Notes: a model not told the origin generated them from the sequence alone. DNA of 64,000 bases from an uncultured Verrucomicrobiae bacterium (GCA_963813025.1 CAWEXO010000005.1:256001-320000), one strand, 5' to 3'; shown: positions 1 to 64,000, counted from the first letter of the stretch. Translations and numbers: made by a program.

Positions 1-1189
1 CGGCAAAGAGCGGCCCATAACCAACGGTGTTTGCGAGTGCCCCAACGATCAGTGAAAACGTTAATCCGCCGGTCCAAGCTGCGGTACCCGTAAAGCCGTT
101 GGCGGTGGCCACTTCATGAGCATCAAAGACATCGGCGCTAAGGGTGTTGAGCAGAGCGGAAATCATCTGATGGGCAAACCCCCCCATACAGAACAACGCA
201 ATTGCCGTATAAGGGCTTGCGACCAGCCCAATCGATCCCGGGCCGATCATTAGAAGCGCTCCGAACACGATCCCCACAATCCGCGAATTGATAAGCTGCA
301 CCTTGAAGATCTTCATGACCAAAGGCGACAGATAGCCACCGAATATTCCGCCGAGGTCAGCCGCCAGGAATGGTAGCCAGGCGAAGATCGCAATTTCTGT
401 CAAATTCATGTGACGAACGGTAACCAGGTAGAGCGGAATCCAGAAATTGAAGGTTTGCCACGCCGGTTCTGCAAGGAAGCGTGGAATAGCAATTCCCCAG
501 AACTTCTGAGAGGACAGGATTTTTCTTACTGGTGGAGGTTTTCTATTCGCAGTGTCTGCGGATTTATCCGGTTCTTGACCCTTCTGTATATATGAGCGTT
601 CCCCGTCACCTAGCAACCATTGGTCCTTCGGCGAACGGTAGAACATCCACCACAGAGCAACCCAGATAAAACCGAGACCACCCGTCACAACGAAAGCCAT
701 TTGCCACCCGTGCTGCAAAGAAATCCAGATCACTAACGGTGGCGCCAACAAAGCACCGAGCGAGGTGCCCGCATTGAAGTAGCCCACCGCCACCGAGCGT
801 TCTTTTGCGGGAAACCATTCGGAGATCGCCTTGATCCCGGCCGGGATGGCGGCGGCCTCGCTTAAACCGAGCAAACCTCGAAAAACGGCGAGACCCAACC
901 AGCCTCCTGCGAAGGCGTGCAATATATTGAACACAGACCAAGCAACTCCGAATAATGAAAACCCGAGTCTGAGCCCTAAGAAATCAAGCACAAAGCCGCA
1001 TACGGCCTGCATCACGGTATAACCAATCTGGAACGCGCCGATGATGTATGAATATTGCTGAGTCGTGAAATTCAACTTCGTCTGCAATTGCGGAGCTAGC
1101 ACGGCGAGCGAATTGCGCGCCAAATAATTAATAACGGTGCCAAGACATATCAACGCAACGATCCACCAACGAAATCCTTTAATTTTCAT
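1..1189 (-). CDS. MFS transporter, hexuronate transporter (ExuT-like); 3' end runs off the window
   Basis: Manual translation from ATG 1189: MKIKGFRWWIVALICLGTVINYLARNSL...FRGLLGLSEAAAIPAGIKAISEWFPAKERSVAVGYFNAGTSLGA; typical ExuT/ACS-family motifs. Absent from the ORF track because no stop is reached. Confidence 0.9.
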   Translation of the reverse strand, partial: MKIKGFRWWIVALICLGTVINYLARNSLAVLAPQLQTKLNFTTQQYSYIIGAFQIGYTVMQAVCGFVLDFLGLRLGFSLFGVAWSVFNILHAFAGGWLGLAVFRGLLGLSEAAAIPAGIKAISEWFPAKERSVAVGYFNAGTSLGALLAPPLVIWISLQHGWQMAFVVTGGLGFIWVALWWMFYRSPKDQWLLGDGERSYIQKGQEPDKSADTANRKPPPVRKILSSQKFWGIAIPRFLAEPAWQTFNFWIPLYLVTVRHMNLTEIAIFAWLPFLAADLGGIFGGYLSPLVMKIFKVQLINSRIVGIVFGALLMIGPGSIGLVASPYTAIALFCMGGFAHQMISALLNTLSADVFDAHEVATANGFTGTAAWTGGLTFSLIVGALANTVGYGPLFA

Positions 1190-1369
1190 AGTTCAGCTGA
1201 GCACAATTCCCAGTTGATATCTGCAGACCAAACGGTTTCTATAGATTCATCGCCTTGGGAAGATGCTGTAGCAATTCGCACAGAGGGCTCTAGAGCTTGA
1301 CCATCTGCCAACCCCGGGTCAAGACAAAGCGCAGCGAGAAGACTCTCCAATTCCTCAAGAGGTAGATCG

Positions 1370-1536
1370 AGTTTGAAAGGCCGTATCGGTGTATGCGCTC
1401 GACGTCTCCCAGTTGCCGAAGTTATCGACCACCAACTCAACGCTAATGTCGTCGGGGGTCCTTGCAGAAGAATGCGGTGCTCGCTCCGTGGTCCGCCGTG
1501 AGGACGGGTTCGATCCCCAGACCCTTAAGTCGTGCG
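1370..1536 (-). pseudogene. VOC/glyoxalase-family fragment, cut at the Tn3 end
   Basis: ARLKGLGIEPVLTADHGASTAFFCKDP, then a frameshift, then ISVELVVDNFGNW; resembles the VOC 'DHG...FY.DPDGN.VEL' motif. Confidence 0.55.
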
Positions 1537-1750
1537 GAGGTGACGGGGTATTAGAAACGAAGAGTCGGGTTAAGCCTTTGTCAGAGACTATTGCGACGTT
1601 GCGCACTTATTCCTGGTCAACAGCCGGGTTGCGCAATGGGCGCAGTTCGCCTGCGGGCTACCGTTTCCGGCACTGCGAATGAATACCGGCCCAGCATGTT
1701 GATGTGGTCGTGGATAAGCGGAGAAAGTCGACAACATCCGCCTCCCGACC
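1537..1750 (-). mobile_element. Tn3-family transposon remnant (38-bp IR plus extreme C-terminus of TnpA)
   Basis: RLSPLIHDHINMLGRYSFAVPETVAR is the Tn3 TnpA C-terminal motif; 1537-1574 GAGGTGACGGGGTATTAGAAACGAAGAGTCGGGTTAAG is a 38-bp Tn3-type IR ending GTTAAG. Confidence 0.8.
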
Positions 1751-2150
1751 TCGTGTCCCTCCAACCGGCACCAGCGTTACCGTCGGGCTGCAGGCGCCTT
1801 CGGGCACGGCGTCGCTGACCGATAATGGTCGAACTTTCGCCAGCGTGAACAAGACTAATGGTCGGCAAGGCTACATTTATCGGGAGAACCTCGGACCCGG
1901 CGCGCATTCGACCCAGTTCGCTGGGCCCACAATTAAAGTCGCAAGCGTTCTAAGGCTTCTAGTGGAAATGGGAAACGGCTGCATTGCTTTGGGCGGGCCT
2001 TCCGGGAGAGGTTCGCTCAGAGAGGTGCGGACCTCCCCCCCGTCACTCTAGAAACTCCCGATAAACCCACGCGTCATCAGTCCTTGAGACCGATAACATC
2101 AGCCAACGGCTTCTAATATAAAATGGCGACGGGCCGAAGAATCCGGTTGC

Positions 2151-2179
2151 CTCTTCCCTACTCTTCCCTACTCTTCCCT
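2151..2179. repeat. Tandem 10-bp repeat (CTCTTCCCTA x ~3)
   Basis: Directly visible. Confidence 0.9.
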
Positions 2180-2427
2180 TCCCCACCCTCCTATGGCACG
2201 GATGGCGTATCCACCCCAGTCTGCGATTTTAACTGAAATCGATACCTACTTTTTCAACCAAGAAATAAAGGCGGGTCTCGAATGAGCAGAGACTGAGTGG
2301 CCGGAGAAGCCCTAGGTTGCGATTCAGACGCTGCTCCAACCTGGAAGAGTTGAACAGCGCAAGCGTCGCGGCTATCTCAGATGGAGCGAAGCTTGCCGAA
2401 ATCTACCTAGCCGGATAAATTGCCGAC

Positions 2428-2601
2428 GTGAGCACAGTTACCGAGATCGAGGCCGCTATTGAGAGACTGGCACCAGACGAACTGCGCACACTGGTAAGCT
2501 GGATCGAAGAATACGCTGCCGCGATCGGCGCTTCTGAAACGCTGTTCGGAATGTACGACGCTGAGGAGGAGCAGAGCGGTGCCGAGAGCCAAGCGCGGTG
2601 A
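2428..2601 (+). CDS. Putative antitoxin (57 aa)
   Basis: GTG start, MSTVTEIEAAIERLAPDELRTLVSWIEEY...; small, acidic, overlaps the start of the PemK/MazF gene. Confidence 0.7.
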   Translation: MSTVTEIEAAIERLAPDELRTLVSWIEEYAAAIGASETLFGMYDAEEEQSGAESQAR

Positions 2602-2893
2602 GATCTGGATGGCCGATCTCGGCCTAGCTGCAAAAGTACGCCCCGTCCTGGTTTTAAGCGTCGCCTATGAGGGTCAGGAGCGGGCAATCGTCAGCTATGT
2701 CATCCGTACGACCAGCTTGCGCGATACTCAGTACGAAGTGCGTCACGAAACTCGTGGCATGCCGAACGGAGCATTCGACGCGCAAGGTCTCGGTTCGATA
2801 CCGGAGATCAAACTCGAAAGGCGAGTGGGGCTCGTCGACTCTGAGACGTTGGCTAAAGTGGAAACGGCCGTTCGAGCTTGGCTTAGGCTCTAG
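2579..2893 (+). CDS. PemK/MazF-family endoribonuclease toxin
   Basis: KRGEIWMADLG...KVRPVLVLS N-terminal signature; 104 aa. Confidence 0.85.
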   Translation: MPRAKRGEIWMADLGLAAKVRPVLVLSVAYEGQERAIVSYVIRTTSLRDTQYEVRHETRGMPNGAFDAQGLGSIPEIKLERRVGLVDSETLAKVETAVRAWLRL

Positions 2894-3038
2894 TCGCCCC
2901 GTTGATGGCCTCTTTCCCCATGCCTTAGATCTCGCGACATATGTTCCAACTACTTGTTCCCTAGCCACTTGCACAGGTACATGGGACTATCTCCACCACA
3001 CCTTAGGTATTCGAAACGCGGGTTATGACCGGCTAAAG

Positions 3039-3489
3039 CTAGGCTAGCCTACATTTGAATCTTGTCACTTTGCGAATTATTTGGCATAGAGTTTTGCTCA
3101 CTCGACGCAGCTGCGTCGCGTCAAAGTCCCGCCTCAACTCGATGCGCCGCCCCTTGGCCAATACCACCGCCATTGCGCATGGATTTTCACGATCCCCTGT
3201 GCCGCTCCCACCAATTACTTTGACTCGCACCAGCCTCTTGCGATCGCTTTGGATATCGCGAGGCTCGGTTCGTTCTCGCTTGAGTCCTCGCTGCAACGTG
3301 CTCAGCCTCATTCCGTGGATTCGGCAAAACTCGGCTCGTGATAGGCCACTGGTTCCAAACTCACCGACAAGCCGCTGGACCTCCTGCCGCGTGCGCCGCC
3401 GGCGCGGTTTAACTTCTTCGGGTTCCGTCATCCGCCCACTTCAACAAATTCCGCCGCCAAATGGTAGGTGCGGTTAGTAAGACGGATAC
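3039..3489 (-). mobile_element. IS66-family remnant: left end plus tnpA (orf1); tnpB and tnpC lost
   Basis: RRRTRQEVQRLVGEFGTSGLSRAEFCRIHG...GRRIELRRDFDATQLRR is TnpA-like; GTATCCGTC end at 3489 on the minus strand. Confidence 0.75.
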
Positions 3490-3869
3490 GGTGTAGCGGC
3501 CCCGCGAGCATAAATCATTTGGCCTGATACACCCGGTTCAACAAAGCGTTCGTTTTTCTGAAATCTCGGCAGACCACGTTTTTCCCTCCAAGACTGCCTT
3601 CTGACCCGTTCGAAATATTCGTTTCGAAAGAGAAAGTTTAGTTTATTCGAGCAAGATGAGTAAGCCGAACTCCATAGAGAGCCACCCAGAAGGAAAAGCG
3701 GCTATTCTCATTAATGTGGTCCAGCGCGGATATTCTCGGTCTGTTCTCAAACATTGTGGACCCATTCTCATTTAATGTGAGCCTGAGGACCTCCTTATTC
3801 TCAAATAATTTGGGCCAGAAACGATCGACGTTATCAAGCCAGACCGTTTATGTTCTCAAGCCGCTACAG

Positions 3870-4232
3870 CTAGGAGAATGTTTTTCCGATGTCTGCCAGG
3901 TTCGTTGCCCAAACGAGTGTCGCGCGATCATTACACAGCACGTAATGAATGTCGGAACCACCCTCGCTGCGCGGAACAGCAAACCTCTTTACCCATGACG
4001 GGGTATGCGATGGTGCGTTCTTCTCATAAAAATGCTCACCGTAAACGCCTTCAGGATACCGTTTGAGGGTCAGCGGACGATTGCGCAAATGCGGCAGAAT
4101 CACTTCCGCAATGTCGGAGTAAAATGAGATGACCTCTCTCTTAGTAAAGCCACTCTCAGGGAAGTACACTTTCTCCAGATTCGAGATCGTCAGCTCCCGC
4201 CCTTCGAGTTCGATGTGGTGTTTTCCAGGCAT
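3870..4232 (-). pseudogene. ligD: LigD primase-polymerase domain, N-terminal fragment
   Basis: ELTISNLEKVYFPESGFTK..YY-like..LPHLRNRPLTLKRYPEG...FYEKNAP; ends abruptly after about 115 aa. Confidence 0.85.
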
Positions 4233-4715
4233 CTTTGAGGCGGAAATTGGTCGGCTTTTGCAAGGTGAAAGGCCGATTATCCGTCCGTATAAAACACTAA
4301 AGTCAGGTTAGTCCCGCTTCAGGCAAGAAAACATGCGCTTGGACTCATTTGATTTAAGCTCGCTCCGGGAAATCCCAGCGATCAGCTGACCCGGAGCAAC
4401 ATGCGCTCGATTAGAAACAGGAGCTTTTCTTGTTGGCGATCTGGCACGCTGATAGCGATGTTGCAAAAGGGCCTATCTTGCATCGCAATCATCTCCGGGC
4501 GGGCGGATGCATCGTGTGATGCGAGTCTCGCCGTCAGGCCTTTTCGGTGCGTAAGTCAGCTGACGAAGGCTCTTCCGTCCATGCGAGTTGGAAGTCCCTC
4601 TGAGCAATCGGAGCGACGCCGTTACCGTGCTTGGCAGGTTCTTTCCCACGGGGCACCTTGTCCTCCAAGGTCCGCAACCTCACATGTTATGAGGCGCTGG
4701 CCTTTAGACGGCTCT

Positions 4716-6102
4716 TCACACAATCTGGACCTCTGACACGGGCAGTCTGGAAAGCATGTCGCTGTGCTTTGGAGGGGGAACGGCCGCGCGCGCCACAAAA
4801 GTTTTATCCTGAAAATAGAGCGGTTGCCGGCCATAAATTGCCGGAAAACCGGCGCCGTATATGACCATATCCCCGGGTGCAACGATGAGTTCGTGTGTGT
4901 CTTTCTTCGGCCCGGGCATTCGGACACATTCGTCCGGCGTGAGGAGAGAGCGCTGCACCTCCTGCATCGTTGTAGAGACTTGCGTGCCGAGGCCTCGTCC
5001 CGATCGGGTCACTTGTTCTTTAATGATCGTGGTTTGGCCAGTGAGTTTCGAAAGGTGCTCGGCAGTTTCGACGCGATTGGCGGAAATGCTGTTTGCACGT
5101 GGCAATTCGAAGTAATGGTCTCATCGGGTCCATAGCCGGTTTCTCGGCTTTTCAGCTGATTAAGGTCCTGGCTGATCAGGTAACATTTGATTCCGTAGCC
5201 CGCGACAAAACGCCAGGCTTTCCTGCAGGATCTCCAGTTTCCCCAACGCAGGAAATTCGTCGACCATGGCCAGGAGTTTATGCTTGTACGAGGGTTTGGG
5301 TCGACCATTCTCAAACTGCATTCTGTCGGCCAACACTCGGACGATCATATTGACGACTATCCGCACCAGCGGCCGCAATCTGGCTTTGTCGTTGGGCTGG
5401 GTGATGATGTACAAACTCACCGGGTCAACGTAGTGCATGAGGTCGCGGATCCGGAAATCGCTCCGGCTCGTGTTTCTGGCGACCGTGGGATCGCGATAGA
5501 GGTCAAGATAAGTCTTGGCCGTTGAAAGGACTGATCCCGCTTCGTTCGGCGGCCGATCGATCATGTCTCTGGCCGAAGCCGAAACCCTTGCCACTGCGCG
5601 TCGGCGCGAAGCAAAGAACATGTTCCGGACCTCCGTGCCGAAGATATCGTGTTTTACCACTTTTATCGACCCACGCTCCGACATACACACCCTCGTTATC
5701 CAAGAGGCCGGCGGCCTTGATGTCTGCGAGGTCAGCCCACCTGGCGGAGCCGTGCAGGAACGGATTAACTCGGTAGTTCGCCCGGGCAACATCAAGTAAC
5801 AAAAGAAAGAAACAGCCGAGGGTCGTCAGTGAACCGATGCCGAAAGCCTGAGCGAACAGAGCATGATTACTCGGCTGTTCCCAGAGATGCGACCAGACGA
5901 AGTAATTCCAGGGCGGATAAAGATGGAACAGATTGAAACCGAGAGAAGGATGATAGTGGTAAGTGTTAGCCAGGAACTGCGTCGCCACGGCCGATCCAAG
6001 GATAATGGCGACGAGAAAGCGTAGCGCCCTTTTCCAATCTGGTTGAAGGCCCGGACGCCGGCGTTGGGGTTGGGGCCCAACCAGAGTGTTTCGTTTACTC
6101 AT
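4716..6102 (-). pseudogene. traG: TraG/VirD4 coupling protein, copy 1 (internal deletion and frameshifts)
   Basis: Collinear with the intact copy at 23440-25293; APTRSGKG is joined directly to ASARD at about 5580. Confidence 0.9.
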
Positions 6103-7923
6103 CGCTCCAATCCTTGAGCGTGGGTTTGGATGACAACCGCAGGCGTTATCATCAGGGGAGTCTCGCGCGGCTGGCGAGCCAACGTGGCCGCTGTTGCTGC
6201 GTGATGGGCAACGCCAGGATCTCGGGGCCGCTGCGGACCAGGAGGAGATTTTGCCCATTGACCAGGCGAAACCCGACAAAGATCAATCGCCCGGCATCCG
6301 TTGGCTGCCAGAGACGATGAAGTGGTATATCACTGATAGGGTCACGTTTTGCGTTGCGCTCGGAGATATAATCGAGTGCGGCCTGGTTGAGCGGCTCTGG
6401 CGTCGCAGCTTGGGCGTCTCGTCGCGCTTGCTCGAGCGCGGGGTCCTCGAAGGACACTCCGAGATGATGCGTGCCGGCGACTCGCGCTATCCGGAGCTGA
6501 AAACCCTCGGACCCATGAGCATTAAGGCTATTACCGTATCCCTCCATCGCCCGATGAAGCAGCGCTACGATGACATCGTCACCGGCCGCCGTCGCGATGT
6601 GCAGACTTTCCCCATTATCCCTGATCTCATAGTCCCCAACTCTTTCGATCACAGTCCCCTGTTTGGTAACCTCGGCTTCGGAATCAGGCACGGGCGGTGG
6701 TTGCGGTGCGAGTCCGTGCGCGGATAGAGTCGTGGTTTGATCAGTGGTGCGGCGCCGGGCAGCGCGCAAGGCCTTGAGAGCATCTTGCCTTCCGCTGCTG
6801 GCTTGTTCCTGGAGCCAATCGATCCAAGTCAACCTGCGCGTCTCCGCCGCTAACAAGCGCCGCCCGTCGCGCGCCCGACGATTGATCGCTCGAAGCTCCT
6901 GCCGCAGTTCGGTTTTGATCGCGGCATAGCCGATACGGCGTGCCACCCCTTTCAACGTCATCTTCGCAAAGGCGCGTTTTGCTTGGGCGGCTGCTTTTGC
7001 CGCTGCTCCCTCCTGGGCTCGCGAGAGCGCGATTGTTTGGAATTTCGCTTCGCGCAGGGCGGCGCGCAGATCGCGTGTGCCTGATACTCTTCCCAGAGCC
7101 CAGCTGAGTCGATCTGCCAAAACGCCGGCCTTTTTTCGTAACCAGCTACTGCTTGGGTCGTGATGCCTTCTGCGCTGATGAAAGCCCCCAGCCTGGCCTC
7201 AAGTGCGGTCTTGCCGAGCTAACGATGGATCGCGCTGCCTTTGACGTGAACCTGGCCGCGCCGGTCACTAAACACAAATCCATTCGCACGTAAATCGAGT
7301 CGGACACCATGAGCCTCCGCTACACCGTGAAACTCCTCCCAACTGGTGGCGTCAATGAATCCTTGTGCAAAGCGCTGGAGCCAACTCTGAAACGATTCCT
7401 GACCTGACCTGGCGGTAATATCGTTGCCTCTTGATTGAGAGCGCTCGTGGCGATCCTGCGCCAAGCCGAGCTCGCATTCCAGGACAGCAGCCAACTTCGA
7501 TCGGGTTTTATAATCCGCGATCCGATCGTGGAGAGTAAATTTCTGCGGATGGATCTTATTGATCGCCACGTGGACGTGCACGTTATCGGTGTCGTGGTGC
7601 ACAACACTCACTCGCTGATGCTCGGCATAGCCTAGCTCGCTGCAGAAACGTTCTTCAATGATCCGCAATGTTTGAGCATCGGGATTTTCGCCGGCGCGCA
7701 ACGAAATCAAGAGATGGTATGTTCGATCAGATTTCGCGCGGGTGTTGAGTTGCTGGGTTGCGCCAATCTCGCGCACGGCCCAGCTGAGTTCGGTCGACAC
7801 ACAATTAGTAAGAGTAATCTCCCCCACCCTGGTTTTCTTGTTCTGGGAATCGACCAGGTAACGAATCAGTTTTCCGAACCGGCTCTTTTCAGGCGTCTTC
7901 AATGTGACCTTTTTAGAAATCAT
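6103..7923 (-). pseudogene. traI: MOBP1 (TraI-type) relaxase, interrupted; C-terminal LPD7-like region
   Basis: Motifs RFGKLIRY, YHLLISLRAGE and HHDTDNVHVHVAINKIHP in 7219-7923; remainder in 6152-7120. Confidence 0.85.
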
Positions 7924-8223
7924 AGATCACCGAGTCGATCGCTCATTTGCTTTTGGAGCGCTCGAACCTGGTTAAGAACACCCTCGAGTTTGCGCTGCAA
8001 CGCCTGGCCGCTGTGCGACTCAAAACTCCTCTCATTTGTCAGCCACATCTTGATTAAACCTCCCAAACGTCCCATGTCCGCATTGATTTTGACCAAGTCG
8101 AGCACGGCCCGCAGCAAACACGGTAACTCTGCTCACTGTTTCCAGTGATAGACTACGGACCTCAGAACTCGAACCCAAAACAAGTGCCGCTGCAGGAGGC
8201 TCGCCGTTGCTGCGCTCCGTCAT
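7920..8223 (-). pseudogene. traJ: TraJ-like relaxosome accessory protein, 5' part degraded
   Basis: LVKINADMGRLGGLIKMWLT matches the RP4 TraJ 'INGDLGRLGGLLKLWLT' motif; overlaps the relaxase start. Confidence 0.75.
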
Positions 8224-8224
8224 G

Positions 8225-8270
8225 CCCCCTCTTGCGGGTATATCTTGTTCGAGCTTCGCTCGTTGCAGCC
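8225..8270. other. Putative oriT (MOBP-type nic site)
   Basis: TATCTTG at 8241-8247 resembles the RP4-family YATCCTG nic consensus and lies immediately upstream of traJ. Confidence 0.5.
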
Positions 8271-8439
8271 CGAAGGAGGAAAGTGGGGGCTGCAACAAGC
8301 TCCGCTGTGGCGGATTCCCGTTTCACGAAGATTTGCTTCTCACCGATCACCTGTCACCCGACTCCGCCAGGCCTGCATCACGGTAAACCTTCTCGCTAGT
8401 CACGTTTGGCTACCGGAACTTTCTTGTTAGCTCTACTCT

Positions 8440-8660
8440 CTTCCTGCGCTTGGTAATACCAGCTGCTGCGGGCCACCCCGCATTGCTGCACGAGGCTCAT
8501 TTTGTCGGCTGGCTGCCGCCGCTGCTGGAGCGTAAAGCCCCGTAATTTTTTCTTTTAAGCCACTCCAGTTCCATTTGAGCCGTCCAATCTGCTCGAACAA
8601 TTCGCTCTCCTGACGTCTGAGTTCCTGGTCGGCCACCCGAATCTCCCCGTCGAAAAATCC
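8440..8660 (-). mobile_element. IS3-family remnant (orfA C-terminus)
   Basis: ESELFEQIGRLK followed by a frameshifted ELEWLK.K is typical of the end of IS3 orfA. Confidence 0.6.
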
Positions 8661-9575
8661 GGGGACGCGCCAGAAGACTTTAAAGTTTCTCGGTTCACCC
8701 TTAGCGCCCAAATTGTTTTCCGACGACCTCATGGGTGGACGGTTGACGACGACCTTTTCCGGTCGGCAGAAAACGCGCAAATCCGTTTCGGTCACGATTG
8801 ATTTACAGAACGGAAAAGTGATTCCGGCGATGGGAAAGCTCAAGAGGCCCCGAAGATTGAAGGGCACAAATGAAAACCGTCCTGACCCTCATATTGTTCG
8901 GTGCTTTTGTCTTAACCGGTGTTGCTCAGACACCTGCTGGCGCGGAAACGATCATTAGCGAGGTCGCCAAGAAAACCCCGTGCACCAGCTCAACCGCTCA
9001 GTTTGCCAGGCCGACTTCACCTACTCGATGGCGTTAAACGTCATCAAGATTCGGGATACCGGCAAAGGTGCCAAATCCCCTAGATAAAGTCTTGACGAAA
9101 AAGGGGTGTCGACTCCCCTCGCCTCCAGCTCACTAATCACAAGTGGCTAGATACCAGCTACTTACATATAGGGGATTGGGTCACTCTTCGAAGTGGGCTG
9201 GTAACAGGTCTCCTTAGCTGGTAACGTGGCCACAAACCTCGGGAAGAATGGATATCTTCCAGCTGGCTTTCAAGCCAATCAGGGCAATCGATCGCTGTTC
9301 CCAGCAAGCGAGTAGGTGGAATCAGCATCTCGTTACGCAGAAGTATCTCTACACCGGGACTGGGCAGGTTCAAACAGGTCCAATTACGCTCAATTCAACC
9401 GGGAGTGGATCGGGCGGACAACTTTCGGGCTAATTGTAATTAGCTCTAAGTAACCAAGTTTACTCCTTTCCGGTAGTCCTTGCTTTTTCGTGTTACATCC
9501 GGGGTGGTTTTGGCATTTGTTTCGATGTTAGTTTTCCGTCCCCTTCTGTTTAAATTGCAGAACGAAAGCCAACCC

Positions 9576-9980
9576 ATGCCAGAACATACGGCTGAATTGC
9601 CGGCCGGCCCCGTCGAGGGCGGCGGCGGACGCGTGCATCCTCCGCGTCCGGGAGTCGAGGAATTACCTGCAGGCCCAGTGTATGCCTTTGACCGCGAAGC
9701 GGTCACCGAATTGTTCCGTTTGCGCGACCGCGTACACGCGCTCGAATCCGAGCTGCTGATCATAAAATTTAATCCGCGATCGCCAAGACCCAATCCTCAC
9801 GAACTCCCGCCGATTCGAGATTTCATTCTCCATCGTCCAGGTCCTGGTGCCCCGAATGAACTTCCTCCAGCCGAATTCGGCGAGCTGACGCAGTATATCA
9901 GCGCGATCCTCGAACGGCTCAGTTCTATCGAGGCGAGCATCGCTGCTCTCGGGGCTTCGACGGGTGCCCAAGGACAATAG
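9576..9980 (+). CDS. 134-aa protein with four ELP motifs; candidate precursor/substrate protein
   Basis: AELPAGPV, EELPAGPV, PHELPP and PNELPP in Pro/Gly-rich linkers, alternating with two amphipathic helices; stop about 10 bp before the next gene. Confidence 0.75.
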   Translation: MPEHTAELPAGPVEGGGGRVHPPRPGVEELPAGPVYAFDREAVTELFRLRDRVHALESELLIIKFNPRSPRPNPHELPPIRDFILHRPGPGAPNELPPAEFGELTQYISAILERLSSIEASIAALGASTGAQGQ

Positions 9981-9989
9981 AGCGGTCAT

Positions 9990-12830
9990 TTGGTCGTGAG
10001 TCGTAGCCGGGAAGAGCTGGCCGCCTGTTTGAGCCGGCATGGCATTCTTTATGCTTCAGCCGGGCAGCCAATTCGGCATCAGGATCGAACACCTGCGCCG
10101 TGGGCATTTTATAGCTGGAACGCTACCCTGACAGCGCATGGATTGCGTCTTGCTGCGGTCTGCATACTGGAGCGGCTGCGCGGATTCAGGGCCTCCCAGT
10201 TAGCAAGCATCGGTTATACCGGCATACCCCTGCTCTCCGCGTGCGTTCTGCTCGGAGAAGGGCGCTACACTGGCCTTTGCATCCGCGAGAGCCGGAAAAA
10301 ATATGTTTCCTGCCGCCAGGTGGAAGGGCCGTTCGACAAATCTGCCCCGGTTGTGATTATCGATGACTCGGTCAGCTCCGGCAATTCCATCGCAGAAGCC
10401 ATCAGGGCTATCGAGAATGAAGGAGGCGAAGTCGAAGGCGCGATCGCCCTAGTGCAGTTTCCGTATCGAGGTGGCCTCGATTGGGCAAATTCGGCTGGCT
10501 ACCGGGCCGAAGCGATCCTGGATGTCTGGTCCGATCTTGGTATGGCCCGCACGCTGGCTAAGCCTGAACGGCGGCCACCCCCGCTTACTGGCAAGGTCAG
10601 AGCTCCCGAAGGCTTGCACCCGGCAGTGCTGGCCCGGTTTTCAGCGGCCACGTGGCTTGCCACGGGTCTGGCGCCCTCGCCGCCCCTGCAAATGGATCGC
10701 AACTATGCATCCCCGGGAGGGGTCTTTGTCAGCTTTCGTGAGCGCGCTAACGATAACCGAATTGCTCGTAACGGATATTGGCATTTCAATCCGGACGATG
10801 CGGCGCCGTGTGCGGACGTGATTGCGGCAACAATTGAGACACTACGGGATGCGCATGGGCGCATTACACCCCAAACCCTTCCAGAACTCAAAATTGCGGT
10901 CACTTTTTTTTCCGCGCTCGAACTGATTAAGCCCAAAGATCTTGATTTTGAGCGTTACGGTATTGTGGTGCGAAGCCGGGCATTTCCAAGTAAGATGGGC
11001 GGCGCGCTGCCCAACACGCAGGCTTTCATCAGCGAGGTCGAACAATATCGCCAGGCGCGCGTGACCAATGCAGGCATTGAGCCTGGCGAGCCCCACGATC
11101 TATTCCGCCACGAGGTCTTCAAATACGTCGAACCGGGCCAAACGTGGCTGCAGTACGGTTCGCCGGAGAGCGCTGCAGGCTGGTGGCGGACCGCAGAGTG
11201 TGGTCGCCGGATCACAGCCCGTGCTCGGCAGTTATTCGACGAACTGCAGGGTAAAGAGGAACAATCGAAGGAAAAAGAAAGCGCAAGTGCTCCGGCCTCA
11301 GTCGATGCTTTTCCATTGGCCAGTGCGCCGGAGGATATTGGCCGTATCGAAGCGGTCGCGGTCCGCGTCTATCACCCGGACTACGGCCTGATCGGATACG
11401 GATTAGCACTGGGAACCGAGTTCGACGACGCGCTGCGTGCTGCGGTGCTACAGGCGGCCGCTGACCCGCGGGGCGGTTCAGGGTTGACGCGCGGAACGAT
11501 AGTCGTTTCCGTCCTGCACGATCCGGAACTGCTCGGCAGGGCGGCCGTCCAAACTGTCGCATTCAAGCTTCGGCGCGGGCTTGATGCGCTTGAAATCCAC
11601 TATTCCGGCAAAACCACGATTCTCCTGCCATCGGTGCTGGTTTACAACAACCTCACGCGAGCGGAATTCGTCCGGACCTGCGTGCGCTTGGCGGGTGCCG
11701 AGGCTGCAGCCGAAAGTCGCCAGGTCGAATGGCGAACCTTGCAATGCGCCGAATGGGTTGATGATGGCCGGTATACCCACCCTTTGCGGTTCGGCTCTGC
11801 GGTTCGTGATGCCGATACCCTGGATTCCGCCTCTTTGATCCGTTTGCTGGGCACTTACATCGTCGGATCGCTCGGGGCTGACCGCCTGCCGCGTTACATG
11901 CTACAACCGGCCAGCGGCGAGGTGCAGATCTACGGGACTGCCGGACGCGCCATTCACGGATTGATGGCGCTGGACCTCGCAGGGTTATTTCTTGGGGAAC
12001 GGAGTTGGCGGGAGGGGGCTGGCGCCGGCTTCGGTTATTGTCTGGACCATGTGCGGGAGGGTACCATCGTTCTTCCCGGCGTCGTCGGCGGGACGCTTGC
12101 GGACGCGGTTCTCCTTGGCGCGGTCGCTCGCTATAAGGCGCTCAGTCAGCGGGCTGCTTCACGCGCTCTGGCTGCCCGTCTGCGCGGCCTGCTGCGGCCG
12201 GAAGGACGAATCGGGTATACGCCTAAGCGGCTTGAACTGCCGCAGGATCACGAGTTTCTGCCCGGAGCTCTGCTGGCCGGTTTGGCAGATTTCGGGGCTA
12301 TCCAGGATGCCGGCGCGCAGGTTGCATGGTACGCACATCATTTTTCAGCTTTGCCGGGGTGGGGACAGGCCGGCTGGCTGCCGCAGGGTATGGCGGCGTT
12401 GTACCGGGTTACTGCAGATCGGGCGGCGGTTGAACTTGCCTTCGCGGCCACTGATTGGGCCATTGATCGGCAACTAGGGAGTAGCGGTGCGTTTCTTGAA
12501 GATCTCAGCCCGGATGAGCCGAGTTTCAATACGGGTTTTATCGCCGAGGGCGTCGCTGCATCCTGGGAGATTGCGATCGCTGTGGGCGACGTCGAACGAG
12601 CCGCACGCTATGCTGCGGCATGGTCGGCAGCGATGCGGTTTATGACAAACCTGATCGTTTTTCCGGAAGACGTTTTCGCGCTGCGGGCCGGACCAAAGGC
12701 CATTGGCGGTGTGCGCTGTACACTGACGCGTTCAGATATTCGGATCGATCAAGTCAGTCACTGCCTTCATGCGCTGGTAACTGGCGCGCGCCTGCAGCCT
12801 TCTGGGTCGCGTCTTAACATGTACGTGTAA
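9990..12830 (+). CDS. Multidomain protein: PyrE-like phosphoribosyltransferase + two AMMECR1-like domains + C-terminal helical (alpha/alpha toroid-like) domain
   Basis: IRESRKKY..RQVEG..VVIIDDSVSSG (PRPP motif); GGVFVSFRE...RYGIVVRS..GGALP and LRRGLDALEI..TILLPSV (AMMECR1-like); C-terminal GGVR...IRIDQVSH. Confidence 0.8.
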   Translation: MVVSRSREELAACLSRHGILYASAGQPIRHQDRTPAPWAFYSWNATLTAHGLRLAAVCILERLRGFRASQLASIGYTGIPLLSACVLLGEGRYTGLCIRESRKKYVSCRQVEGPFDKSAPVVIIDDSVSSGNSIAEAIRAIENEGGEVEGAIALVQFPYRGGLDWANSAGYRAEAILDVWSDLGMARTLAKPERRPPPLTGKVRAPEGLHPAVLARFSAATWLATGLAPSPPLQMDRNYASPGGVFVSFRERANDNRIARNGYWHFNPDDAAPCADVIAATIETLRDAHGRITPQTLPELKIAVTFFSALELIKPKDLDFERYGIVVRSRAFPSKMGGALPNTQAFISEVEQYRQARVTNAGIEPGEPHDLFRHEVFKYVEPGQTWLQYGSPESAAGWWRTAECGRRITARARQLFDELQGKEEQSKEKESASAPASVDAFPLASAPEDIGRIEAVAVRVYHPDYGLIGYGLALGTEFDDALRAAVLQAAADPRGGSGLTRGTIVVSVLHDPELLGRAAVQTVAFKLRRGLDALEIHYSGKTTILLPSVLVYNNLTRAEFVRTCVRLAGAEAAAESRQVEWRTLQCAEWVDDGRYTHPLRFGSAVRDADTLDSASLIRLLGTYIVGSLGADRLPRYMLQPASGEVQIYGTAGRAIHGLMALDLAGLFLGERSWREGAGAGFGYCLDHVREGTIVLPGVVGGTLADAVLLGAVARYKALSQRAASRALAARLRGLLRPEGRIGYTPKRLELPQDHEFLPGALLAGLADFGAIQDAGAQVAWYAHHFSALPGWGQAGWLPQGMAALYRVTADRAAVELAFAATDWAIDRQLGSSGAFLEDLSPDEPSFNTGFIAEGVAASWEIAIAVGDVERAARYAAAWSAAMRFMTNLIVFPEDVFALRAGPKAIGGVRCTLTRSDIRIDQVSHCLHALVTGARLQPSGSRLNMYV

Positions 12831-12963
12831 CAATTTGCTCAAGAAGCCGGCCCGGCGATCTGGAACGTAGTGCGTACCGAAAATCGTCCCACGGCCTGAA
12901 TCAGGAAAACAAGATAACGCCAAATTAGGAAAAAGGAAAATCGCAATGCCTGTTATCACCCTG

Positions 12964-13720
12964 TGTCGGCAGTCGAGTCAAAACCAGCCAGTGATGGTCG
13001 AATCAAAACCGGCCACTCTTTTAGTAAATAAAGGCATCGGGTGGGCTTGGCACGTAACGTTTTGTGGGATTGTAATTTGCATTTGATTTGTGTGAGCTCT
13101 GGAATGAGCGAACACTGATTGATCAAAAATGTAAAAAACAGCGACCGGCTCTGCGCGGAACATTCTCCAGATCAAGGCCAAAACGGAATAAATGGCGGGA
13201 AGCCCGTAGGGAGGCACCGTTTATGCCGGATTTGGACTGGAACCGGAGAATGCGGAGCGCTGTGGGGTGGTAGCGCGTTTTGGCTTAGATTGCAGGCGAT
13301 AGCTGCGGCCGTTGATGGGGATGATTTCGGCATCATGAAGCAAGCGATCAAGGATGGCACTGGCTGCAGGAACATCGTTTAGCAGTTTGCCCCATTCTTC
13401 GATGGGCCGGTTGGAAGTCATCATGGTGGAACGGTTTTCGTAACGACGCATAATGATCTCCAAGAGGATTTCACCGCTTTTTTGCGGCAGGACCTTCAGC
13501 CCCATATCGTCAATGATCAGCAGATCGGGCTTGAGGTATTTGCTTAAGAGTCGGCCTTCTCCGGCCTGGGTTTCCTGGCAGAGTAATTCACGTACCAGAT
13601 CAAAGATTGAGCGGTAAAGGACCAAGAAGCCGGCTTTGAGTACTTCGCGACCAATGGCCTGTACCAAGTGACTTTTTTCGACGCCCGGCGGACCGACCAG
13701 CAGTACGTCGCGCCGATTCG
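12964..13720 (-). mobile_element. istB: IS21-family remnant: 5'-truncated istB and right end
   Basis: LLVGPPGVEKSHL, DLLIIDDMG, TSNRPIEEW, AILDRLLH; the end TGTCGGC at 12964 carries repeated TCAAAACC(A/G)GCCA boxes. Confidence 0.85.
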
Positions 13721-14232
13721 GTGTGCTGAATACGTAGTTACAAAGGGAGCTGCTCCCGATTACGACTATCCTAAGTTTCTTGCTGAACTGAAGAAGGCCG
13801 GTGTCGAAGTGCCAGATCTTCCCAGGAAGACACACCATCGGCTGAAGGATTCAGCTGAGGATCTTGATAACTGTCAGTCGGACTCAAGGACGCTCAAATG
13901 ACCACCCCTTTTGCACAACTATACCGAAGTCAGGGCCTATCTGGAAAAGGAGCATCCCGATTGGCTCCGGGCTCTAACACCGCGGCACATAAACGCGCCA
14001 GCCGAAGCCAAGCCGGTTATGAGGGCGTCGACACCTGCCGAGCGGCACGAAATCTTCCTCGGTTAGGCTGGCGGCTCGTTTGTGGTGGTCGCGGGAAAAC
14101 ATTACCGCTGTGATACCGCGAACGCCGAGACACGGAAAGATGGTTCCTTAGCGTATAAAATTACACGAATCTGCCTAGTACCCTAACAAGCAAAAAAATA
14201 TAATTTTGCGAATTAAAACTCCGCACCTTTCA

Positions 14233-14610
14233 TTAGGCGACAAGCGTGATCTGCCACGTAATGGGCCCGTCGACCAGCGATCCCGCTGAAGGCGGGGAAT
14301 TGAGTTGCCCATTACCCGAGATGTCCCCCTGCGGGGCCGACGTAAAGCCCCATAACACCATCAAGACATTGTCCGAATCGGCATCTTGCGCACCTGCAAA
14401 ACAAAGAAGACTTCCCGTATCGAAAAGGCAATCTCCGCCGCCGACTGCGAACGGTTGCGCGTTGAAGGAGGAGCCGCCCCGAATAACCAGACTTTGCTCG
14501 ATCCAACCGTCAATCTGGCCGGCAGCAATGATCGGAACGTGGCGACCTGACCCGCTACCGATAACCGTCGACGCGTTCTTGCTGTCCACAATTTGAATAT
14601 TAACACCCAT
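14233..14610 (-). CDS. Hypothetical protein (125 aa, predicted beta-rich)
   Basis: Clean ATG-to-stop ORF with protein-like composition; no family recognised. Confidence 0.55.
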   Translation of the reverse strand: MGVNIQIVDSKNASTVIGSGSGRHVPIIAAGQIDGWIEQSLVIRGGSSFNAQPFAVGGGDCLFDTGSLLCFAGAQDADSDNVLMVLWGFTSAPQGDISGNGQLNSPPSAGSLVDGPITWQITLVA

Positions 14611-15571
14611 AAGCTAAGTCTCCAGACGCGATCCGCACAATCATTAGAACGAACTGAAGAAGCAATAATCCAATCGGGTAATGGGTAACGGGAGGCAAAA
14701 TGCGATAAGGCATAACAGGACAGTTTCTGGCTGTCCGCTTCTTTAGCCGAATCTCAGGCCGAGGCATACATCTAAAAACTGCCATGGGAGCTCCAACTGA
14801 GTTCTGAGACTCTGGTAGAGAGAATGATCTATCTCTATCTTGAGTTTAGGTGAAATCGCAAATCGGCCTGGCGGCATTGTCCGGAGCTGGGATTCTTCTT
14901 TACCTGCTGATTTCCAATGTGGAAACTTCCCGCGTATCAACGAAGTGTTTCAGTCGACTTCGTCACACATCTTGGTGCTGTTACACGCGAAAGCCTGGCT
15001 AACTCAACGTCACGGCTAGGGCAGCAACTTCGGACTACTCACTCTAATCTAACGTTTCAAAACGCGAGACTTAATAACGGCGTTAAAACGGATATTTGGC
15101 TGACTCGACCGAGTAAAATTGCATCGGGCTTAAATATCAGTGGAGGGCATACGCAGACAGGCCTAGCTGTGCGATTGGAAAGTAACAATCTGCCGGTCCC
15201 GGCAAGCGTCCTCCAGAGCGACGCTGCGCGAATAGCAAATAGTCGATAGCCGGATCCGTGTGGCTCGCCCGCGATGAGTGAGGGTTTTCCGATCGCCACC
15301 TCGTCTGGCCTTCCCCTCGCTAAGCCGCAGCCTAGTCACCCAATCGGGTGATTGTGGAAGTTGAATCTCCCAGTTAGGTCCACGGTACCGATTTGCCAGA
15401 TATGAAAGCAGATGAAATGAAAAGTCTTGTACAGGCGGCTGCGCCAGGCTCTCTCCAGGAAGTTGTAAACTGCACTTCGGACGCTGACTTCTTGGTATCT
15501 GGTGTAACAAATGGCGGTTGCAATTATGTGATTTCGCGGTTCGCCTGTAACTCACAGGTTTTGGAGGTTAC

Positions 15572-18082
15572 ATGAACCGGCCCAAAAAACGCGCAGCGAA
15601 GAAGGACAAGAAGGTCGCCCCCAAAGTGGCGCCAGCCAGCCTGGCCCCGTTTCGAGAGGCCAGTCAGGCGCCCCCAAAATCCTCGCCCAAAGTTGTTCCG
15701 TTTGGGGGCCCCCAGCAAGAATGCCGTCCGCGTTCACGAACCTCGCCGACCTTCGTGGCCCGAATCTCGCGCAAGCTCGGCAAGCTCCGTCAGCCCTGTC
15801 CCTGTGATTCGTGCCCGCCTTCTCCCGAGCTGACCTGCTCGTACATCGGCGAAGATCAATTCGTCGAAGACGCCTATCTCGCCAACGCGTATCGAGGCAA
15901 TCTGTTCTTGACGCCCGGTGATGCCAGCGGTGTTATTGGCGGGCTGCTGCATTCGCTCGATCCTCCACAGCATTACTCCCACATGGGAATCATAGTGGCG
16001 AATCATGACTTGGTCCGTCATTGCACCATGTCGCAGGATCGGCTGACCACCAGCGAGTATTACAGCGGCAGCATGCTGGGAGTTCCGGCGCCCCTTGACG
16101 GACTCGATGTAGATCACGCGCAATACGGTTGGCCTGGGACAATTACCCAATCGGTGTATCAGGCGTTTTTTGCCGCTCGCTACGGCACCGGGATCACACC
16201 GCCCGGCCATTCCGGACCATATAAGGGTTCCTTTCTTCCCGATCCCGAAAGTACTCACAACAATTCCTACCTGATGAACCAACTCGGGTTTGATCCCGTT
16301 TCCGATGACGGAGACACTTGGTATCCACCGCTCATCGTGAAGCTTTGCCCGTTCCTCCAGACTCAGCAGCACACGGAGGCTCTCGATCGCATCGTCCAGG
16401 CCGCGCTATCCGCCTACGCCCATTACCGGTTCTTCGCTTACACCGATGGAGTAATCGGCGGTGAATCGGGGGTAACGGGGGCGAGCTTCACCGTGCCGGT
16501 GGCCCAACCTGATTTCGACCCGTCCACAGGCAGGTGGGCCGATTGGGCCACAAGCCTTAAAACGGTGACGACGCCGACGATCCCGGCCTGCTGCTCCTCG
16601 TTTGCATGGCAAATGGTCCAGAATTCTGTGCCGCCCGGAGGTCCCAAGATCATCCTCGATTGGGCCAATTCACATTTGCAGGCGCTGGGCGAATATCAGG
16701 GTAAATGTATACGCTCCGTTCCGCCGCTGTGGCAAGCCGACTCGCGCGACAAGGCAACGCGCGACGGCCTGTATCTCTATAGCGAGGGCGAGCGCATCCT
16801 GACGGCTAACTCCTTGCACGACAATCTCGCGCAGCTTGTTTACGATAAGCTGAAGGCACAGTTGCATAATGCGGGTGGCGTTGAAAGCGCCGTTGCCAGC
16901 GTCCTCGACGACGTTGGGCGAGACGCGTTTATTATCGCCGCTGGTGCCGGCGTCGCGGCGCTTTCGAGCCTGCTGGGGCCCCTCGTGGCAACGGCAGGGT
17001 ATGTTGTCGATGCGGTCTTCTTGAGTAAACTGATCGAGCTGCTCAAGGACATGCCCGAAGACATTGCCAACCAGATGTGTAACCTGTTCGCCTTCGATTG
17101 TGCCCGCGGCTTCCCGGCCGACGCGCACTGCGTCGATGCCAAGGGCAACCAGATCACGGATGTCGATTCAGATAACTGGAGTTCGGCGCCCGGTCCCGGT
17201 AGGGCTGTCAGCCCCGACAACATCCACATGTTTTGGGACGCACCGGGAATAGCGAACTCGGATATCATCCAAGGCCTTTACGGCTACAACGTTCCCGCCA
17301 AGCTCTGCGTCGGAGTCTTCAACCGGCCGATATGCGCGCTCGTGCCGAGTACGGGCGTTACCACCCTCATCGGGTCAGTGTTCTACAGCAACAAACCAGT
17401 GGCAGGCGCTTACGTTTCAGCAGCTTGCCAATATACCCTTACCTCCGGAGAGCGAATGCCACGTTACAGTCTGAAGGTCCACTCGGGCGGCCAATACAAG
17501 GTGATCGCGCGCTACGAGGACCTGAACACGGGGATGGTGCTGTACGGAGAGGCAGTCACGGGAGACCGCAACTCTCCGCCGCTCCAGCCCAACACCGTGT
17601 TCCACCTCAATATTCAAGTCATCGAACCGCCCCCCAACATGCGCAACGTTGTCATCCAAGGGGTGATTCGTTGCGATGATGTCCAGTTGACCACACAAGA
17701 CAACGGCCAACAGTCATTCCAGACGACGCTTTTCGTGCAGTACGGCGCTGCCGTTTTCGACATCGCCAGCGGAACTTGGAAAATAGATATCTACGCCGGG
17801 CGCCCGACCGATACCGCCAGCGTAGGCTATTCTGTGGGCGATTCGAATGCCTCGGTGCAAATGAGCGCGTACGTCTACTCGGATTATTCCGTGGATGTGA
17901 CGCTGGAAGGACTCCTAAATCCCGGCGACGATAATATGTCGACTGGAAAGCAGACCTTTCACGTCTCCAAAGATCAGACCATCAATCTGACTGAGGCCGA
18001 CCTTGATACGGGCGGTGCATTCCCCGACCGGGCGTACTTCCGGGGATTTACGATTGCGAACAACGCTGTCTCCGCGATCTAG
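15572..18082 (+). CDS. 836-aa protein with a permuted NlpC/P60 (YiiX/YaeF-like) catalytic domain and C-terminal beta-sandwich domains
   Basis: GGAGG RBS; LTPGD..HYSHMGII (His first), HYRF, ACCSSFAW (Cys later), VSPDNI; GSVFYSNKPVAGAYVS resembles a carboxypeptidase-regulatory-like domain. Confidence 0.65.
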   Translation: MNRPKKRAAKKDKKVAPKVAPASLAPFREASQAPPKSSPKVVPFGGPQQECRPRSRTSPTFVARISRKLGKLRQPCPCDSCPPSPELTCSYIGEDQFVEDAYLANAYRGNLFLTPGDASGVIGGLLHSLDPPQHYSHMGIIVANHDLVRHCTMSQDRLTTSEYYSGSMLGVPAPLDGLDVDHAQYGWPGTITQSVYQAFFAARYGTGITPPGHSGPYKGSFLPDPESTHNNSYLMNQLGFDPVSDDGDTWYPPLIVKLCPFLQTQQHTEALDRIVQAALSAYAHYRFFAYTDGVIGGESGVTGASFTVPVAQPDFDPSTGRWADWATSLKTVTTPTIPACCSSFAWQMVQNSVPPGGPKIILDWANSHLQALGEYQGKCIRSVPPLWQADSRDKATRDGLYLYSEGERILTANSLHDNLAQLVYDKLKAQLHNAGGVESAVASVLDDVGRDAFIIAAGAGVAALSSLLGPLVATAGYVVDAVFLSKLIELLKDMPEDIANQMCNLFAFDCARGFPADAHCVDAKGNQITDVDSDNWSSAPGPGRAVSPDNIHMFWDAPGIANSDIIQGLYGYNVPAKLCVGVFNRPICALVPSTGVTTLIGSVFYSNKPVAGAYVSAACQYTLTSGERMPRYSLKVHSGGQYKVIARYEDLNTGMVLYGEAVTGDRNSPPLQPNTVFHLNIQVIEPPPNMRNVVIQGVIRCDDVQLTTQDNGQQSFQTTLFVQYGAAVFDIASGTWKIDIYAGRPTDTASVGYSVGDSNASVQMSAYVYSDYSVDVTLEGLLNPGDDNMSTGKQTFHVSKDQTINLTEADLDTGGAFPDRAYFRGFTIANNAVSAI

Positions 18083-19201
18083 TGCAATAAGTCGGTGACT
18101 AGTTGTGCGATTATGTTGTACGCTATCTGGCGTGAGTTTAGGCAGAATTGTGTTGGCGCCGCCTGAGCGGCGTGAATTGAAGCGCAGGGCGCGGAAACGG
18201 TCTCTGGCGATGGAGTTAGTCAAACGTGCAGAGGTCATTTTGATGTTGGCATCAGGTCATTCTTACCGGGAAGTTCGGCAGCGGCTGGATTGCAGTGATG
18301 AGTATATCCGGGAGTGGAAGAAGCGCTTTCAAGAGGAGCGGTTGGCGGGACTCGATTCGCGTTATCGCGGTAGTCCACGCCGAACCCGTACAGCTGAGAC
18401 CGAGGCGCGTATCTTGGAACTCACGCGTCAGGGTCCCAAGGACGGTACGACCCACTGGAGCAGCTATCGGCTGGCAAAAGATCTGGGCATTAGCCAGTCG
18501 AGCGTGAGCCGTGTCTGGCGCCATTTCGGCATTCAGCCTCATCGGCTGCGTGGTTACATGGCCAGCGATGATCCTGAGTTTAAAGAGAAGGCGGCAGATA
18601 TCATTGGCTTGTATCTTGAGCCACCGGTAAACGCCGCGGTCTTCTGCGTCGATGAGAAGAGCGCTATCCAAGCGCTCGATCGACTTGACCCAGTTTTGCC
18701 TCTTTCCCCCGGCCGAGCTGAACGACATGGCTTTGAGTATTTTCGTCACGGCACCCTCTCACTGTATGCGGCGCTCGACACTCGCACCGGCGACGTTATG
18801 GGAAAGACCACCGCTAGGCATACCAGTGCTGAGTTTGTCGGCTTTCTCGGCCAGATCGTCGCCAGCCAGCCCGATGGCCGAGAGATTCACATCGTCGCCG
18901 ACAACTTGAGCGCACATAAAACCAAGCATGTTTTCGAGTTCCTCCAGGCCAATCCAACGGTTCGGATCCACTACACCCCGACCTATTCCAGTTGGCTCAA
19001 TCAAGTCGAGATCTGGTTTTCCAAAATCCAACGCGATGTCATCGCTCGCGGAATCTTCACTTCTACAACCGACCTCTCCAGAAAGCTGATTCGCTACATC
19101 AGGCAGTACAACAAAACCGCCACACCCTTCCGCTGGAGATATAAGAATGCCGATCATCGCATTAAACAAGTCACTCAACGAGGCTCTGACTCACTGCACT
19201 A
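18080..19201 (+). mobile_element. Intact IS630-family element; transposase 18105-19202
   Basis: VFCVDEKS, IVADNLSAHK, TPTYSSWLNQVEIWF; IRs TAGTGCAATAAGTC and GACTCACTGCACTA; CTAG at both ends. Confidence 0.95.
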
Positions 19202-19311
19202 GTATATCGTTTACGAAATAACTATAAATGACTGGCATGTAACCGGTAGAGCCGCTACGGGGCTCCGACCTTTCGAGCAGAAGGGGTGTCATGCTGCACA
19301 AAATTAGGAGA

Positions 19312-19770
19312 CTATTGGAAGAAGGCTGGTATGTTGCACATAATTGGGAGACCCGGCGCACGAATTGAATGTGTCTCGCTTGCGAGCCGGCTTGAAAACA
19401 GAATGACCAACGACTCCACGAGGTTTCTAAAATCGGCGCTCGAAATCTCGCTCAACCATTGAGGATCCGGAGCTCTACCGTGAACCGCGTTGACATAAGC
19501 GTCTTCAAGTGCCATCACAGCATTTATTTGGGGAGCTGGTCTCTCCCGGATCAACTTTACAGAAAAGTCGAACTTCGACAGAAAAGCCGGATTTTGTCGG
19601 AGGCCTCGGAAAGAGCAGTGGCTCTTCGACGAGGCAAACGGGGCATTGCGAGTGAAGTGGCCGCACATGAACGCGGCAGTGCGTCAGCAGAGCCAAGCTC
19701 CACGCGGCAGGAATGTAGGCAGGATCGCCCGTCTGAGCGGCTCCGTGGAGACAGTCCGGACAGAAAGCAT
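19312..19770 (-). pseudogene. TniQ-family fragment
   Basis: FCPDCL....YIPAAW....THCRVH..PLHSQCPVC is the TniQ zinc-finger pattern; frameshifted and 5'-truncated. Confidence 0.7.
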
Positions 19771-19774
19771 AACC

Positions 19775-20165
19775 GTTTTGACCAATCTGGAAGGTCGCGC
19801 CCAAGGACTCTACGATGAGATTTATTGTGTGCGGGATGAGATGGAAAATCGCATCAAGGAACAATAACTTTGGTCTCTTTAGTGATCGCACCAGCTGCCA
19901 TGCCTGGTGGTCTAATCAGTTTCGGCTCTTTCTCTCTTCGTTGGTCTACGTGCTCTTAGAAGCATTGCGTCGGCTTGGGTTAAGCGCTAGGGAATTGGCC
20001 CGCGCGCAGGTTGGAACCATCCGTTTGCGCTTACTCAAAATCGGCGCGGTCATCACCCGAAACACCCGGCGCATTCGATTGTGGTTGAGTTCCAGCTTCC
20101 CACTCCAACAGCTCTTCTGCTCCTGCTTGGTGCACTTCTACGGAGTGAACTTCTGGCGGCGCTGA
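19775..20165 (+). mobile_element. IS1380-family transposase C-terminal fragment
   Basis: VLTNL..LYDEIYC.R.EMENRIKEQ, LFSDRTSCH..SNQFRL, TIRLRLLKIGA. Confidence 0.85.
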
Positions 20166-20293
20166 CCCCGGCACCTCAAAAACAATGGTGGCTTAGTTAG
20201 TTAGCCATCGACTCCTCACCTATTCCCGTCTCAGCACAAACCACTAGCTGATGCAAAAAGACTTTCTATCGGTCTCCAAGGGTAAAGTAGTGT

Positions 20294-22980
20294 TTACAAG
20301 GCTTTGAGCTGAAAGATCCAGGAACCGTGTTTGAGTTGGTTGCGGTGATGAAGCTCAGGGTCATAAGGGGTCCGATCGATCCACATTTTGTGAATGATTT
20401 TGAGCCAGCGGTGGCCGAGCCGGCGCAAGGCATTAGCGTGGCTCTGATTCTTTTGGCGGTGATGCTGATAGTAACGCTCGGCCCAGGCACAACGGGATAG
20501 AGTCTGCTCAGAAAAAAGATGCAGGGCGTGACGGAGGTGTTTGTCACAAGCCCAGCGCCTGGTGAACGTGCCAGTATTTTCGTTGTTTTCCTGAACGTTT
20601 GGTCACAGGTGCGCTTCCGGCAAGGCATTGGAGCTTTTGCGGGTCGCCGCCGAATCGTTCACGGTCGTCGCCAATCTCGGCCAGCAAGCGTGGAGCAATC
20701 TTGGATCCGGCGCCAGGCAAGGAACCGAAGAGATGGTGATCGGGATGACGAAGCAAAGAGCTCTTCGATTCGCTGTCGATAGAGCGTCAGTTGCTTTTCG
20801 ACCGCAAAAAGCATCTGCACTAGACTCAGGGCCAACAGGCTCTTGGCCTTGATGGTCGGAGCACTACCGGCAAATTCGGTGGCGCGGGCGAAGATCTCCA
20901 TGGGTCGAGGCCCCTGGTCGCTGCCCCAGGGCCGGCGGCTGTGCAGGAACTCCTGCCATTGGCGCTTGCCGGCTTGAGCCAGTGACTCCGGAGTAGGAAA
21001 ACGCTGCAAAAACATCCAGGCCGAGATACTAGTCCAATCCTCAAAGGCTTCTGAGATATTGTCAAAAGTTGTGTATCGGGGATGGGCGCATCCTTTTAAA
21101 ATAACTTGGTTAGGCGGCCTGTTGAGCTTGTTCTTCGCCATCGACGAATCGGACACCGGTGACTACCTTTGGAATCAGTTCGAAGCCCTGAAGCCGACGC
21201 CAGTGCTTTTGGGCTTCCAGGCCGAGTTTAAAGACCATGGTCAGGGTTGCGATTCGTGAACCGGAACCCTTGGTTCGATGAGTTCGCAGCCGAACGGTAG
21301 CGAAGGTGGATTCGATGGGGTTGGTTGTCCGTAAATGCGGCCAATGTTGAGCCGGAAAGTCATAAAAGGTAAACAGGACTTCTTGATCTTTCTGCAGGCA
21401 CTCGCAGGCTTTAGGGAATTTAGTCTGGTAACTGGAGATGAACTGATCGTAGGCGGCCAGAGCTGCTTTGCGGGTCGCCGCCAGGTACATTTCATGGATC
21501 AGTTGCTTGGCCTTGCCCTGAACGCTCTTAGGCATTTTATCCAGGATGTTAGCCGTTTTGTGTACCCAGCAGCGCTGTTGGGCGATTTGGCCATATTCTT
21601 CCTGGAGAGCGATCCAAAAGCCAAGCGAACCATCACCGATGGCCAGCTTCGGTGCGCTAGACAGACCCAAGCGTTTGAGCTGCCCAAGCAGTTCGCGCCA
21701 GGATTGGGTGCTTTCCCGATACCCATCGACAACCGCTAAGAGTTCCTTGGTGCCATCCTCGGTAGCTCCAATCAAGATCAGCACGCAGGTTCGTTCCTCA
21801 TCGAGCCGGACGTTGAAATAAACTCCGTCGGCCCACCAGTAAACGTAACGCTTCTGACTTAAGTCGCGCTGAGTCCACGCCTTATAGTCGCTTTCCCACC
21901 CGGCCTTCAACCGGACGATATTGGTTGCTGATAGTCCACTGGCTCCTTCGCCCAAAATCGCTGCCAACGCTTCACTGAAATCTCCAGTCGAGATCCCTTT
22001 CAGGTAAAGGGCTGGAATCAGTGCATCGACGCTCTCGAGCCCGACGCATGTACTTGGGCAGAATCGCACTGGAAAAGCGACCCCTGTCACGATGCCGGAT
22101 CCGTAGCTGACGAACCCGGATCGGACCGACTCCACTAACCACTTCCCGCTCCGGCAGGTGTCCATTGCGTACCACCAACCGCTGTCCATTCTCATCCCGT
22201 CGATCCTTGTGGAATTGGATATAGTCGATCACCTCATTCTCGATTGCCGCCTGTAACAGCTTCCTGGCTCCTTCCTGCAGCAACTGCTCCAGGAATGGCT
22301 TCTCTTCATCTTTTGCTCGCTCATCGAGCGAGACCACTTTATTCTCTGGCACTGGTGCATCCTTTCTTTTTGGCGCCCTCGAGTGAGACCGCCATCGTTT
22401 CTTTTTCTTGCTGAAAGGATGCGCCTTTCTTTATCTCCTCATCCACAAAATTCGGTTATAACTCAAGGCTTCTAAAGCCGCGGTATAATATTCTGCCAGG
22501 GCATGGCGCAGCTGGCTGAATAAATGCGGTGCGTTGTTCGATCAGCGTGACTTCATCCCGACAGAGTAAACGCAGTTCTTTGATCAGCGGCTCTTCTGGA
22601 CGAAGGGCTTTCCAGTCTTGGCCATCGACCCGTAAGGCATCAGCAAAACTCCACGCATCCAGCCGATCATCTTTGACCCCACTGGGGGCTTTACGTTCGC
22701 GGTAGGCTTGAGCGCTCTTGGGATTAAGCGGAAAAACGATCATGCCCAGCTTCCAACAGTTGCTCGACGGCCGCTCCTTGACTGGTCTCAATGGTAAAAG
22801 GAATCGAGCCGTAAGATTGGAGTTTTTCCCGAAACTTCTTCCAGCCTAAAGCCGAGTGTTCGATTTCGAAGGCTTCGATCACTTTACCAGTTTGATCGAC
22901 AACGATGACCAGTGTTTTTCGCTGGCCCAATCCAAAGCGCCAAATGCCCGGTGTTGCTGCCATTGCTCGGGGTCATTCAT
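20294..22980 (-). mobile_element. IS110-family recombinase pseudogene, frameshifted and interrupted by IS256
   Basis: LDWASEKH, KDDRLDA, SLPGAG..APRLLAEIGDD, AGSAPVTKRSGK; the reading joins across the IS256 target duplication (LEAFEDW). Confidence 0.9.
21053..22464 (-). mobile_element. IS256-family element with 9-bp target duplication; transposase about 21110-22352, disrupted near 22040
   Basis: YWWADGVY, AIGDG.LGFW, QRCWVHK, RTTNPIES; AAGGCTTCT at 21044-21052 and 22465-22473; imperfect IRs starting GAG. Confidence 0.95.
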
Positions 22981-23275
22981 GGTCCTGTTCTGCTGCTTAG
23001 GGTTTTTGCGTCGCTTTGCCCTGCTGTCCATCAAGCTGATATATGGCCTTCTTGAGGCGCCTTTCTATTAGATGTCGGAGCAAGGGCCTCTGGCTCGGCC
23101 GGTAGTCTTTTGCTTAACCCTCCTGGGGTAGCGGGCCAGTGACCGTGATCGAGCCAGGGCAGGACGTCCGCCGGCGCCATTGTGGCCGCGGCGCAGTTAT
23201 TCACAAGCTCGCTCCGCCTGGCTGTGCGGCGGCCGCTTCGCTCGCTCATGAATAACTGCGAAACTGATATCAGTG
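22981..23275 (-). ncRNA. Structured 5' non-coding end of the IS110; candidate bridge RNA
   Basis: About 290 nt non-coding; 12-bp perfect stem 23192-23203/23249-23260 closing an internal loop and an inner hairpin. Confidence 0.45.
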
Positions 23276-23439
23276 GGTTAGTTAGTCCTCAACGGTCCTT
23301 TGATCCGAACGTTCCTAGAAATCGGCCTGAGCACCAGGCGACGCGAGGGGGTCAGGGATATTTCAAGTTTCCAAAAATCTGAAATGGACTCTTAAGAAAG
23401 CAGTACGCCAAGTGTTAGCTAATTTTTGGAAAAATTTCT

Positions 23440-25293
23440 TCACACAATCTGGACCTCTGGCAACGGCAATCTGGAAAGCATGTCGCTGTCTTTTGGAGGC
23501 TGCACAGCTGCTCGAGCCACAAAGGTTTCGTCCTGAAAATAGAGAGGCTGACGGCCGTAAATCGCCGGAAAACCGGCGCAGTAGATGACCATATCCCCGG
23601 GTTCGACGATGAGTTCGTGCGCATCTTTCTTTGGTCCCGGCATTCGGGAACATTCGTCAGGCGTGAGAAGAGGTCGCTGCACCTCTTGCACTGTTGTAGA
23701 GATTTGCGTGTCGAGGCCTCGTCCGGATCGGGTGACCTGTTCTTTAATGATGGTCGTTTGGCCGGTGAGTTTCGAAAGGTGCTCGGCAGTTTCGACCCGG
23801 TTGGGCGGGAACGCTGTTTGAACGTGACAATTCGAAGTGATGGTCTCGTCTGGTCCATAACCGGTTTCCCGGCTTTTCAACTGATTAAGGTCCTGGCTAA
23901 TCAGGTAACACTTGATTCCGTAGCCCGCGACGAATGCCAGGCTTTCCTGGAGTATCTCCAGTTTCCCCAATGCAGGGAATTCGTCGATCATGGCCAGAAG
24001 CTTATGCTTGTACGACGGTTTGGGACGGCCATTTTCAAACTGCATTTTGTCCGCTAAGAGCCGGACAATCATATTGACGACAATGCGCACCAGGGGCCGC
24101 AACCTGGCTTTGTCATTGGGTTGGGTGACGATGTACAAACTCACCGGGTCAACGTAGTGCATGAGGTCGCGGATCCGGAAATCGCTGCGGCTGGTGTTTC
24201 TGGCAACAGTGGGATCGCGATAGAGGTCCAGATAGGTCTTGGCCGTTGAAAGGACCGATCCGGCTTCATTGGGCGGACGGTCAAGCATATCTCTGGCCGA
24301 AGCAGCAACCACCGGATGATTGTGACCATTGATGTGACCATAACTGAGCATTTCAGTCCAGAGTTCCTGGACCGGCCGGCTCGAGTCGGCCAGCATCTGG
24401 TCCAGAGCCGCAAAGGTCGCGGGCGATCCTTCCAGTTTCGCCTTGTAGCAGAGGTGCAGGATGCAGCCGACTAGTAGCGAATAGGCGGTTTTCTGAAAGT
24501 GATCGCCCGGCCGTAATCCTTTGCCATCCGGATCAACCATCAGGAGCGCAAGGTTCTGAACGTCTCCAACCTCATGTTCTGTCCCCAGCCGCAGCTCATC
24601 CATCGGGTTAAAGCAACAAGAACCGGCCGCCGTGGCGGGCTCGAAGCGCAACACCTTGTTATGCGCGTACTGCTGGCGCCATCCTGCGGTGAGTTCGTAA
24701 AGCTCGCCTTTGAGGTCGGTAACGAACACGCTGTGAGGCCAAGAGAGCAGCGTCGGAACGACGAGACCGACCCCTTTCCCGCTGCGCGTCGGGGCGTAAC
24801 AGAGAACATGTTCAGGGCCTGCATGGCGCAGGTATCGAATGTTACCCGCTTGATCGATCCAGGCTCCGACATACACACCGTCGTTACCCAAGAGGCCGGC
24901 GGCCTTGATGTCTGCGAGGTCAGCCCACCTGGCGGAGCCGTGCAGGAAGGGGTTAACTCTGTAGTTTGCCCGGGCGACATCGAGTAGTAAAAGAAAGAAG
25001 CATCCAAGGGTCACGAGTGAACCGATGCCGAAGGCCTGGGCGAAAAGGGTACGATTACCGGGACTTTCCCAGAGATGCGACCAGACAAAGTAATTCCAAG
25101 GCGGGTAAAGATGGAACAGATTGAAACCAAGCGAAGGCTGATAGCGATAAGTATTAGCCAAGAACTGCGTGGCCACAGCCGACCCGAGGATAATGGCGAC
25201 AAGAAAGCCTCGCGCCCTTTTCCAATCTGGCTGAATGCCAGCACGCCGGCGATGGAGTTGCGGCCCAACCAGAGTGTTCCGTTTGTTATTCAA
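23440..25293 (-). CDS. traG: TraG/VirD4 type IV coupling protein, intact copy 2
   Basis: HGSARWA, APTRSGKGVG (Walker A), DLKGEL, MIDEFPALG (Walker B); 617 aa. Confidence 0.95.
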   Translation of the reverse strand: MNNKRNTLVGPQLHRRRAGIQPDWKRARGFLVAIILGSAVATQFLANTYRYQPSLGFNLFHLYPPWNYFVWSHLWESPGNRTLFAQAFGIGSLVTLGCFFLLLLDVARANYRVNPFLHGSARWADLADIKAAGLLGNDGVYVGAWIDQAGNIRYLRHAGPEHVLCYAPTRSGKGVGLVVPTLLSWPHSVFVTDLKGELYELTAGWRQQYAHNKVLRFEPATAAGSCCFNPMDELRLGTEHEVGDVQNLALLMVDPDGKGLRPGDHFQKTAYSLLVGCILHLCYKAKLEGSPATFAALDQMLADSSRPVQELWTEMLSYGHINGHNHPVVAASARDMLDRPPNEAGSVLSTAKTYLDLYRDPTVARNTSRSDFRIRDLMHYVDPVSLYIVTQPNDKARLRPLVRIVVNMIVRLLADKMQFENGRPKPSYKHKLLAMIDEFPALGKLEILQESLAFVAGYGIKCYLISQDLNQLKSRETGYGPDETITSNCHVQTAFPPNRVETAEHLSKLTGQTTIIKEQVTRSGRGLDTQISTTVQEVQRPLLTPDECSRMPGPKKDAHELIVEPGDMVIYCAGFPAIYGRQPLYFQDETFVARAAVQPPKDSDMLSRLPLPEVQIV

Positions 25294-25878
25294 TCAATGC
25301 TCCAATGCTTGGGTTTGGATGACGACGGAAGGCGTGATCGTCAGAGGGATCTCGCGTTGTTGGCGAGCCAAAAAGTGCCGCTGTTGCTGAGTAATAGGCA
25401 ATACCAGGATCTCAGGTCCGCCGCGGGCGAGCAGGAGATTTTGCCCGTTGACCAGGCGTAACCCAACAAAGATCAGTTGTCCGGCATCCTTCGGCTGCCA
25501 GAGCCGATGAAATGGTATGTCACTGACGCGATCACGTTTCGAATTGCGCTCCGAGATATAATCGAGCGCGGCCTGGTTTGGCGGTGCCGGCGTGGCAGCT
25601 TCGGCTTCTCGGCGCGCTTGCTCGAGCGCCGCGTTCTCGAAGGACACTCCGACGTGATGCGACCCGGCAACTCGAGCGATCCGAAGCTGAAACTCGAGCG
25701 GCCCATGAGCCACCAAACTTGTTCCCAAGCGTTCGGCGGCGCGCTGAAGCATTGCCAGGATCACATCGTCACCAGCCGCTGTGGCGACATGCAGACTTTC
25801 TCCATTATCCCGGATCTCATAGTCCCCGATCCTCTCGATCAAGGTCCCCTGTTTAGTAACTTGGGCTTGGGGATCCAA
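25294..25878 (-). pseudogene. Relaxase C-terminal fragment (copy 2)
   Basis: Collinear with about 6110-6680 (VTKQGT.IER.GDYEIRDNGESLH); the N-terminal relaxase domain is missing. Confidence 0.85.
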
Positions 25879-26019
25879 AGCCGGCGCCTGGTGTGGCCTG
25901 GGGGCTTGCGCAGTTAAGGTCTTTATCCGACTGGAAAATCGGGTACCTTTCCTTCTAACTCCTGGATTGTTGCTCCTAGCTCCTTGTGCCGTCGGCGTTC
26001 TCGGCGTTGCCCGTGTTGT

Positions 26020-26340
26020 TCATCCCTCTTCCACAACGCGTTTGAAATTCGTGAGATAGTCCCGCGTCACCATGGCGAGCGTTGCTGATTCGATGCTCGA
26101 CCGCAACCTGACCGTAATCTCGGTCGTCCGATTGGAGAGCGGCTCGAACAAAACGACACCACGGGGAAAATTGTCCGACATTGGTTGCCATGCAATTCGT
26201 CGCTCCGGAATACGGAGCACGATTTGCACAACGGTCCTATATGCTTTGCCGTCCAGCAGAGAAGTGAACGAGAAATGGGCTTCGTCGATTTTCTGCACAT
26301 CTCGCAGAGACGTGCAGAATCGCGGTAGTTCTTCGAAGCC
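26020..26340 (-). pseudogene. SRPBCC/cyclase-family fragment
   Basis: FEELPRF...VQKIDE.H...IPERRIAW...GVVLFEPL...L.NFKR; 5' end lost. Confidence 0.65.
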
Positions 26341-26806
26341 GGGGCCGCTGGCGGAGCAGTCCGCCGAGAGCTACGCGGCCACCTTCGACACCAACGTCCT
26401 CGGCACGCTGCTGAGCATCAAGCATGAGCTGCGCGTGATGCTGGCCCAAGGTCACGGCAGCATCATCAATGTGTCGTCTACCTACGGTCGGATGGGTGCT
26501 CCGGGTGCCTCAGTTTACGTCGCCAGCAAGCATGCCGTCGAAGGGCTGACGAAGGCGGCGGCGCTCGAGGCAGCGGGGTCGGGTGTACGTGTAAATGTGA
26601 TCGCCCCCGGTCCGATCGAGACTGGGATGCTGAACCGGTTCACCGGTACGGACGAAAGAAAGGCCGGGCTGGTCGCGGGAGTGCCGCTCAAACGCGTAGG
26701 GAGACCCGAAGAGATCGCCCAAACCATCGTGTTTGTTGCATCCGACAAGGCGTCTTACATCACGGGCGCTTCCATCCCCGTCGACGGCGGCAAATTGGCT
26801 CAATAA
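26335..26806 (+). pseudogene. SDR oxidoreductase C-terminal half
   Basis: GSIINVSS, YVASKH, VNVIAPG, VDGG; lacks the TGxxxGIG N-terminus. Confidence 0.85.
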
Positions 26807-26828
26807 CTCAGTCGAAAAAATCCAATCC

Positions 26829-27112
26829 ATGAGCACCCCTATCGCACCCAGCGACTTAACCCAACACCCACCTCGGAGCATGCGCGCACGCTTTGGCGGC
26901 TTTGTCCTCCTGCCCCGCATTCTCGACAAAGGCCGCGCGACCCTCGGAAGCCTGGTCGGCCGATATGGAAAAGCGGGGACCGGATAGCGATGCCGAAACT
27001 CTGTCCGGCTTCGCCGAATACATTGGGCAACAACAGGACCCGCGAAGATATCAAAACGTGGTTCGACGCCCTCGATCTAGACGACTTCGTCAGCTTCGGC
27101 GGCAAGCCATAA
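26829..27112 (+). pseudogene. DUF5069-like protein with internal deletions
   Basis: DLTQHPPRS.R.RFGGFV.LPRILDKGRA...REDIKTWFD.LDLDD.VSFGGK. Confidence 0.65.
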
Positions 27113-27278
27113 CCACCTCGATTCGTAAAACCGTCATAACCGCTGAGACTCATCAGGGAGCCTTACTTTGAAAAGCAACTTACCGACCAACTATCTACTA
27201 GGCGCCACGACTGGTTAACCCGTCCGAAGGCAGATCAGGTTTTCTTAACACTAAAATATAACAATTGAGACAATAACC

Positions 27279-28033
27279 ATGACTACCAATTCCAAGAAAC
27301 TCGAAGGAAAGATTGCACTCATTACGGGCGGCTCGCGCGGCATCGGTGCCGCAATCGCTAAGCGTCTGGCCGCGGACGGAGCGAACGTGGCCATCACATA
27401 CACGAAGGGTGCCGACGCGGCCGCGTCGGTCGTCAAGGAGATTGAACGCGCCGGCGGAAAGGCGATCGCGATTCAGGCGGACGCCGCCGATGCCGACGCC
27501 GTCAAGGCCGCGGTCGAAAAGACCGTCGCGACCTTCGGCCGGCTGGACGTGCTCGTGAACAATGCCGGCACGGCCATTCCGAAGACGTTCGAGGAGACCA
27601 CGCTGGAGGAGCTGGACCGCGTGATCGATATCAACATTCGCGGCGTATTCGTCGCGACGCAGGCGGCGCTGAAGCACATGAAGAGCGGCGGCCGCATCAT
27701 CATGATCGGCTCGTGCGTGGGCGAGCGCATGCCATGACGCCCGGCCTGGTGCCCTACTCGGCCACGAAGGGAGCCGTCAAGATGTTCACGCAGGGGTTGT
27801 CCAGGGAGGTGGGGACCCGGGGCATCACGGTCAACAACGTCCAGCCGGGTCCGATCGACACGGATTTGAATCCCGCCGCGGGCGATTGGGCCGCGCCGCA
27901 GAAGGCCGACACAGCGCTCAACCGCTACGGAGCTGTTGACGAAGTCGCCGCGCTGGTGGCGTTCGTCGCTGGTCCGGAATCGTCCTACATCACCGGCGCG
28001 AATCTGACCGTCGACGGTGGGACGAACGCCTGA
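27279..28033 (+). pseudogene. SDR oxidoreductase with one frameshift near 27730
   Basis: TGGSRGIG and NNAG in 27279-27737; YSATK..VQPGPIDT..VDGG in 27713-28033. Confidence 0.9.
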
Positions 28034-28521
28034 CGGTGCCCAAGGGGTATCAGGTCGCGCAGTGTTAGAGCAGTACGCAGCTTCACCGGAAACGATCATA
28101 TATGGACTTTCCCGGCGATCGGTAAAAAGCGAGGGACAGGTTCAACATATTTCCGTCGACCTATTGGATGCGGATGACGTCAAGATTAAGGTCGGTCACC
28201 TGAGGGCTAACACGCATTTGGTTTTTGGCGCCTACCTGGATGCAGAACGCCGCCAATTCCGGTGTCGGGCGGTGGGTAATCGCCTTCGCGAAAACGCGTG
28301 GCCTGAAGACCGTCAACATCGTCCGGCGCCCGGAGCTTGTGGCCGAGCTTGAGGCGAACGGCGGAGACGTCGGCGGCGGCGACTCCCCGGATGTCTCGGA
28401 AAGGATCAAAGCGGCTGTCGGTCAGGCTGAGCTGCGTCTGGCGCTTGATGGCGTCAGCGGCCCGGCGCATGCGCAACGCGGCGGAAAGATCCTTCTGGAC
28501 GTTGCCGGATCATCCACCTGA
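28034..28521 (+). pseudogene. Fused fragments: NAD-dependent epimerase/SDR N-terminus plus MDR (enoyl reductase-like) middle region
   Basis: GAQGVSG...GLSRR..ISVDLLD, then QNAANSGVG...TVNIVRR. Confidence 0.7.
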
Positions 28522-28859
28522 CCTCGGAATAGGCATTTGATCGTTGGCCATAAGCCTCTCTGAGCAAGGCACAGACGAGTGCCAGCGGCGGCATGTGTTG
28601 TGACTTCAGTTACTAGCTCTCCCATCCGGCCAAAGCGTATGGAGCCGCGCCTTGGTGGGCGATATTGCTCGAGATTTACTCCTTTACTGCAAGCATCTTA
28701 AGTAAACAAATCCTCCTCCCAGCCGCTAGATGGGGTTAACAGAACGCTTACTTTCATAGCACCATCGGTCAGTTCGAATGAAAACTCCCCCACCGTGACA
28801 CCCTGTTTCTCTTGTTTAACGATCTCCGGTCGGACCGACTCGCCGGTATCTCCGGTTAA

Positions 28860-29123
28860 ACCAGGCTCCGTTAAGTGAGATTGAGCCACTGCATGGCTGG
28901 ACTGAGGTTGGCCTCCAGGGTTTCGAGCTGCAAATGATAATGGTTGCCCATCAGGACATAGCCGTGGATCCGAATGGAGTATCGATTCGGGAACTGACCG
29001 AGAAGCTCCAGAAAGAAAACGATTGCTCGCCTCGTCCGGAAAGATCGTTCTTCTTTCCACTCCGCGATTGACGACATGGAGCGATCCGCCGGGGATATTG
29101 AGGTGTAGCGCGCGAGCCATCGC
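28860..29123 (-). mobile_element. REP-associated tyrosine transposase (RAYT, Y1) remnant
   Basis: MARAL...PG..HVVNRG.ERR.IF and GYVLMGNHYHL (HUH); frameshifted and truncated. Confidence 0.85.
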
Positions 29124-29378
29124 AGCCAAACAAGTAGGAACTTTGTGTTGGCCAAATCAAGGTTGAAAATTGAGATTTGATCCCTTGCTGCGCGAGGGTT
29201 TTCAACAAGCTGAGAGGATGTCTTAGTGACCGCGTCGAGATCCTCCGAAGCAAGCTCAGTTGGATGCACCCCCGGTGACAGTGGTTTTATTGGCCAAGGC
29301 CGTGACGGTAGCTGATTCCCAGATCGTGTTTCAGGTAAATGAAGGGTCAGGACTCTGCAATAGTTAGGCCGTGTAAGT

Positions 29379-29780
29379 TCAGCTTCGCGCGACCTCGTTT
29401 GCATCATGAAGCACGACCACGGCGAACTTCCAGCCGCTTTCCGTCTTGTGCAGCAGGTAGGTAACGCCTACGCGCTCCAACTCCTGGCCATCAGTTTTGA
29501 GCCGGATGGCCACGCCCATGGCCAATGCCGAGGTCGCACTCAGAAGCTTGATCTGTTGCAGCTTCAATTCACTTTGGCCGTATTGCCGGCGCCGAAGGTT
29601 CTCCATTGCCGGGCTGAAGATTGGAACGATCGCGGCAGGCGTGGGTAGCGGGATCACGCCCAACGGACCCACGAGCAGAGCTGGTTCATGAAAGTAGGGC
29701 AGGATAGCGTGGATGTTGAGCGTACTGAAGGCTGCGTAGTAGTCGGAAAGAAACTTAGTTACGGCTTCTTCGTTTGTCAT
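29379..29780 (-). CDS. NTF2/SnoaL-like protein
   Basis: FL.DYYAAF...YFHEP...TYLL.KTESGWK. Confidence 0.75.
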   Translation of the reverse strand: MTNEEAVTKFLSDYYAAFSTLNIHAILPYFHEPALLVGPLGVIPLPTPAAIVPIFSPAMENLRRRQYGQSELKLQQIKLLSATSALAMGVAIRLKTDGQELERVGVTYLLHKTESGWKFAVVVLHDANEVARS

Positions 29781-29923
29781 GGCTTTCGCATCTGGGAGGA
29801 AGAAAGAGGGACGGGTCAAATATTCTTTTCGTCCCAGCAAAAACCAGCAAGCGTAGCTTCCCTGTCCACTCTTCGCTTTGACCGGCTCTTCCCCCTTGGC
29901 TTAAATTGCCCCATGAAAGGGCG

Positions 29924-30334
29924 ATGCCACGCAAGGTCAGAGAACTCATCCGCGATCTAAAGAAGGCAGGATACCGTCTCGACCGGCAAAGAGGCTCACA
30001 CCGAATTTTTAAACATCCGAATATCTCCCAGCACATTGTGATCTCCGGCCATGAATCCGATGACGCGACTACTACCAAGAAAAGAACGTCAAAAAGGCAA
30101 TTGAGCGTGCCAGCAAAACCAAGTGACCGTTATCGAATGTACGTCGAATGGTCGGAAGAAGACCAGCTTTTCATCGGCTACTGTCCTGACTTGCTCATCG
30201 GTGGTGTCTGCCACGATGGAAATCGGATCGCAGCTTACGCAAAGCTGGTTGACTTGGTGGAATGGGATATTCAAAACCGGTTGGAAAAAGGTGAAACCTT
30301 GCCAGAACCGGCTGCTTCTCCCGTCCCCTCTTGA
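29924..30334 (+). CDS. HicA-HicB toxin-antitoxin pair, apparently fused by a frameshift near 30068
   Basis: HicA: KVRELI..L...G.....RGSHRIFKHP; HicB: Y...VEWSEEDQLFIGYCPDL...LPEP. The native HicA tail YQEKNVKKAIERASKTK* is in another frame. Confidence 0.8.
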   Translation: MPRKVRELIRDLKKAGYRLDRQRGSHRIFKHPNISQHIVISGHESDDATTTKKRTSKRQLSVPAKPSDRYRMYVEWSEEDQLFIGYCPDLLIGGVCHDGNRIAAYAKLVDLVEWDIQNRLEKGETLPEPAASPVPS

Positions 30335-30736
30335 AGAGTATTTCTCGCCGGAGGTGCGTCCCACGGAAAACGAAGTACGCGTGAGAGACGTCGAGTTTTT
30401 GTATCCGGCTACAAATTCCGGCGCGCAGAAAAATATAGATGTCGCGGGCAATCGCCGAGGCCCGCGCTTTGTTCTAGGTCCCTTGGTTGAAGAACTCGGA
30501 CCCTCTCCCCCATTCTGCATCGGAGCCGAAAAATCACCTGCTTTCACGATTCTCCCGCCAACCCTGCGGCTCCGCCGAAAGGCCTTCTCACCGAGTATCG
30601 TAGATCTATCGAGCCTGTGGCGATATGAAGCTTTTCAACCAAGAAGTGCTTCGAGTCATGCTCCTGGACAAGACAACGCATGATCTGTGGCAAACTCCCC
30701 AGGATCTTGTCGGCGAGATAAAGCCGATCTTGTTAC

Positions 30737-31576
30737 CTACAGCTTTGTCTGGTCGACGCCGCTGAAGCGCAGAGCTCGCGCGTCTCGGGCGACGATATCT
30801 TCCATCTCCTGCTCAAGCAGTTCGCGGTCGTCGACGGCGCGCAGCAACCGTCCAGCAAGCGGGTCGAAGCGTCCAGCGGCAATATCGGCGATCAGCGCGG
30901 CGGCACGCGAGGGCGGAACGTTCACTCCGTCGTCAAATAGCTCCTGAATGTTAGGGAGATAGGTCTTACCGGCGTCGGAGAAGAGCTGCAGCTCGGTCAT
31001 CGACGTCCGCACCAGTCCCGGATCGACGGCGAAGGCCAGCACACCGCGGTCTTTCGTAGTGTCGTTGAGGCATTCGGTGAAGCGCATGATCGCCGCCTTG
31101 CTGGACGCATAGCCCGATCCATGCGGGAAGCTGTTGCCGGTCCCGCCGCCGACCAGGTTGACAATGCGGCCCTTGCTACGGGCGAGCATTGCCGGCGCGG
31201 CCACGCGACAGGTGTGGAAGGTCCCACGCAGATTGATCTCGAAATCCTGCCACCAGACATCAGGATCGCATTCCCATATCGGACCGAAGGCCCGGAAGGA
31301 GCCATGATTGTTGACGACCAAGTCAATCGCGCCGAGCTCGGCCGCGACGCGGCCGAGCGCATCCTCGACAGCGAGGCGGTCGACAAGATCCACAGCGATG
31401 GCGATTGCTGCCCCGCCTGCACCGGTGATGAGGGACGCCGTCTCATCTATCTCGCGCGCCGTTCGCGCCAGGACGGCGACCTTGGCGCCACCGTTCGCCT
31501 GATGAAGGGCGATCTCGCGCCCGATTCCGCGCCCTGCGCCGGTGACCACTGCGACGGGGCCGTTCAGGTCGGCCAT
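30737..31576 (-). CDS. SDR family oxidoreductase
   Basis: TGAGRGIG, YASSK, DPGLVRT. Confidence 0.9.
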   Translation of the reverse strand: MADLNGPVAVVTGAGRGIGREIALHQANGGAKVAVLARTAREIDETASLITGAGGAAIAIAVDLVDRLAVEDALGRVAAELGAIDLVVNNHGSFRAFGPIWECDPDVWWQDFEINLRGTFHTCRVAAPAMLARSKGRIVNLVGGGTGNSFPHGSGYASSKAAIMRFTECLNDTTKDRGVLAFAVDPGLVRTSMTELQLFSDAGKTYLPNIQELFDDGVNVPPSRAAALIADIAAGRFDPLAGRLLRAVDDRELLEQEMEDIVARDARALRFSGVDQTKL

Positions 31577-31619
31577 GAAAATCTCCTCCTGAATCGTGGC
31601 GGCGAGACGTTCGCTCCCT

Positions 31620-31830
31620 TGAGAATCAGACCGACGTCATGCACCCCGATTCGGGTTCCTTCGACGATCGTTTTTCCCTGACAGATCAGGTCGGCGTAAT
31701 AGACCGTCTGGGGCCGGAAAAGAGCGGCTTCATGCAGGCCGGGATCGCGTAGGCCGGGGGATCCGCCGTAGCGCTCTATTTTGTCATCATGGATGGCAAG
31801 CACTTCGGCGAGAGTGAGATAGTCGGTCAC
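31620..31830 (-). pseudogene. Doc/Fic toxin N-terminal fragment joined to a DUF433-like fragment
   Basis: YLTLAEVLAIH...YGG..GLRD.GL.EAAL.RP; the Fic HPF motif is absent, replaced by GK.IVEGTRI.V. Confidence 0.75.
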
Positions 31831-32048
31831 TCAGCGAGCCTCTTGTAGAGGCTGCCGAATTTTTCATGGCTGGCCTGGTACGCCGCCATGACTTGAGCGC
31901 GGGGCCGGGCCTTGCGCCGCTTTTCAATCAGGTCGGAAAGCGCCTCGTCGACCAAGGCCTGTATTTGCCGGCCTTCCTCCTGCGCGATCGCTCGAACGGT
32001 CGTCAGAATATCCGTATCGACCTGGGTCGCGAATTTCTTACGGGACAT
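31827..32048 (-). CDS. Ribbon-helix-helix antitoxin, partner of Doc
   Basis: KFATQVD..IL..VR.IA.EEGRQIQALVDEAL; overlaps the doc start. Confidence 0.75.
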   Translation of the reverse strand: MSRKKFATQVDTDILTTVRAIAQEEGRQIQALVDEALSDLIEKRRKARPRAQVMAAYQASHEKFGSLYKRLAE

Positions 32049-32249
32049 AATACAATAGTCTCTTGCTAGTTTATCATGACAAATCATGAAACGCCAAGAA
32101 ACCAGTGAGAGAGAACGCAACAAAGCAATTCGCCCTGGGGCCGCTGGTCCGGATTTTAGCTCATCTCTATTTGTACCGCCTGGAGCGGTCTTGCTTGCAC
32201 GGCCGCTCTAATTCCATTTCCGTATCCGCATTCGATAGGAAAAAGATCT

Positions 32250-32660
32250 ATGGCGCGAGTATTTGTTACTGGATCTTCGGACGGGCTTGGTCAAACGGCT
32301 GCTCAACTGTTGTTGGTTCTTGGACATCAGGTTGTTCTGCATGCTCGGAACGAACAAAGGGCAAAAGATGCTCTGGCGGCCGTGCCCGGCGCGGTGCAGA
32401 TCGGCCATCGTTGCCAGGTGGTTCACCAGGTGAACCGGCAAGCCGCGGTCGAGCAGCCCTTCACGCCACGGCTCGACCGGAATGTCCTGAAAGGTGATCG
32501 TGCGGCCAAGCGCCTTCGAATAATCCTGTGCATAGAAGTGCATGTTCTCGGACTGCGGACCGGTAAGGTGATCGCCACCGCCGCCGCATTGACCGTCGCG
32601 GCCAGATAGGCATCCGAAACCGACATGCCGAAGTACATCGTCTCGCAGCCGACATAGCGT
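32250..32660. pseudogene. SDR N-terminal fragment (+) fused to NmrA-like fragments (-)
   Basis: VFVTGSSDGLG...HARN on +; YFGMSVS and YS.ALGR.ITF.D...ADLHRAG on -. Confidence 0.7.
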
Positions 32661-32753
32661 GATTCCCGCTGCTGGATTGGCTCCCCAATGTAACTCTTGA
32701 GCTAAGGCGAGTCGACATCTACGGTTCGCTCAAGTTTCGCTCCAGAACCATCA

Positions 32754-33695
32754 ATGGACCAAGACCTTTCTGCAAAGCTGGAACAGCGCCTCGGACGCGT
32801 GCATGCAAGGCAGCGGCTTGGGATCGAGAAGGACTATGAGCAACGCGTATTTGGGCACGGCATCAACTTCTTTCACATAGAGAACTGGTACTCGATCCAC
32901 TCGGTTATGCGCAACTCACTGAAGCTGGCCGGCTTGTATTGGCGTGGGTGCAAAAATGCAGAGCGGGTACAGATACGCCACAACCTCATCCAGCGGGCGG
33001 AGATTCCCAGCCTCTTTGATGGATTCACCATCCTCCACATCAGCGACATGCATGCGGACATCAGTCAAGGCGCGATGCGCCGCTTGATCGAGCTTCTGGA
33101 CGGCATTTCCTACGATCTCTGTGTTTTGACTGGGGATTACCGTGGCAAGACTTTCGGTCCATTCGATGCAGCTCTCGAAGGAGTGGGACAAGTTCGATCG
33201 CGCCTCAAAAGCTCTGTTTTTGGAGTGCTGGGGAATCATGATACGATCCGCATGGTTCCGGGACTAGAGGAGATAGGGATCCGGATGCTGCTCAACGAGT
33301 GTGGGACCATCGTGCGCGGGAACCAACGCATCTATCTAGCCGGCATAGATGATGCCCACTACTACCGTGTGGACAACATTGAAAAGGCCGCTTCGACGAT
33401 CCCGCACGATGAGTTTTCGATCCTGCTGTCGCACACCCCGGAGATCTATCGCCAAGCTGCTCATGCCGATTTCAGTCTGCTGCTGGGTGGCCACACTCAT
33501 GGCGGACAGGTCTGTCTTCCCGGGTCCATTCCTATTACCCTCGATTCGGTCCTGCCGCGATACATGGCATCTGGATCGTGGAAATATCACAACATGCTCG
33601 GCTACACGTCGTCTGGCGTCGGTTCGTGTGTTGTTCCCGTACGTCTCAACTGCCCTCCGGAAATCACACTGCATCACCTCCAAACTCAGGGATAG
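32754..33695 (+). CDS. Calcineurin-like metallophosphoesterase
   Basis: SDMH, TGDY, GNHD, LSHTP, GHTHGGQ. Confidence 0.92.
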   Translation: MDQDLSAKLEQRLGRVHARQRLGIEKDYEQRVFGHGINFFHIENWYSIHSVMRNSLKLAGLYWRGCKNAERVQIRHNLIQRAEIPSLFDGFTILHISDMHADISQGAMRRLIELLDGISYDLCVLTGDYRGKTFGPFDAALEGVGQVRSRLKSSVFGVLGNHDTIRMVPGLEEIGIRMLLNECGTIVRGNQRIYLAGIDDAHYYRVDNIEKAASTIPHDEFSILLSHTPEIYRQAAHADFSLLLGGHTHGGQVCLPGSIPITLDSVLPRYMASGSWKYHNMLGYTSSGVGSCVVPVRLNCPPEITLHHLQTQG

Positions 33696-33749
33696 CGAGC
33701 TCTGAAATCTTCGTGTGCCTCAGCGGCTTTCCGCCTACGAGCTTCCGGC

Positions 33750-34226
33750 CTAATACGGACGCTCGCGTACGCGAAATTTATAAAGGAGCCTGGAAATCAG
33801 CATTTCGCCGAAAAAAAAGGCAAGCACGACGACCGCGATGTTCCATACCTTCAACGAAAGCGCACTGCGGCAGGCAAGAAGTGGAAACAGGGATTCAGGT
33901 ACTTGATCCAGCCCGACTGCCCGGCTGCTTACAGGCAGCCCCAGGCGCCGCTTTAAAAAGCTGGAGAAGAGATCGCCTGACATGGCCGCGCTGCCGACCA
34001 ATGCTCCGATTTTGCATCCAAGACCGCCCAGACCGGCAGCGACCGCGGTTGCGAGAACTGCGAGAAACACCCCGCGGATGGTTTTTGATGCGCCAAACAG
34101 AGGCTGCCCATCGGCGCATTTCATGCCGCAGTCGAGAGGATATGAGAATCGATTGCCCAAGAGTTTATTCGCGAGCAAGGGTGTACCGTTCGCCAGTATC
34201 ACCAGAAATACCAAGTGTCTGATCAA
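33750..34226 (-). CDS. CarS-like (CDP-archaeol synthase family) CTP transferase
   Basis: ANG.P....PLD.G....DG.PLFG.SKT.RG, GDL.SSFLKRRLG, LDQ. Confidence 0.8.
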   Translation of the reverse strand: MIRHLVFLVILANGTPLLANKLLGNRFSYPLDCGMKCADGQPLFGASKTIRGVFLAVLATAVAAGLGGLGCKIGALVGSAAMSGDLFSSFLKRRLGLPVSSRAVGLDQVPESLFPLLACRSALSLKVWNIAVVVLAFFFGEMLISRLLYKFRVRERPY

Positions 34227-34729
34227 CCGGAGCCCCCCATCATGCTATCTTAGCTTAGCGTAGAGCGTCATCGCCAACGAAGACCAGATCCAACGAGAAG
34301 AAAAGAAGGTACTGATCAGAAACGACCTTTCCAACTTTCCGGGGATGAACTTACCTGGACCGTTTCTACTCCGTCCGTCGGTTCTGGAACCTCTGAGAAG
34401 GAAATTGATCGTTCTCTCCTCCTTTTGGAGCGGGCAGTCAGCGCCGCTTGGATGGCGTTGGGTAATGCGTCTTCAATGAGAGGCTTCCGCAGAAAAGCCA
34501 CTGCATCTTCGTGCGACCCATTCACGTAAATTCTATCCGGAGCTAATTCGCGTCATAGAGACCGACCGATAATTTGCCGCGCCGCTGCTCACCCCGATCG
34601 GTATGCCCGGAGAAGCCGCTCGGATTGCGTTGAGCGCGGCAGCTATATCGCCGGACGCGAGACTCTCCTGACCGTTCGAGTTGCGTGGATGAACGTGGAT
34701 TGCTTCAATTCAACAACAGGAGTCTCTAA

Positions 34730-35726
<997 letters not shown>

Positions 35727-35890
35727 TCTTCCACAAACAACAGAACCTCGTCCGGTCCAAGGACGTAGTCCTTGAGCAGACGCGGCTCGAGCGACCAGTG
35801 CCAGAGCCAACACACCGAGCGCGCTCACGCAGCCGATAGACAACGTTCGGATACCCTTCATTTTTCCCTTTTCTGGCGTAGCTTCTCGGC

Positions 35891-36424
35891 GTGCCCATCA
35901 CCATTGAGCTGCCGGCAATCGAGGACCAGACCGAGAGAAACATCGCTCGCTGGACTGAGATCTTGACTGATCGCGAACTCGCCAAACTCCCAAATCGGAT
36001 AGAGACCGATCGGCACGGCCATATCCTCATGAGCCCTCCTCCCGCTTTCCGCCATGGACGCCGCCAATCTGCTGTTTCCACTCTGCTGTCCAATTTGCTC
36101 CCGTCCGGGCTGGTCCTGACAGATTGCCCGGTGTCCACCGCGGACGGTGTCAAGGCGACCGATGTTGCTTGGCTCGCTCCGGGCCGGTCCGAAATTGCGG
36201 AGGATCCTATTGTCCTAACTCGTGCGGCCGAGATCTGTGTCGAGATTTTTTCTCCGTCTAATTCCGAGAGAGAGATCAGCGAAAAACGCACGCTCTATTT
36301 CGATGCCGGCGCGACCGAAGTCTGGATCTGCGCCCTCGATGGGTCGATGTCGTTTTTTGTCGGTCCTCACCAGCAATTACCCGCTTCTTCTATTTGTCCC
36401 GCCTTTCCTAATCACATTTCTTGA
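35891..36424 (+). CDS. Uma2-family endonuclease
   Basis: G.ILMSPPP..RH, DVAW, EICVEIFSPSN, K..LYF.AG..EVW. Confidence 0.88.
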   Translation: MPITIELPAIEDQTERNIARWTEILTDRELAKLPNRIETDRHGHILMSPPPAFRHGRRQSAVSTLLSNLLPSGLVLTDCPVSTADGVKATDVAWLAPGRSEIAEDPIVLTRAAEICVEIFSPSNSEREISEKRTLYFDAGATEVWICALDGSMSFFVGPHQQLPASSICPAFPNHIS

Positions 36425-36590
36425 GCGCCGCCCTATTGTGACCGAACCCATAGGGGGATCGATTAGGCCGTTCCCCACGGCTTGCGCGGGCTGATCGGCA
36501 CACCCTGCTGAGACAGGGATTCCAGTTTTACGCTTTGTCCGAACACACTTGCCGCCGCGATCAGACACAGTAGAAAAGTGACGAAGCGCT

Positions 36591-38525
36591 ATGCACCTAC
36601 TGGACTACATCCTGGGACGGCCTTTAGCCACGCAGGAGGACAAACAGGAGCGCGTTGGTCCTCTGGCCGGTGTTTCCGTTTTTGGACTCGATGCTTTGAG
36701 CTCCGCCGCTTATGGACCCGAGGCGGCCTTAACCGTTCTTATCGGGCTAGGCACGGCCGGGCTGGTTTACAACGTACCAATCACCTTGGCGGTCTGCACA
36801 ATCCTGATCGTTGTTTATTTTAGTTATCGCCAGACGATTGCGGCCTATCCCAGTGGCGCGGGCTCCTACACGGTGGCCAAGGAAAATCTCGGAACGAAAA
36901 GCGGCGTATTCGCCGCGGCGGCGCTGATGATCGATTATACCCTCAATGTCGCGGTCGGCATTTCGGCCGGTATTGGCGCCCTCACCTCCGCAGTGCCCGT
37001 CCTTCATTCATACGCTTTATTTTTGTGTTTGATTATTCTCGCCACACTAACATTTATCAATTTGCGCGGGTTGCGCGAATCCGGCTTTGCTTTTATGCCG
37101 CCGACATACCTTTTCGTTGGCTGCCTCGGTATCGTGATCCTTGCCGGGCTTTTTCAACTGATCGCTGCCGGCGGGCATCCGCGGCCGGCGACTGCGCCAC
37201 CGGCACCAATGAACGGTCACCATCCGGCTGATCTCTGGCTTCTGCTGAAAGCTTTCGCGGCCGGTTGCACCGCCATGACTGGGGTTGAGGCGGTGAGCAA
37301 CGGTGTTCAGGCATTCCAGGAACCGGTTGTCAATTCTGCCCGTCGCACGCTCACCTTAATTGTCGCCATTCTCATTGTGCTTCTCTTAGGCATCGCCTTA
37401 CTCGTCCCTGCCTACCAGATTACTGCGACTGATCCGGGATCGCCGAACTATCAGAGCATTTTGTCCATGCTGATCGCCGCAGTGTTTGGGCGCGGACCGT
37501 TTTATTACGTCGCGATTGCTGCCATCCTCCTGGTCCTCTGCCTTTCGGCCAATACTTCCTTTGCCGGATTCCCGCGCGTCTGTCGCACCGTCGCTCAAGA
37601 CGGTTTCCTCCCTCACTCGTTTACCATCCGGGGACGACGTCTGGTTTACACCGAAGGCATTGTGGTATTAACCACGCTCTCCGCGAGCCTCCTGATCCTT
37701 TTCAACGGCGTCACCGACAAGCTGATCCCGTTATTCGCGATTGGCGCATTTCTGGCGTTCACCCTATCCCAAGCCGGGATGGTCGCGCATTGGCTGCGCT
37801 CGAACAAGCCAAACAGCCGGCGCAATGCGGTAGTCAACGGGATCGGCGCGGTCGCGACTGCCATCACGTTTCTGATCGTCCTGGTCACCAAATTTGCCGA
37901 AGGAGCCTGGCTGGTCGTGATCATTCTACCCGCCTTGTGCGGGTTCATGTTCTGGATCAAGCACCATTATACGAAGGTTGCGCGGGTGCTGGCCCTGACG
38001 GGACCAGTCAAGCTGGCTAAGGCGCTCAAGATCGTCGCCGTTGTTCCCATCGAAGACGTCAATTTCATTACCGAAGAGGCTCTGCAAACGGCTTTCAGAC
38101 TTACCCCGGACGTTAAAGTAGTCCATATCCAAGAGGAGAATTCTGATCAGGATTTCGACCGCACCTGGCGGGAGCGGTTAAAACCGGAAATCCAGGCAGC
38201 CGGTTTGCCGATGCCGGAGGTTATCGTTTTCAAGTCGCCCTACCGTAAAGTCATCTCGCCGGTTCTCAGCTATATTTGGCAACTCGAACGTGATCATCCC
38301 GACACAGCGATCGCCGTCCTGATTCCGCAGCTGATCGAATCCCACTGGTACTACACCTTTCTCCATAACCAGCGGGCTACCGTCCTGCGAACTTTGCTCT
38401 TACTGAAAGGCGATAACCGCATTATTATCGTGGACGTACCGTGGCACCTGAAAAAACAGGAGAAGACGAAAGGCCCTCATCGAAAAGAGCCGCGGGATCG
38501 GTATCCGGCGGGTTTGGACCGATAA
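36591..38525 (+). CDS. APC-family permease, KimA/YdaO-like K+ transporter
   Basis: DALSSAAYGPE, SYRQTI.AYP.G, GCTAMTGVEAVSNGV, C-terminal SPYR...LHNQ cytosolic domain. Confidence 0.85.
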   Translation: MHLLDYILGRPLATQEDKQERVGPLAGVSVFGLDALSSAAYGPEAALTVLIGLGTAGLVYNVPITLAVCTILIVVYFSYRQTIAAYPSGAGSYTVAKENLGTKSGVFAAAALMIDYTLNVAVGISAGIGALTSAVPVLHSYALFLCLIILATLTFINLRGLRESGFAFMPPTYLFVGCLGIVILAGLFQLIAAGGHPRPATAPPAPMNGHHPADLWLLLKAFAAGCTAMTGVEAVSNGVQAFQEPVVNSARRTLTLIVAILIVLLLGIALLVPAYQITATDPGSPNYQSILSMLIAAVFGRGPFYYVAIAAILLVLCLSANTSFAGFPRVCRTVAQDGFLPHSFTIRGRRLVYTEGIVVLTTLSASLLILFNGVTDKLIPLFAIGAFLAFTLSQAGMVAHWLRSNKPNSRRNAVVNGIGAVATAITFLIVLVTKFAEGAWLVVIILPALCGFMFWIKHHYTKVARVLALTGPVKLAKALKIVAVVPIEDVNFITEEALQTAFRLTPDVKVVHIQEENSDQDFDRTWRERLKPEIQAAGLPMPEVIVFKSPYRKVISPVLSYIWQLERDHPDTAIAVLIPQLIESHWYYTFLHNQRATVLRTLLLLKGDNRIIIVDVPWHLKKQEKTKGPHRKEPRDRYPAGLDR

Positions 38526-38589
38526 CAAGGGAGTGCCGCACTCTCAACCGACCGAACGCAGACGCTGCAATTTCCAAAAAAACACTACC

Positions 38590-39066
38590 ATGCGTAAAAC
38601 TGTAACGAACTCAGAACCATCTTCGAGCATCTCGGAACCGGCTAAGGCATGGCTCGATATCGAACAGATTGCCCGGGCGGAAGTCACTTCCGAAGATCCT
38701 CAATATCCGGTTGAATTTGCCTTTAATCGCGAGCCAGGTCTTGGCTGGCGAGCCGCCCGACCAGGTCCGCAGACAATTCGTCTCATATTCGACGAACCCC
38801 AAAGGCTACGCCGAATATCGCTCCGTTTCTCAGAGAGTAACACCGAACGCAGGCAAGAGTTCACGCTGCGCTGGTTCGAGGAGCAAAACGGTTCACCGCG
38901 GGAAATCACTCGGCAACAGTGGAATTTCAGCCCAAGTGGCTCATCAAGCGAAATTGAAGATTATAGGGTCAATCTCGAGGCAGTGCGGATTCTGGAATTG
39001 ATTATCGATCCCGATTCAGGGAAGGGCCAGGCGGTGGCCGCGTTGGCGGAGTGGCGGCTCGAATGA
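38590..39066 (+). CDS. Galactose-binding-like fold protein
   Basis: EVTSED..YPVE...GWRA..PG.QTIRL.FD.PQ. Confidence 0.65.
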   Translation: MRKTVTNSEPSSSISEPAKAWLDIEQIARAEVTSEDPQYPVEFAFNREPGLGWRAARPGPQTIRLIFDEPQRLRRISLRFSESNTERRQEFTLRWFEEQNGSPREITRQQWNFSPSGSSSEIEDYRVNLEAVRILELIIDPDSGKGQAVAALAEWRLE

Positions 39067-39154
39067 AGAGCCCGCCTCGCGGAAGTTCTACCGCAGGATG
39101 ATATTTCTCCGTTTGTGTGCGATTGTTGTCGCCGATTGGCCTTTCCCAGGTGGT

Positions 39155-40063
39155 ATGAAAACGCTCATCATTGCGACGGGCCTTCTTTGTTCTCTTCTCT
39201 GGAGAGGCGAGTCCGCTCCACTGATTCGCGCCGGAGGCCTCGGACGAAGCGGAAGTTTTCGCCCGATGGTGACCCGCGTTCCCAGTCTTCTGACCGAAAG
39301 AGTTCGGCAAAGCTTCGGCAGTCCGGCCCGGCCGGGCATTCCGACACTCAATGCGCCAAGATCGGATCCGCGATTTGCGGCTTTTCGCCGTCGGGAGCAG
39401 TTTAGAGAACGTGGCCGGCCCGAGAGGTTTTTTTCCCGCGGACGCCGATTCTTCGTTAGCCCGCTTTTTCTGGCGCTTTGCTGGCCGAACTGCTTTTTTC
39501 CTCCGGATTGGTTGCCTGACGACAGTGCTTACTCGATCGACAACTCGCCCGGAGGTGATTCAGCGGCGTACCAAGTTCCGAACGAGGACCAATCAGAAAG
39601 CCAACTTTACGCGACCTTCCTGACTGACCTTGCCCAACGCGTCGCCACCCTGCGAGCCACAGCCGAAGCTTCTAATGCTGCTCAGCCAGCGACTCGCAGC
39701 ATGGCCGGAGCATACTTCAGTCCTTCGCAAAATGCTGCTCCCGCGGCATTCGAAAGTCAGCCGCAACCAACGAAATTCTCGAATGCTTCCTCTGCCCCAC
39801 CAGCGAAACCGGCGGACGAAGGAATTGCTGCTCAGCAAAATCACGGCGTTTTACCAAAACGTATTCTCCTCAGCTGGCTAAGAGACGGTGGAAAAGACGT
39901 TGTGGTCGTGCAAGACACGCAAAGCAAGGAGGTGCAAAGGATCACCACTGAACCCAATCGCAGCAATTTCCGGATCATCAAGGTACGCCCGGATATCGAT
40001 CCGCAGCTGTCCGAGGTCGTGATCTCCGACGGCACCGAGCAAGAGACAGTGAAGTTTCCCTGA
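39155..40063 (+). CDS. Hypothetical exported protein
   Basis: Signal-like N-terminus, R/G/F-rich region, Ala/Pro/Gln linker and small C-terminal beta domain. Confidence 0.6.
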   Translation: MKTLIIATGLLCSLLWRGESAPLIRAGGLGRSGSFRPMVTRVPSLLTERVRQSFGSPARPGIPTLNAPRSDPRFAAFRRREQFRERGRPERFFSRGRRFFVSPLFLALCWPNCFFPPDWLPDDSAYSIDNSPGGDSAAYQVPNEDQSESQLYATFLTDLAQRVATLRATAEASNAAQPATRSMAGAYFSPSQNAAPAAFESQPQPTKFSNASSAPPAKPADEGIAAQQNHGVLPKRILLSWLRDGGKDVVVVQDTQSKEVQRITTEPNRSNFRIIKVRPDIDPQLSEVVISDGTEQETVKFP

Positions 40064-40105
40064 CAGGCAGGATTTCCGAGCGATGCAGGCTAAAAAGTAA
40101 GGAAT

Positions 40106-40912
40106 GTGCATCTCTTCGATCTCAGCGGAGAAGTGGCTGTCGTCAGCGGCGCGACCGGCGTGCTTGGGGGGGCGATCGCCGAAGCGCTCGCGTCCGCCGG
40201 CGCAAAAGTGGCAATCCTCGGCCGTAACGCGGAGCGAGGCGCCGAACGTGTCGACGCCATTCGGAAACAGGAAGGTATTGCCGGGTTTTTCTCGGCGGAC
40301 GTCTTGGACCAACACTCCCTGCAGGCCGCGTGCGAGACATTGTCGTCCGAGTTAGGCGCCCCCACAATCCTGGTGAACGCGGCAGGAGGCAATGACCCCC
40401 GCGTGACCGTGACCCCCGAACATCCCCTTGAGAATATCGGCTTAATTGATTGGCGGCAGAGTTTCGACCTGAATCTGGTCGGCGGTGCGGTGCTCCCTTG
40501 TCAGGTTTTCGGCCCCTTGATGAAAAGCCATCGCAAAGGCAGCATCATCAACATTGCCAGCGTCGCCGCCCACCTGCCTCTATCGCGGGTCGTCGCATAT
40601 TCGGCCGCGAAGGCGGCACTCCTCAACTTTACCCAGTTTCTTGCGCGTGAATGGGCGCCCCACAACGTCCGCGCCAATTCGATCACGCCCGGATTTTTCC
40701 CAGGTGAACAAAACCGGCGCTTGCTGTTTGGCGAAAACGGCGCTCCCACGCCTCGCGGACAGATAATTCTGGGCCATACTCCGATGGCGCGCTTTGGCAT
40801 CCCAGCCGAACTCGCCGGCGCGGCAATTTTTTTAGCTAGTGAAAGAGCCAGTGGCTTTGTCACCGGTATCGACCTGCGGGTTGATGGCGGATTTCTCGCT
40901 CAAACAATCTAG
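40106..40912 (+). CDS. SDR, D-mannonate oxidoreductase (UxuB-type)-like
   Basis: GATGVLG, NAAGGN.P, YSAAKAA, PGFF..EQNR.LL, HTPM.RFG. Confidence 0.8.
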   Translation: MHLFDLSGEVAVVSGATGVLGGAIAEALASAGAKVAILGRNAERGAERVDAIRKQEGIAGFFSADVLDQHSLQAACETLSSELGAPTILVNAAGGNDPRVTVTPEHPLENIGLIDWRQSFDLNLVGGAVLPCQVFGPLMKSHRKGSIINIASVAAHLPLSRVVAYSAAKAALLNFTQFLAREWAPHNVRANSITPGFFPGEQNRRLLFGENGAPTPRGQIILGHTPMARFGIPAELAGAAIFLASERASGFVTGIDLRVDGGFLAQTI

Positions 40913-41035
40913 CCAGCCTGCAGAGTCGGAGCCGGGACTCAGGACTCGGGGGTCCGGACTCCAAAGGTAGTTTAAACCGCTCAAAAACACTTTGCGCCGT
41001 ATCGGTCTGGGCAGAGATTGGCCAGACAGGAAAGC

Positions 41036-42321
41036 ATGATCTCCCCCGCCATCTCACGGATCAACCGCCACGGTTCCCCTTTAAGCAACGCCGAGGTTTT
41101 GGAAGTCATCGCTGAAGCTTGCCCTCTCTCCGAATATCGAGGGAAAAAAGTGCTCCTGATTGTGCCCGACGCGACGCGCACTTGCCCGCTTGGATTACTC
41201 TTCAAGGGAATTTTTGCACGGATCGGCGGCGTCACGGCCACGCTTGACGTCATGATCGCATTGGGCACGCACCAGCCGATGAACGAGGAAGCGATCTGTC
41301 GCCGTCTGGAAATTTCCGATGAGGAGCGGGCCAAGCTTTACGGGGCGGTACGATTCTTCAACCATGAATGGGATAATCCATTGGCTTTGAAGCACATCGG
41401 TACGTTTTCTGCACAGGATATTAAAAACCTAACCGGTGGTCTGTTCGCAATCGAGGTGCCGGTTATGGTCAATCGCCGCCTCTTTGATTACGACCAGATC
41501 GTGATCGTTGGACCAGTGTTTCCTCACGAGGTTGTCGGATTTTCCGGAGGCAACAAATACCTCTTCCCGGAGTGAGCGGACCCGAGGTTTTGAATTTCTT
41601 TCATTGGCTCGGGGCGGTCGTCACCAATCCCATGATCATTGGAAACAAGTATACGCCGGTGCGAAACGTCGTTGATCGAGCCGGGTCGATGGTTGCGTTG
41701 CCAAAGCTGTGTTTTTGTATGGTGGTGGAGCATGCGCAACTCGCCGGACTTTTTGCCGGCTCACCGGAAAACGCCTGGGATCAGGCGAGCGATTTGTCCC
41801 GGAAGCTTCACATTACCTACAAAGAGCATCCCTTCCATACCGTGCTCTCCTGCGCGCCACCGATGTACGATGAACTCTGGGTCGGAGGTAAGTGCATGTA
41901 CAAGCTTGAGCCGGTTGTGGCGGACGGCGGCGAACTGATCATCTATGCACCGCATATCCACGAGATCTCTCTGACCCACGGAGCTCTCATTCGGCGAATC
42001 GGCTACCATTGTCGCGACTATTTTCTCCAGCAGTGGGACAAGTACAAAGAGATCTCCTGGGGCGTTCTAGCCCATTCCACCCACGTCCGAGGCATTGGAA
42101 CTTATCAAAACGGCATCGAGCGCTGTCGAATTCAAGTCACCCTGGCGACGGGCATTCCGAGAGAGATCTGCACGCAGATCAATCTTGGTTATCGCGAGCC
42201 GGCAACGATTCATCCTCAGGACTTCGCGGGCCGTGAAGACGATGGAGTGCTGCTCGTGCCAAAGGCCGGAGAGATGTTGTATCATCTGCGACAGCGGCCC
42301 GCCTGGGCGCGTGAGATGTGA
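41036..42321 (+). pseudogene. LarA-family (nickel-pincer) racemase/epimerase with a frameshift near 41572 (possibly a sequencing error)
   Basis: VPDATRT, ALGTH.PM, PHEVVGFSGGNKY.FPG, GK.MYK.E.VV.DGG.LI. Confidence 0.85.
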
Positions 42322-42551
42322 GGGTATAAGCGCTGTTTGAGGGTGAGCGTAGCGCGCACGGCCTCGTCCGTATCCTCTCTTTCGCCCTATCGGCACAGGA
42401 CAGCGGGGTACTCTGAGACGATCTCTAGCTCTCGCGTGACAATCGCTTAAGGCGTACTACCCTTCCGTGCACTGGTCCATCGCAATCAGTACGGACGAGG
42501 CCGGGAGTGTCGGAGTTTGGGGTAATTCGTAGCGCGCCATCAAGCGATTGG

Positions 42552-42744
42552 CGGTAGGGACGAGCTCCAGCTCGTCCGGATCCAGATCGATCCAACACCA
42601 AGGAGGTCAAGCGGGAGCTTGACCTACCGACATTGGTGTTTGCGAGACAATCTCTTTATTCGAGCCGGACGTTGGGATGAGCCACCCACTCCAGACGGCT
42701 CAAACAAGTTCTCGCCTGGCGCTCGAATGAATTTTCGCCCTACC
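42552..42744. repeat. REP/REPIN-like GTAGGG...CCTAC element
   Basis: Shares sequence with 55456-55740 and, in reverse complement, with 50989-51240. Confidence 0.8.
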
Positions 42745-42869
42745 AACACGGAGCCAAGACGCGTTGGACACGTTTCTAAACCTCCCTTCCGAACGGTACC
42801 TCGATTGCGCGCCTACAGATTACCCAAAGTCCGACAGATCCGAGGCCGGCCGCGCTACGCTCACGCCGC

Positions 42870-43877
42870 TCAACCCGCTTGCCCGCGGGTTCGCACTTTG
42901 TCAAGCAGGACCGCCAGGATGATCACCGCGCCCTTGATGACCAACTGCCAATAGAATGAGACGTTCATCAATGTGAGACCATTGTTCAGGACGGCGATGA
43001 TCAGGGCGCCGATCAGAGTTCCGAACACGGTGCCGATTCCGCCCGAAAAACTCGTTCCTCCAAGAATGACCGCAGCGATCGCGTCGAGTTCGTAACCGAT
43101 ACCAAGCTGACCTTGGGCGCTATAAAGCCGGCTGGCACTCATGACCCCAGCCAGACCAGAGAGAAACCCGCTCACCCCGTAAACAAAGATCAACACTAGC
43201 GCAACGGGAATCCCGGTCAGACGGGCTGCTTGCGGATTACCGCCCACGGCGTAGACATGGACCCCTAAAACGGTGTTGTGCAGAATGAAAGCGCTGGCCG
43301 CGATGACGAGTAACGCAATGACGACCAGCCAGGGGATCGGTCCGACATAGCCGTTGCCGATCCAGGCGAAGCTGATCTTGCTGTTGATTACCGTTGTTCC
43401 ATTGGCCGCCAGGTAAGCCGCTCCCCGGATCGCGGTATAGGTACCCAAGGTCACGATAAAAGGCGGCAGCGCGGCGTAGGCCACGGTTGCTCCGGTAGCC
43501 GCCCCGATGACGGTGCCAATCAGTAAGGCAACTGGCACGGCCGCCCAGCTGAAGGCCGGGATGAGAGACACCACCATCGCGATCACCGCCGTCAAAGCCA
43601 GGACCGAACCAACCGCCAAATCAATCCCACCGGTCAAAATGACAAAAGTCATTCCCGCAGCCAACACGATGTTGATCGATGCCTGCCGAATGACGTTAAT
43701 CAGGTTGTTCTCGGAAAGGAAATTTGGGGTGAGAAACGCGAAGAGGATACAAATGACGATCAGCACGGGCAACATGCCCGCGGTCTGGATCAGGGACCTG
43801 GTCAATTCCTTGCGCCGGGTGGCCTCCGCGGCCGGTTCGGGGACCGGGCTGGTCGAAGTGGATTCGGTGATGGCCAT
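42870..43877 (-). CDS. Sugar ABC transporter permease (RbsC-like)
   Basis: GMTFVILTGGIDL, YAVGGN..AARL.G, YELDAIAAV.LGG. Confidence 0.93.
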   Translation of the reverse strand: MAITESTSTSPVPEPAAEATRRKELTRSLIQTAGMLPVLIVICILFAFLTPNFLSENNLINVIRQASINIVLAAGMTFVILTGGIDLAVGSVLALTAVIAMVVSLIPAFSWAAVPVALLIGTVIGAATGATVAYAALPPFIVTLGTYTAIRGAAYLAANGTTVINSKISFAWIGNGYVGPIPWLVVIALLVIAASAFILHNTVLGVHVYAVGGNPQAARLTGIPVALVLIFVYGVSGFLSGLAGVMSASRLYSAQGQLGIGYELDAIAAVILGGTSFSGGIGTVFGTLIGALIIAVLNNGLTLMNVSFYWQLVIKGAVIILAVLLDKVRTRGQAG

Positions 43878-43879
43878 AG

Positions 43880-45441
43880 TTAGGGTACTGGGTCAGATCG
43901 GCTCTTCGTCACATCCGTTGCGAACTTCATGATATTCTGTTGGGTAATCTCAACCCCGGTGTCACCCCCGACTTCTCCAGTGATCTCGCCTTCCCGCATA
44001 ACCAGCACCCGATCACAAACCCCGACGATCTCCGGCAGCTCGCTGGAGATAAACAGGACGGCCATTCCCTGCTCAACCAGTTTCTTGATCAGGGTGTAGA
44101 TCTCCGATTTTGCCCCCGATGTCGACGCCGCGGGTTGGCTCGTCGAGCAAGAGTACTTTCGGATTGATCTCCAGCCAACGCGCCAACAGAAGCTTCTGCT
44201 GGTTGCCGCCAGACAGGCCTGCCGGCCGGCGCTTTAAGCGAGGCGGTGCGCACGCGCAACGCTTTCACCTCCGCACTCGGCTCGCTCCTTGAGCGCTGCC
44301 AAAATTGAGGACACCGGCCGCCGCACAATTTGACAAAATGTTCATGGTGATATTTTCCCCAGCGGACATCTGGAGGAAACACTCCCTGCAGCTTGCGATC
44401 TTCGGGCACGTAGCCGATCCCGGCCCGAATGGCGTCTTCCGGTCGATTTATCTGGAGTCGCTTGCCCTCGAGGTAGATTTCACCTTTTTTCCGCTTATCA
44501 GCACCGAAAATCAGCCGGGCAAGTTCCGTCCGGCCCGCGCCGACCAGGCCGGCCAAGCCGAGGACTTCACCCTGGCGCAGCTGGAAACTAGCCTCCTTGA
44601 CCCGTTTGCCGCCGTCGCTGATCCCGCGCACGTCCAGCACGGTCCGGCCGCCAACATGCTTTGTGTGCTTGTAAAAATCCTGGACCCGCCGGCCAACCAT
44701 CATCTCAATAATCTTCTCACCAGAAAACTCGGGGCGCTCGAGTTCGCCAACGTACTCACCGTCTCGGAAAACGGTGAGTCGATCGGCCAGCTCATAGACT
44801 TCGGCCATGCGATGGCTGATGTAGATTATGGCCAGACCTTCCGAACGCAGCTGGCGCACAACCTGGAACAATCGGTCGGTTTCACGGTCAGAGAGCGCTG
44901 CGGTCGGTTCGTCCATAACCAGGACCTTGCTTTTGTAAAACAAGGCTCGACCAATCTCCACCTGCTGCTGCTCAGCCACAGCCAGGTGGGCCGCTCGTTG
45001 GTTGGCCCGAAACCGCGCGCCGAGCCGATCCAGAACCGCTTGGGTCCGCCGTTCCATCGCGCCGGTATCTTTGATGAAACCTAAACGCTTGAGTTCGGAA
45101 CCCAGGAAGACGTTGCCGGCCACCGTCAGGTTGGGGGCAACCGTGAGTTCCTGATAAATGATCCCGATCCCGGCAGCGCGCGCCGCATGTGGTGTGTGGA
45201 AGTGTACTGGCTGCGCGTTGAGCAGGACCTCGCCGCCATCCGGACGGTAGGCGCCCGCCAGAATCTTCATCAAGGTACTTTTACCCGCCCCGTTTTCCCC
45301 CATCAGCGCGTGGACCTCCCCGGGAAAGACCCGAAGGTTCACGCCTTTGAGCGCCCGCACACCGGGAAAGCTCTTGGTCACCCCGCGAACTTCCAGGATC
45401 GGCTGACTCTTATTTAGTCCATCCTTTGTACTGACCGACAT
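43880..45441 (-). pseudogene. Sugar ABC transporter ATPase (RbsA-like); frameshifts in the 3' part (possibly sequencing errors)
   Basis: [27 protein letters not shown]. Confidence 0.9.
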
Positions 45442-46369
45442 TGTCTTTGGTGATCAATTCAACCGGGATCAATGTGAGCGCTTGTTCGGGTTTTTTGCCG
45501 TTTATGATGTCATTGCCGATCTCCACCGCCTTCTGAGCCATGGAAAACGGGTCCTGGGCCGCGCTGGCCGCAATCAAACTCTTCGGATCTTTCAACGCCG
45601 GCACAATGTCGGGCGCGCCGTCGACACCGACGATGAAGAATTCCTTGCGTTGCGCCTGCGTAGCAGCTAGGTCGCAACCAATCGCCGTCGGATCGTTGAT
45701 GGCGAAGACCGCGTCGATTTTCTTGAAGGCCGTCAGCAAGTCGGTCATAACGCGCAGACCGCCGTCTCGGCTGCCCCCGGCGTTCTGATCTTGAGAGAGA
45801 ATCTTGATGTCCGGGTATTTTTTAATTTCCTCCAGGAAGCCAGCGACGCGATCGGTAACGGCCGTCACGGGAGGTCCATTGACAATAACCACCTGACCTT
45901 TGCCTTTGATTCGATCGGCCACATATTTTCCATCAAGCTCGCCGGCTTGCTTGTTGTTCGAGGTGACGGTCGCATCGACTCCACCCTCGGCGCCCACATC
46001 CACTGCCACAACGGTAATGCCGGCCTGCTTCGCGCGCAAAACGGCTGGCGCGATGCCCTTGCTGTCCGCGGCGTTGAGCAGGATCAGACTCACATTGGAA
46101 GAAATAAAGTTATCAATCTGATTGGTCTGATTGTTAACGTCGTAGTTACTCGATAACGCGTTGAATTTGACTTGTGGATTGATTTGCTTGGCCTTGGCTT
46201 CAGCGCCATGGGCAATCTGCACAAAAAATGGGTTTCCCAGATCGCCGACGGTTACGGCAACGGAGTTTAGTTTTTTGCTTTGCGCGATGCCCGGACTACT
46301 TGTAGCCGCGGCCAGGCAAAGACCAAAGGCAGCTCGGAATCCAATCCGCGAGATAATGGATTTAATCAT
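45410..46369 (-). CDS. Sugar ABC transporter substrate-binding protein (RbsB-like)
   Basis: Signal peptide, NPFF, R..GF, ND..A.G, GVDG. Confidence 0.93.
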
Positions 46370-46642
46370 GTTGGGGGATTTCAGCCCCTCATGTTAGAGC
46401 ACGCGGAGTAAGAGTAAAGCCTCGCCCGCTCGGGCTTAACATTTTTTTGCTCGACACGCCGGGTCGCCGATCGGGAGTCGCCGGGCGGCGCGCGATAGGC
46501 GCGATAGTTTTCCGGCGCCTGGCTGCCGGATTCAAAGTTTTTCTGATCGACTCCTCGATGATTTTTCATGATAATCAAGGGTTTCAATGGCCCTCTCGCT
46601 TCCCTTGACTCGCCGCCGGGCCACTACTATTCTCGCCGATTT

Positions 46643-47845
46643 ATGAAGAAGACGCTGCGGTTTGTTCTCCCGCTGACGGTGATCGCCCTCTTTGCCTTCC
46701 CTGCACGCTCTCCGGCCCCGATCATTTATCGCGAAGGCGAAGGTTTTCTGCCGGGCGAGCTCGAGGACATCGAGATTAAGAAAAACGCCGAAGAACAGTT
46801 CAATTTGGCTGAGCGCTACGCCGAGGCTGGAGATTACAAACATGCGGGAGCGTCATATCGTCTCGTCGTGCGCCGGTTCCCTCGAGCCGATCTGGCGGCT
46901 ACCGCCCAATTCAAGTCAGGTGAGATGTATGAGCGCCAAGGGGATCTCGAACACGCTTTCAGCGAGTTTCAGAGTCTCGTCGAAAAATATCCGCGAAGTC
47001 CGGATTTTGAGCGCGCACTCGAGGCGCAGTATGACATCGGGAAAGCTTATCTTGATGGGAAGCGGGTAAAGTTTTACGGCGTACCGACTTTGCCCTCCAT
47101 GGAGCGTGCCTCGACCTTGTTTTCCAAGATCGTCCACAACGCGCCTTATAGTAAAATTGCTCCTCTCGCCCAGTTCGGGATCGGGCAGGCTTTAGAGAAG
47201 GGCGGAGCGATTCAGGCTGCGGTCACGGCTTATCAGCAGGTGGTCGACCGTTACCCCAACAGCGATGTGGCTGATGATGCGATGTACCAGATCGGCTACG
47301 TCTACTTCGAGTCCAGCCGCGCCACGGGTTACGATGAGACAGCCGCGGTTCGCGCGCAGGAAGCATTTGAGGATTTTCTCCTGAAATATCCAAACAGCGA
47401 AAAGGTCGCCCAGGCGAAGGATAACTTGAAAACACTGCAGGGCCGGAAGAGCACGAACGCGTACGACATTGCCCGGTTCTATGATAAGCAAAGGAACTTT
47501 AAGGCAGCCTACGTCTACTACAACGAAGTACTGGCACAACAACCTGACTCTCCGGAAGCGACCCGAGCGAAACACCGCATGGATCAGATCCGGTCGAAGC
47601 TCGGAGACGACGCGCTGAGAATCGGGACATCGACTCCCAGTGTGGCGGCCGCGGGTCAGCAAAAGTTGCAAGCACAAGTGGACACGCCGTCCCGACCCGA
47701 TTTCGTCGGGCCGCCGGCGCCGACTCCTTCGCCTTCTCCGAAGGGCGATCAGACCGCGCCCGGGCAGACTGCTCCCGAGCAAAAACCCCTCCGAACTCCG
47801 CCTCCAAATGCCGCTCCGGTTGAGCCGGCTCTTCCGGCCCAGTGA
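46643..47845 (+). CDS. bamD: Outer membrane assembly factor BamD
   Basis: TPR repeats (YP.S), APYS, A..IARFY...AA.VYY; upstream of lptE. Confidence 0.85.
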   Translation: MKKTLRFVLPLTVIALFAFPARSPAPIIYREGEGFLPGELEDIEIKKNAEEQFNLAERYAEAGDYKHAGASYRLVVRRFPRADLAATAQFKSGEMYERQGDLEHAFSEFQSLVEKYPRSPDFERALEAQYDIGKAYLDGKRVKFYGVPTLPSMERASTLFSKIVHNAPYSKIAPLAQFGIGQALEKGGAIQAAVTAYQQVVDRYPNSDVADDAMYQIGYVYFESSRATGYDETAAVRAQEAFEDFLLKYPNSEKVAQAKDNLKTLQGRKSTNAYDIARFYDKQRNFKAAYVYYNEVLAQQPDSPEATRAKHRMDQIRSKLGDDALRIGTSTPSVAAAGQQKLQAQVDTPSRPDFVGPPAPTPSPSPKGDQTAPGQTAPEQKPLRTPPPNAAPVEPALPAQ

Positions 47846-47857
47846 TCACGGCGACCG

Positions 47858-48364
47858 ATGGGCCAGCTACGCTTTCTGGTATTTGCCGCTTTCGTATTTT
47901 CCGGCTGCGCGGGTTACACCGTTGGACCGATCCAGCCGACTTTCATGAAGGGCATCCACCGAATCGCCGTTCCGATCTTTGAAAACAGGACGGTGGAGCC
48001 GGATATTGACGCCCTGGCGACCACCACTGTGATTAAGCAGCTCCAGCAGGACGGCACTTACGAAATTGTCGGCCTCGACCAGGCCGACGCGGAACTCAAA
48101 GGAGAGATTCTCGACGTGAACCGGGCCAAGGCTCGATCGGTGGTCGGTAACATTTTGGCGTCAGCAGAGTTCAATTTGGCTGTTAAAATTCGTTTCTCAG
48201 TGGTGAATCCGCAAAGCGGTGCCCTGCTTGGCACCCGCGAGATCCAAGGCGCCAGCCGGTATTTCGTGGGCAACGATGTTCAAACCCAGGAACATCAGGC
48301 CATTCCGCTCGCGGTGGAGGATGCCGCCGTTCAGGTCGCCAGCTTTTTATCGGAAGGATGGTAA
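47858..48364 (+). CDS. lptE: LPS assembly lipoprotein LptE
   Basis: Lipobox FSGC.GY, IAVP.FEN.T, C-terminal EGW. Confidence 0.8.
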   Translation: MGQLRFLVFAAFVFSGCAGYTVGPIQPTFMKGIHRIAVPIFENRTVEPDIDALATTTVIKQLQQDGTYEIVGLDQADAELKGEILDVNRAKARSVVGNILASAEFNLAVKIRFSVVNPQSGALLGTREIQGASRYFVGNDVQTQEHQAIPLAVEDAAVQVASFLSEGW

Positions 48365-48374
48365 AACACCGCCT

Positions 48375-49085
48375 GTGCTCTTCGTTGTCGGCTCACCGAT
48401 CGGGAATCTTGGCGATATCACCTTTCGCGCTATCGAAACCCTCAGATCCGTCGATCTGATCGCCTGTGAAGATACGAGACATTCGTCGATCTTGTTATCG
48501 CGTTATGAGATTCGCAAGCCCCTCGTCTCTTTTCATGAACACAACGAAGCCCGGCGGACAGCCGAACTTTTACCAAGGCTGGTTGGCGGCGCCAAAGTTG
48601 CTCTTTTGACCGACGCGGGCACCCCGGGGATTTCCGATCCGGGCTTTCGTCTGGTGTGCGCCTGTCGAGAAGCGAATCTGCCAGTGACCATTCTCCCAGG
48701 GCCTTCGGCGGTTCTGACGGCGCTCGTGGGCTCCGGTCTGGCGAGCTCGGCGTTTTATTTCGGCGGCTTCTTACCGATCAAAAGTGGGCAGCGCCAGCGG
48801 GAACTCCAATCAGCGCTCGACCGATCGTGCACGTCCGTATATTTTGAATCGCCCAATCGCCTGGTCCGGTCCCTTGGGGTCCTTCAGGAGCTGGCCCCCT
48901 TTCGGTTGATTTGCGTCGCTCGCGAGATGACAAAACACTTCGAGGAGTTCTACCGAGGCACCACGAAGGAAGTACTGCAACGTTTCCAATCGGGGCCGAC
49001 CCGTGGCGAAATCACCCTGGTGATTGCGCCTGCCGCGAAAAAGAAGCCACAGCCTGCGTCCCTCACAAATCGAGGGATTTGCTGA
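48375..49085 (+). CDS. rsmI: 16S rRNA C1402 2'-O-methyltransferase
   Basis: PIGNLGDIT.RA, CEDTR, DAGTPGISDPG, FESP.R, REMTK.FEE. Confidence 0.95.
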   Translation: MLFVVGSPIGNLGDITFRAIETLRSVDLIACEDTRHSSILLSRYEIRKPLVSFHEHNEARRTAELLPRLVGGAKVALLTDAGTPGISDPGFRLVCACREANLPVTILPGPSAVLTALVGSGLASSAFYFGGFLPIKSGQRQRELQSALDRSCTSVYFESPNRLVRSLGVLQELAPFRLICVAREMTKHFEEFYRGTTKEVLQRFQSGPTRGEITLVIAPAAKKKPQPASLTNRGIC

Positions 49086-49105
49086 GCTCGGCCGGCTTAT
49101 ACCCT

Positions 49106-50281
49106 GTGTCGACTAGTTTTCTTAGCCGAATCGAGTGCTCAGCCTGTAAGCGCAGCTATCCGATTGACCGCCTGATCAACACCTGCCCGGCCTGCGACAG
49201 GCCGCTCTGTTGCCGGTATGATCTGAAGGCAATCCAAGAGAAAGTCTCCCGGAATATCTTCCGTCACCGAGAGGCCAGCCTCTGGCGTTACCGCGAGCTG
49301 TTGCCATTGCCGTTCGCCAGTGAACCAGTGTCGCTTGGCGAAGGTTGGACACCTCTGCTTCCCGCGGCGCGTCTCGGAAAGCTGCTTGGTCTCACCCGTC
49401 TCTGGATCAAAGACGAATCGCAAAATCCTACCGGCAGTTTCAAGGCTCGCGGGATGGCGGTAGCGGTAAGCATGGCGCGCCAGCTCGGTGCTCGAAAGCT
49501 GGTTGCACCATCCGCCGGCAACGCCGGAGGGGCCCTGGCCGCCTACGCCGCTTGCGCAGGGCTGGACGCCTATTTGTTCATGCCTGACGACACACCGCGG
49601 GCAAACGTTGTCGAAAGCGAGACGGCCGGAGCGCATGTGACTTTGATCCACGGGCTGATTACCGATTGCGGGGCTGAGATCCTTCGTCAGAACCGAACCG
49701 ATTGGTTTGATCTGTCGACTTTGAAGGAACCTTACCGCTTAGAAGGCAAGAAGACGCTCGGATATGAGCTGGCCGAACAACTGGGCTGGCGCTTGCCGGA
49801 TGTCATTGTTTATCCGACCGGAGGCGGCACTGGGCTCATTGGGATGTGGAAGGCTTTCGCTGAGTTGGAAGATCTCGGCTGGATCAGCAGCCAACGGCCC
49901 CGCATGGTCGCAGTCCAGGCAACCGGGTGCCAACCGATTGTTCGGGCCTTCAACGCGAGCAAGCGCTTTGCGGAAGAGCATCGCCAGGCTTCGACCGTCG
50001 CGTCTGGATTGCGGGTCCCCAAAGCAATTGGTGATTTTTTGATTCTTGACGCAGTGCGAGCGTCGGGCGGAATCGCGATCGCTGTCGAGGACGTTGCGAT
50101 GATGCGCGCTTCCCGTTTGCTTGGACAAACCGAGGGTTTATTCGTCGCGCCGGAAACCGGAGCCTGCGTCGCCGCCTTAGAAACGTTGACGAAAACCGGA
50201 TTCCTCCGAGAGACGGACGAGGTAGTCGTCTTCAACACCGGGACAGGCATGAAGTATCTGGAAGCGTTCGCGCGCATTTAA
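49106..50281 (+). CDS. thrC: Threonine synthase-family PLP enzyme
   Basis: SLGEG.TPL, NPTGSFKARG, SAGNAG, EGKKT, PTGGG. Confidence 0.88.
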   Translation: MSTSFLSRIECSACKRSYPIDRLINTCPACDRPLCCRYDLKAIQEKVSRNIFRHREASLWRYRELLPLPFASEPVSLGEGWTPLLPAARLGKLLGLTRLWIKDESQNPTGSFKARGMAVAVSMARQLGARKLVAPSAGNAGGALAAYAACAGLDAYLFMPDDTPRANVVESETAGAHVTLIHGLITDCGAEILRQNRTDWFDLSTLKEPYRLEGKKTLGYELAEQLGWRLPDVIVYPTGGGTGLIGMWKAFAELEDLGWISSQRPRMVAVQATGCQPIVRAFNASKRFAEEHRQASTVASGLRVPKAIGDFLILDAVRASGGIAIAVEDVAMMRASRLLGQTEGLFVAPETGACVAALETLTKTGFLRETDEVVVFNTGTGMKYLEAFARI

Positions 50282-50360
50282 GAGTCTTCAGAAAAGCAGC
50301 CGAACTTTTCGGCGTAGGCGAAGAATTCCGGTGCCACAGCCTGCATCGCGCGCAGATCCC

Positions 50361-50834
50361 CTAAGGATTTGCGCGTGATGCAGGCTCCTGTTTGGAGACG
50401 GTTGCCTGAACTTGAATCTGGCGATTCCCAGGTTCGATCATCAGCGTTAACGGCACCGACTCACCAGGTTTCAGCTCTCTTTTCAGACCCATGATCATGA
50501 GGTGATTACCACCGGGCGCCAAAACCAGGGCTCCGCCGGCCGGCACCTCCAAAGCCGAGGTGTTCTCCATCCCCATCATGGCATGGCTGCCAGCTCCTTT
50601 GGCGGTAGTCACCATCGGATGCACCATCGCTGCGACCGGTGTACTCGCTCCCACCAGACGGAGTGGGGTTTTACCCGAGTTAGTCAGCGTCATAAAGGCG
50701 GCCGTATCCGAAACTGTCGGAGGCACCGCCTGAATCCATATCCGGTGGATTGCCAATGGCGTCTCCTGCCCGGACAGAGCAGCCGAAAGCGCTAAGACAA
50801 GCACCGCCAAGCAAGAGACAACGCGCTTATTCAT
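50361..50834 (-). CDS. Copper chaperone PCu(A)C
   Basis: Signal peptide, TAAFM.L.N, H...M.M, L.PGG.HLM. Confidence 0.9.
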   Translation of the reverse strand: MNKRVVSCLAVLVLALSAALSGQETPLAIHRIWIQAVPPTVSDTAAFMTLTNSGKTPLRLVGASTPVAAMVHPMVTTAKGAGSHAMMGMENTSALEVPAGGALVLAPGGNHLMIMGLKRELKPGESVPLTLMIEPGNRQIQVQATVSKQEPASRANP

Positions 50835-50988
50835 GACATCATAGGTCCTATGGCTCCGAGGGACCGATATGCCGGTGTCGCCGCGAAAAAAGTGGCGCAG
50901 GCTTCCCGGCCTTCTCCTCCGTTGTCTCGCCCTCATAAGGCATAAGCAGAAGAGCGCATTTTGCAACGTGTTCCAACTGGCCTGTTGC

Positions 50989-51240
50989 CGGTAGGGCGAT
51001 CCGCCGTGGCGGACCAGCGCCAGGCGAGAACTTGTTTGAGCCCTCTGGCGCAGCATATCCCGCGTTCCGGCTCGAACGAGTCTTCGCCGAAGGCTCAGAT
51101 AAAGAGGCTGTCTCGCAACATCACGCTAGTCCACGACTGGTAGGGCGAAAATTTATCCGAGCTTTAGCGAGGACTCGTTTGAGCCGTCTTGGACGGTGGC
51201 AACTCCCGGCGTCCGGCTCAAACAAGTTTTCGCCCTACCG
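50989..51240. repeat. REP/REPIN-like cluster
   Basis: Two GGTAGGGCG starts and a CGCCCTACC end; shares GGCTCAAACAAGTT with about 42698. Confidence 0.75.
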
Positions 51241-51264
51241 ATCTAGGGCGTTGCGAGACAATCC

Positions 51265-51738
51265 CTAAATTCGCTTCTCAAAACAGGCGCTTACCGGGTT
51301 GTCGACGTATTCACCGTATTTTGGGATCCGATAGAAGCCGGAGCTGCCAAAAAGTGCCATTGCCTCCGGCTGCCGAATACCGGTCTCCAACCGGATGCTG
51401 TCGTAGTCGTATTCACGAGCAAGCGCTTCCAGCTTTTCCAGAATTTTGGTTGCCACCCCCCGGCCGCGGGCCTCCGGTCGGACGAAGAGCCTTTTGACTT
51501 CGGCCGCATGCTCATCGAAAGCTCGCAGAGCGCCACAACCAACCGCCCGCGCCTCCGACCGCGCGACAACAAATGCCGATCTGGGCCGCTGCACTTCTTC
51601 CGGGCGAAAATTGGCGTACCCGTCGTTACTAAAATCTGTATACCGACGCTTTAGATCGTCGGCAAACTCCGCGAAAAGCTCTTGAGCGTCTGGGGACGTC
51701 GGACTCTCGACCTTAATTTCGATGACAGTTTCGATCAT
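51265..51738 (-). CDS. GNAT acetyltransferase
   Basis: EVKRLFV..EARGRG, LETG.RQPEA. Confidence 0.9.
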   Translation of the reverse strand: MIETVIEIKVESPTSPDAQELFAEFADDLKRRYTDFSNDGYANFRPEEVQRPRSAFVVARSEARAVGCGALRAFDEHAAEVKRLFVRPEARGRGVATKILEKLEALAREYDYDSIRLETGIRQPEAMALFGSSGFYRIPKYGEYVDNPVSACFEKRI

Positions 51739-51828
51739 AAGAAATCAGCATTTAACAAACACCATGCTCGGTTCGCGATGCAAACTCGTCAAGAATTGCT
51801 AGCGAGGCCGCGCCTCAGACCGACCGGA

Positions 51829-52764
51829 TCAGCCATGGTGATTAGCCGTTGTTTGGGCTAAATCGGTCAGCAACAAGCGGAGTTCCGCCGGCTCAACAAC
51901 CGTTAAGCGATTTCCATAGGAGAGGAACCAGCCAAGATACCATTCCCAGTTTCCGCCTTCGATCTCGAAGAGGATAGTTTGCTGCTGGCGTTCTTCCTTC
52001 CTTATCTTGAAAGGCGCTTCTTTCCGAAAACGCTCCGCGGTGACGGCGTCCACGCGAATCGTCCCGGTGAGGCGGATGCGGGGATCGTCCCACCGTTCCA
52101 GGAAAGCTGTGAGTGAAAAATCGTCATGCGGTGCGAACTGTTCGGCGAGAGGAGCAATCGCGCGGATGCGGTCGGTTCGGAAATCGCGGTAATCCCTCCG
52201 GGAGCGACACCACGCGATCAGGTGCCACCGGTCCCCGTAATAAGTGAGACCCAAGGGCTCGATCTCCCGCGATGCCGCCTCCGCCGCGCCGGAACCTCGG
52301 TAAGCGATGCGCAGAACAGTCCGGTTAGCTAAAGCGCTTTGGATAAAGAACAGGTTCCCCGGTTGATTCTCCGGCGGCGCATTCGGCAACGACATTCTGC
52401 TCTGCAGACGCGCAATGTGGTCCTGGTGATCCGGCGAAAGAACGGCTCGAATTTTATCCAACGCGGAAGCCATGGGAGGAGCCAGCGAGCGGTCGCCAAA
52501 GCGATCCAGCAACAGGCCCGCAGTGATCAAGGCACTCGCTTCGGCATTGGTAAAATGCACAGGTGGAAGATGGTAACCTTTTAGAATACTGTAACCGACA
52601 CCGGCTTCGCCGAGGATCGGCACCCCGGCTTCGCCGAGAGCGGCGACATCGCGATAGACGGTGCGAACGCTAATAGCAAATTCATCGGCGATCTCCTCCG
52701 CTCGAGTCACCCTGCGACCTTGCAGGTAGATCAGGATAGCGACGAGTCGATCGATCCGGTTCAT
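51829..52764 (-). CDS. YafY-type HTH-WYL transcriptional regulator
   Basis: MNRIDRL, SVRTVYRD, R.IEP.GL, WHLIAWC..R.DYR.FR.DRI. Confidence 0.93.
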   Translation of the reverse strand: MNRIDRLVAILIYLQGRRVTRAEEIADEFAISVRTVYRDVAALGEAGVPILGEAGVGYSILKGYHLPPVHFTNAEASALITAGLLLDRFGDRSLAPPMASALDKIRAVLSPDHQDHIARLQSRMSLPNAPPENQPGNLFFIQSALANRTVLRIAYRGSGAAEAASREIEPLGLTYYGDRWHLIAWCRSRRDYRDFRTDRIRAIAPLAEQFAPHDDFSLTAFLERWDDPRIRLTGTIRVDAVTAERFRKEAPFKIRKEERQQQTILFEIEGGNWEWYLGWFLSYGNRLTVVEPAELRLLLTDLAQTTANHHG

Positions 52765-53258
52765 TGGCTATAGCTCACGCACGCCGGCTGGTCGGAGGAC
52801 CGGCCGTTCATCGGTGAATTATAGATGAAATTGCTGCCGATGGACAACCCTCGTTCGACGACGCCGGAGCGCTCGTTCGCTGCGGATCGTCTCACGTGAT
52901 TACGGTAATCAGGTAAGCTGAAAACCAGCAGAAGCAACGACCCCAGGACCGCGGCCGAGATCAGCAGATTGACGGAGTCTTCCAGAAAATCAGTTTGGCG
53001 CGCCGACTTCCTGCGTTCAGCATCCGCGCTGCGGCATTCCCGCACCAGATCGCTGGGCCGGACAGGTTCGTGAATTTCCGCGAACCAATGACCGCGCAGT
53101 GCGGAGAAACCAAGGAGGCAAGGAGACGGAGCGGCCGCCGGTTCTTGCTCCAACTCGGCGCTGAATAAACTTTCAGATCTGCAGTGATGGTTCATGTTGA
53201 TTTCCTCTCTTTCGACGTTTGAGAAACAGCTGATTGGACGGCATTCGGATCGGTTCAT
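52761..53258 (-). CDS. Hypothetical protein with one hydrophobic segment, translationally coupled to the WYL gene
   Basis: ATGA overlap at 52761-52764; LLISAAVLGSLLLLVF. Confidence 0.5.
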   Translation of the reverse strand: MNRSECRPISCFSNVEREEINMNHHCRSESLFSAELEQEPAAAPSPCLLGFSALRGHWFAEIHEPVRPSDLVRECRSADAERRKSARQTDFLEDSVNLLISAAVLGSLLLLVFSLPDYRNHVRRSAANERSGVVERGLSIGSNFIYNSPMNGRSSDQPACVSYSQ

Positions 53259-53281
53259 GGGCCGAGAGTAAACGAAGGGGT

Positions 53282-53297
53282 TGACAGCCCTATGTCA
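53282..53297. promoter_or_regulatory. TGACA-N6-TGTCA palindrome; candidate operator of the WYL regulator
   Basis: TGACAGCCCTATGTCA lies about 25 bp upstream of the operon start. Confidence 0.6.
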
Positions 53298-53405
53298 GGA
53301 GAGTTGCGGACGGCTTGTCGCCGCCGCGAGCAAGGTGCAAGGAGCTAGAATATAGGATCTAGAATACAGGACTGGGTCATATGGGCAATTTGCTGCCCCC
53401 GGTCC

Positions 53406-53714
53406 TAGTGCGCCGTCTCATACATAACGATGACGTCCCGCAGGTCAGTTGGCTTTTTTTCAAGGCGGTCCGAGCCGGACTGGCAGTAGAAGCGTCCATA
53501 TCTGGATTCATACGGATCGAGCGAGCAACGCCGAAAACAGCCAACTGGCCGCGGCCCAAAGGGTTGCGTTGAAAACGGGCCGGCGGCGGCGTTGCTCCTC
53601 GGTCACGTATCGCTTCAGATATGCTTCCTCCTACTGCCAGTCCGGCTCGGACCGCCTTGCCGGCGGCCCATTTGAACGCAACGACATCATCGGTATATAT
53701 GAGACGGTGCACTA
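53406..53714. mobile_element. 309-bp palindromic MITE-like element with CTAG ends
   Basis: 32-bp imperfect terminal IR starting TAGTGC; perfect 29-bp inner IR 53461-53489/53631-53659. Confidence 0.75.
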
Positions 53715-53749
53715 GCTCCTGGATTCTAAATCCTGGATCCTAGCTCCGC

Positions 53750-54127
53750 TTACCTCAGTGCTTCCCTGATAAGCAGCTCGACCGGCTTGAACGGCACCTT
53801 GTCCAACTGGTGACGCTCGGCAAGGTACTCCGGCGCGTTGTAGGTCAGCCAGACCTGGCCGTCAACCGACTCCCAGGCAAGAGCTTTGAGCGGCAGATCG
53901 AGCGCCAGCGAAGGAAACGCGTTCATCAAAGGCGTTCCCGCTTTTGGGTCGCCGAAAATCAGCAGCTCGGTTGGCCGCATTTCCAAACCAGCGTTGACAG
54001 CTTCGGCCCGCTGGTCGATCCGGGCGAAGATGCGCGCTCCTTTCGACTCCAGCAGGATCTCCAGCCGATCGATCGTTTCCTTGACCGGGTATGGACTAGG
54101 AAGATCAATAACACCTTTAGCGGCCAT
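53750..54127 (-). CDS. DUF302 protein
   Basis: SPY.V.ET..RL, IFARID, FG.PKAGTPLM, LDLPLK.L.W. Confidence 0.9.
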   Translation of the reverse strand: MAAKGVIDLPSPYPVKETIDRLEILLESKGARIFARIDQRAEAVNAGLEMRPTELLIFGDPKAGTPLMNAFPSLALDLPLKALAWESVDGQVWLTYNAPEYLAERHQLDKVPFKPVELLIREALR

Positions 54128-54219
54128 GGTAAAAGACGGGATCGTAACGTCTCCTTCGGCAGCAAGGCAATCATTGAGTTTGAGCCGCGCGCCAAATTGC
54201 CGACAATTTGTACTCAGGC

Positions 54220-55233
54220 ATGTCCGCAGAACCAGAGACGATGGCCGCGATGGTGCTGCATCACCCGCGCGCTCCCCTCCAGCTGGAGAGAGTAGTGATT
54301 CCACGCCCTGGTCCCGGGCAGGCGCTCGTCCGCGTGGAAGCTTGTGGGGTCTGCCGCACCGACTTGCACATCGTCGACGGTGAACTGGATAAACCAAAAC
54401 TGCCGTTGATCCTCGGGCATGAAATCGTGGGCACGGTCGTCAAAGGCAGCAGATTTGTCCCCGGTCAGCGAGTCGGTATCCCGTGGGTTGGTTCTACCTG
54501 CGGCCACTGCCGGTACTGCCGTCGGGGACAGGAAAATCTTTGCGAACGCGCCGAGTTTACCGGTTACACCCGGGACGGCGGGTATGCTGAATTCACGGTC
54601 GCCGATGAGCGATTTACGTTTCCGCTTCCGGCGGAATACGCCGTACCGGCGGTGGCCGCTCCCCTGCTTTGCGCGGGCTTGATCGGCTACCGATCGCTCA
54701 CCCTCGCCGGGCCCGCTGAACGCGTCAAACGATTGGGCCTCTATGGGTTTGGCGCTGCCGCTCACCTGGTTTTGCCGGTCGCTCGTTATCGGGGTCAGGA
54801 AATCTATACTTTTTCGCGGCCCGGTCGCACCGCCAATCAGGATTTCGCTCGACAATTGGGAGCGGTTTGGGCCGGGAGTTCAGACCAGATGCCGCCCGAA
54901 CCCCTCGACGCGGCGATCATTTTCGCTCCAACAGGTTCCTTGATTCCTCTGGCGCTGCGGGCGGTGGACAAGGGCGGCATCGTTGTCTGTGGAGGAATTC
55001 ACATGAGTCCGATCCCGAGTTTTTCGTACGACTTGCTCTGGGAGGAACGCGTCCTGCGTTCGGTCGCCAATCTCACCCGCCAGGATGCAACAGAATTTCT
55101 GGAAGTGGCGAGGTCGGCTCGCCTGCAACCGGAAATCGAACGGTTCCCTCTCGGCGAGGCCAACGAGGCGTTGGCTCATTTGCGGGCTGGCAAGGTGCGA
55201 GGCGCAGCAGTTCTCGTCGTGTCCGATGACTGA
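54220..55233 (+). CDS. Zinc-dependent alcohol dehydrogenase
   Basis: CGVCRTDLH, GHE, CG.C.YC...C, LCAG, GFG. Confidence 0.93.
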   Translation: MSAEPETMAAMVLHHPRAPLQLERVVIPRPGPGQALVRVEACGVCRTDLHIVDGELDKPKLPLILGHEIVGTVVKGSRFVPGQRVGIPWVGSTCGHCRYCRRGQENLCERAEFTGYTRDGGYAEFTVADERFTFPLPAEYAVPAVAAPLLCAGLIGYRSLTLAGPAERVKRLGLYGFGAAAHLVLPVARYRGQEIYTFSRPGRTANQDFARQLGAVWAGSSDQMPPEPLDAAIIFAPTGSLIPLALRAVDKGGIVVCGGIHMSPIPSFSYDLLWEERVLRSVANLTRQDATEFLEVARSARLQPEIERFPLGEANEALAHLRAGKVRGAAVLVVSDD

Positions 55234-55455
55234 AGGAGGCGCCTCAGTCGATCGCCGCGACGAGCCCGCTCAGCTCATCAGGGCGTCGGCGCCGAGAATG
55301 GCTTGCAACATGACTCCGGTCCGGTTTCGGTAGTGATGAGCTCCTGGATGAGCTCCCGACTACGGACAAGCCTTCGTCGCGGCCCGGATGTGGAAGGGCC
55401 TCAAATCAAACGCTTCAGCGGAGGGCGCGCCGTAACATTGCGGAGGTGGCCGGCT

Positions 55456-55740
55456 CGGTAGGGATGAGCTCCTGCTCGTCCGGATCGAAGAAGTGATCCA
55501 ACACCGAGGAGGTCAAGCGGGAGCTTGCCCCTACCGACCTTGGGTGTTGGGCGACAGCCTCTTTATTCGAGCCGTTTTCGGAGTGGCGTGAAGGACGAGG
55601 AGCGACGGACTGCAACAGTTGCGGTAGGGATGAGCTCCGCTCGTCCAGATCGAAGAAGTGATCCAACACTAAGGAGGTCAAGCGCCAGATTGCCCCTACC
55701 GACCTTGGGTGTTGGGCGACAATCTCTTTCTATTCGAGCC
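55456..55740. repeat. Two tandem REP/REPIN-like units of about 120 bp
   Basis: CGGTAGGGATGAGCTCC...GGAGGTCAAGCG...CCCTACCG at 55456 and 55622. Confidence 0.85.
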
Positions 55741-55946
55741 TCGAGCGAGAACTTGTTTGATGCGCCATGGCTTTAGCAATGTCTCGCGTCCGTGTTGAAC
55801 CCGCCTTGTCGGGATCCCTTTGAACCGATATTACAACTTTTAATTGACATGTTATATCATGACTGGTTTATATCGCTACATGATTATTCAATGTTACCTA
55901 TTTGCTTTGATTTTACTCATCGCCATCCACCCTCAGCTTCGCCTCG

Positions 55947-57044
55947 ATGCTGTCCAACCACGGCCTGCTTATGCCCGCTAGTTCCGCGCCGCCGCGGCCC
56001 GAGATGGTTGCCGCGGTCGCGGCCGCCCTCAATGACCTGGAAAAAATTGCGCCTGATCCCTCGGTAGTGGGCGCCTGCCCGGAACTGCCCGGGATTGTGC
56101 TTGACCGCGTCGTGGGCTCGGTCCGTTCTCATCAGGATCCTGCTTACCTCGATACGGTTCGGGATTATAACCTGATACGCGCCGAGTATTTGAAAGCGTT
56201 AGTGGCGCATCCGGTCGGCCGGTCGCTGGCGCTCCTCGCCGTTGGACCAGAAGGGGTTGCCCTCCTCGAGAGCGGCCGAATGCCGACCATGGTTTCCGAC
56301 GTCGCGACTGCCCGCGGCCCTGCCCCCAGAACCCGTCGGGAACAGTACAACTGTCACCATATCATTCCCAAGAGCCTGAGTGTGCCCGGTGCCAATCAGG
56401 TCCTCAATACTCCCGGAAATTTTGCGATCACGAAAACGGCGCGACGCGGGCGTGACCAATCACAAAATCCCCACCACTGCTGGCACGCTCTGCTTCTCCA
56501 TCCGCAGACCCAAAATGCCCCGGACCGACCGATCCCGATTTATGTCGTGCGACCGCTTTTCCCGTTTTATCCGCCCCTGACTCAAGGCTACCGAACCAGC
56601 GAGGAGCTAAGAGCTAAACTGCAAGTTCTGGGAGCGCCGCCGTTGCCCGAGATCTGGGAAAAGCGTCTGCTCGAGTTTTCTCGTGCCGCCAAGCATAAAC
56701 CTTATGAAGTGCCCAAAGAGTTTCAGGAAATCACCCGGCTCTTCGGCGATCTCTACCTGACGAGAAACAAGGATCCCATTGTCAACGAAGCCTGCCGAAA
56801 CGCTTTGGCGGAGAAGGCGGCGAAACAGGCGGCTGATTGGCTGCCGGCCGGAGCCTGCGTGAACGGGCAGGAACTGCCGGCAAATCATTGCCCTAAAAGA
56901 AAACTTCCGATTATCGAGTCGCGAATTTCAGAAGAAACTGAGAAGGAGGTTTCCAATCAGATTGATCAGCAAAAGAAGCGCCGTCCCAAACGAATCCCGA
57001 AAGCCAGCGTTACCACCACTAACAAACCAAAACTATGCCCTTGA
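55947..57044 (+). CDS. HNH-type nuclease toxin-like protein
   Basis: YN.IR.EYLK.L...GR.P...YNCHHIIP...N...N...PHH..H; overlaps the downstream SUKH gene. Confidence 0.7.
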   Translation: MLSNHGLLMPASSAPPRPEMVAAVAAALNDLEKIAPDPSVVGACPELPGIVLDRVVGSVRSHQDPAYLDTVRDYNLIRAEYLKALVAHPVGRSLALLAVGPEGVALLESGRMPTMVSDVATARGPAPRTRREQYNCHHIIPKSLSVPGANQVLNTPGNFAITKTARRGRDQSQNPHHCWHALLLHPQTQNAPDRPIPIYVVRPLFPFYPPLTQGYRTSEELRAKLQVLGAPPLPEIWEKRLLEFSRAAKHKPYEVPKEFQEITRLFGDLYLTRNKDPIVNEACRNALAEKAAKQAADWLPAGACVNGQELPANHCPKRKLPIIESRISEETEKEVSNQIDQQKKRRPKRIPKASVTTTNKPKLCP

Positions 57045-57631
57045 ACAAAAAATATTTGAAAGAACTCAGTGAGCGCTTTGTGCGCGATCTCCGCAACTCG
57101 GAGTCGTACCGCAACTTGAGCGCCGAACAACGCCACGAACTGGAAATCCGCCTCGACCGGGAAACGGTTCGGGGCGCCTATCCCCTGATTCCAGGAGCAA
57201 CCGAGCACGACTTGGAAAAAGCCGCCGAGACGCTTCAATCCCGGCTTGGCATTGGACTGCCGGGGTCTCTCCGCGAGGTCTTGCGAACCATTGATGGCTT
57301 TATCGAGAACGGCGTCGTGCTCTATGGTGTGGACCATGAAATTCGGGAGGACGGATTCGATTCCGGCCCCGGACTCATTGAAGAAACCGAGAACCTGTGG
57401 GCGAGCCTGCCCGAAACCGCCGGCCGCTACCTTTTCATTGGAGATTCTGATTTGTGGTGGTTCACCTGTGACTACGCCCTTGGGACATTCGTAGTTTTGA
57501 GCAAAGACTCTCTTCAACCAGTCTTCCAGTTCCAGGACGCTACCGAACTCGTAAACGATATGCTCCGCCAGACGCTCAACGACTTCGACGAGAAAGAACC
57601 AGAACCGGTGAAAAATTTCTCGCTTAACTGA
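57035..57631 (+). CDS. SMI1/KNR4 (SUKH, YrhA-like) immunity protein
   Basis: GATE..L......LG..LP.SLRE.L...DG...NG..LYG, YLFIGDSD. Confidence 0.8.
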   Translation: MPLNKKYLKELSERFVRDLRNSESYRNLSAEQRHELEIRLDRETVRGAYPLIPGATEHDLEKAAETLQSRLGIGLPGSLREVLRTIDGFIENGVVLYGVDHEIREDGFDSGPGLIEETENLWASLPETAGRYLFIGDSDLWWFTCDYALGTFVVLSKDSLQPVFQFQDATELVNDMLRQTLNDFDEKEPEPVKNFSLN

Positions 57632-57673
57632 GCAGCCTACATCGATCGCAAATCCCTCAGGGATCTGCGAGCG

Positions 57674-58117
57674 ATGCATACTGAGACTTTTTTGGCAGTT
57701 TACGGAACTTTGCGACGCGCCTTTGTTGCGCAGCGTGGATTTACGATTGCAAAACACCTGCGCTTTTGGGGGTACGGAGTCGCGCGGGGAAAGCTGGTTT
57801 GGCAGAATGGTTTTCCGGCGCTGATTGACTGCCCGGGGAATGTAATAGTGGAAATTTTTCGGGTCGCAGACCCGTCCGTTTGGGCAGCGCTGGATTGCTA
57901 TGAGGGGTTTTTCCCTGGGAACCACCGCCGCTCACTTTTCATTCGCCGGACCACGCGTCTTCTCCATCCTGAGATAGACGTCAGTCTCTACTTTCTCGGA
58001 CACGCTGTGCCGCGCGGTTCCTCCATCGGGAGGGGGGCGCAACGTCCGGAAACTGTCGCGGCTCAAAATAAAGACTGTCTCGCGCCATCATTTTTGCTCT
58101 ATCGCGCGGCCACGTGA
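57674..58117 (+). CDS. Gamma-glutamylcyclotransferase-family protein
   Basis: VYGTLRR, FPAL, LD.YEG. Confidence 0.85.
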   Translation: MHTETFLAVYGTLRRAFVAQRGFTIAKHLRFWGYGVARGKLVWQNGFPALIDCPGNVIVEIFRVADPSVWAALDCYEGFFPGNHRRSLFIRRTTRLLHPEIDVSLYFLGHAVPRGSSIGRGAQRPETVAAQNKDCLAPSFLLYRAAT

Positions 58118-58185
58118 GCAAAGCGCGACAGCTTCGAGTCTGGAAGACGTTCTATTGGTCTTCAAGGGAGAGGTAAAGGTGAATC

Positions 58186-58221
58186 TGCGTCCGGCGGGGA
58201 TCGAACCCACAACCTCTGGCT
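58186..58221 (-). tRNA. 3' half of a tRNA (probably Arg); duplicated att core, not a complete gene
   Basis: Minus strand AGCCAGAGGTTGTGGGTTCGATCCCCGCCGGACGCA contains the T-arm GGTTCGATCC and the 3' acceptor strand; no D-arm or 5' half upstream. Confidence 0.75.
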
Positions 58222-59168
58222 ATGAATTACGACCTTTGTCTGTTGAATGATGTTGAATCCTGCTAGGGACGGTGGGATTCGGTTGAAGGTGGTTTGTTAC
58301 GCCATGTCACGGTATTCTGCCGCCAAGAAAGCTTGATTTTTTATACTGTCCAGTAGTTGCGGGCCTCGCACTTTCTGATAATCTTCCCACGGTGGATCAA
58401 CGACAATAACGTCAAATACGCCCGATGTATCTTGCGGTGATCTGGACAGCTGATCAGGGATCGACCGCCATACCCGCCTGCTTTTTTCGCCGGCGTTTTT
58501 CACAAGATATTTGCCGTTTTCGTCCGTATTGGTACTTATATGCAAGCGCTATGCATTGACATGCTCGGCGTATGCGTCACGATAGAAATTGCCAGATGGA
58601 ATTCCTTCGAAAAATCCACAGGGTTTCCGAGTCCATGCGAAAGGAGCGCTGCAATCAGCCGTCACGCACCTCCGCAGAGGCTTACGCCCAGATGGAACGT
58701 ATGAAGGCGTCCCCGAAGGTGAAGTTTCGTCCCACCAACAACGGGCCTCGAATACGCTAACGTCCGATTAGAAGCAGCTATTCCATTCCGTGCCCCTCCG
58801 AGAAACCCCAGTATTAAGCCGGTAGTTCTACCCCGGAGTTCTACTCGCGGGTCGGCCTTTAACCCCTTTACGACGATCGGGGCCACTACAACGCATTGCA
58901 GCAAAAGAAACCTCCACCTTTGGTCCTGCAGGCAGCTTTGGCGTAAGGGCATTTCTTACTCCCAAAGCACTAGTGGAGTAATACCAAGTGGTATTGAATG
59001 CTCATTGACTTCCAATAGGCGATGGACGGTAAATGTATTTGTCACTTCCAGCGACCTTTGACCAAAGGCGTTGTTCCTTTTGCCCCCAGCGACACTAATG
59101 TTACTGGGCGACGTGAGAAAATTCCGAAGCAGGTCGTTAAAGCGACGAGTCCTAAACCGGAGGAAACA

Positions 59169-59624
59169 ATGAAAGTTCGCTTACTTCTTACGCTGGCAGC
59201 ACTTAGCTGTGCTGTACCTGCCCTAAGGGCAGAGGACACCATGAAGGCCATAAGGGCTGATCAGATCGTTTGGCAAAATGACACTACGTTTAAAGGGCTA
59301 CAATACGCCAACTTGCTCGGTGATCCCGCGAAAGCCGAACTAATCGTTAGCGTCGTAAAGTTGCCGCCTAATTTTAAGATTCCGCTGCATACCCATCCTT
59401 GGTCGGAAGTCCTTACTATTCTGAGCGGATCTTTAGGGAATGCCAGTACCGATACGGAGAAAGGGGAGATGTTACCGGCGGGATCGGTTTTAGTAATGCC
59501 TGCCAATCACGCTCATCGGATCTTCACAACCGACCAGGAGACGGTCTTCCAGTTTTTCTATACCGGGCCGTTCGAGATGAGCTTCGTTAATCCGGCGGAC
59601 GATCCGCGTAAAAAAGCCCAATAA
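59169..59624 (+). CDS. Exported cupin-domain protein
   Basis: Signal peptide, GDP.K, P.HTHP..E..T.LSG, P.NH.H. Confidence 0.88.
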   Translation: MKVRLLLTLAALSCAVPALRAEDTMKAIRADQIVWQNDTTFKGLQYANLLGDPAKAELIVSVVKLPPNFKIPLHTHPWSEVLTILSGSLGNASTDTEKGEMLPAGSVLVMPANHAHRIFTTDQETVFQFFYTGPFEMSFVNPADDPRKKAQ

Positions 59625-59793
59625 CCAAATACGCCTCCAGCGGTCGCGTCGCCCAGTCCAGCTTGAGACTTCGCCTACACCGACAGAAACACCACAGGTT
59701 TTGCCAAGTCCGGTTCGTCACTGGGGACGGTGAGAAAATTCCGAAGTAGGCCATCCGCGACAAACGATCCTAAATCCGCCGCCGAGAGAAAAC

Positions 59794-60287
59794 ATGAAAG
59801 CCCGCTCAGTAGTTGCCCTTGTAGGATTAGCAATCAGCTTTGCTTTGCCGATCTTTAGCCAAGAGAAAGAAGGGGCAAATCCCTTTCTGTATCGCGCCAT
59901 CCTCGCGACCCCCCAACTTGCCCAGCAACTCGACCCGATCAATTCGCAGTGGGACGAGGCATTTAACAGGCACGATGCAGTCGCCGTCGCAGCGTTCTAC
60001 ACCGCAAAAGCGAATCTAGTGTCGCCGCTGGGAATATTTTCCGGTCGGGAGGCCATCGAAAAGCATTTCACAGACGTGTTTCAACGTATCCTTCCGATCA
60101 ATTAGGAAAAATCAGTTATGTCTATGCCTTTGGTGACGATTTATGCGCAATTGGAGGGTGGACCGTGACTGTTAACCAAGCGACGCGCCCGATCCAAGGC
60201 GGGGGCTATCTGATACGTGTGTATACCCGTGTGCGCGATACTTGGAAGATTCGTCTGCAAGTGGATAAGTATATGACAGGTCCGTAA
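59794..60287 (+). pseudogene. Exported NTF2/SnoaL-like protein, frameshifted near 60100
   Basis: MKARSVVALVGLAISFALP, EAFN.HDA.AVAA.Y, GREAIEK; continues in another frame to ..RDTWKIR. Confidence 0.8.
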
Positions 60288-60394
60288 CTCGATCGGATGA
60301 CTCTGCAAATTTGCATCTTGATTCTCCGATGACTCAGCGAAGGAATATTCCTAACACTTTCATAAGAGGATATAGGACTATAAATACCAAAGGG

Positions 60395-60700
60395 CAGTAT
60401 TGTGCCATCCAGAACCAACAAGGTTCGACGATACGTTATCAGTTTTGCCAGCCTTTCGCCCTTCTCCCACGCCGTTCCTAACTTTGGATCTGGATCACCA
60501 AACGAAGTGAGAGCAGCCTCAAGAAATTCATCCGCGGATGAAGCCCCCGCCACTGGTTCCTTGTCTGTAGAAGGACCAACCAAAAACAAGCTCTGCAGAA
60601 CGATAATGTTTTAGCGGCCATCCGGCGGAGCCAATGATTAACGAGTGTGGACTTCCTGACCCCGGCCCAGGCAACGATTGTAACGATGTTATACGTATGA
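60395..60700 (-). pseudogene. STAND/NACHT-type NTPase fragment
   Basis: IVAWAGVRKSTLV (degenerate Walker A), FGWSFY.QG, LLVLDG (Walker B); multiple frameshifts. Confidence 0.7.
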
Positions 60701-61146
60701 AAGAATCTCTCCTCGGGCACGAAGAAGCGTGTCGGAGATGGCGCATTCTCGAATCGTGGACAAGTCGCGAGAAGCTAATCCTTCCTCCATTTTTTCAAGC
60801 TGAGAGGCCCGGAGGTCGCGAACATGATGTTCGGTTCGACCAAGGCCTTTGGTACAAGTTCACTAAGCCTTGGTGTGCAGGCTATACGGTCGATGCAAGC
60901 CACGATCAGATTTGCATGCTTCCCGCAACCCCGCTCCAATACCTACTAAGATGGCGGATCGCCAACAAGGAACTCGGGGACAACGTCCGGTTAATGGGTA
61001 TCGCAAAATCGAACGCGGGATGCAGGCTTGTGATTTCTCAGCCCGATATTGTGGGTGAGGAGCCTTCGTGGGAGCAGGTCGACCACCTATTCACAGCCGA
61101 ATACGGCATGAATCGGTCCGATTATCTGAGCAGCCTAACCATCTGA
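60697..61146 (+). pseudogene. Polyvalent-protein-type kinase-like domain, truncated
   Basis: GG.EH.V, K.T, ATPLQYL.R....N...GD.V...G, VISQP; the C-terminal catalytic part is missing. Confidence 0.6.
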
Positions 61147-61321
61147 AAATCTGAAAGGGATAATCGGTGCCTACTTCTGCCCTCCTGGCTTCTTCCTCGG
61201 CCTGCCTTTGGGCCATCCGCCCAGCTTGCCGATACGGGACATTTCTTTGGGATCTTTCTTTTTAGCTTGGCTGCGAACACTGCCAAGCTGCCTAGCGACC
61301 TCGCGCCGCACCGGCGTTTGC

Positions 61322-61831
61322 TCAGCCCCGAGAAAGCAACTCGAAGCTCAGGGCATAATTGTAAAGCTTAAAGCAGCGTTTGGGAGAATCCCGCATTAAT
61401 CCCAGTGCCATATTACATGGATGGCACAGAAGGGAACGCACCCCGTTTGTTGCATGGCAATGATCAGTTACCGGTTTGAGCTTGTCGGTAAACTTGTCAC
61501 TGCAGCTATGCACCCACATGGGGCTTAACACCTTTGTGCTAGTCCCTGTACCGGGACCTGCCCAGCCTTGCATTACAAATGAAGCCTGAACAGTCATGCC
61601 CGCCTTTACAGGAAAGGTTCGTCTAAATAATCCTTCCGGATCTGCGAGGCTTAATTCCAAGGTGTATGCATGAGTGTCGTCCGAGAACGATTCTTTGTAG
61701 CAGAGGTTAAGCAGATGATTTGTTACCAGTGCCGTCCAGTCATTTCCCGCAACAGCGATAGACAAAGACACCTTCCGTGCTGGCTGGGCCAGCGTTCCGA
61801 TGATTGAGTCGGTTAAACTAGGTGCAGCCAT
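61322..61831 (-). pseudogene. Phage tail (late control D-like) N-terminus fused to an endonuclease VII C-terminus
   Basis: Follows the tape measure gene; LEL.LADP..; then DHCH.T..VR.LLC..CN.ALG. Confidence 0.65.
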
Positions 61832-61837
61832 GCTCAG

Positions 61838-63952
61838 CTAGACAACCGCTTCAGACGCCATCCCCCACTTATGGTGTCTACTAAGATAATCGGAAAAAGT
61901 TTGTATATGTTCAGTCAAAACCCGATGAACCCCGGAACTGTCCATTGCGCTGACCACAGGTGCATAACGAATGTGCACTTGCGTGCCTTTAAATATGTCT
62001 TCGTTCGACGGATTCCCACTGCCGGTTGTGTCCTTCCAGGTATGGTATTGGTTATCCTTGTCACTCTTATAGCGGTCGCCGGGCTTAATTCCGTAATGCC
62101 TGATCGCATAATCGGGCTTCATCGCTGCGTCGCCAGTTTGCAAGCTGTATTGCTTGCCCAGAATATGACCGATGCCGTTGAACGAGTCCTTGTCGTAGTA
62201 CGCCGATCCCTTTGGATCAATTGCGGGACCGTATTCGGTAAAGTCAGAAGTGCTTCCGTGCGCCTGAAGCCCTTGACCTGGAACATAACCGTTGCCCTGA
62301 CCGCGACCCTGAGGAAGCGCGTCCCGAAGCTGCTGCATGCTATTAGTTAATTGATCAACCGTGTCCTTTTGCCGCTGTTCCGCGTCAATTAGACTTTGTT
62401 TAGCATTCTGAATGTCAGCGTCATTTGCGCCAGCGTTTATCAAAGAATTGAGTTTGTCTTGCGCGTCACGAATCTGTTGCGATTGTACAAACGGAGGCGC
62501 ACTGGCGTTCTCTGGCGCTTCTGGTCCGTGCACCTTTCCGGAATACTTGTCCCAGTCTTCCCAGAACTTTTTTATGTCATGCGATTTAAAGTCCGCATAA
62601 AGTTCTGTGATCGCTTTTAGTGTAGTAAACGCTTCAACAAAAAAGTCTTTCATCCCTTGCCATGAAGCCTTGGCTAAATCCTGAACTAAACTAGACGTTA
62701 CCAACTTAGACATTTCGGCCAGAACGTCCGTCATGTTCTTGACAATGGTCCGCACCGCCCCGACGCCAGTGTCATTTAACGCAAGCACGTTACCTTGGTT
62801 AGGAATTTCGACGGTCGTAAAAAACGAATTGACGTACTTGGTAAAGCTACGGATGGACCCCTGAAATGCGTCAATGAACGGCTTGAACTTGCCAAAAATT
62901 TCTGTGGACGGCAGGGTTGTTAGGACCGAAAGCACAGACTTGGACATTTGCCTGAAATGACCCATCCAGGAAGTAGCTTGGTTCCACATGTCATTGTTAA
63001 CCGCAAAATCCGCAGCGACAGCGGCCCAGTCATTGATTACTTCACCAAAATTTGCCTGGAATTTATGCCAGACATCGAGGAACGAAGTCTCTAAGCCGAC
63101 CATCGTCTTAGAGAAGTTTAGCATCCCATCGTGGAATATTCCGCCCGAATCGGTCATTTGCTTGACCATCTGCATGACCACATCAGCAGTGACCTTGCCC
63201 TGCTTTTGCATCTTGGCCAGTTCCTCTGGGCCTTTCGCCCCTAGAATCTGCGCTAGGGTTTTCTCATACGGAATTCCTAAATCCTTTAACTCGCGGCCTT
63301 CCTGGCCAGTCATTCTTCCGCCGGCTATAATCTTACCAAACGCCAGTGCTGCCCTCTCCATGGCTTCAGCCCCGCCACCAACACCCGCCACGATGTCGCC
63401 AGAGCGTTTCGTCAGCCATTCGGCCATGTTGGCATCAGCCCCTGCTGCAACGTATCGTTTGACGGTCTGTTGCAAATCAGTGGCCTGGAATGGCGACAGA
63501 ATGGCCGTTGCTTGTTGCCGTTCCATAATAGCATTAGCCAATCCTTGATCGCCAAGAATGTTTCCCAGACCTTTAGACATTAACTCGCGCTTGGCCGCCA
63601 GCTCGCTGGCTTGGTGCCCAAATTCTATTAACTTTTCTCCGATCCTCTCCGCAACCCCCAGCGCTCTCTCGAACCCGGACGCGAGTAAATCACCGACCGC
63701 GACACCGCCGGCTATCTCTCCGATCCGCCGCATGGAGGCGCCAAGTTGTTGCGACATGGATTGCGTGACCCGGATTCTGGCATTCAGCTGTTGAACAGCA
63801 GCCGCATCGCCGTAAATAGCTTTTTCATTCTTTTTCCACTCCTGTGATAATTTCCGAATGTACTCAGCACCCCTTGCCATGGCTGCGACCACGGACGGAT
63901 CAATGTGACCAGTCAGTAGGATCTGAGTATCAAGAACTTTCGAATTTGCCAT
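61838..63952 (-). CDS. Phage tape measure protein
   Basis: SPF...L, GD..AG, A.AFG.I..G...G.E..L...GIP, G.F..GM...S.T..G..S tape-measure motifs; 704 aa. Confidence 0.85.
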   Translation of the reverse strand: MANSKVLDTQILLTGHIDPSVVAAMARGAEYIRKLSQEWKKNEKAIYGDAAAVQQLNARIRVTQSMSQQLGASMRRIGEIAGGVAVGDLLASGFERALGVAERIGEKLIEFGHQASELAAKRELMSKGLGNILGDQGLANAIMERQQATAILSPFQATDLQQTVKRYVAAGADANMAEWLTKRSGDIVAGVGGGAEAMERAALAFGKIIAGGRMTGQEGRELKDLGIPYEKTLAQILGAKGPEELAKMQKQGKVTADVVMQMVKQMTDSGGIFHDGMLNFSKTMVGLETSFLDVWHKFQANFGEVINDWAAVAADFAVNNDMWNQATSWMGHFRQMSKSVLSVLTTLPSTEIFGKFKPFIDAFQGSIRSFTKYVNSFFTTVEIPNQGNVLALNDTGVGAVRTIVKNMTDVLAEMSKLVTSSLVQDLAKASWQGMKDFFVEAFTTLKAITELYADFKSHDIKKFWEDWDKYSGKVHGPEAPENASAPPFVQSQQIRDAQDKLNSLINAGANDADIQNAKQSLIDAEQRQKDTVDQLTNSMQQLRDALPQGRGQGNGYVPGQGLQAHGSTSDFTEYGPAIDPKGSAYYDKDSFNGIGHILGKQYSLQTGDAAMKPDYAIRHYGIKPGDRYKSDKDNQYHTWKDTTGSGNPSNEDIFKGTQVHIRYAPVVSAMDSSGVHRVLTEHIQTFSDYLSRHHKWGMASEAVV

Positions 63953-64000
63953 AACTTAAATTCCGTTCCTAACAATTCGTTTTAGTCGCTTTGACAACTG

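Follow-up and report, generated by a model that had tools for sequence, protein, structure and literature searches.

Known systems with related components

The AMMECR1 domain, which takes its name from a human contiguous-gene deletion syndrome, is ancient and occurs in organisms from archaea to humans; our literature search found no paper that gives it a biochemical function. Burroughs et al. 2019 (J Biol Chem) reportedly link Memo-AMMECR1 systems to nucleotide-base and isoprenoid modification. The locus described here lies in a 64,000-nt stretch of DNA from an uncultured Verrucomicrobiae bacterium (GCA_963813025.1 CAWEXO010000005.1:256001-320000), the whole of which is called the window below. 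It shares with the AmmeMemoRadiSam system the AMMECR1-fold domains and, like it, belongs to a conserved multi-part system of unknown chemistry. On the other hand, the enzyme here carries the AMMECR1 domain twice, in one chain with a phosphoribosyltransferase (PRTase) and an (alpha/alpha)6 barrel, its constant neighbour is the gene of an acidic repeat protein instead of those of the Memo-type protein B and the radical SAM protein of AmmeMemoRadiSam, and the TIGR04335 profile scores 33.4 bits versus a cut-off of 99. The literature search also found no paper on this architecture of a PRTase-AMMECR1-barrel enzyme with a repeat protein.

Other described systems resemble parts of the locus. PyrE has the same type I PRTase fold, PRPP-binding motif and preceding loop, while here this domain forms the first fifth, at the N-terminus, of a protein of 946 aa that occurs in few species. 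The barrel has the fold of GH76, GH88/GH105, the N-acylglucosamine 2-epimerase family and class II terpene cyclases (Z 21-24 over about 270-310 residues), but the identity to these six-hairpin families is 8-17% with no leading match. Multi-core RiPP precursors, such as those of graspetides, which MvdC/MvdD-type ATP-grasp enzymes make, or those with an NHLP leader and radical-SAM enzymes, are similarly repeat-bearing ribosomal products encoded beside a dedicated enzyme, while no domain known from RiPP maturases is present in the core enzyme of this locus. Finally, the product that is proposed below would share with ester-linked ADP-ribosylation of Glu/Asp and phosphoribosyl-linked protein modification a ribose C1 esterified to a Glu carboxylate. 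The known enzymes of such modifications use NAD+ and ADP-ribosyltransferase folds, and PRPP with a type I PRTase would, if true, be a new route to a ribose-carboxylate ester.

An intact two-gene cassette inside a decayed conjugative element

The original prediction had singled out two adjacent genes as an intact unit among fragments. Both open reading frames, of 134 and 946 aa, were indeed whole, and they lie inside a decayed conjugative element, surrounded by fragmented mobile genes: a relaxase and a coupling protein, each broken into two pieces, an IstB that is truncated, and several fragments of transposases. The intergenic gap was as short as had been proposed, 9-15 nt, the range arising because the enzyme may start at GTG 9996, as the second copy does, instead of at 9990.

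The two genes belong to a 3.4-kb block (9441..12905, + strand), which is present in two copies in the source genome. The blastn comparison showed that the second copy matched window positions 9448-12905 at 97.8% over 3461 nt, with no further match outside the cassette in a 20-kb stretch. In contigs of relatives from two soil metagenome runs the match ended at 9441 and 12873, with unlike sequence beyond. Hence, the enzyme and partner genes behave as a cassette, with the same ends and other flanks elsewhere. A search for terminal repeats at its ends gave only short matches of a chance-level kind. The differences between the two copies were mostly synonymous in both genes, with 11 synonymous versus 4 non-synonymous differences in the 133 codons compared for the partner, and 22 versus 12 in the 944 codons of the enzyme.

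The promoter and terminator scan gave no site either upstream of 9576 or downstream of 12830, and terminator-like sites were not above those of shuffled sequences. In one metatranscriptome library a relative is represented by three contigs with 93-96% identity, covering 9581-9838, 9815-10110 and 10230-10468, one of which crosses the junction of the partner and enzyme genes while the remainder of the enzyme gene is uncovered; such RNA-library contigs are no proof of transcription or of a single transcript.

Domain architecture of the enzyme

The enzyme gene (9990..12830, + strand) encodes 946 aa, or 944 aa if counted from GTG 9996. The 314 homologues collected are mostly 900-990 aa long and alike in architecture, and the AlphaFold2 model of the whole enzyme had a pLDDT of 93 and a pTM of 0.92. 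The proposed reading of its domains, as a PyrE-like PRTase, two AMMECR1-like domains and a helical C-terminal domain, is supported by profile searches, Foldseek and the model, which define an orotate-PRTase-like domain, two divergent AMMECR1 domains and an (alpha/alpha)6 barrel.

Residues about 1-190 (9990..10559, + strand) form the orotate-phosphoribosyltransferase-like (type I PRTase) domain. In Foldseek it matched the Mycobacterium tuberculosis OPRTase 5hki with E 1.6e-10, a target TM of 0.90 and rmsd 2.2, and a profile of the enzyme family matched the OPRTases 2p1z and 2wns in the PDB at E about 5e-16. The NCBIfam pyrE match (residues 47-157, E 2.8e-12) was under its cut-off, as TIGR00336 scored 46.7 bits versus a required 106.8, and other pyrE models were far under theirs. 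A residue-level alignment with OPRTases covers both the PRPP motif, at residues 120-132 (nt 10347-10385, + strand), and the loop that precedes it. Among 69 homologues R99, K103, S130 and G131 were invariant, while D125 and D126 were conserved in at least 90%.

The first AMMECR1-like domain spans residues about 200-400 (10587..11189, + strand). Pfam AMMECR1 matched two stretches of the enzyme with E 2.5e-10, the best stretch of PF01871 being residues 236-367. This domain contains GGALPNTQ, the most conserved motif of the enzyme family, within which G337-L340 are invariant. Next in the model come a long helix (402-429) and then a linker that is disordered (431-445), followed by the second AMMECR1-like domain at residues about 450-600 (11337..11789, + strand), which matched TIGR04335 at residues 479-585 with E 2.7e-8, under the cut-off. 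Profile positions 465-564 and 410-565 matched the AMMECR1 structures 1vaj and 1zq7, respectively.

The (alpha/alpha)6 barrel, at residues about 605-940 (11802..12809, + strand), was modelled separately with a pLDDT of 93. It ends in R-x-D-x-x-S-H, and R918, D920, S923 and H924 of this C-terminus are invariant or nearly so among the 69 homologues; the conserved residues of the barrel comprise four Arg as well as His, Asp, Glu and Trp. A profile search found no sequence match of the barrel in the PDB, and the best Foldseek E was 2.7e-5. Comparison with VIA-align gave a Z of 24.4 for the GH76 structure 6shm (rmsd 2.9, 288 aligned residues), 24.1 for drimenyl diphosphate synthase 8zg0 and 23.6 for squalene cyclase 1gsz, at identities of 10-17%, with many further families at Z 19-24. 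For a LanC-like reading of the barrel, which we did not retain, no LanC entry was among the 50 structure matches listed.

The partner protein and its relatives

The partner gene (9576..9980, + strand) was defined from its open reading frame, alignment, profile and codon differences, and encodes an acidic, Pro/Gly-rich protein of 134 aa, which we call type A. The open frame spans 9480..9980, and ATG 9576 is the likely start, because relatives start there and the second copy does not conserve the stretch before it. By eye, no signal peptide was evident at the type A N-terminus. The protein consists of two repeat units, each made of ELP, a Gly-rich stretch, a further ELP and an amphipathic helix. 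The four ELP motifs that had been described were all found, at residues 7-9 (9594..9602), 29-31 (9660..9668), 76-78 (9801..9809) and 95-97 (9858..9866), all on the + strand. Among 16 aligned relatives E7 and P9 of the first motif were invariant, as were E29 of the second, with P31 nearly so, and E95 and L96 of the fourth; the third motif was present in most, not all, of them. The helix residues E45, R52 and E57 were also invariant in this alignment. In the window and in 18 loci the type A profile matched exactly one open reading frame, each time directly 5′ of the gene for the enzyme. Matches of the partner in the ESM Atlas were weak and unnamed (0.82).

The comparison with other loci does not bear out the claim that ELP is the conserved core; it is one local form of a much more variable acidic Pro/Gly-rich repeat. 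Other partners carry the tetrapeptide P-E-V/I-G, the tripeptide P-E-x, E-R-P-D-I-V-E, G-I-E-A-P-E-P or D-x-P, and E-x-P, P-E-V-G, E-I-A-G-P and S-D-A-E were seen as well. A strict E-x-P was considered as a universal core and rejected, as four partner types have none or few such motifs. The partners are low-complexity proteins of about 130 to more than 600 aa, with tens to more than 100 repeats. Each type also has conserved parts outside the repeats, such as the helices of type A and an N-terminal motif which, by eye, is shared by partners encoded downstream, while no conserved C-terminal acidic tail was seen across the types. Because high-GC repeat DNA is open in several frames, the choice of frame rests on strand, spacing and the conserved non-repeat ends. 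In a crude motif control, 27 of 7627 six-frame ORFs reached a high score, and 25 of these lay on the DNA of partner genes.

Co-occurrence of the two genes across phyla

Scanning with the pattern GGALPNTQ yielded 49 loci with an enzyme homologue in the one-genome-per-species contigs of a collection of 185,579 species. The expectation that homologues keep an upstream repeat ORF was largely borne out, since a Glu/Asp- and Pro/Gly-rich repeat ORF was directly adjacent in 43 of the 49 loci, upstream in 35 and downstream in eight. The upstream partners were of type A in 18 loci and long acidic tandem-repeat ORFs in 17. In four more loci the partner was one gene away, which brings the total to 47; the exceptions were L022, which has no partner, and L027, whose partner is doubtful and is basic instead of acidic. 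The layout expected of a RiPP system, a ribosomal precursor gene beside a modifying enzyme, is found in the adjacent loci and, one gene off, in these four. Several loci have 4-nt start/stop overlaps between the two genes. No other conserved neighbour was found among 3226 clustered ORFs.

No fewer than seven phyla of soil bacteria contain the pair, with Paraburkholderia humisilvae, Dyella subtropica and Microbacterium deminutum among the carriers, and many of the host loci are ordinary parts of the chromosome in which neither mobile nor defence genes lie nearby. The 12 partner classes need 11 changes, the lowest possible number, on a 42-row enzyme tree, and none of 200 shuffles was as low. The type A clade, with a support of 100, includes four phyla. 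The type of partner tracks the enzyme clade and not the host phylum, and the enzyme and partner are inherited and transferred together.

Neighbouring genes and RiPP-type maturases

The original prediction read the pair as a RiPP-like precursor and maturase, and the data bear on this in both directions. The adjacent partner is consistent with it, and so are the RiPP-type maturases found in or beside the unit in five of the 49 loci, while no protease or exporter is conserved. In L038 and L043 an ATP-grasp of the MvdC/MvdD type lies between the partner and the enzyme (E 1e-48 and 2e-42, below equivalog cut-offs), and its weaker matches include RimK-type Glu ligases. L027 has as a neighbour a RiPP radical-SAM C-methyltransferase (TIGR03975, over the cut-off). 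L036 has two partners together with genes for a B12-radical-SAM protein and a 2OG oxygenase, and the two partners, in this locus only, have a weak similarity to the NHLP leader (E about 3e-4, below cut-offs). In the window itself no ATP-grasp maturase of the MvdC/MvdD type, as in graspetide systems, was found, and Pfam and NCBIfam found no RRE recognition domain.

No recurrent protease or exporter was found among the clustered neighbours, and a Pfam search of 92 neighbour ORFs from 12 loci gave scattered, non-recurrent transporters and one subtilase. The absence of Memo and radical-SAM genes, which had been pointed out for the window, extends to the family, as neither is a conserved neighbour; the 92 ORFs contained neither, and radical-SAM genes, of RiPP or PqqE types, appear in few loci only. 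Partners of more than 600 aa are unlike RiPP precursors, and the maturases are limited to five of the 49 loci.

Proposed function and alternative explanations

The two genes very probably form one functional module, and the pair may well represent a route of chemical protein modification that has not been described. We estimate the probability that the enzyme post-translationally modifies the acidic repeats of its partner, possibly with PRPP, at about 0.4; that the partner is a substrate of the enzyme falls just short of an even chance. The PRTase domain would bind PRPP, as suggested by the conservation of the PRPP motif and the loop before it, and would transfer 5-phosphoribose to the partner. 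The product would be a ribosyl ester, because no reactive side chain other than the Glu/Asp carboxylate is common to the repeats of every partner type, and the sugar-enzyme-like barrel together with the AMMECR1 pair would bind and further process the phosphoribosylated repeat. That a PRPP-using PRTase with the AMMECR1 pair and the barrel decorates Glu/Asp of the disordered repeats with phosphoribose or a derivative would be an unlikely outcome, and PRPP-dependent modification of Glu specifically, while chemically plausible, may be put at much the same low likelihood. To our knowledge, no type I PRTase uses a carboxylate or a protein as the nucleophile, and with repeats of such variability a sequence-specific enzyme site is hard to picture. 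Since no signal peptide was evident by eye in type A and no protease or exporter is conserved, we consider a modified polyanionic protein that stays inside the cell a likelier product than a secreted or released peptide. A co-fold of enzyme residues 5-938 with partner residues 1-66, run without controls, scored 0.00, a value that speaks neither for nor against a complex.

The repeat protein could also be a regulator, an inhibitor or a scaffold of the enzyme, which would itself use PRPP to make or destroy a small molecule resembling a nucleotide. A disordered polyanion might, for instance, imitate a ligand that is phosphorylated or nucleic-acid-like and keep the enzyme inactive, and the pair would then be a toxin-antitoxin-like or conflict/defence module. 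The PRTase fold serves elsewhere also as a nucleotide sensor and effector, and all three folds of the enzyme are typical of small-molecule chemistry. A hypervariable partner beside a conserved enzyme, a gene order that varies between partner upstream and downstream, cassette transfer across phyla and the two genomic copies amid mobile-element debris would fit such a module as well. However, no defence model matched (the best in PADLOC-DB 2.0 was PRTase_III-A, E 0.055 over 32 residues, with none for the partner), many loci are in the ordinary chromosomal settings described above, a protein in which one short repeat makes up several hundred residues would be an unusual antitoxin, and RiPP-type peptide maturases occur in or beside the unit in five loci. 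We regard a regulatory role as rather unlikely; if it were true, the pair would represent a novel type of nucleotide enzyme, one that is controlled by a polyanion and moves between phyla.

Carrier-templated biosynthesis, in which the enzyme would assemble a small molecule step by step on acidic residues of the partner before its release, has precedents in LysW, an amino-group carrier that works with an ATP-grasp ligase, and in the scaffold peptides of pearlin pathways. We regard it as distinctly improbable, because known carriers have one defined site, usually the C-terminus, and not tens to more than 100 repeats, and no acidic C-terminal tail is conserved here. The ATP-grasp ligase between partner and enzyme, with its weaker RimK-type matches, would suit a carrier, but this gene is present in two of 49 loci only; a multi-domain enzyme suggests several chemical steps, and a pure carrier needs no exporter or protease. 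It is far less probable still that the adjacency is meaningless, the enzyme being a pyrimidine-salvage or housekeeping PRTase fusion next to a chance or non-coding small ORF. The co-occurrence counts contradict this reading, as the partner is kept in 47 of 49 loci from at least seven phyla. The partner is also conserved as a protein, with invariant residues and a synonymous excess, although high-GC repeat DNA is open in many frames. Furthermore, because only 49 loci were found in 185,579 species, the enzyme is not a housekeeping one. Its N-domain is most similar to PyrE, and the 80%-complete source genome has no other pyrE over the cut-off, but the latter says little, as four of 14 control genomes likewise had none.

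If the preferred reading, that the enzyme modifies the repeats, is correct, the pair would bring a maturase of new architecture, a new group of modified acidic repeat polymers resembling elastin or procyclin, and possibly a PRPP-dependent chemistry that is new to the modification of ribosomal peptides and proteins. Decoration with phosphoribose, if true, would be the first biochemical role for the AMMECR1 domain, with the substrate encoded next door. The module could reveal what AMMECR1 does, being a tractable two-gene unit of cultured and harmless soil bacteria with a likely substrate or partner encoded alongside.

Shorter and fused forms

Searches for shorter or split forms of the enzyme gave 24 and 34 matches, which appear to be fragments of the same family with no distinct architecture; five of the 34 are named "partial" at the source, and many come from short contigs. 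In one database protein, P0219, the gene call joins a partner-like segment in frame to the enzyme.

The gene pair of the window and the distribution of the enzyme

The ORF listing of the window placed a partner ORF (9480..9980) and an enzyme ORF (9990..12830, 946 aa) in the same direction on the forward strand. The partner, read from ATG 9576, is a 134-aa acidic repeat protein with four ELP motifs (residues 7–9, 29–31, 76–78, and 95–97), which confirmed the two co-directional genes and the four motifs behind the original prediction of a RiPP-like system. ATG 9576 is the likely translation start of the partner, because related proteins start at the equivalent methionine, and because in a second copy of the pair in the same genome the sequence 5′ of this ATG differs completely, while the remainder is conserved. 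The enzyme may start at GTG 9996, as does its counterpart in the second copy, a 944-aa ORF that starts at GTG.

A word-indexed search found 314 enzyme homologues among 8000 scored candidates, and the length was 900–990 aa in nearly all of the 120 homologues listed. When one genome per species was searched (185,579 species), 57 pattern matches were obtained, 49 of which encode a relative of the enzyme. According to the record titles, these 49 loci (L001–L049) belong to Pseudomonadota, Acidobacteriota, Actinomycetota, Verrucomicrobiota, Chloroflexota, Thermodesulfobacteriota, and Eremiobacterota/Vulcanimicrobiota, and the genomes come mostly from soil, peat, or wetland.

Domains and conserved residues of the enzyme

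Pfam matched AMMECR1 in two stretches of the enzyme (E 2.5e-10) and a PRTase motif below threshold, and NCBIfam gave matches below cut-off to pyrE (residues 47–157, E 2.8e-12) and to AmmeMemoSam_A (residues 479–585). A profile of 69 homologues compared with solved structures matched the OPRTases 2p1z and 2wns (E about 5e-16) and the AMMECR1 structures 1vaj, 1zq7, and 1wsc, with no match in the last 350 residues. The AlphaFold2 model of the enzyme had a pLDDT of 93 and a pTM of 0.92, and its N-terminal domain superposed on M. tuberculosis OPRTase with a target TM of 0.90. The C-terminal domain, modelled separately (pLDDT 93), folds as an (alpha/alpha)6 barrel. Structural comparison gave Z scores of 24.4 with a GH76 mannanase, 24.1 with drimenyl diphosphate synthase, and 23.6 with squalene cyclase, and similar ones with GH88/105 hydrolases and sugar epimerases; the identities were 8–17% and no family leads.

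Among the 69 sequences, the PRPP motif (D125, D126, S127, S129, S130, and G131) and the loop residues R99 and K103 are conserved, and both the loop and the motif align residue by residue with those of OPRTases. Also conserved are the GGALPNTQ motif of the first AMMECR1 domain and, in the barrel, R653, H656, R784, W791, W796, D822, E853, R909, R918, D920, and H924. The literature search, as far as the texts it reached extend, returned no published description of the PRTase-AMMECR1-barrel architecture or of an AMMECR1 reaction, and a passage of PMC7159879 mentions "Memo-Ammecr1 systems" by name only.

Acidic repeat partners beside the enzyme gene

A profile built from an alignment of 16 small proteins that resemble the window's partner (type A) matched a single ORF in the window and a single ORF in each of 18 of the 49 loci. 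This ORF always lies immediately upstream of the enzyme gene, and in L003 and L004 it is split in two pieces; the sole further match was marginal (E 0.11). Type A partners consist of an internally duplicated unit, in which ELP, a Gly-rich acidic stretch, and a further ELP are followed by an amphipathic helix, and the Glu is invariant in motifs 1, 2, and 4 of the 16-sequence alignment. The family is rare, with 97 representatives at E ≤0.001, mostly of 80–190 aa, among 1.84 billion cluster representatives.

In 17 other loci a long tandem-repeat ORF lies directly upstream (L024, L026, L028–L031, L033–L035, L037, L039–L041, L044, L046, L048, and L049), with repeats of the forms P-E-V/I/T-G, P-E-x (32 ELP in L033), V-x-E-I-A-G-P, P-I-E-P-G followed by E-L-E or S-D-A-E runs, and one D-x-P form. 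Tandem-repeat pairs occur, among others, in Microbacterium deminutum JCM 14901 and Hamadaea tsunoensis DSM 44101, and type A pairs in Paraburkholderia humisilvae and Dyella subtropica. Eight loci carry the repeat ORF directly downstream, which are L021, L045, and six Thermoanaerobaculia (L010, L012–L014, L016, and L017) with repeats of the E-R-P-D/E-I-V-E type. Four have it one gene away: L036 with two paralogues of P-E-T repeats, L019 with a divergent ORF beyond a methyltransferase gene, and L038 and L043 with a G-I-E-A-P-E-P repeat ORF upstream of an intervening ATP-grasp gene. The partner is thus directly adjacent in 43 of 49 loci and within one gene in 47, and the expectation that homologues of the 946-aa protein would have a conserved repeat ORF beside them was borne out. 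L027 is doubtful, as its downstream V-E-A/M-R-P repeat ORF is basic, not acidic, and L022 is the only locus of the 49 where no repeat partner was found. L022 does contain a small convergent ORF (8916-9173, minus strand), ending in a double-glycine-leader-like motif and a short Pro-rich tail with P-E-L, which may be a chance frame.

The ELP repeat, proposed as the core of the system, is present in type A and L033 but is not a general core, and strict E-x-P is not universal; what the partner types have in common is a Glu/Asp- and Pro/Gly-rich repeat. In a composition table of 47 partner ORFs from 45 loci and the window (L003, L004, and L027 left out), Asp+Glu amounted to 11–37%, Pro to at most 30%, and Gly to at most 26%. 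Lys+Arg was usually low, with the exceptions of the P-E-R-P and E-R-P-D types (11–21%) and L041 (14%). Since repeat DNA of high-GC genomes has several open frames, the partner frames were picked by strand, spacing, and conserved ends. Among the 97 type A representatives is a 630-aa database call, P0219, in which a type A-like segment is joined in frame to an enzyme homologue, of which it covers the N-terminal two thirds. The first ~65 residues of this call resemble an out-of-frame reading, so the fusion is a weak hint and may stem from a frameshift in sequencing and not be natural.

Two further features of the partners were seen. The downstream partners of L010, L014, L017, L021, and L045, which come from different phyla, begin by eye with K/Q-V-x-x-P-F-S/T before unrelated repeats, a candidate docking element. 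The tandem-repeat partners of L030 (4100-5974) and L039 (5258-5956) gave a compositional match to trypanosome procyclin (PF05887, below cut-off) and resemble the X-P-Z repeat region of a streptococcal IgA-binding protein model, both of which we read as low-complexity resemblance, not homology.

Neighboring genes

When 3226 ORFs of the window and the 49 loci were clustered all against all, no other neighbor family common to different lineages emerged; the only recurrent groups, apart from the enzyme with its shadow frames, were partner clusters and lineage-specific synteny. When acidic-x-Pro/Gly motifs were counted in 120-residue windows, a crude measure that misses type A partners (score 6–8, reached by some chance ORFs too), 27 of 7627 six-frame ORFs scored at least 9. 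Partner-gene DNA, read in the sense or another frame, accounts for 25 of these, and the other two are antisense to the enzyme gene in L041 and 1.3 kb downstream in L046.

Accessory genes in five loci link the partner to the modification of ribosomal peptides and proteins. The gene between partner and enzyme in L038 and L043 is of the MvdC/MvdD-type ATP-grasp ribosomal peptide maturases (MvdD pre-ATP-grasp domain in Pfam; NCBIfam E 1e-48 and 2e-42, below the equivalog cut-offs). L027 encodes a TIGR03975 RiPP radical-SAM C-methyltransferase (550 bits versus a cut-off of 282), L019 a methyltransferase, and L036 a B12-binding radical-SAM protein, a prolyl-hydroxylase-type 2OG oxygenase, and an SDR; the two partners of L036 weakly match NHLP leaders (E about 3e-4, below cut-offs). 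The window and the 44 remaining loci have just the pair. A gene for a patatin-like phospholipase adjoins the unit in L010 (4792-5835) and L030 (8911-9744) by Pfam and in L013 (4606-5649) by eye only, an association that may be specific to a lineage or due to chance; an nSTAND1-trypsin protein gene also lies near the unit in L010 (Pfam).

Possible function of the pair

The pair looks obligate, and the enzyme joins a PRTase domain, whose PRPP-binding elements are intact, to two AMMECR1 folds and a sugar-enzyme-like barrel. We infer that the enzyme acts on the partner. The PRTase domain would phosphoribosylate Glu/Asp carboxylates of the partner in a PRPP-dependent reaction. Carboxylates are proposed because no reactive side chain other than that of Glu/Asp occurs in the repeats of every partner type. 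The barrel and AMMECR1 domains would then process the modified carboxylates. We expect the product to be a polyanionic protein in modified form and not a released peptide, because the neighbors include no conserved protease or exporter, and because type A partners start right at the first motif and, by eye, have no signal peptide.

Some points count against PRPP-dependent modification of the partner. No type I PRTase with a carboxylate or a protein as acceptor is known, and the repeats are extremely variable. The partner could instead be a non-substrate regulator or a polyanion mimic in a conflict-type module, which we regard as rather unlikely, and neither protein has a model in PADLOC. That the partner serves as a carrier protein seems still more improbable. 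Of these readings we favor action of the enzyme on the partner, at somewhat less than even odds.

Inheritance and transfer of the pair

From 42 intact enzymes we computed a quick maximum-likelihood tree, excluding eight sequences that were truncated, split, or over-long (L001, L015, L017, L025, L026, L047, L048, and L049). All multi-member partner types but two formed one supported group each, and the 12 partner classes, assigned by inspection and one profile, needed 11 changes, the minimum possible (shuffled mean 25.9; none of 200 shuffles reached so low a number). With a support of 100, the type A clade joins Pseudomonadota, Acidobacteriota, and Actinomycetota with the window's Verrucomicrobiota. 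Since relatedness by itself yields such clustering, it shows co-inheritance and co-transfer, not co-evolution.

The pair is present twice in the window's genome (G000). The second intact copy lies on its contig C12 (L055:10515-13974, minus strand) with unrelated flanks. The block common to both copies spans window 9448-12905, with 97.8% identity across 3461 nt, and the rest of the 20 kb around the second copy has no match to the window. Contigs of a relative ~96% alike, from two soil metagenome runs, match the window up to 9441 and 12873 and then continue with other sequence. As the second copy and these contigs match the block only and the flanks differ, the unit is, by its sequence boundaries, a discrete cassette of about 3.4 kb; no terminal repeats were found at its ends. 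Codon differences between the copies were 11 synonymous versus 4 non-synonymous in the partner and 22 versus 12 in the enzyme.

Pfam and the gene survey of the window showed that the pair is surrounded by conjugative-element and insertion-sequence debris, which includes a relaxase and a coupling protein in two pieces each, a truncated IstB, LigD and TniQ fragments, and several transposase fragments; hence the earlier remark that the unit is intact amid fragmented genes holds. The decayed conjugation set (3873-7923) contains the coupling protein pieces at 4719-5105 and 5163-5795 and the relaxase pieces at 6155-7120 and 7222-7923. In a second set (23443-25878), an intact 617-aa coupling protein (23443-25293) adjoins a relaxase C-terminal piece (25297-25878). 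An intact 836-aa ORF without a match in Pfam, NCBIfam, and PADLOC lies 2.7 kb downstream of the pair (15572-18082, forward strand), flanked by an IstB fragment on one side and by an IS630-type transposase gene (18105-19199) on the other.
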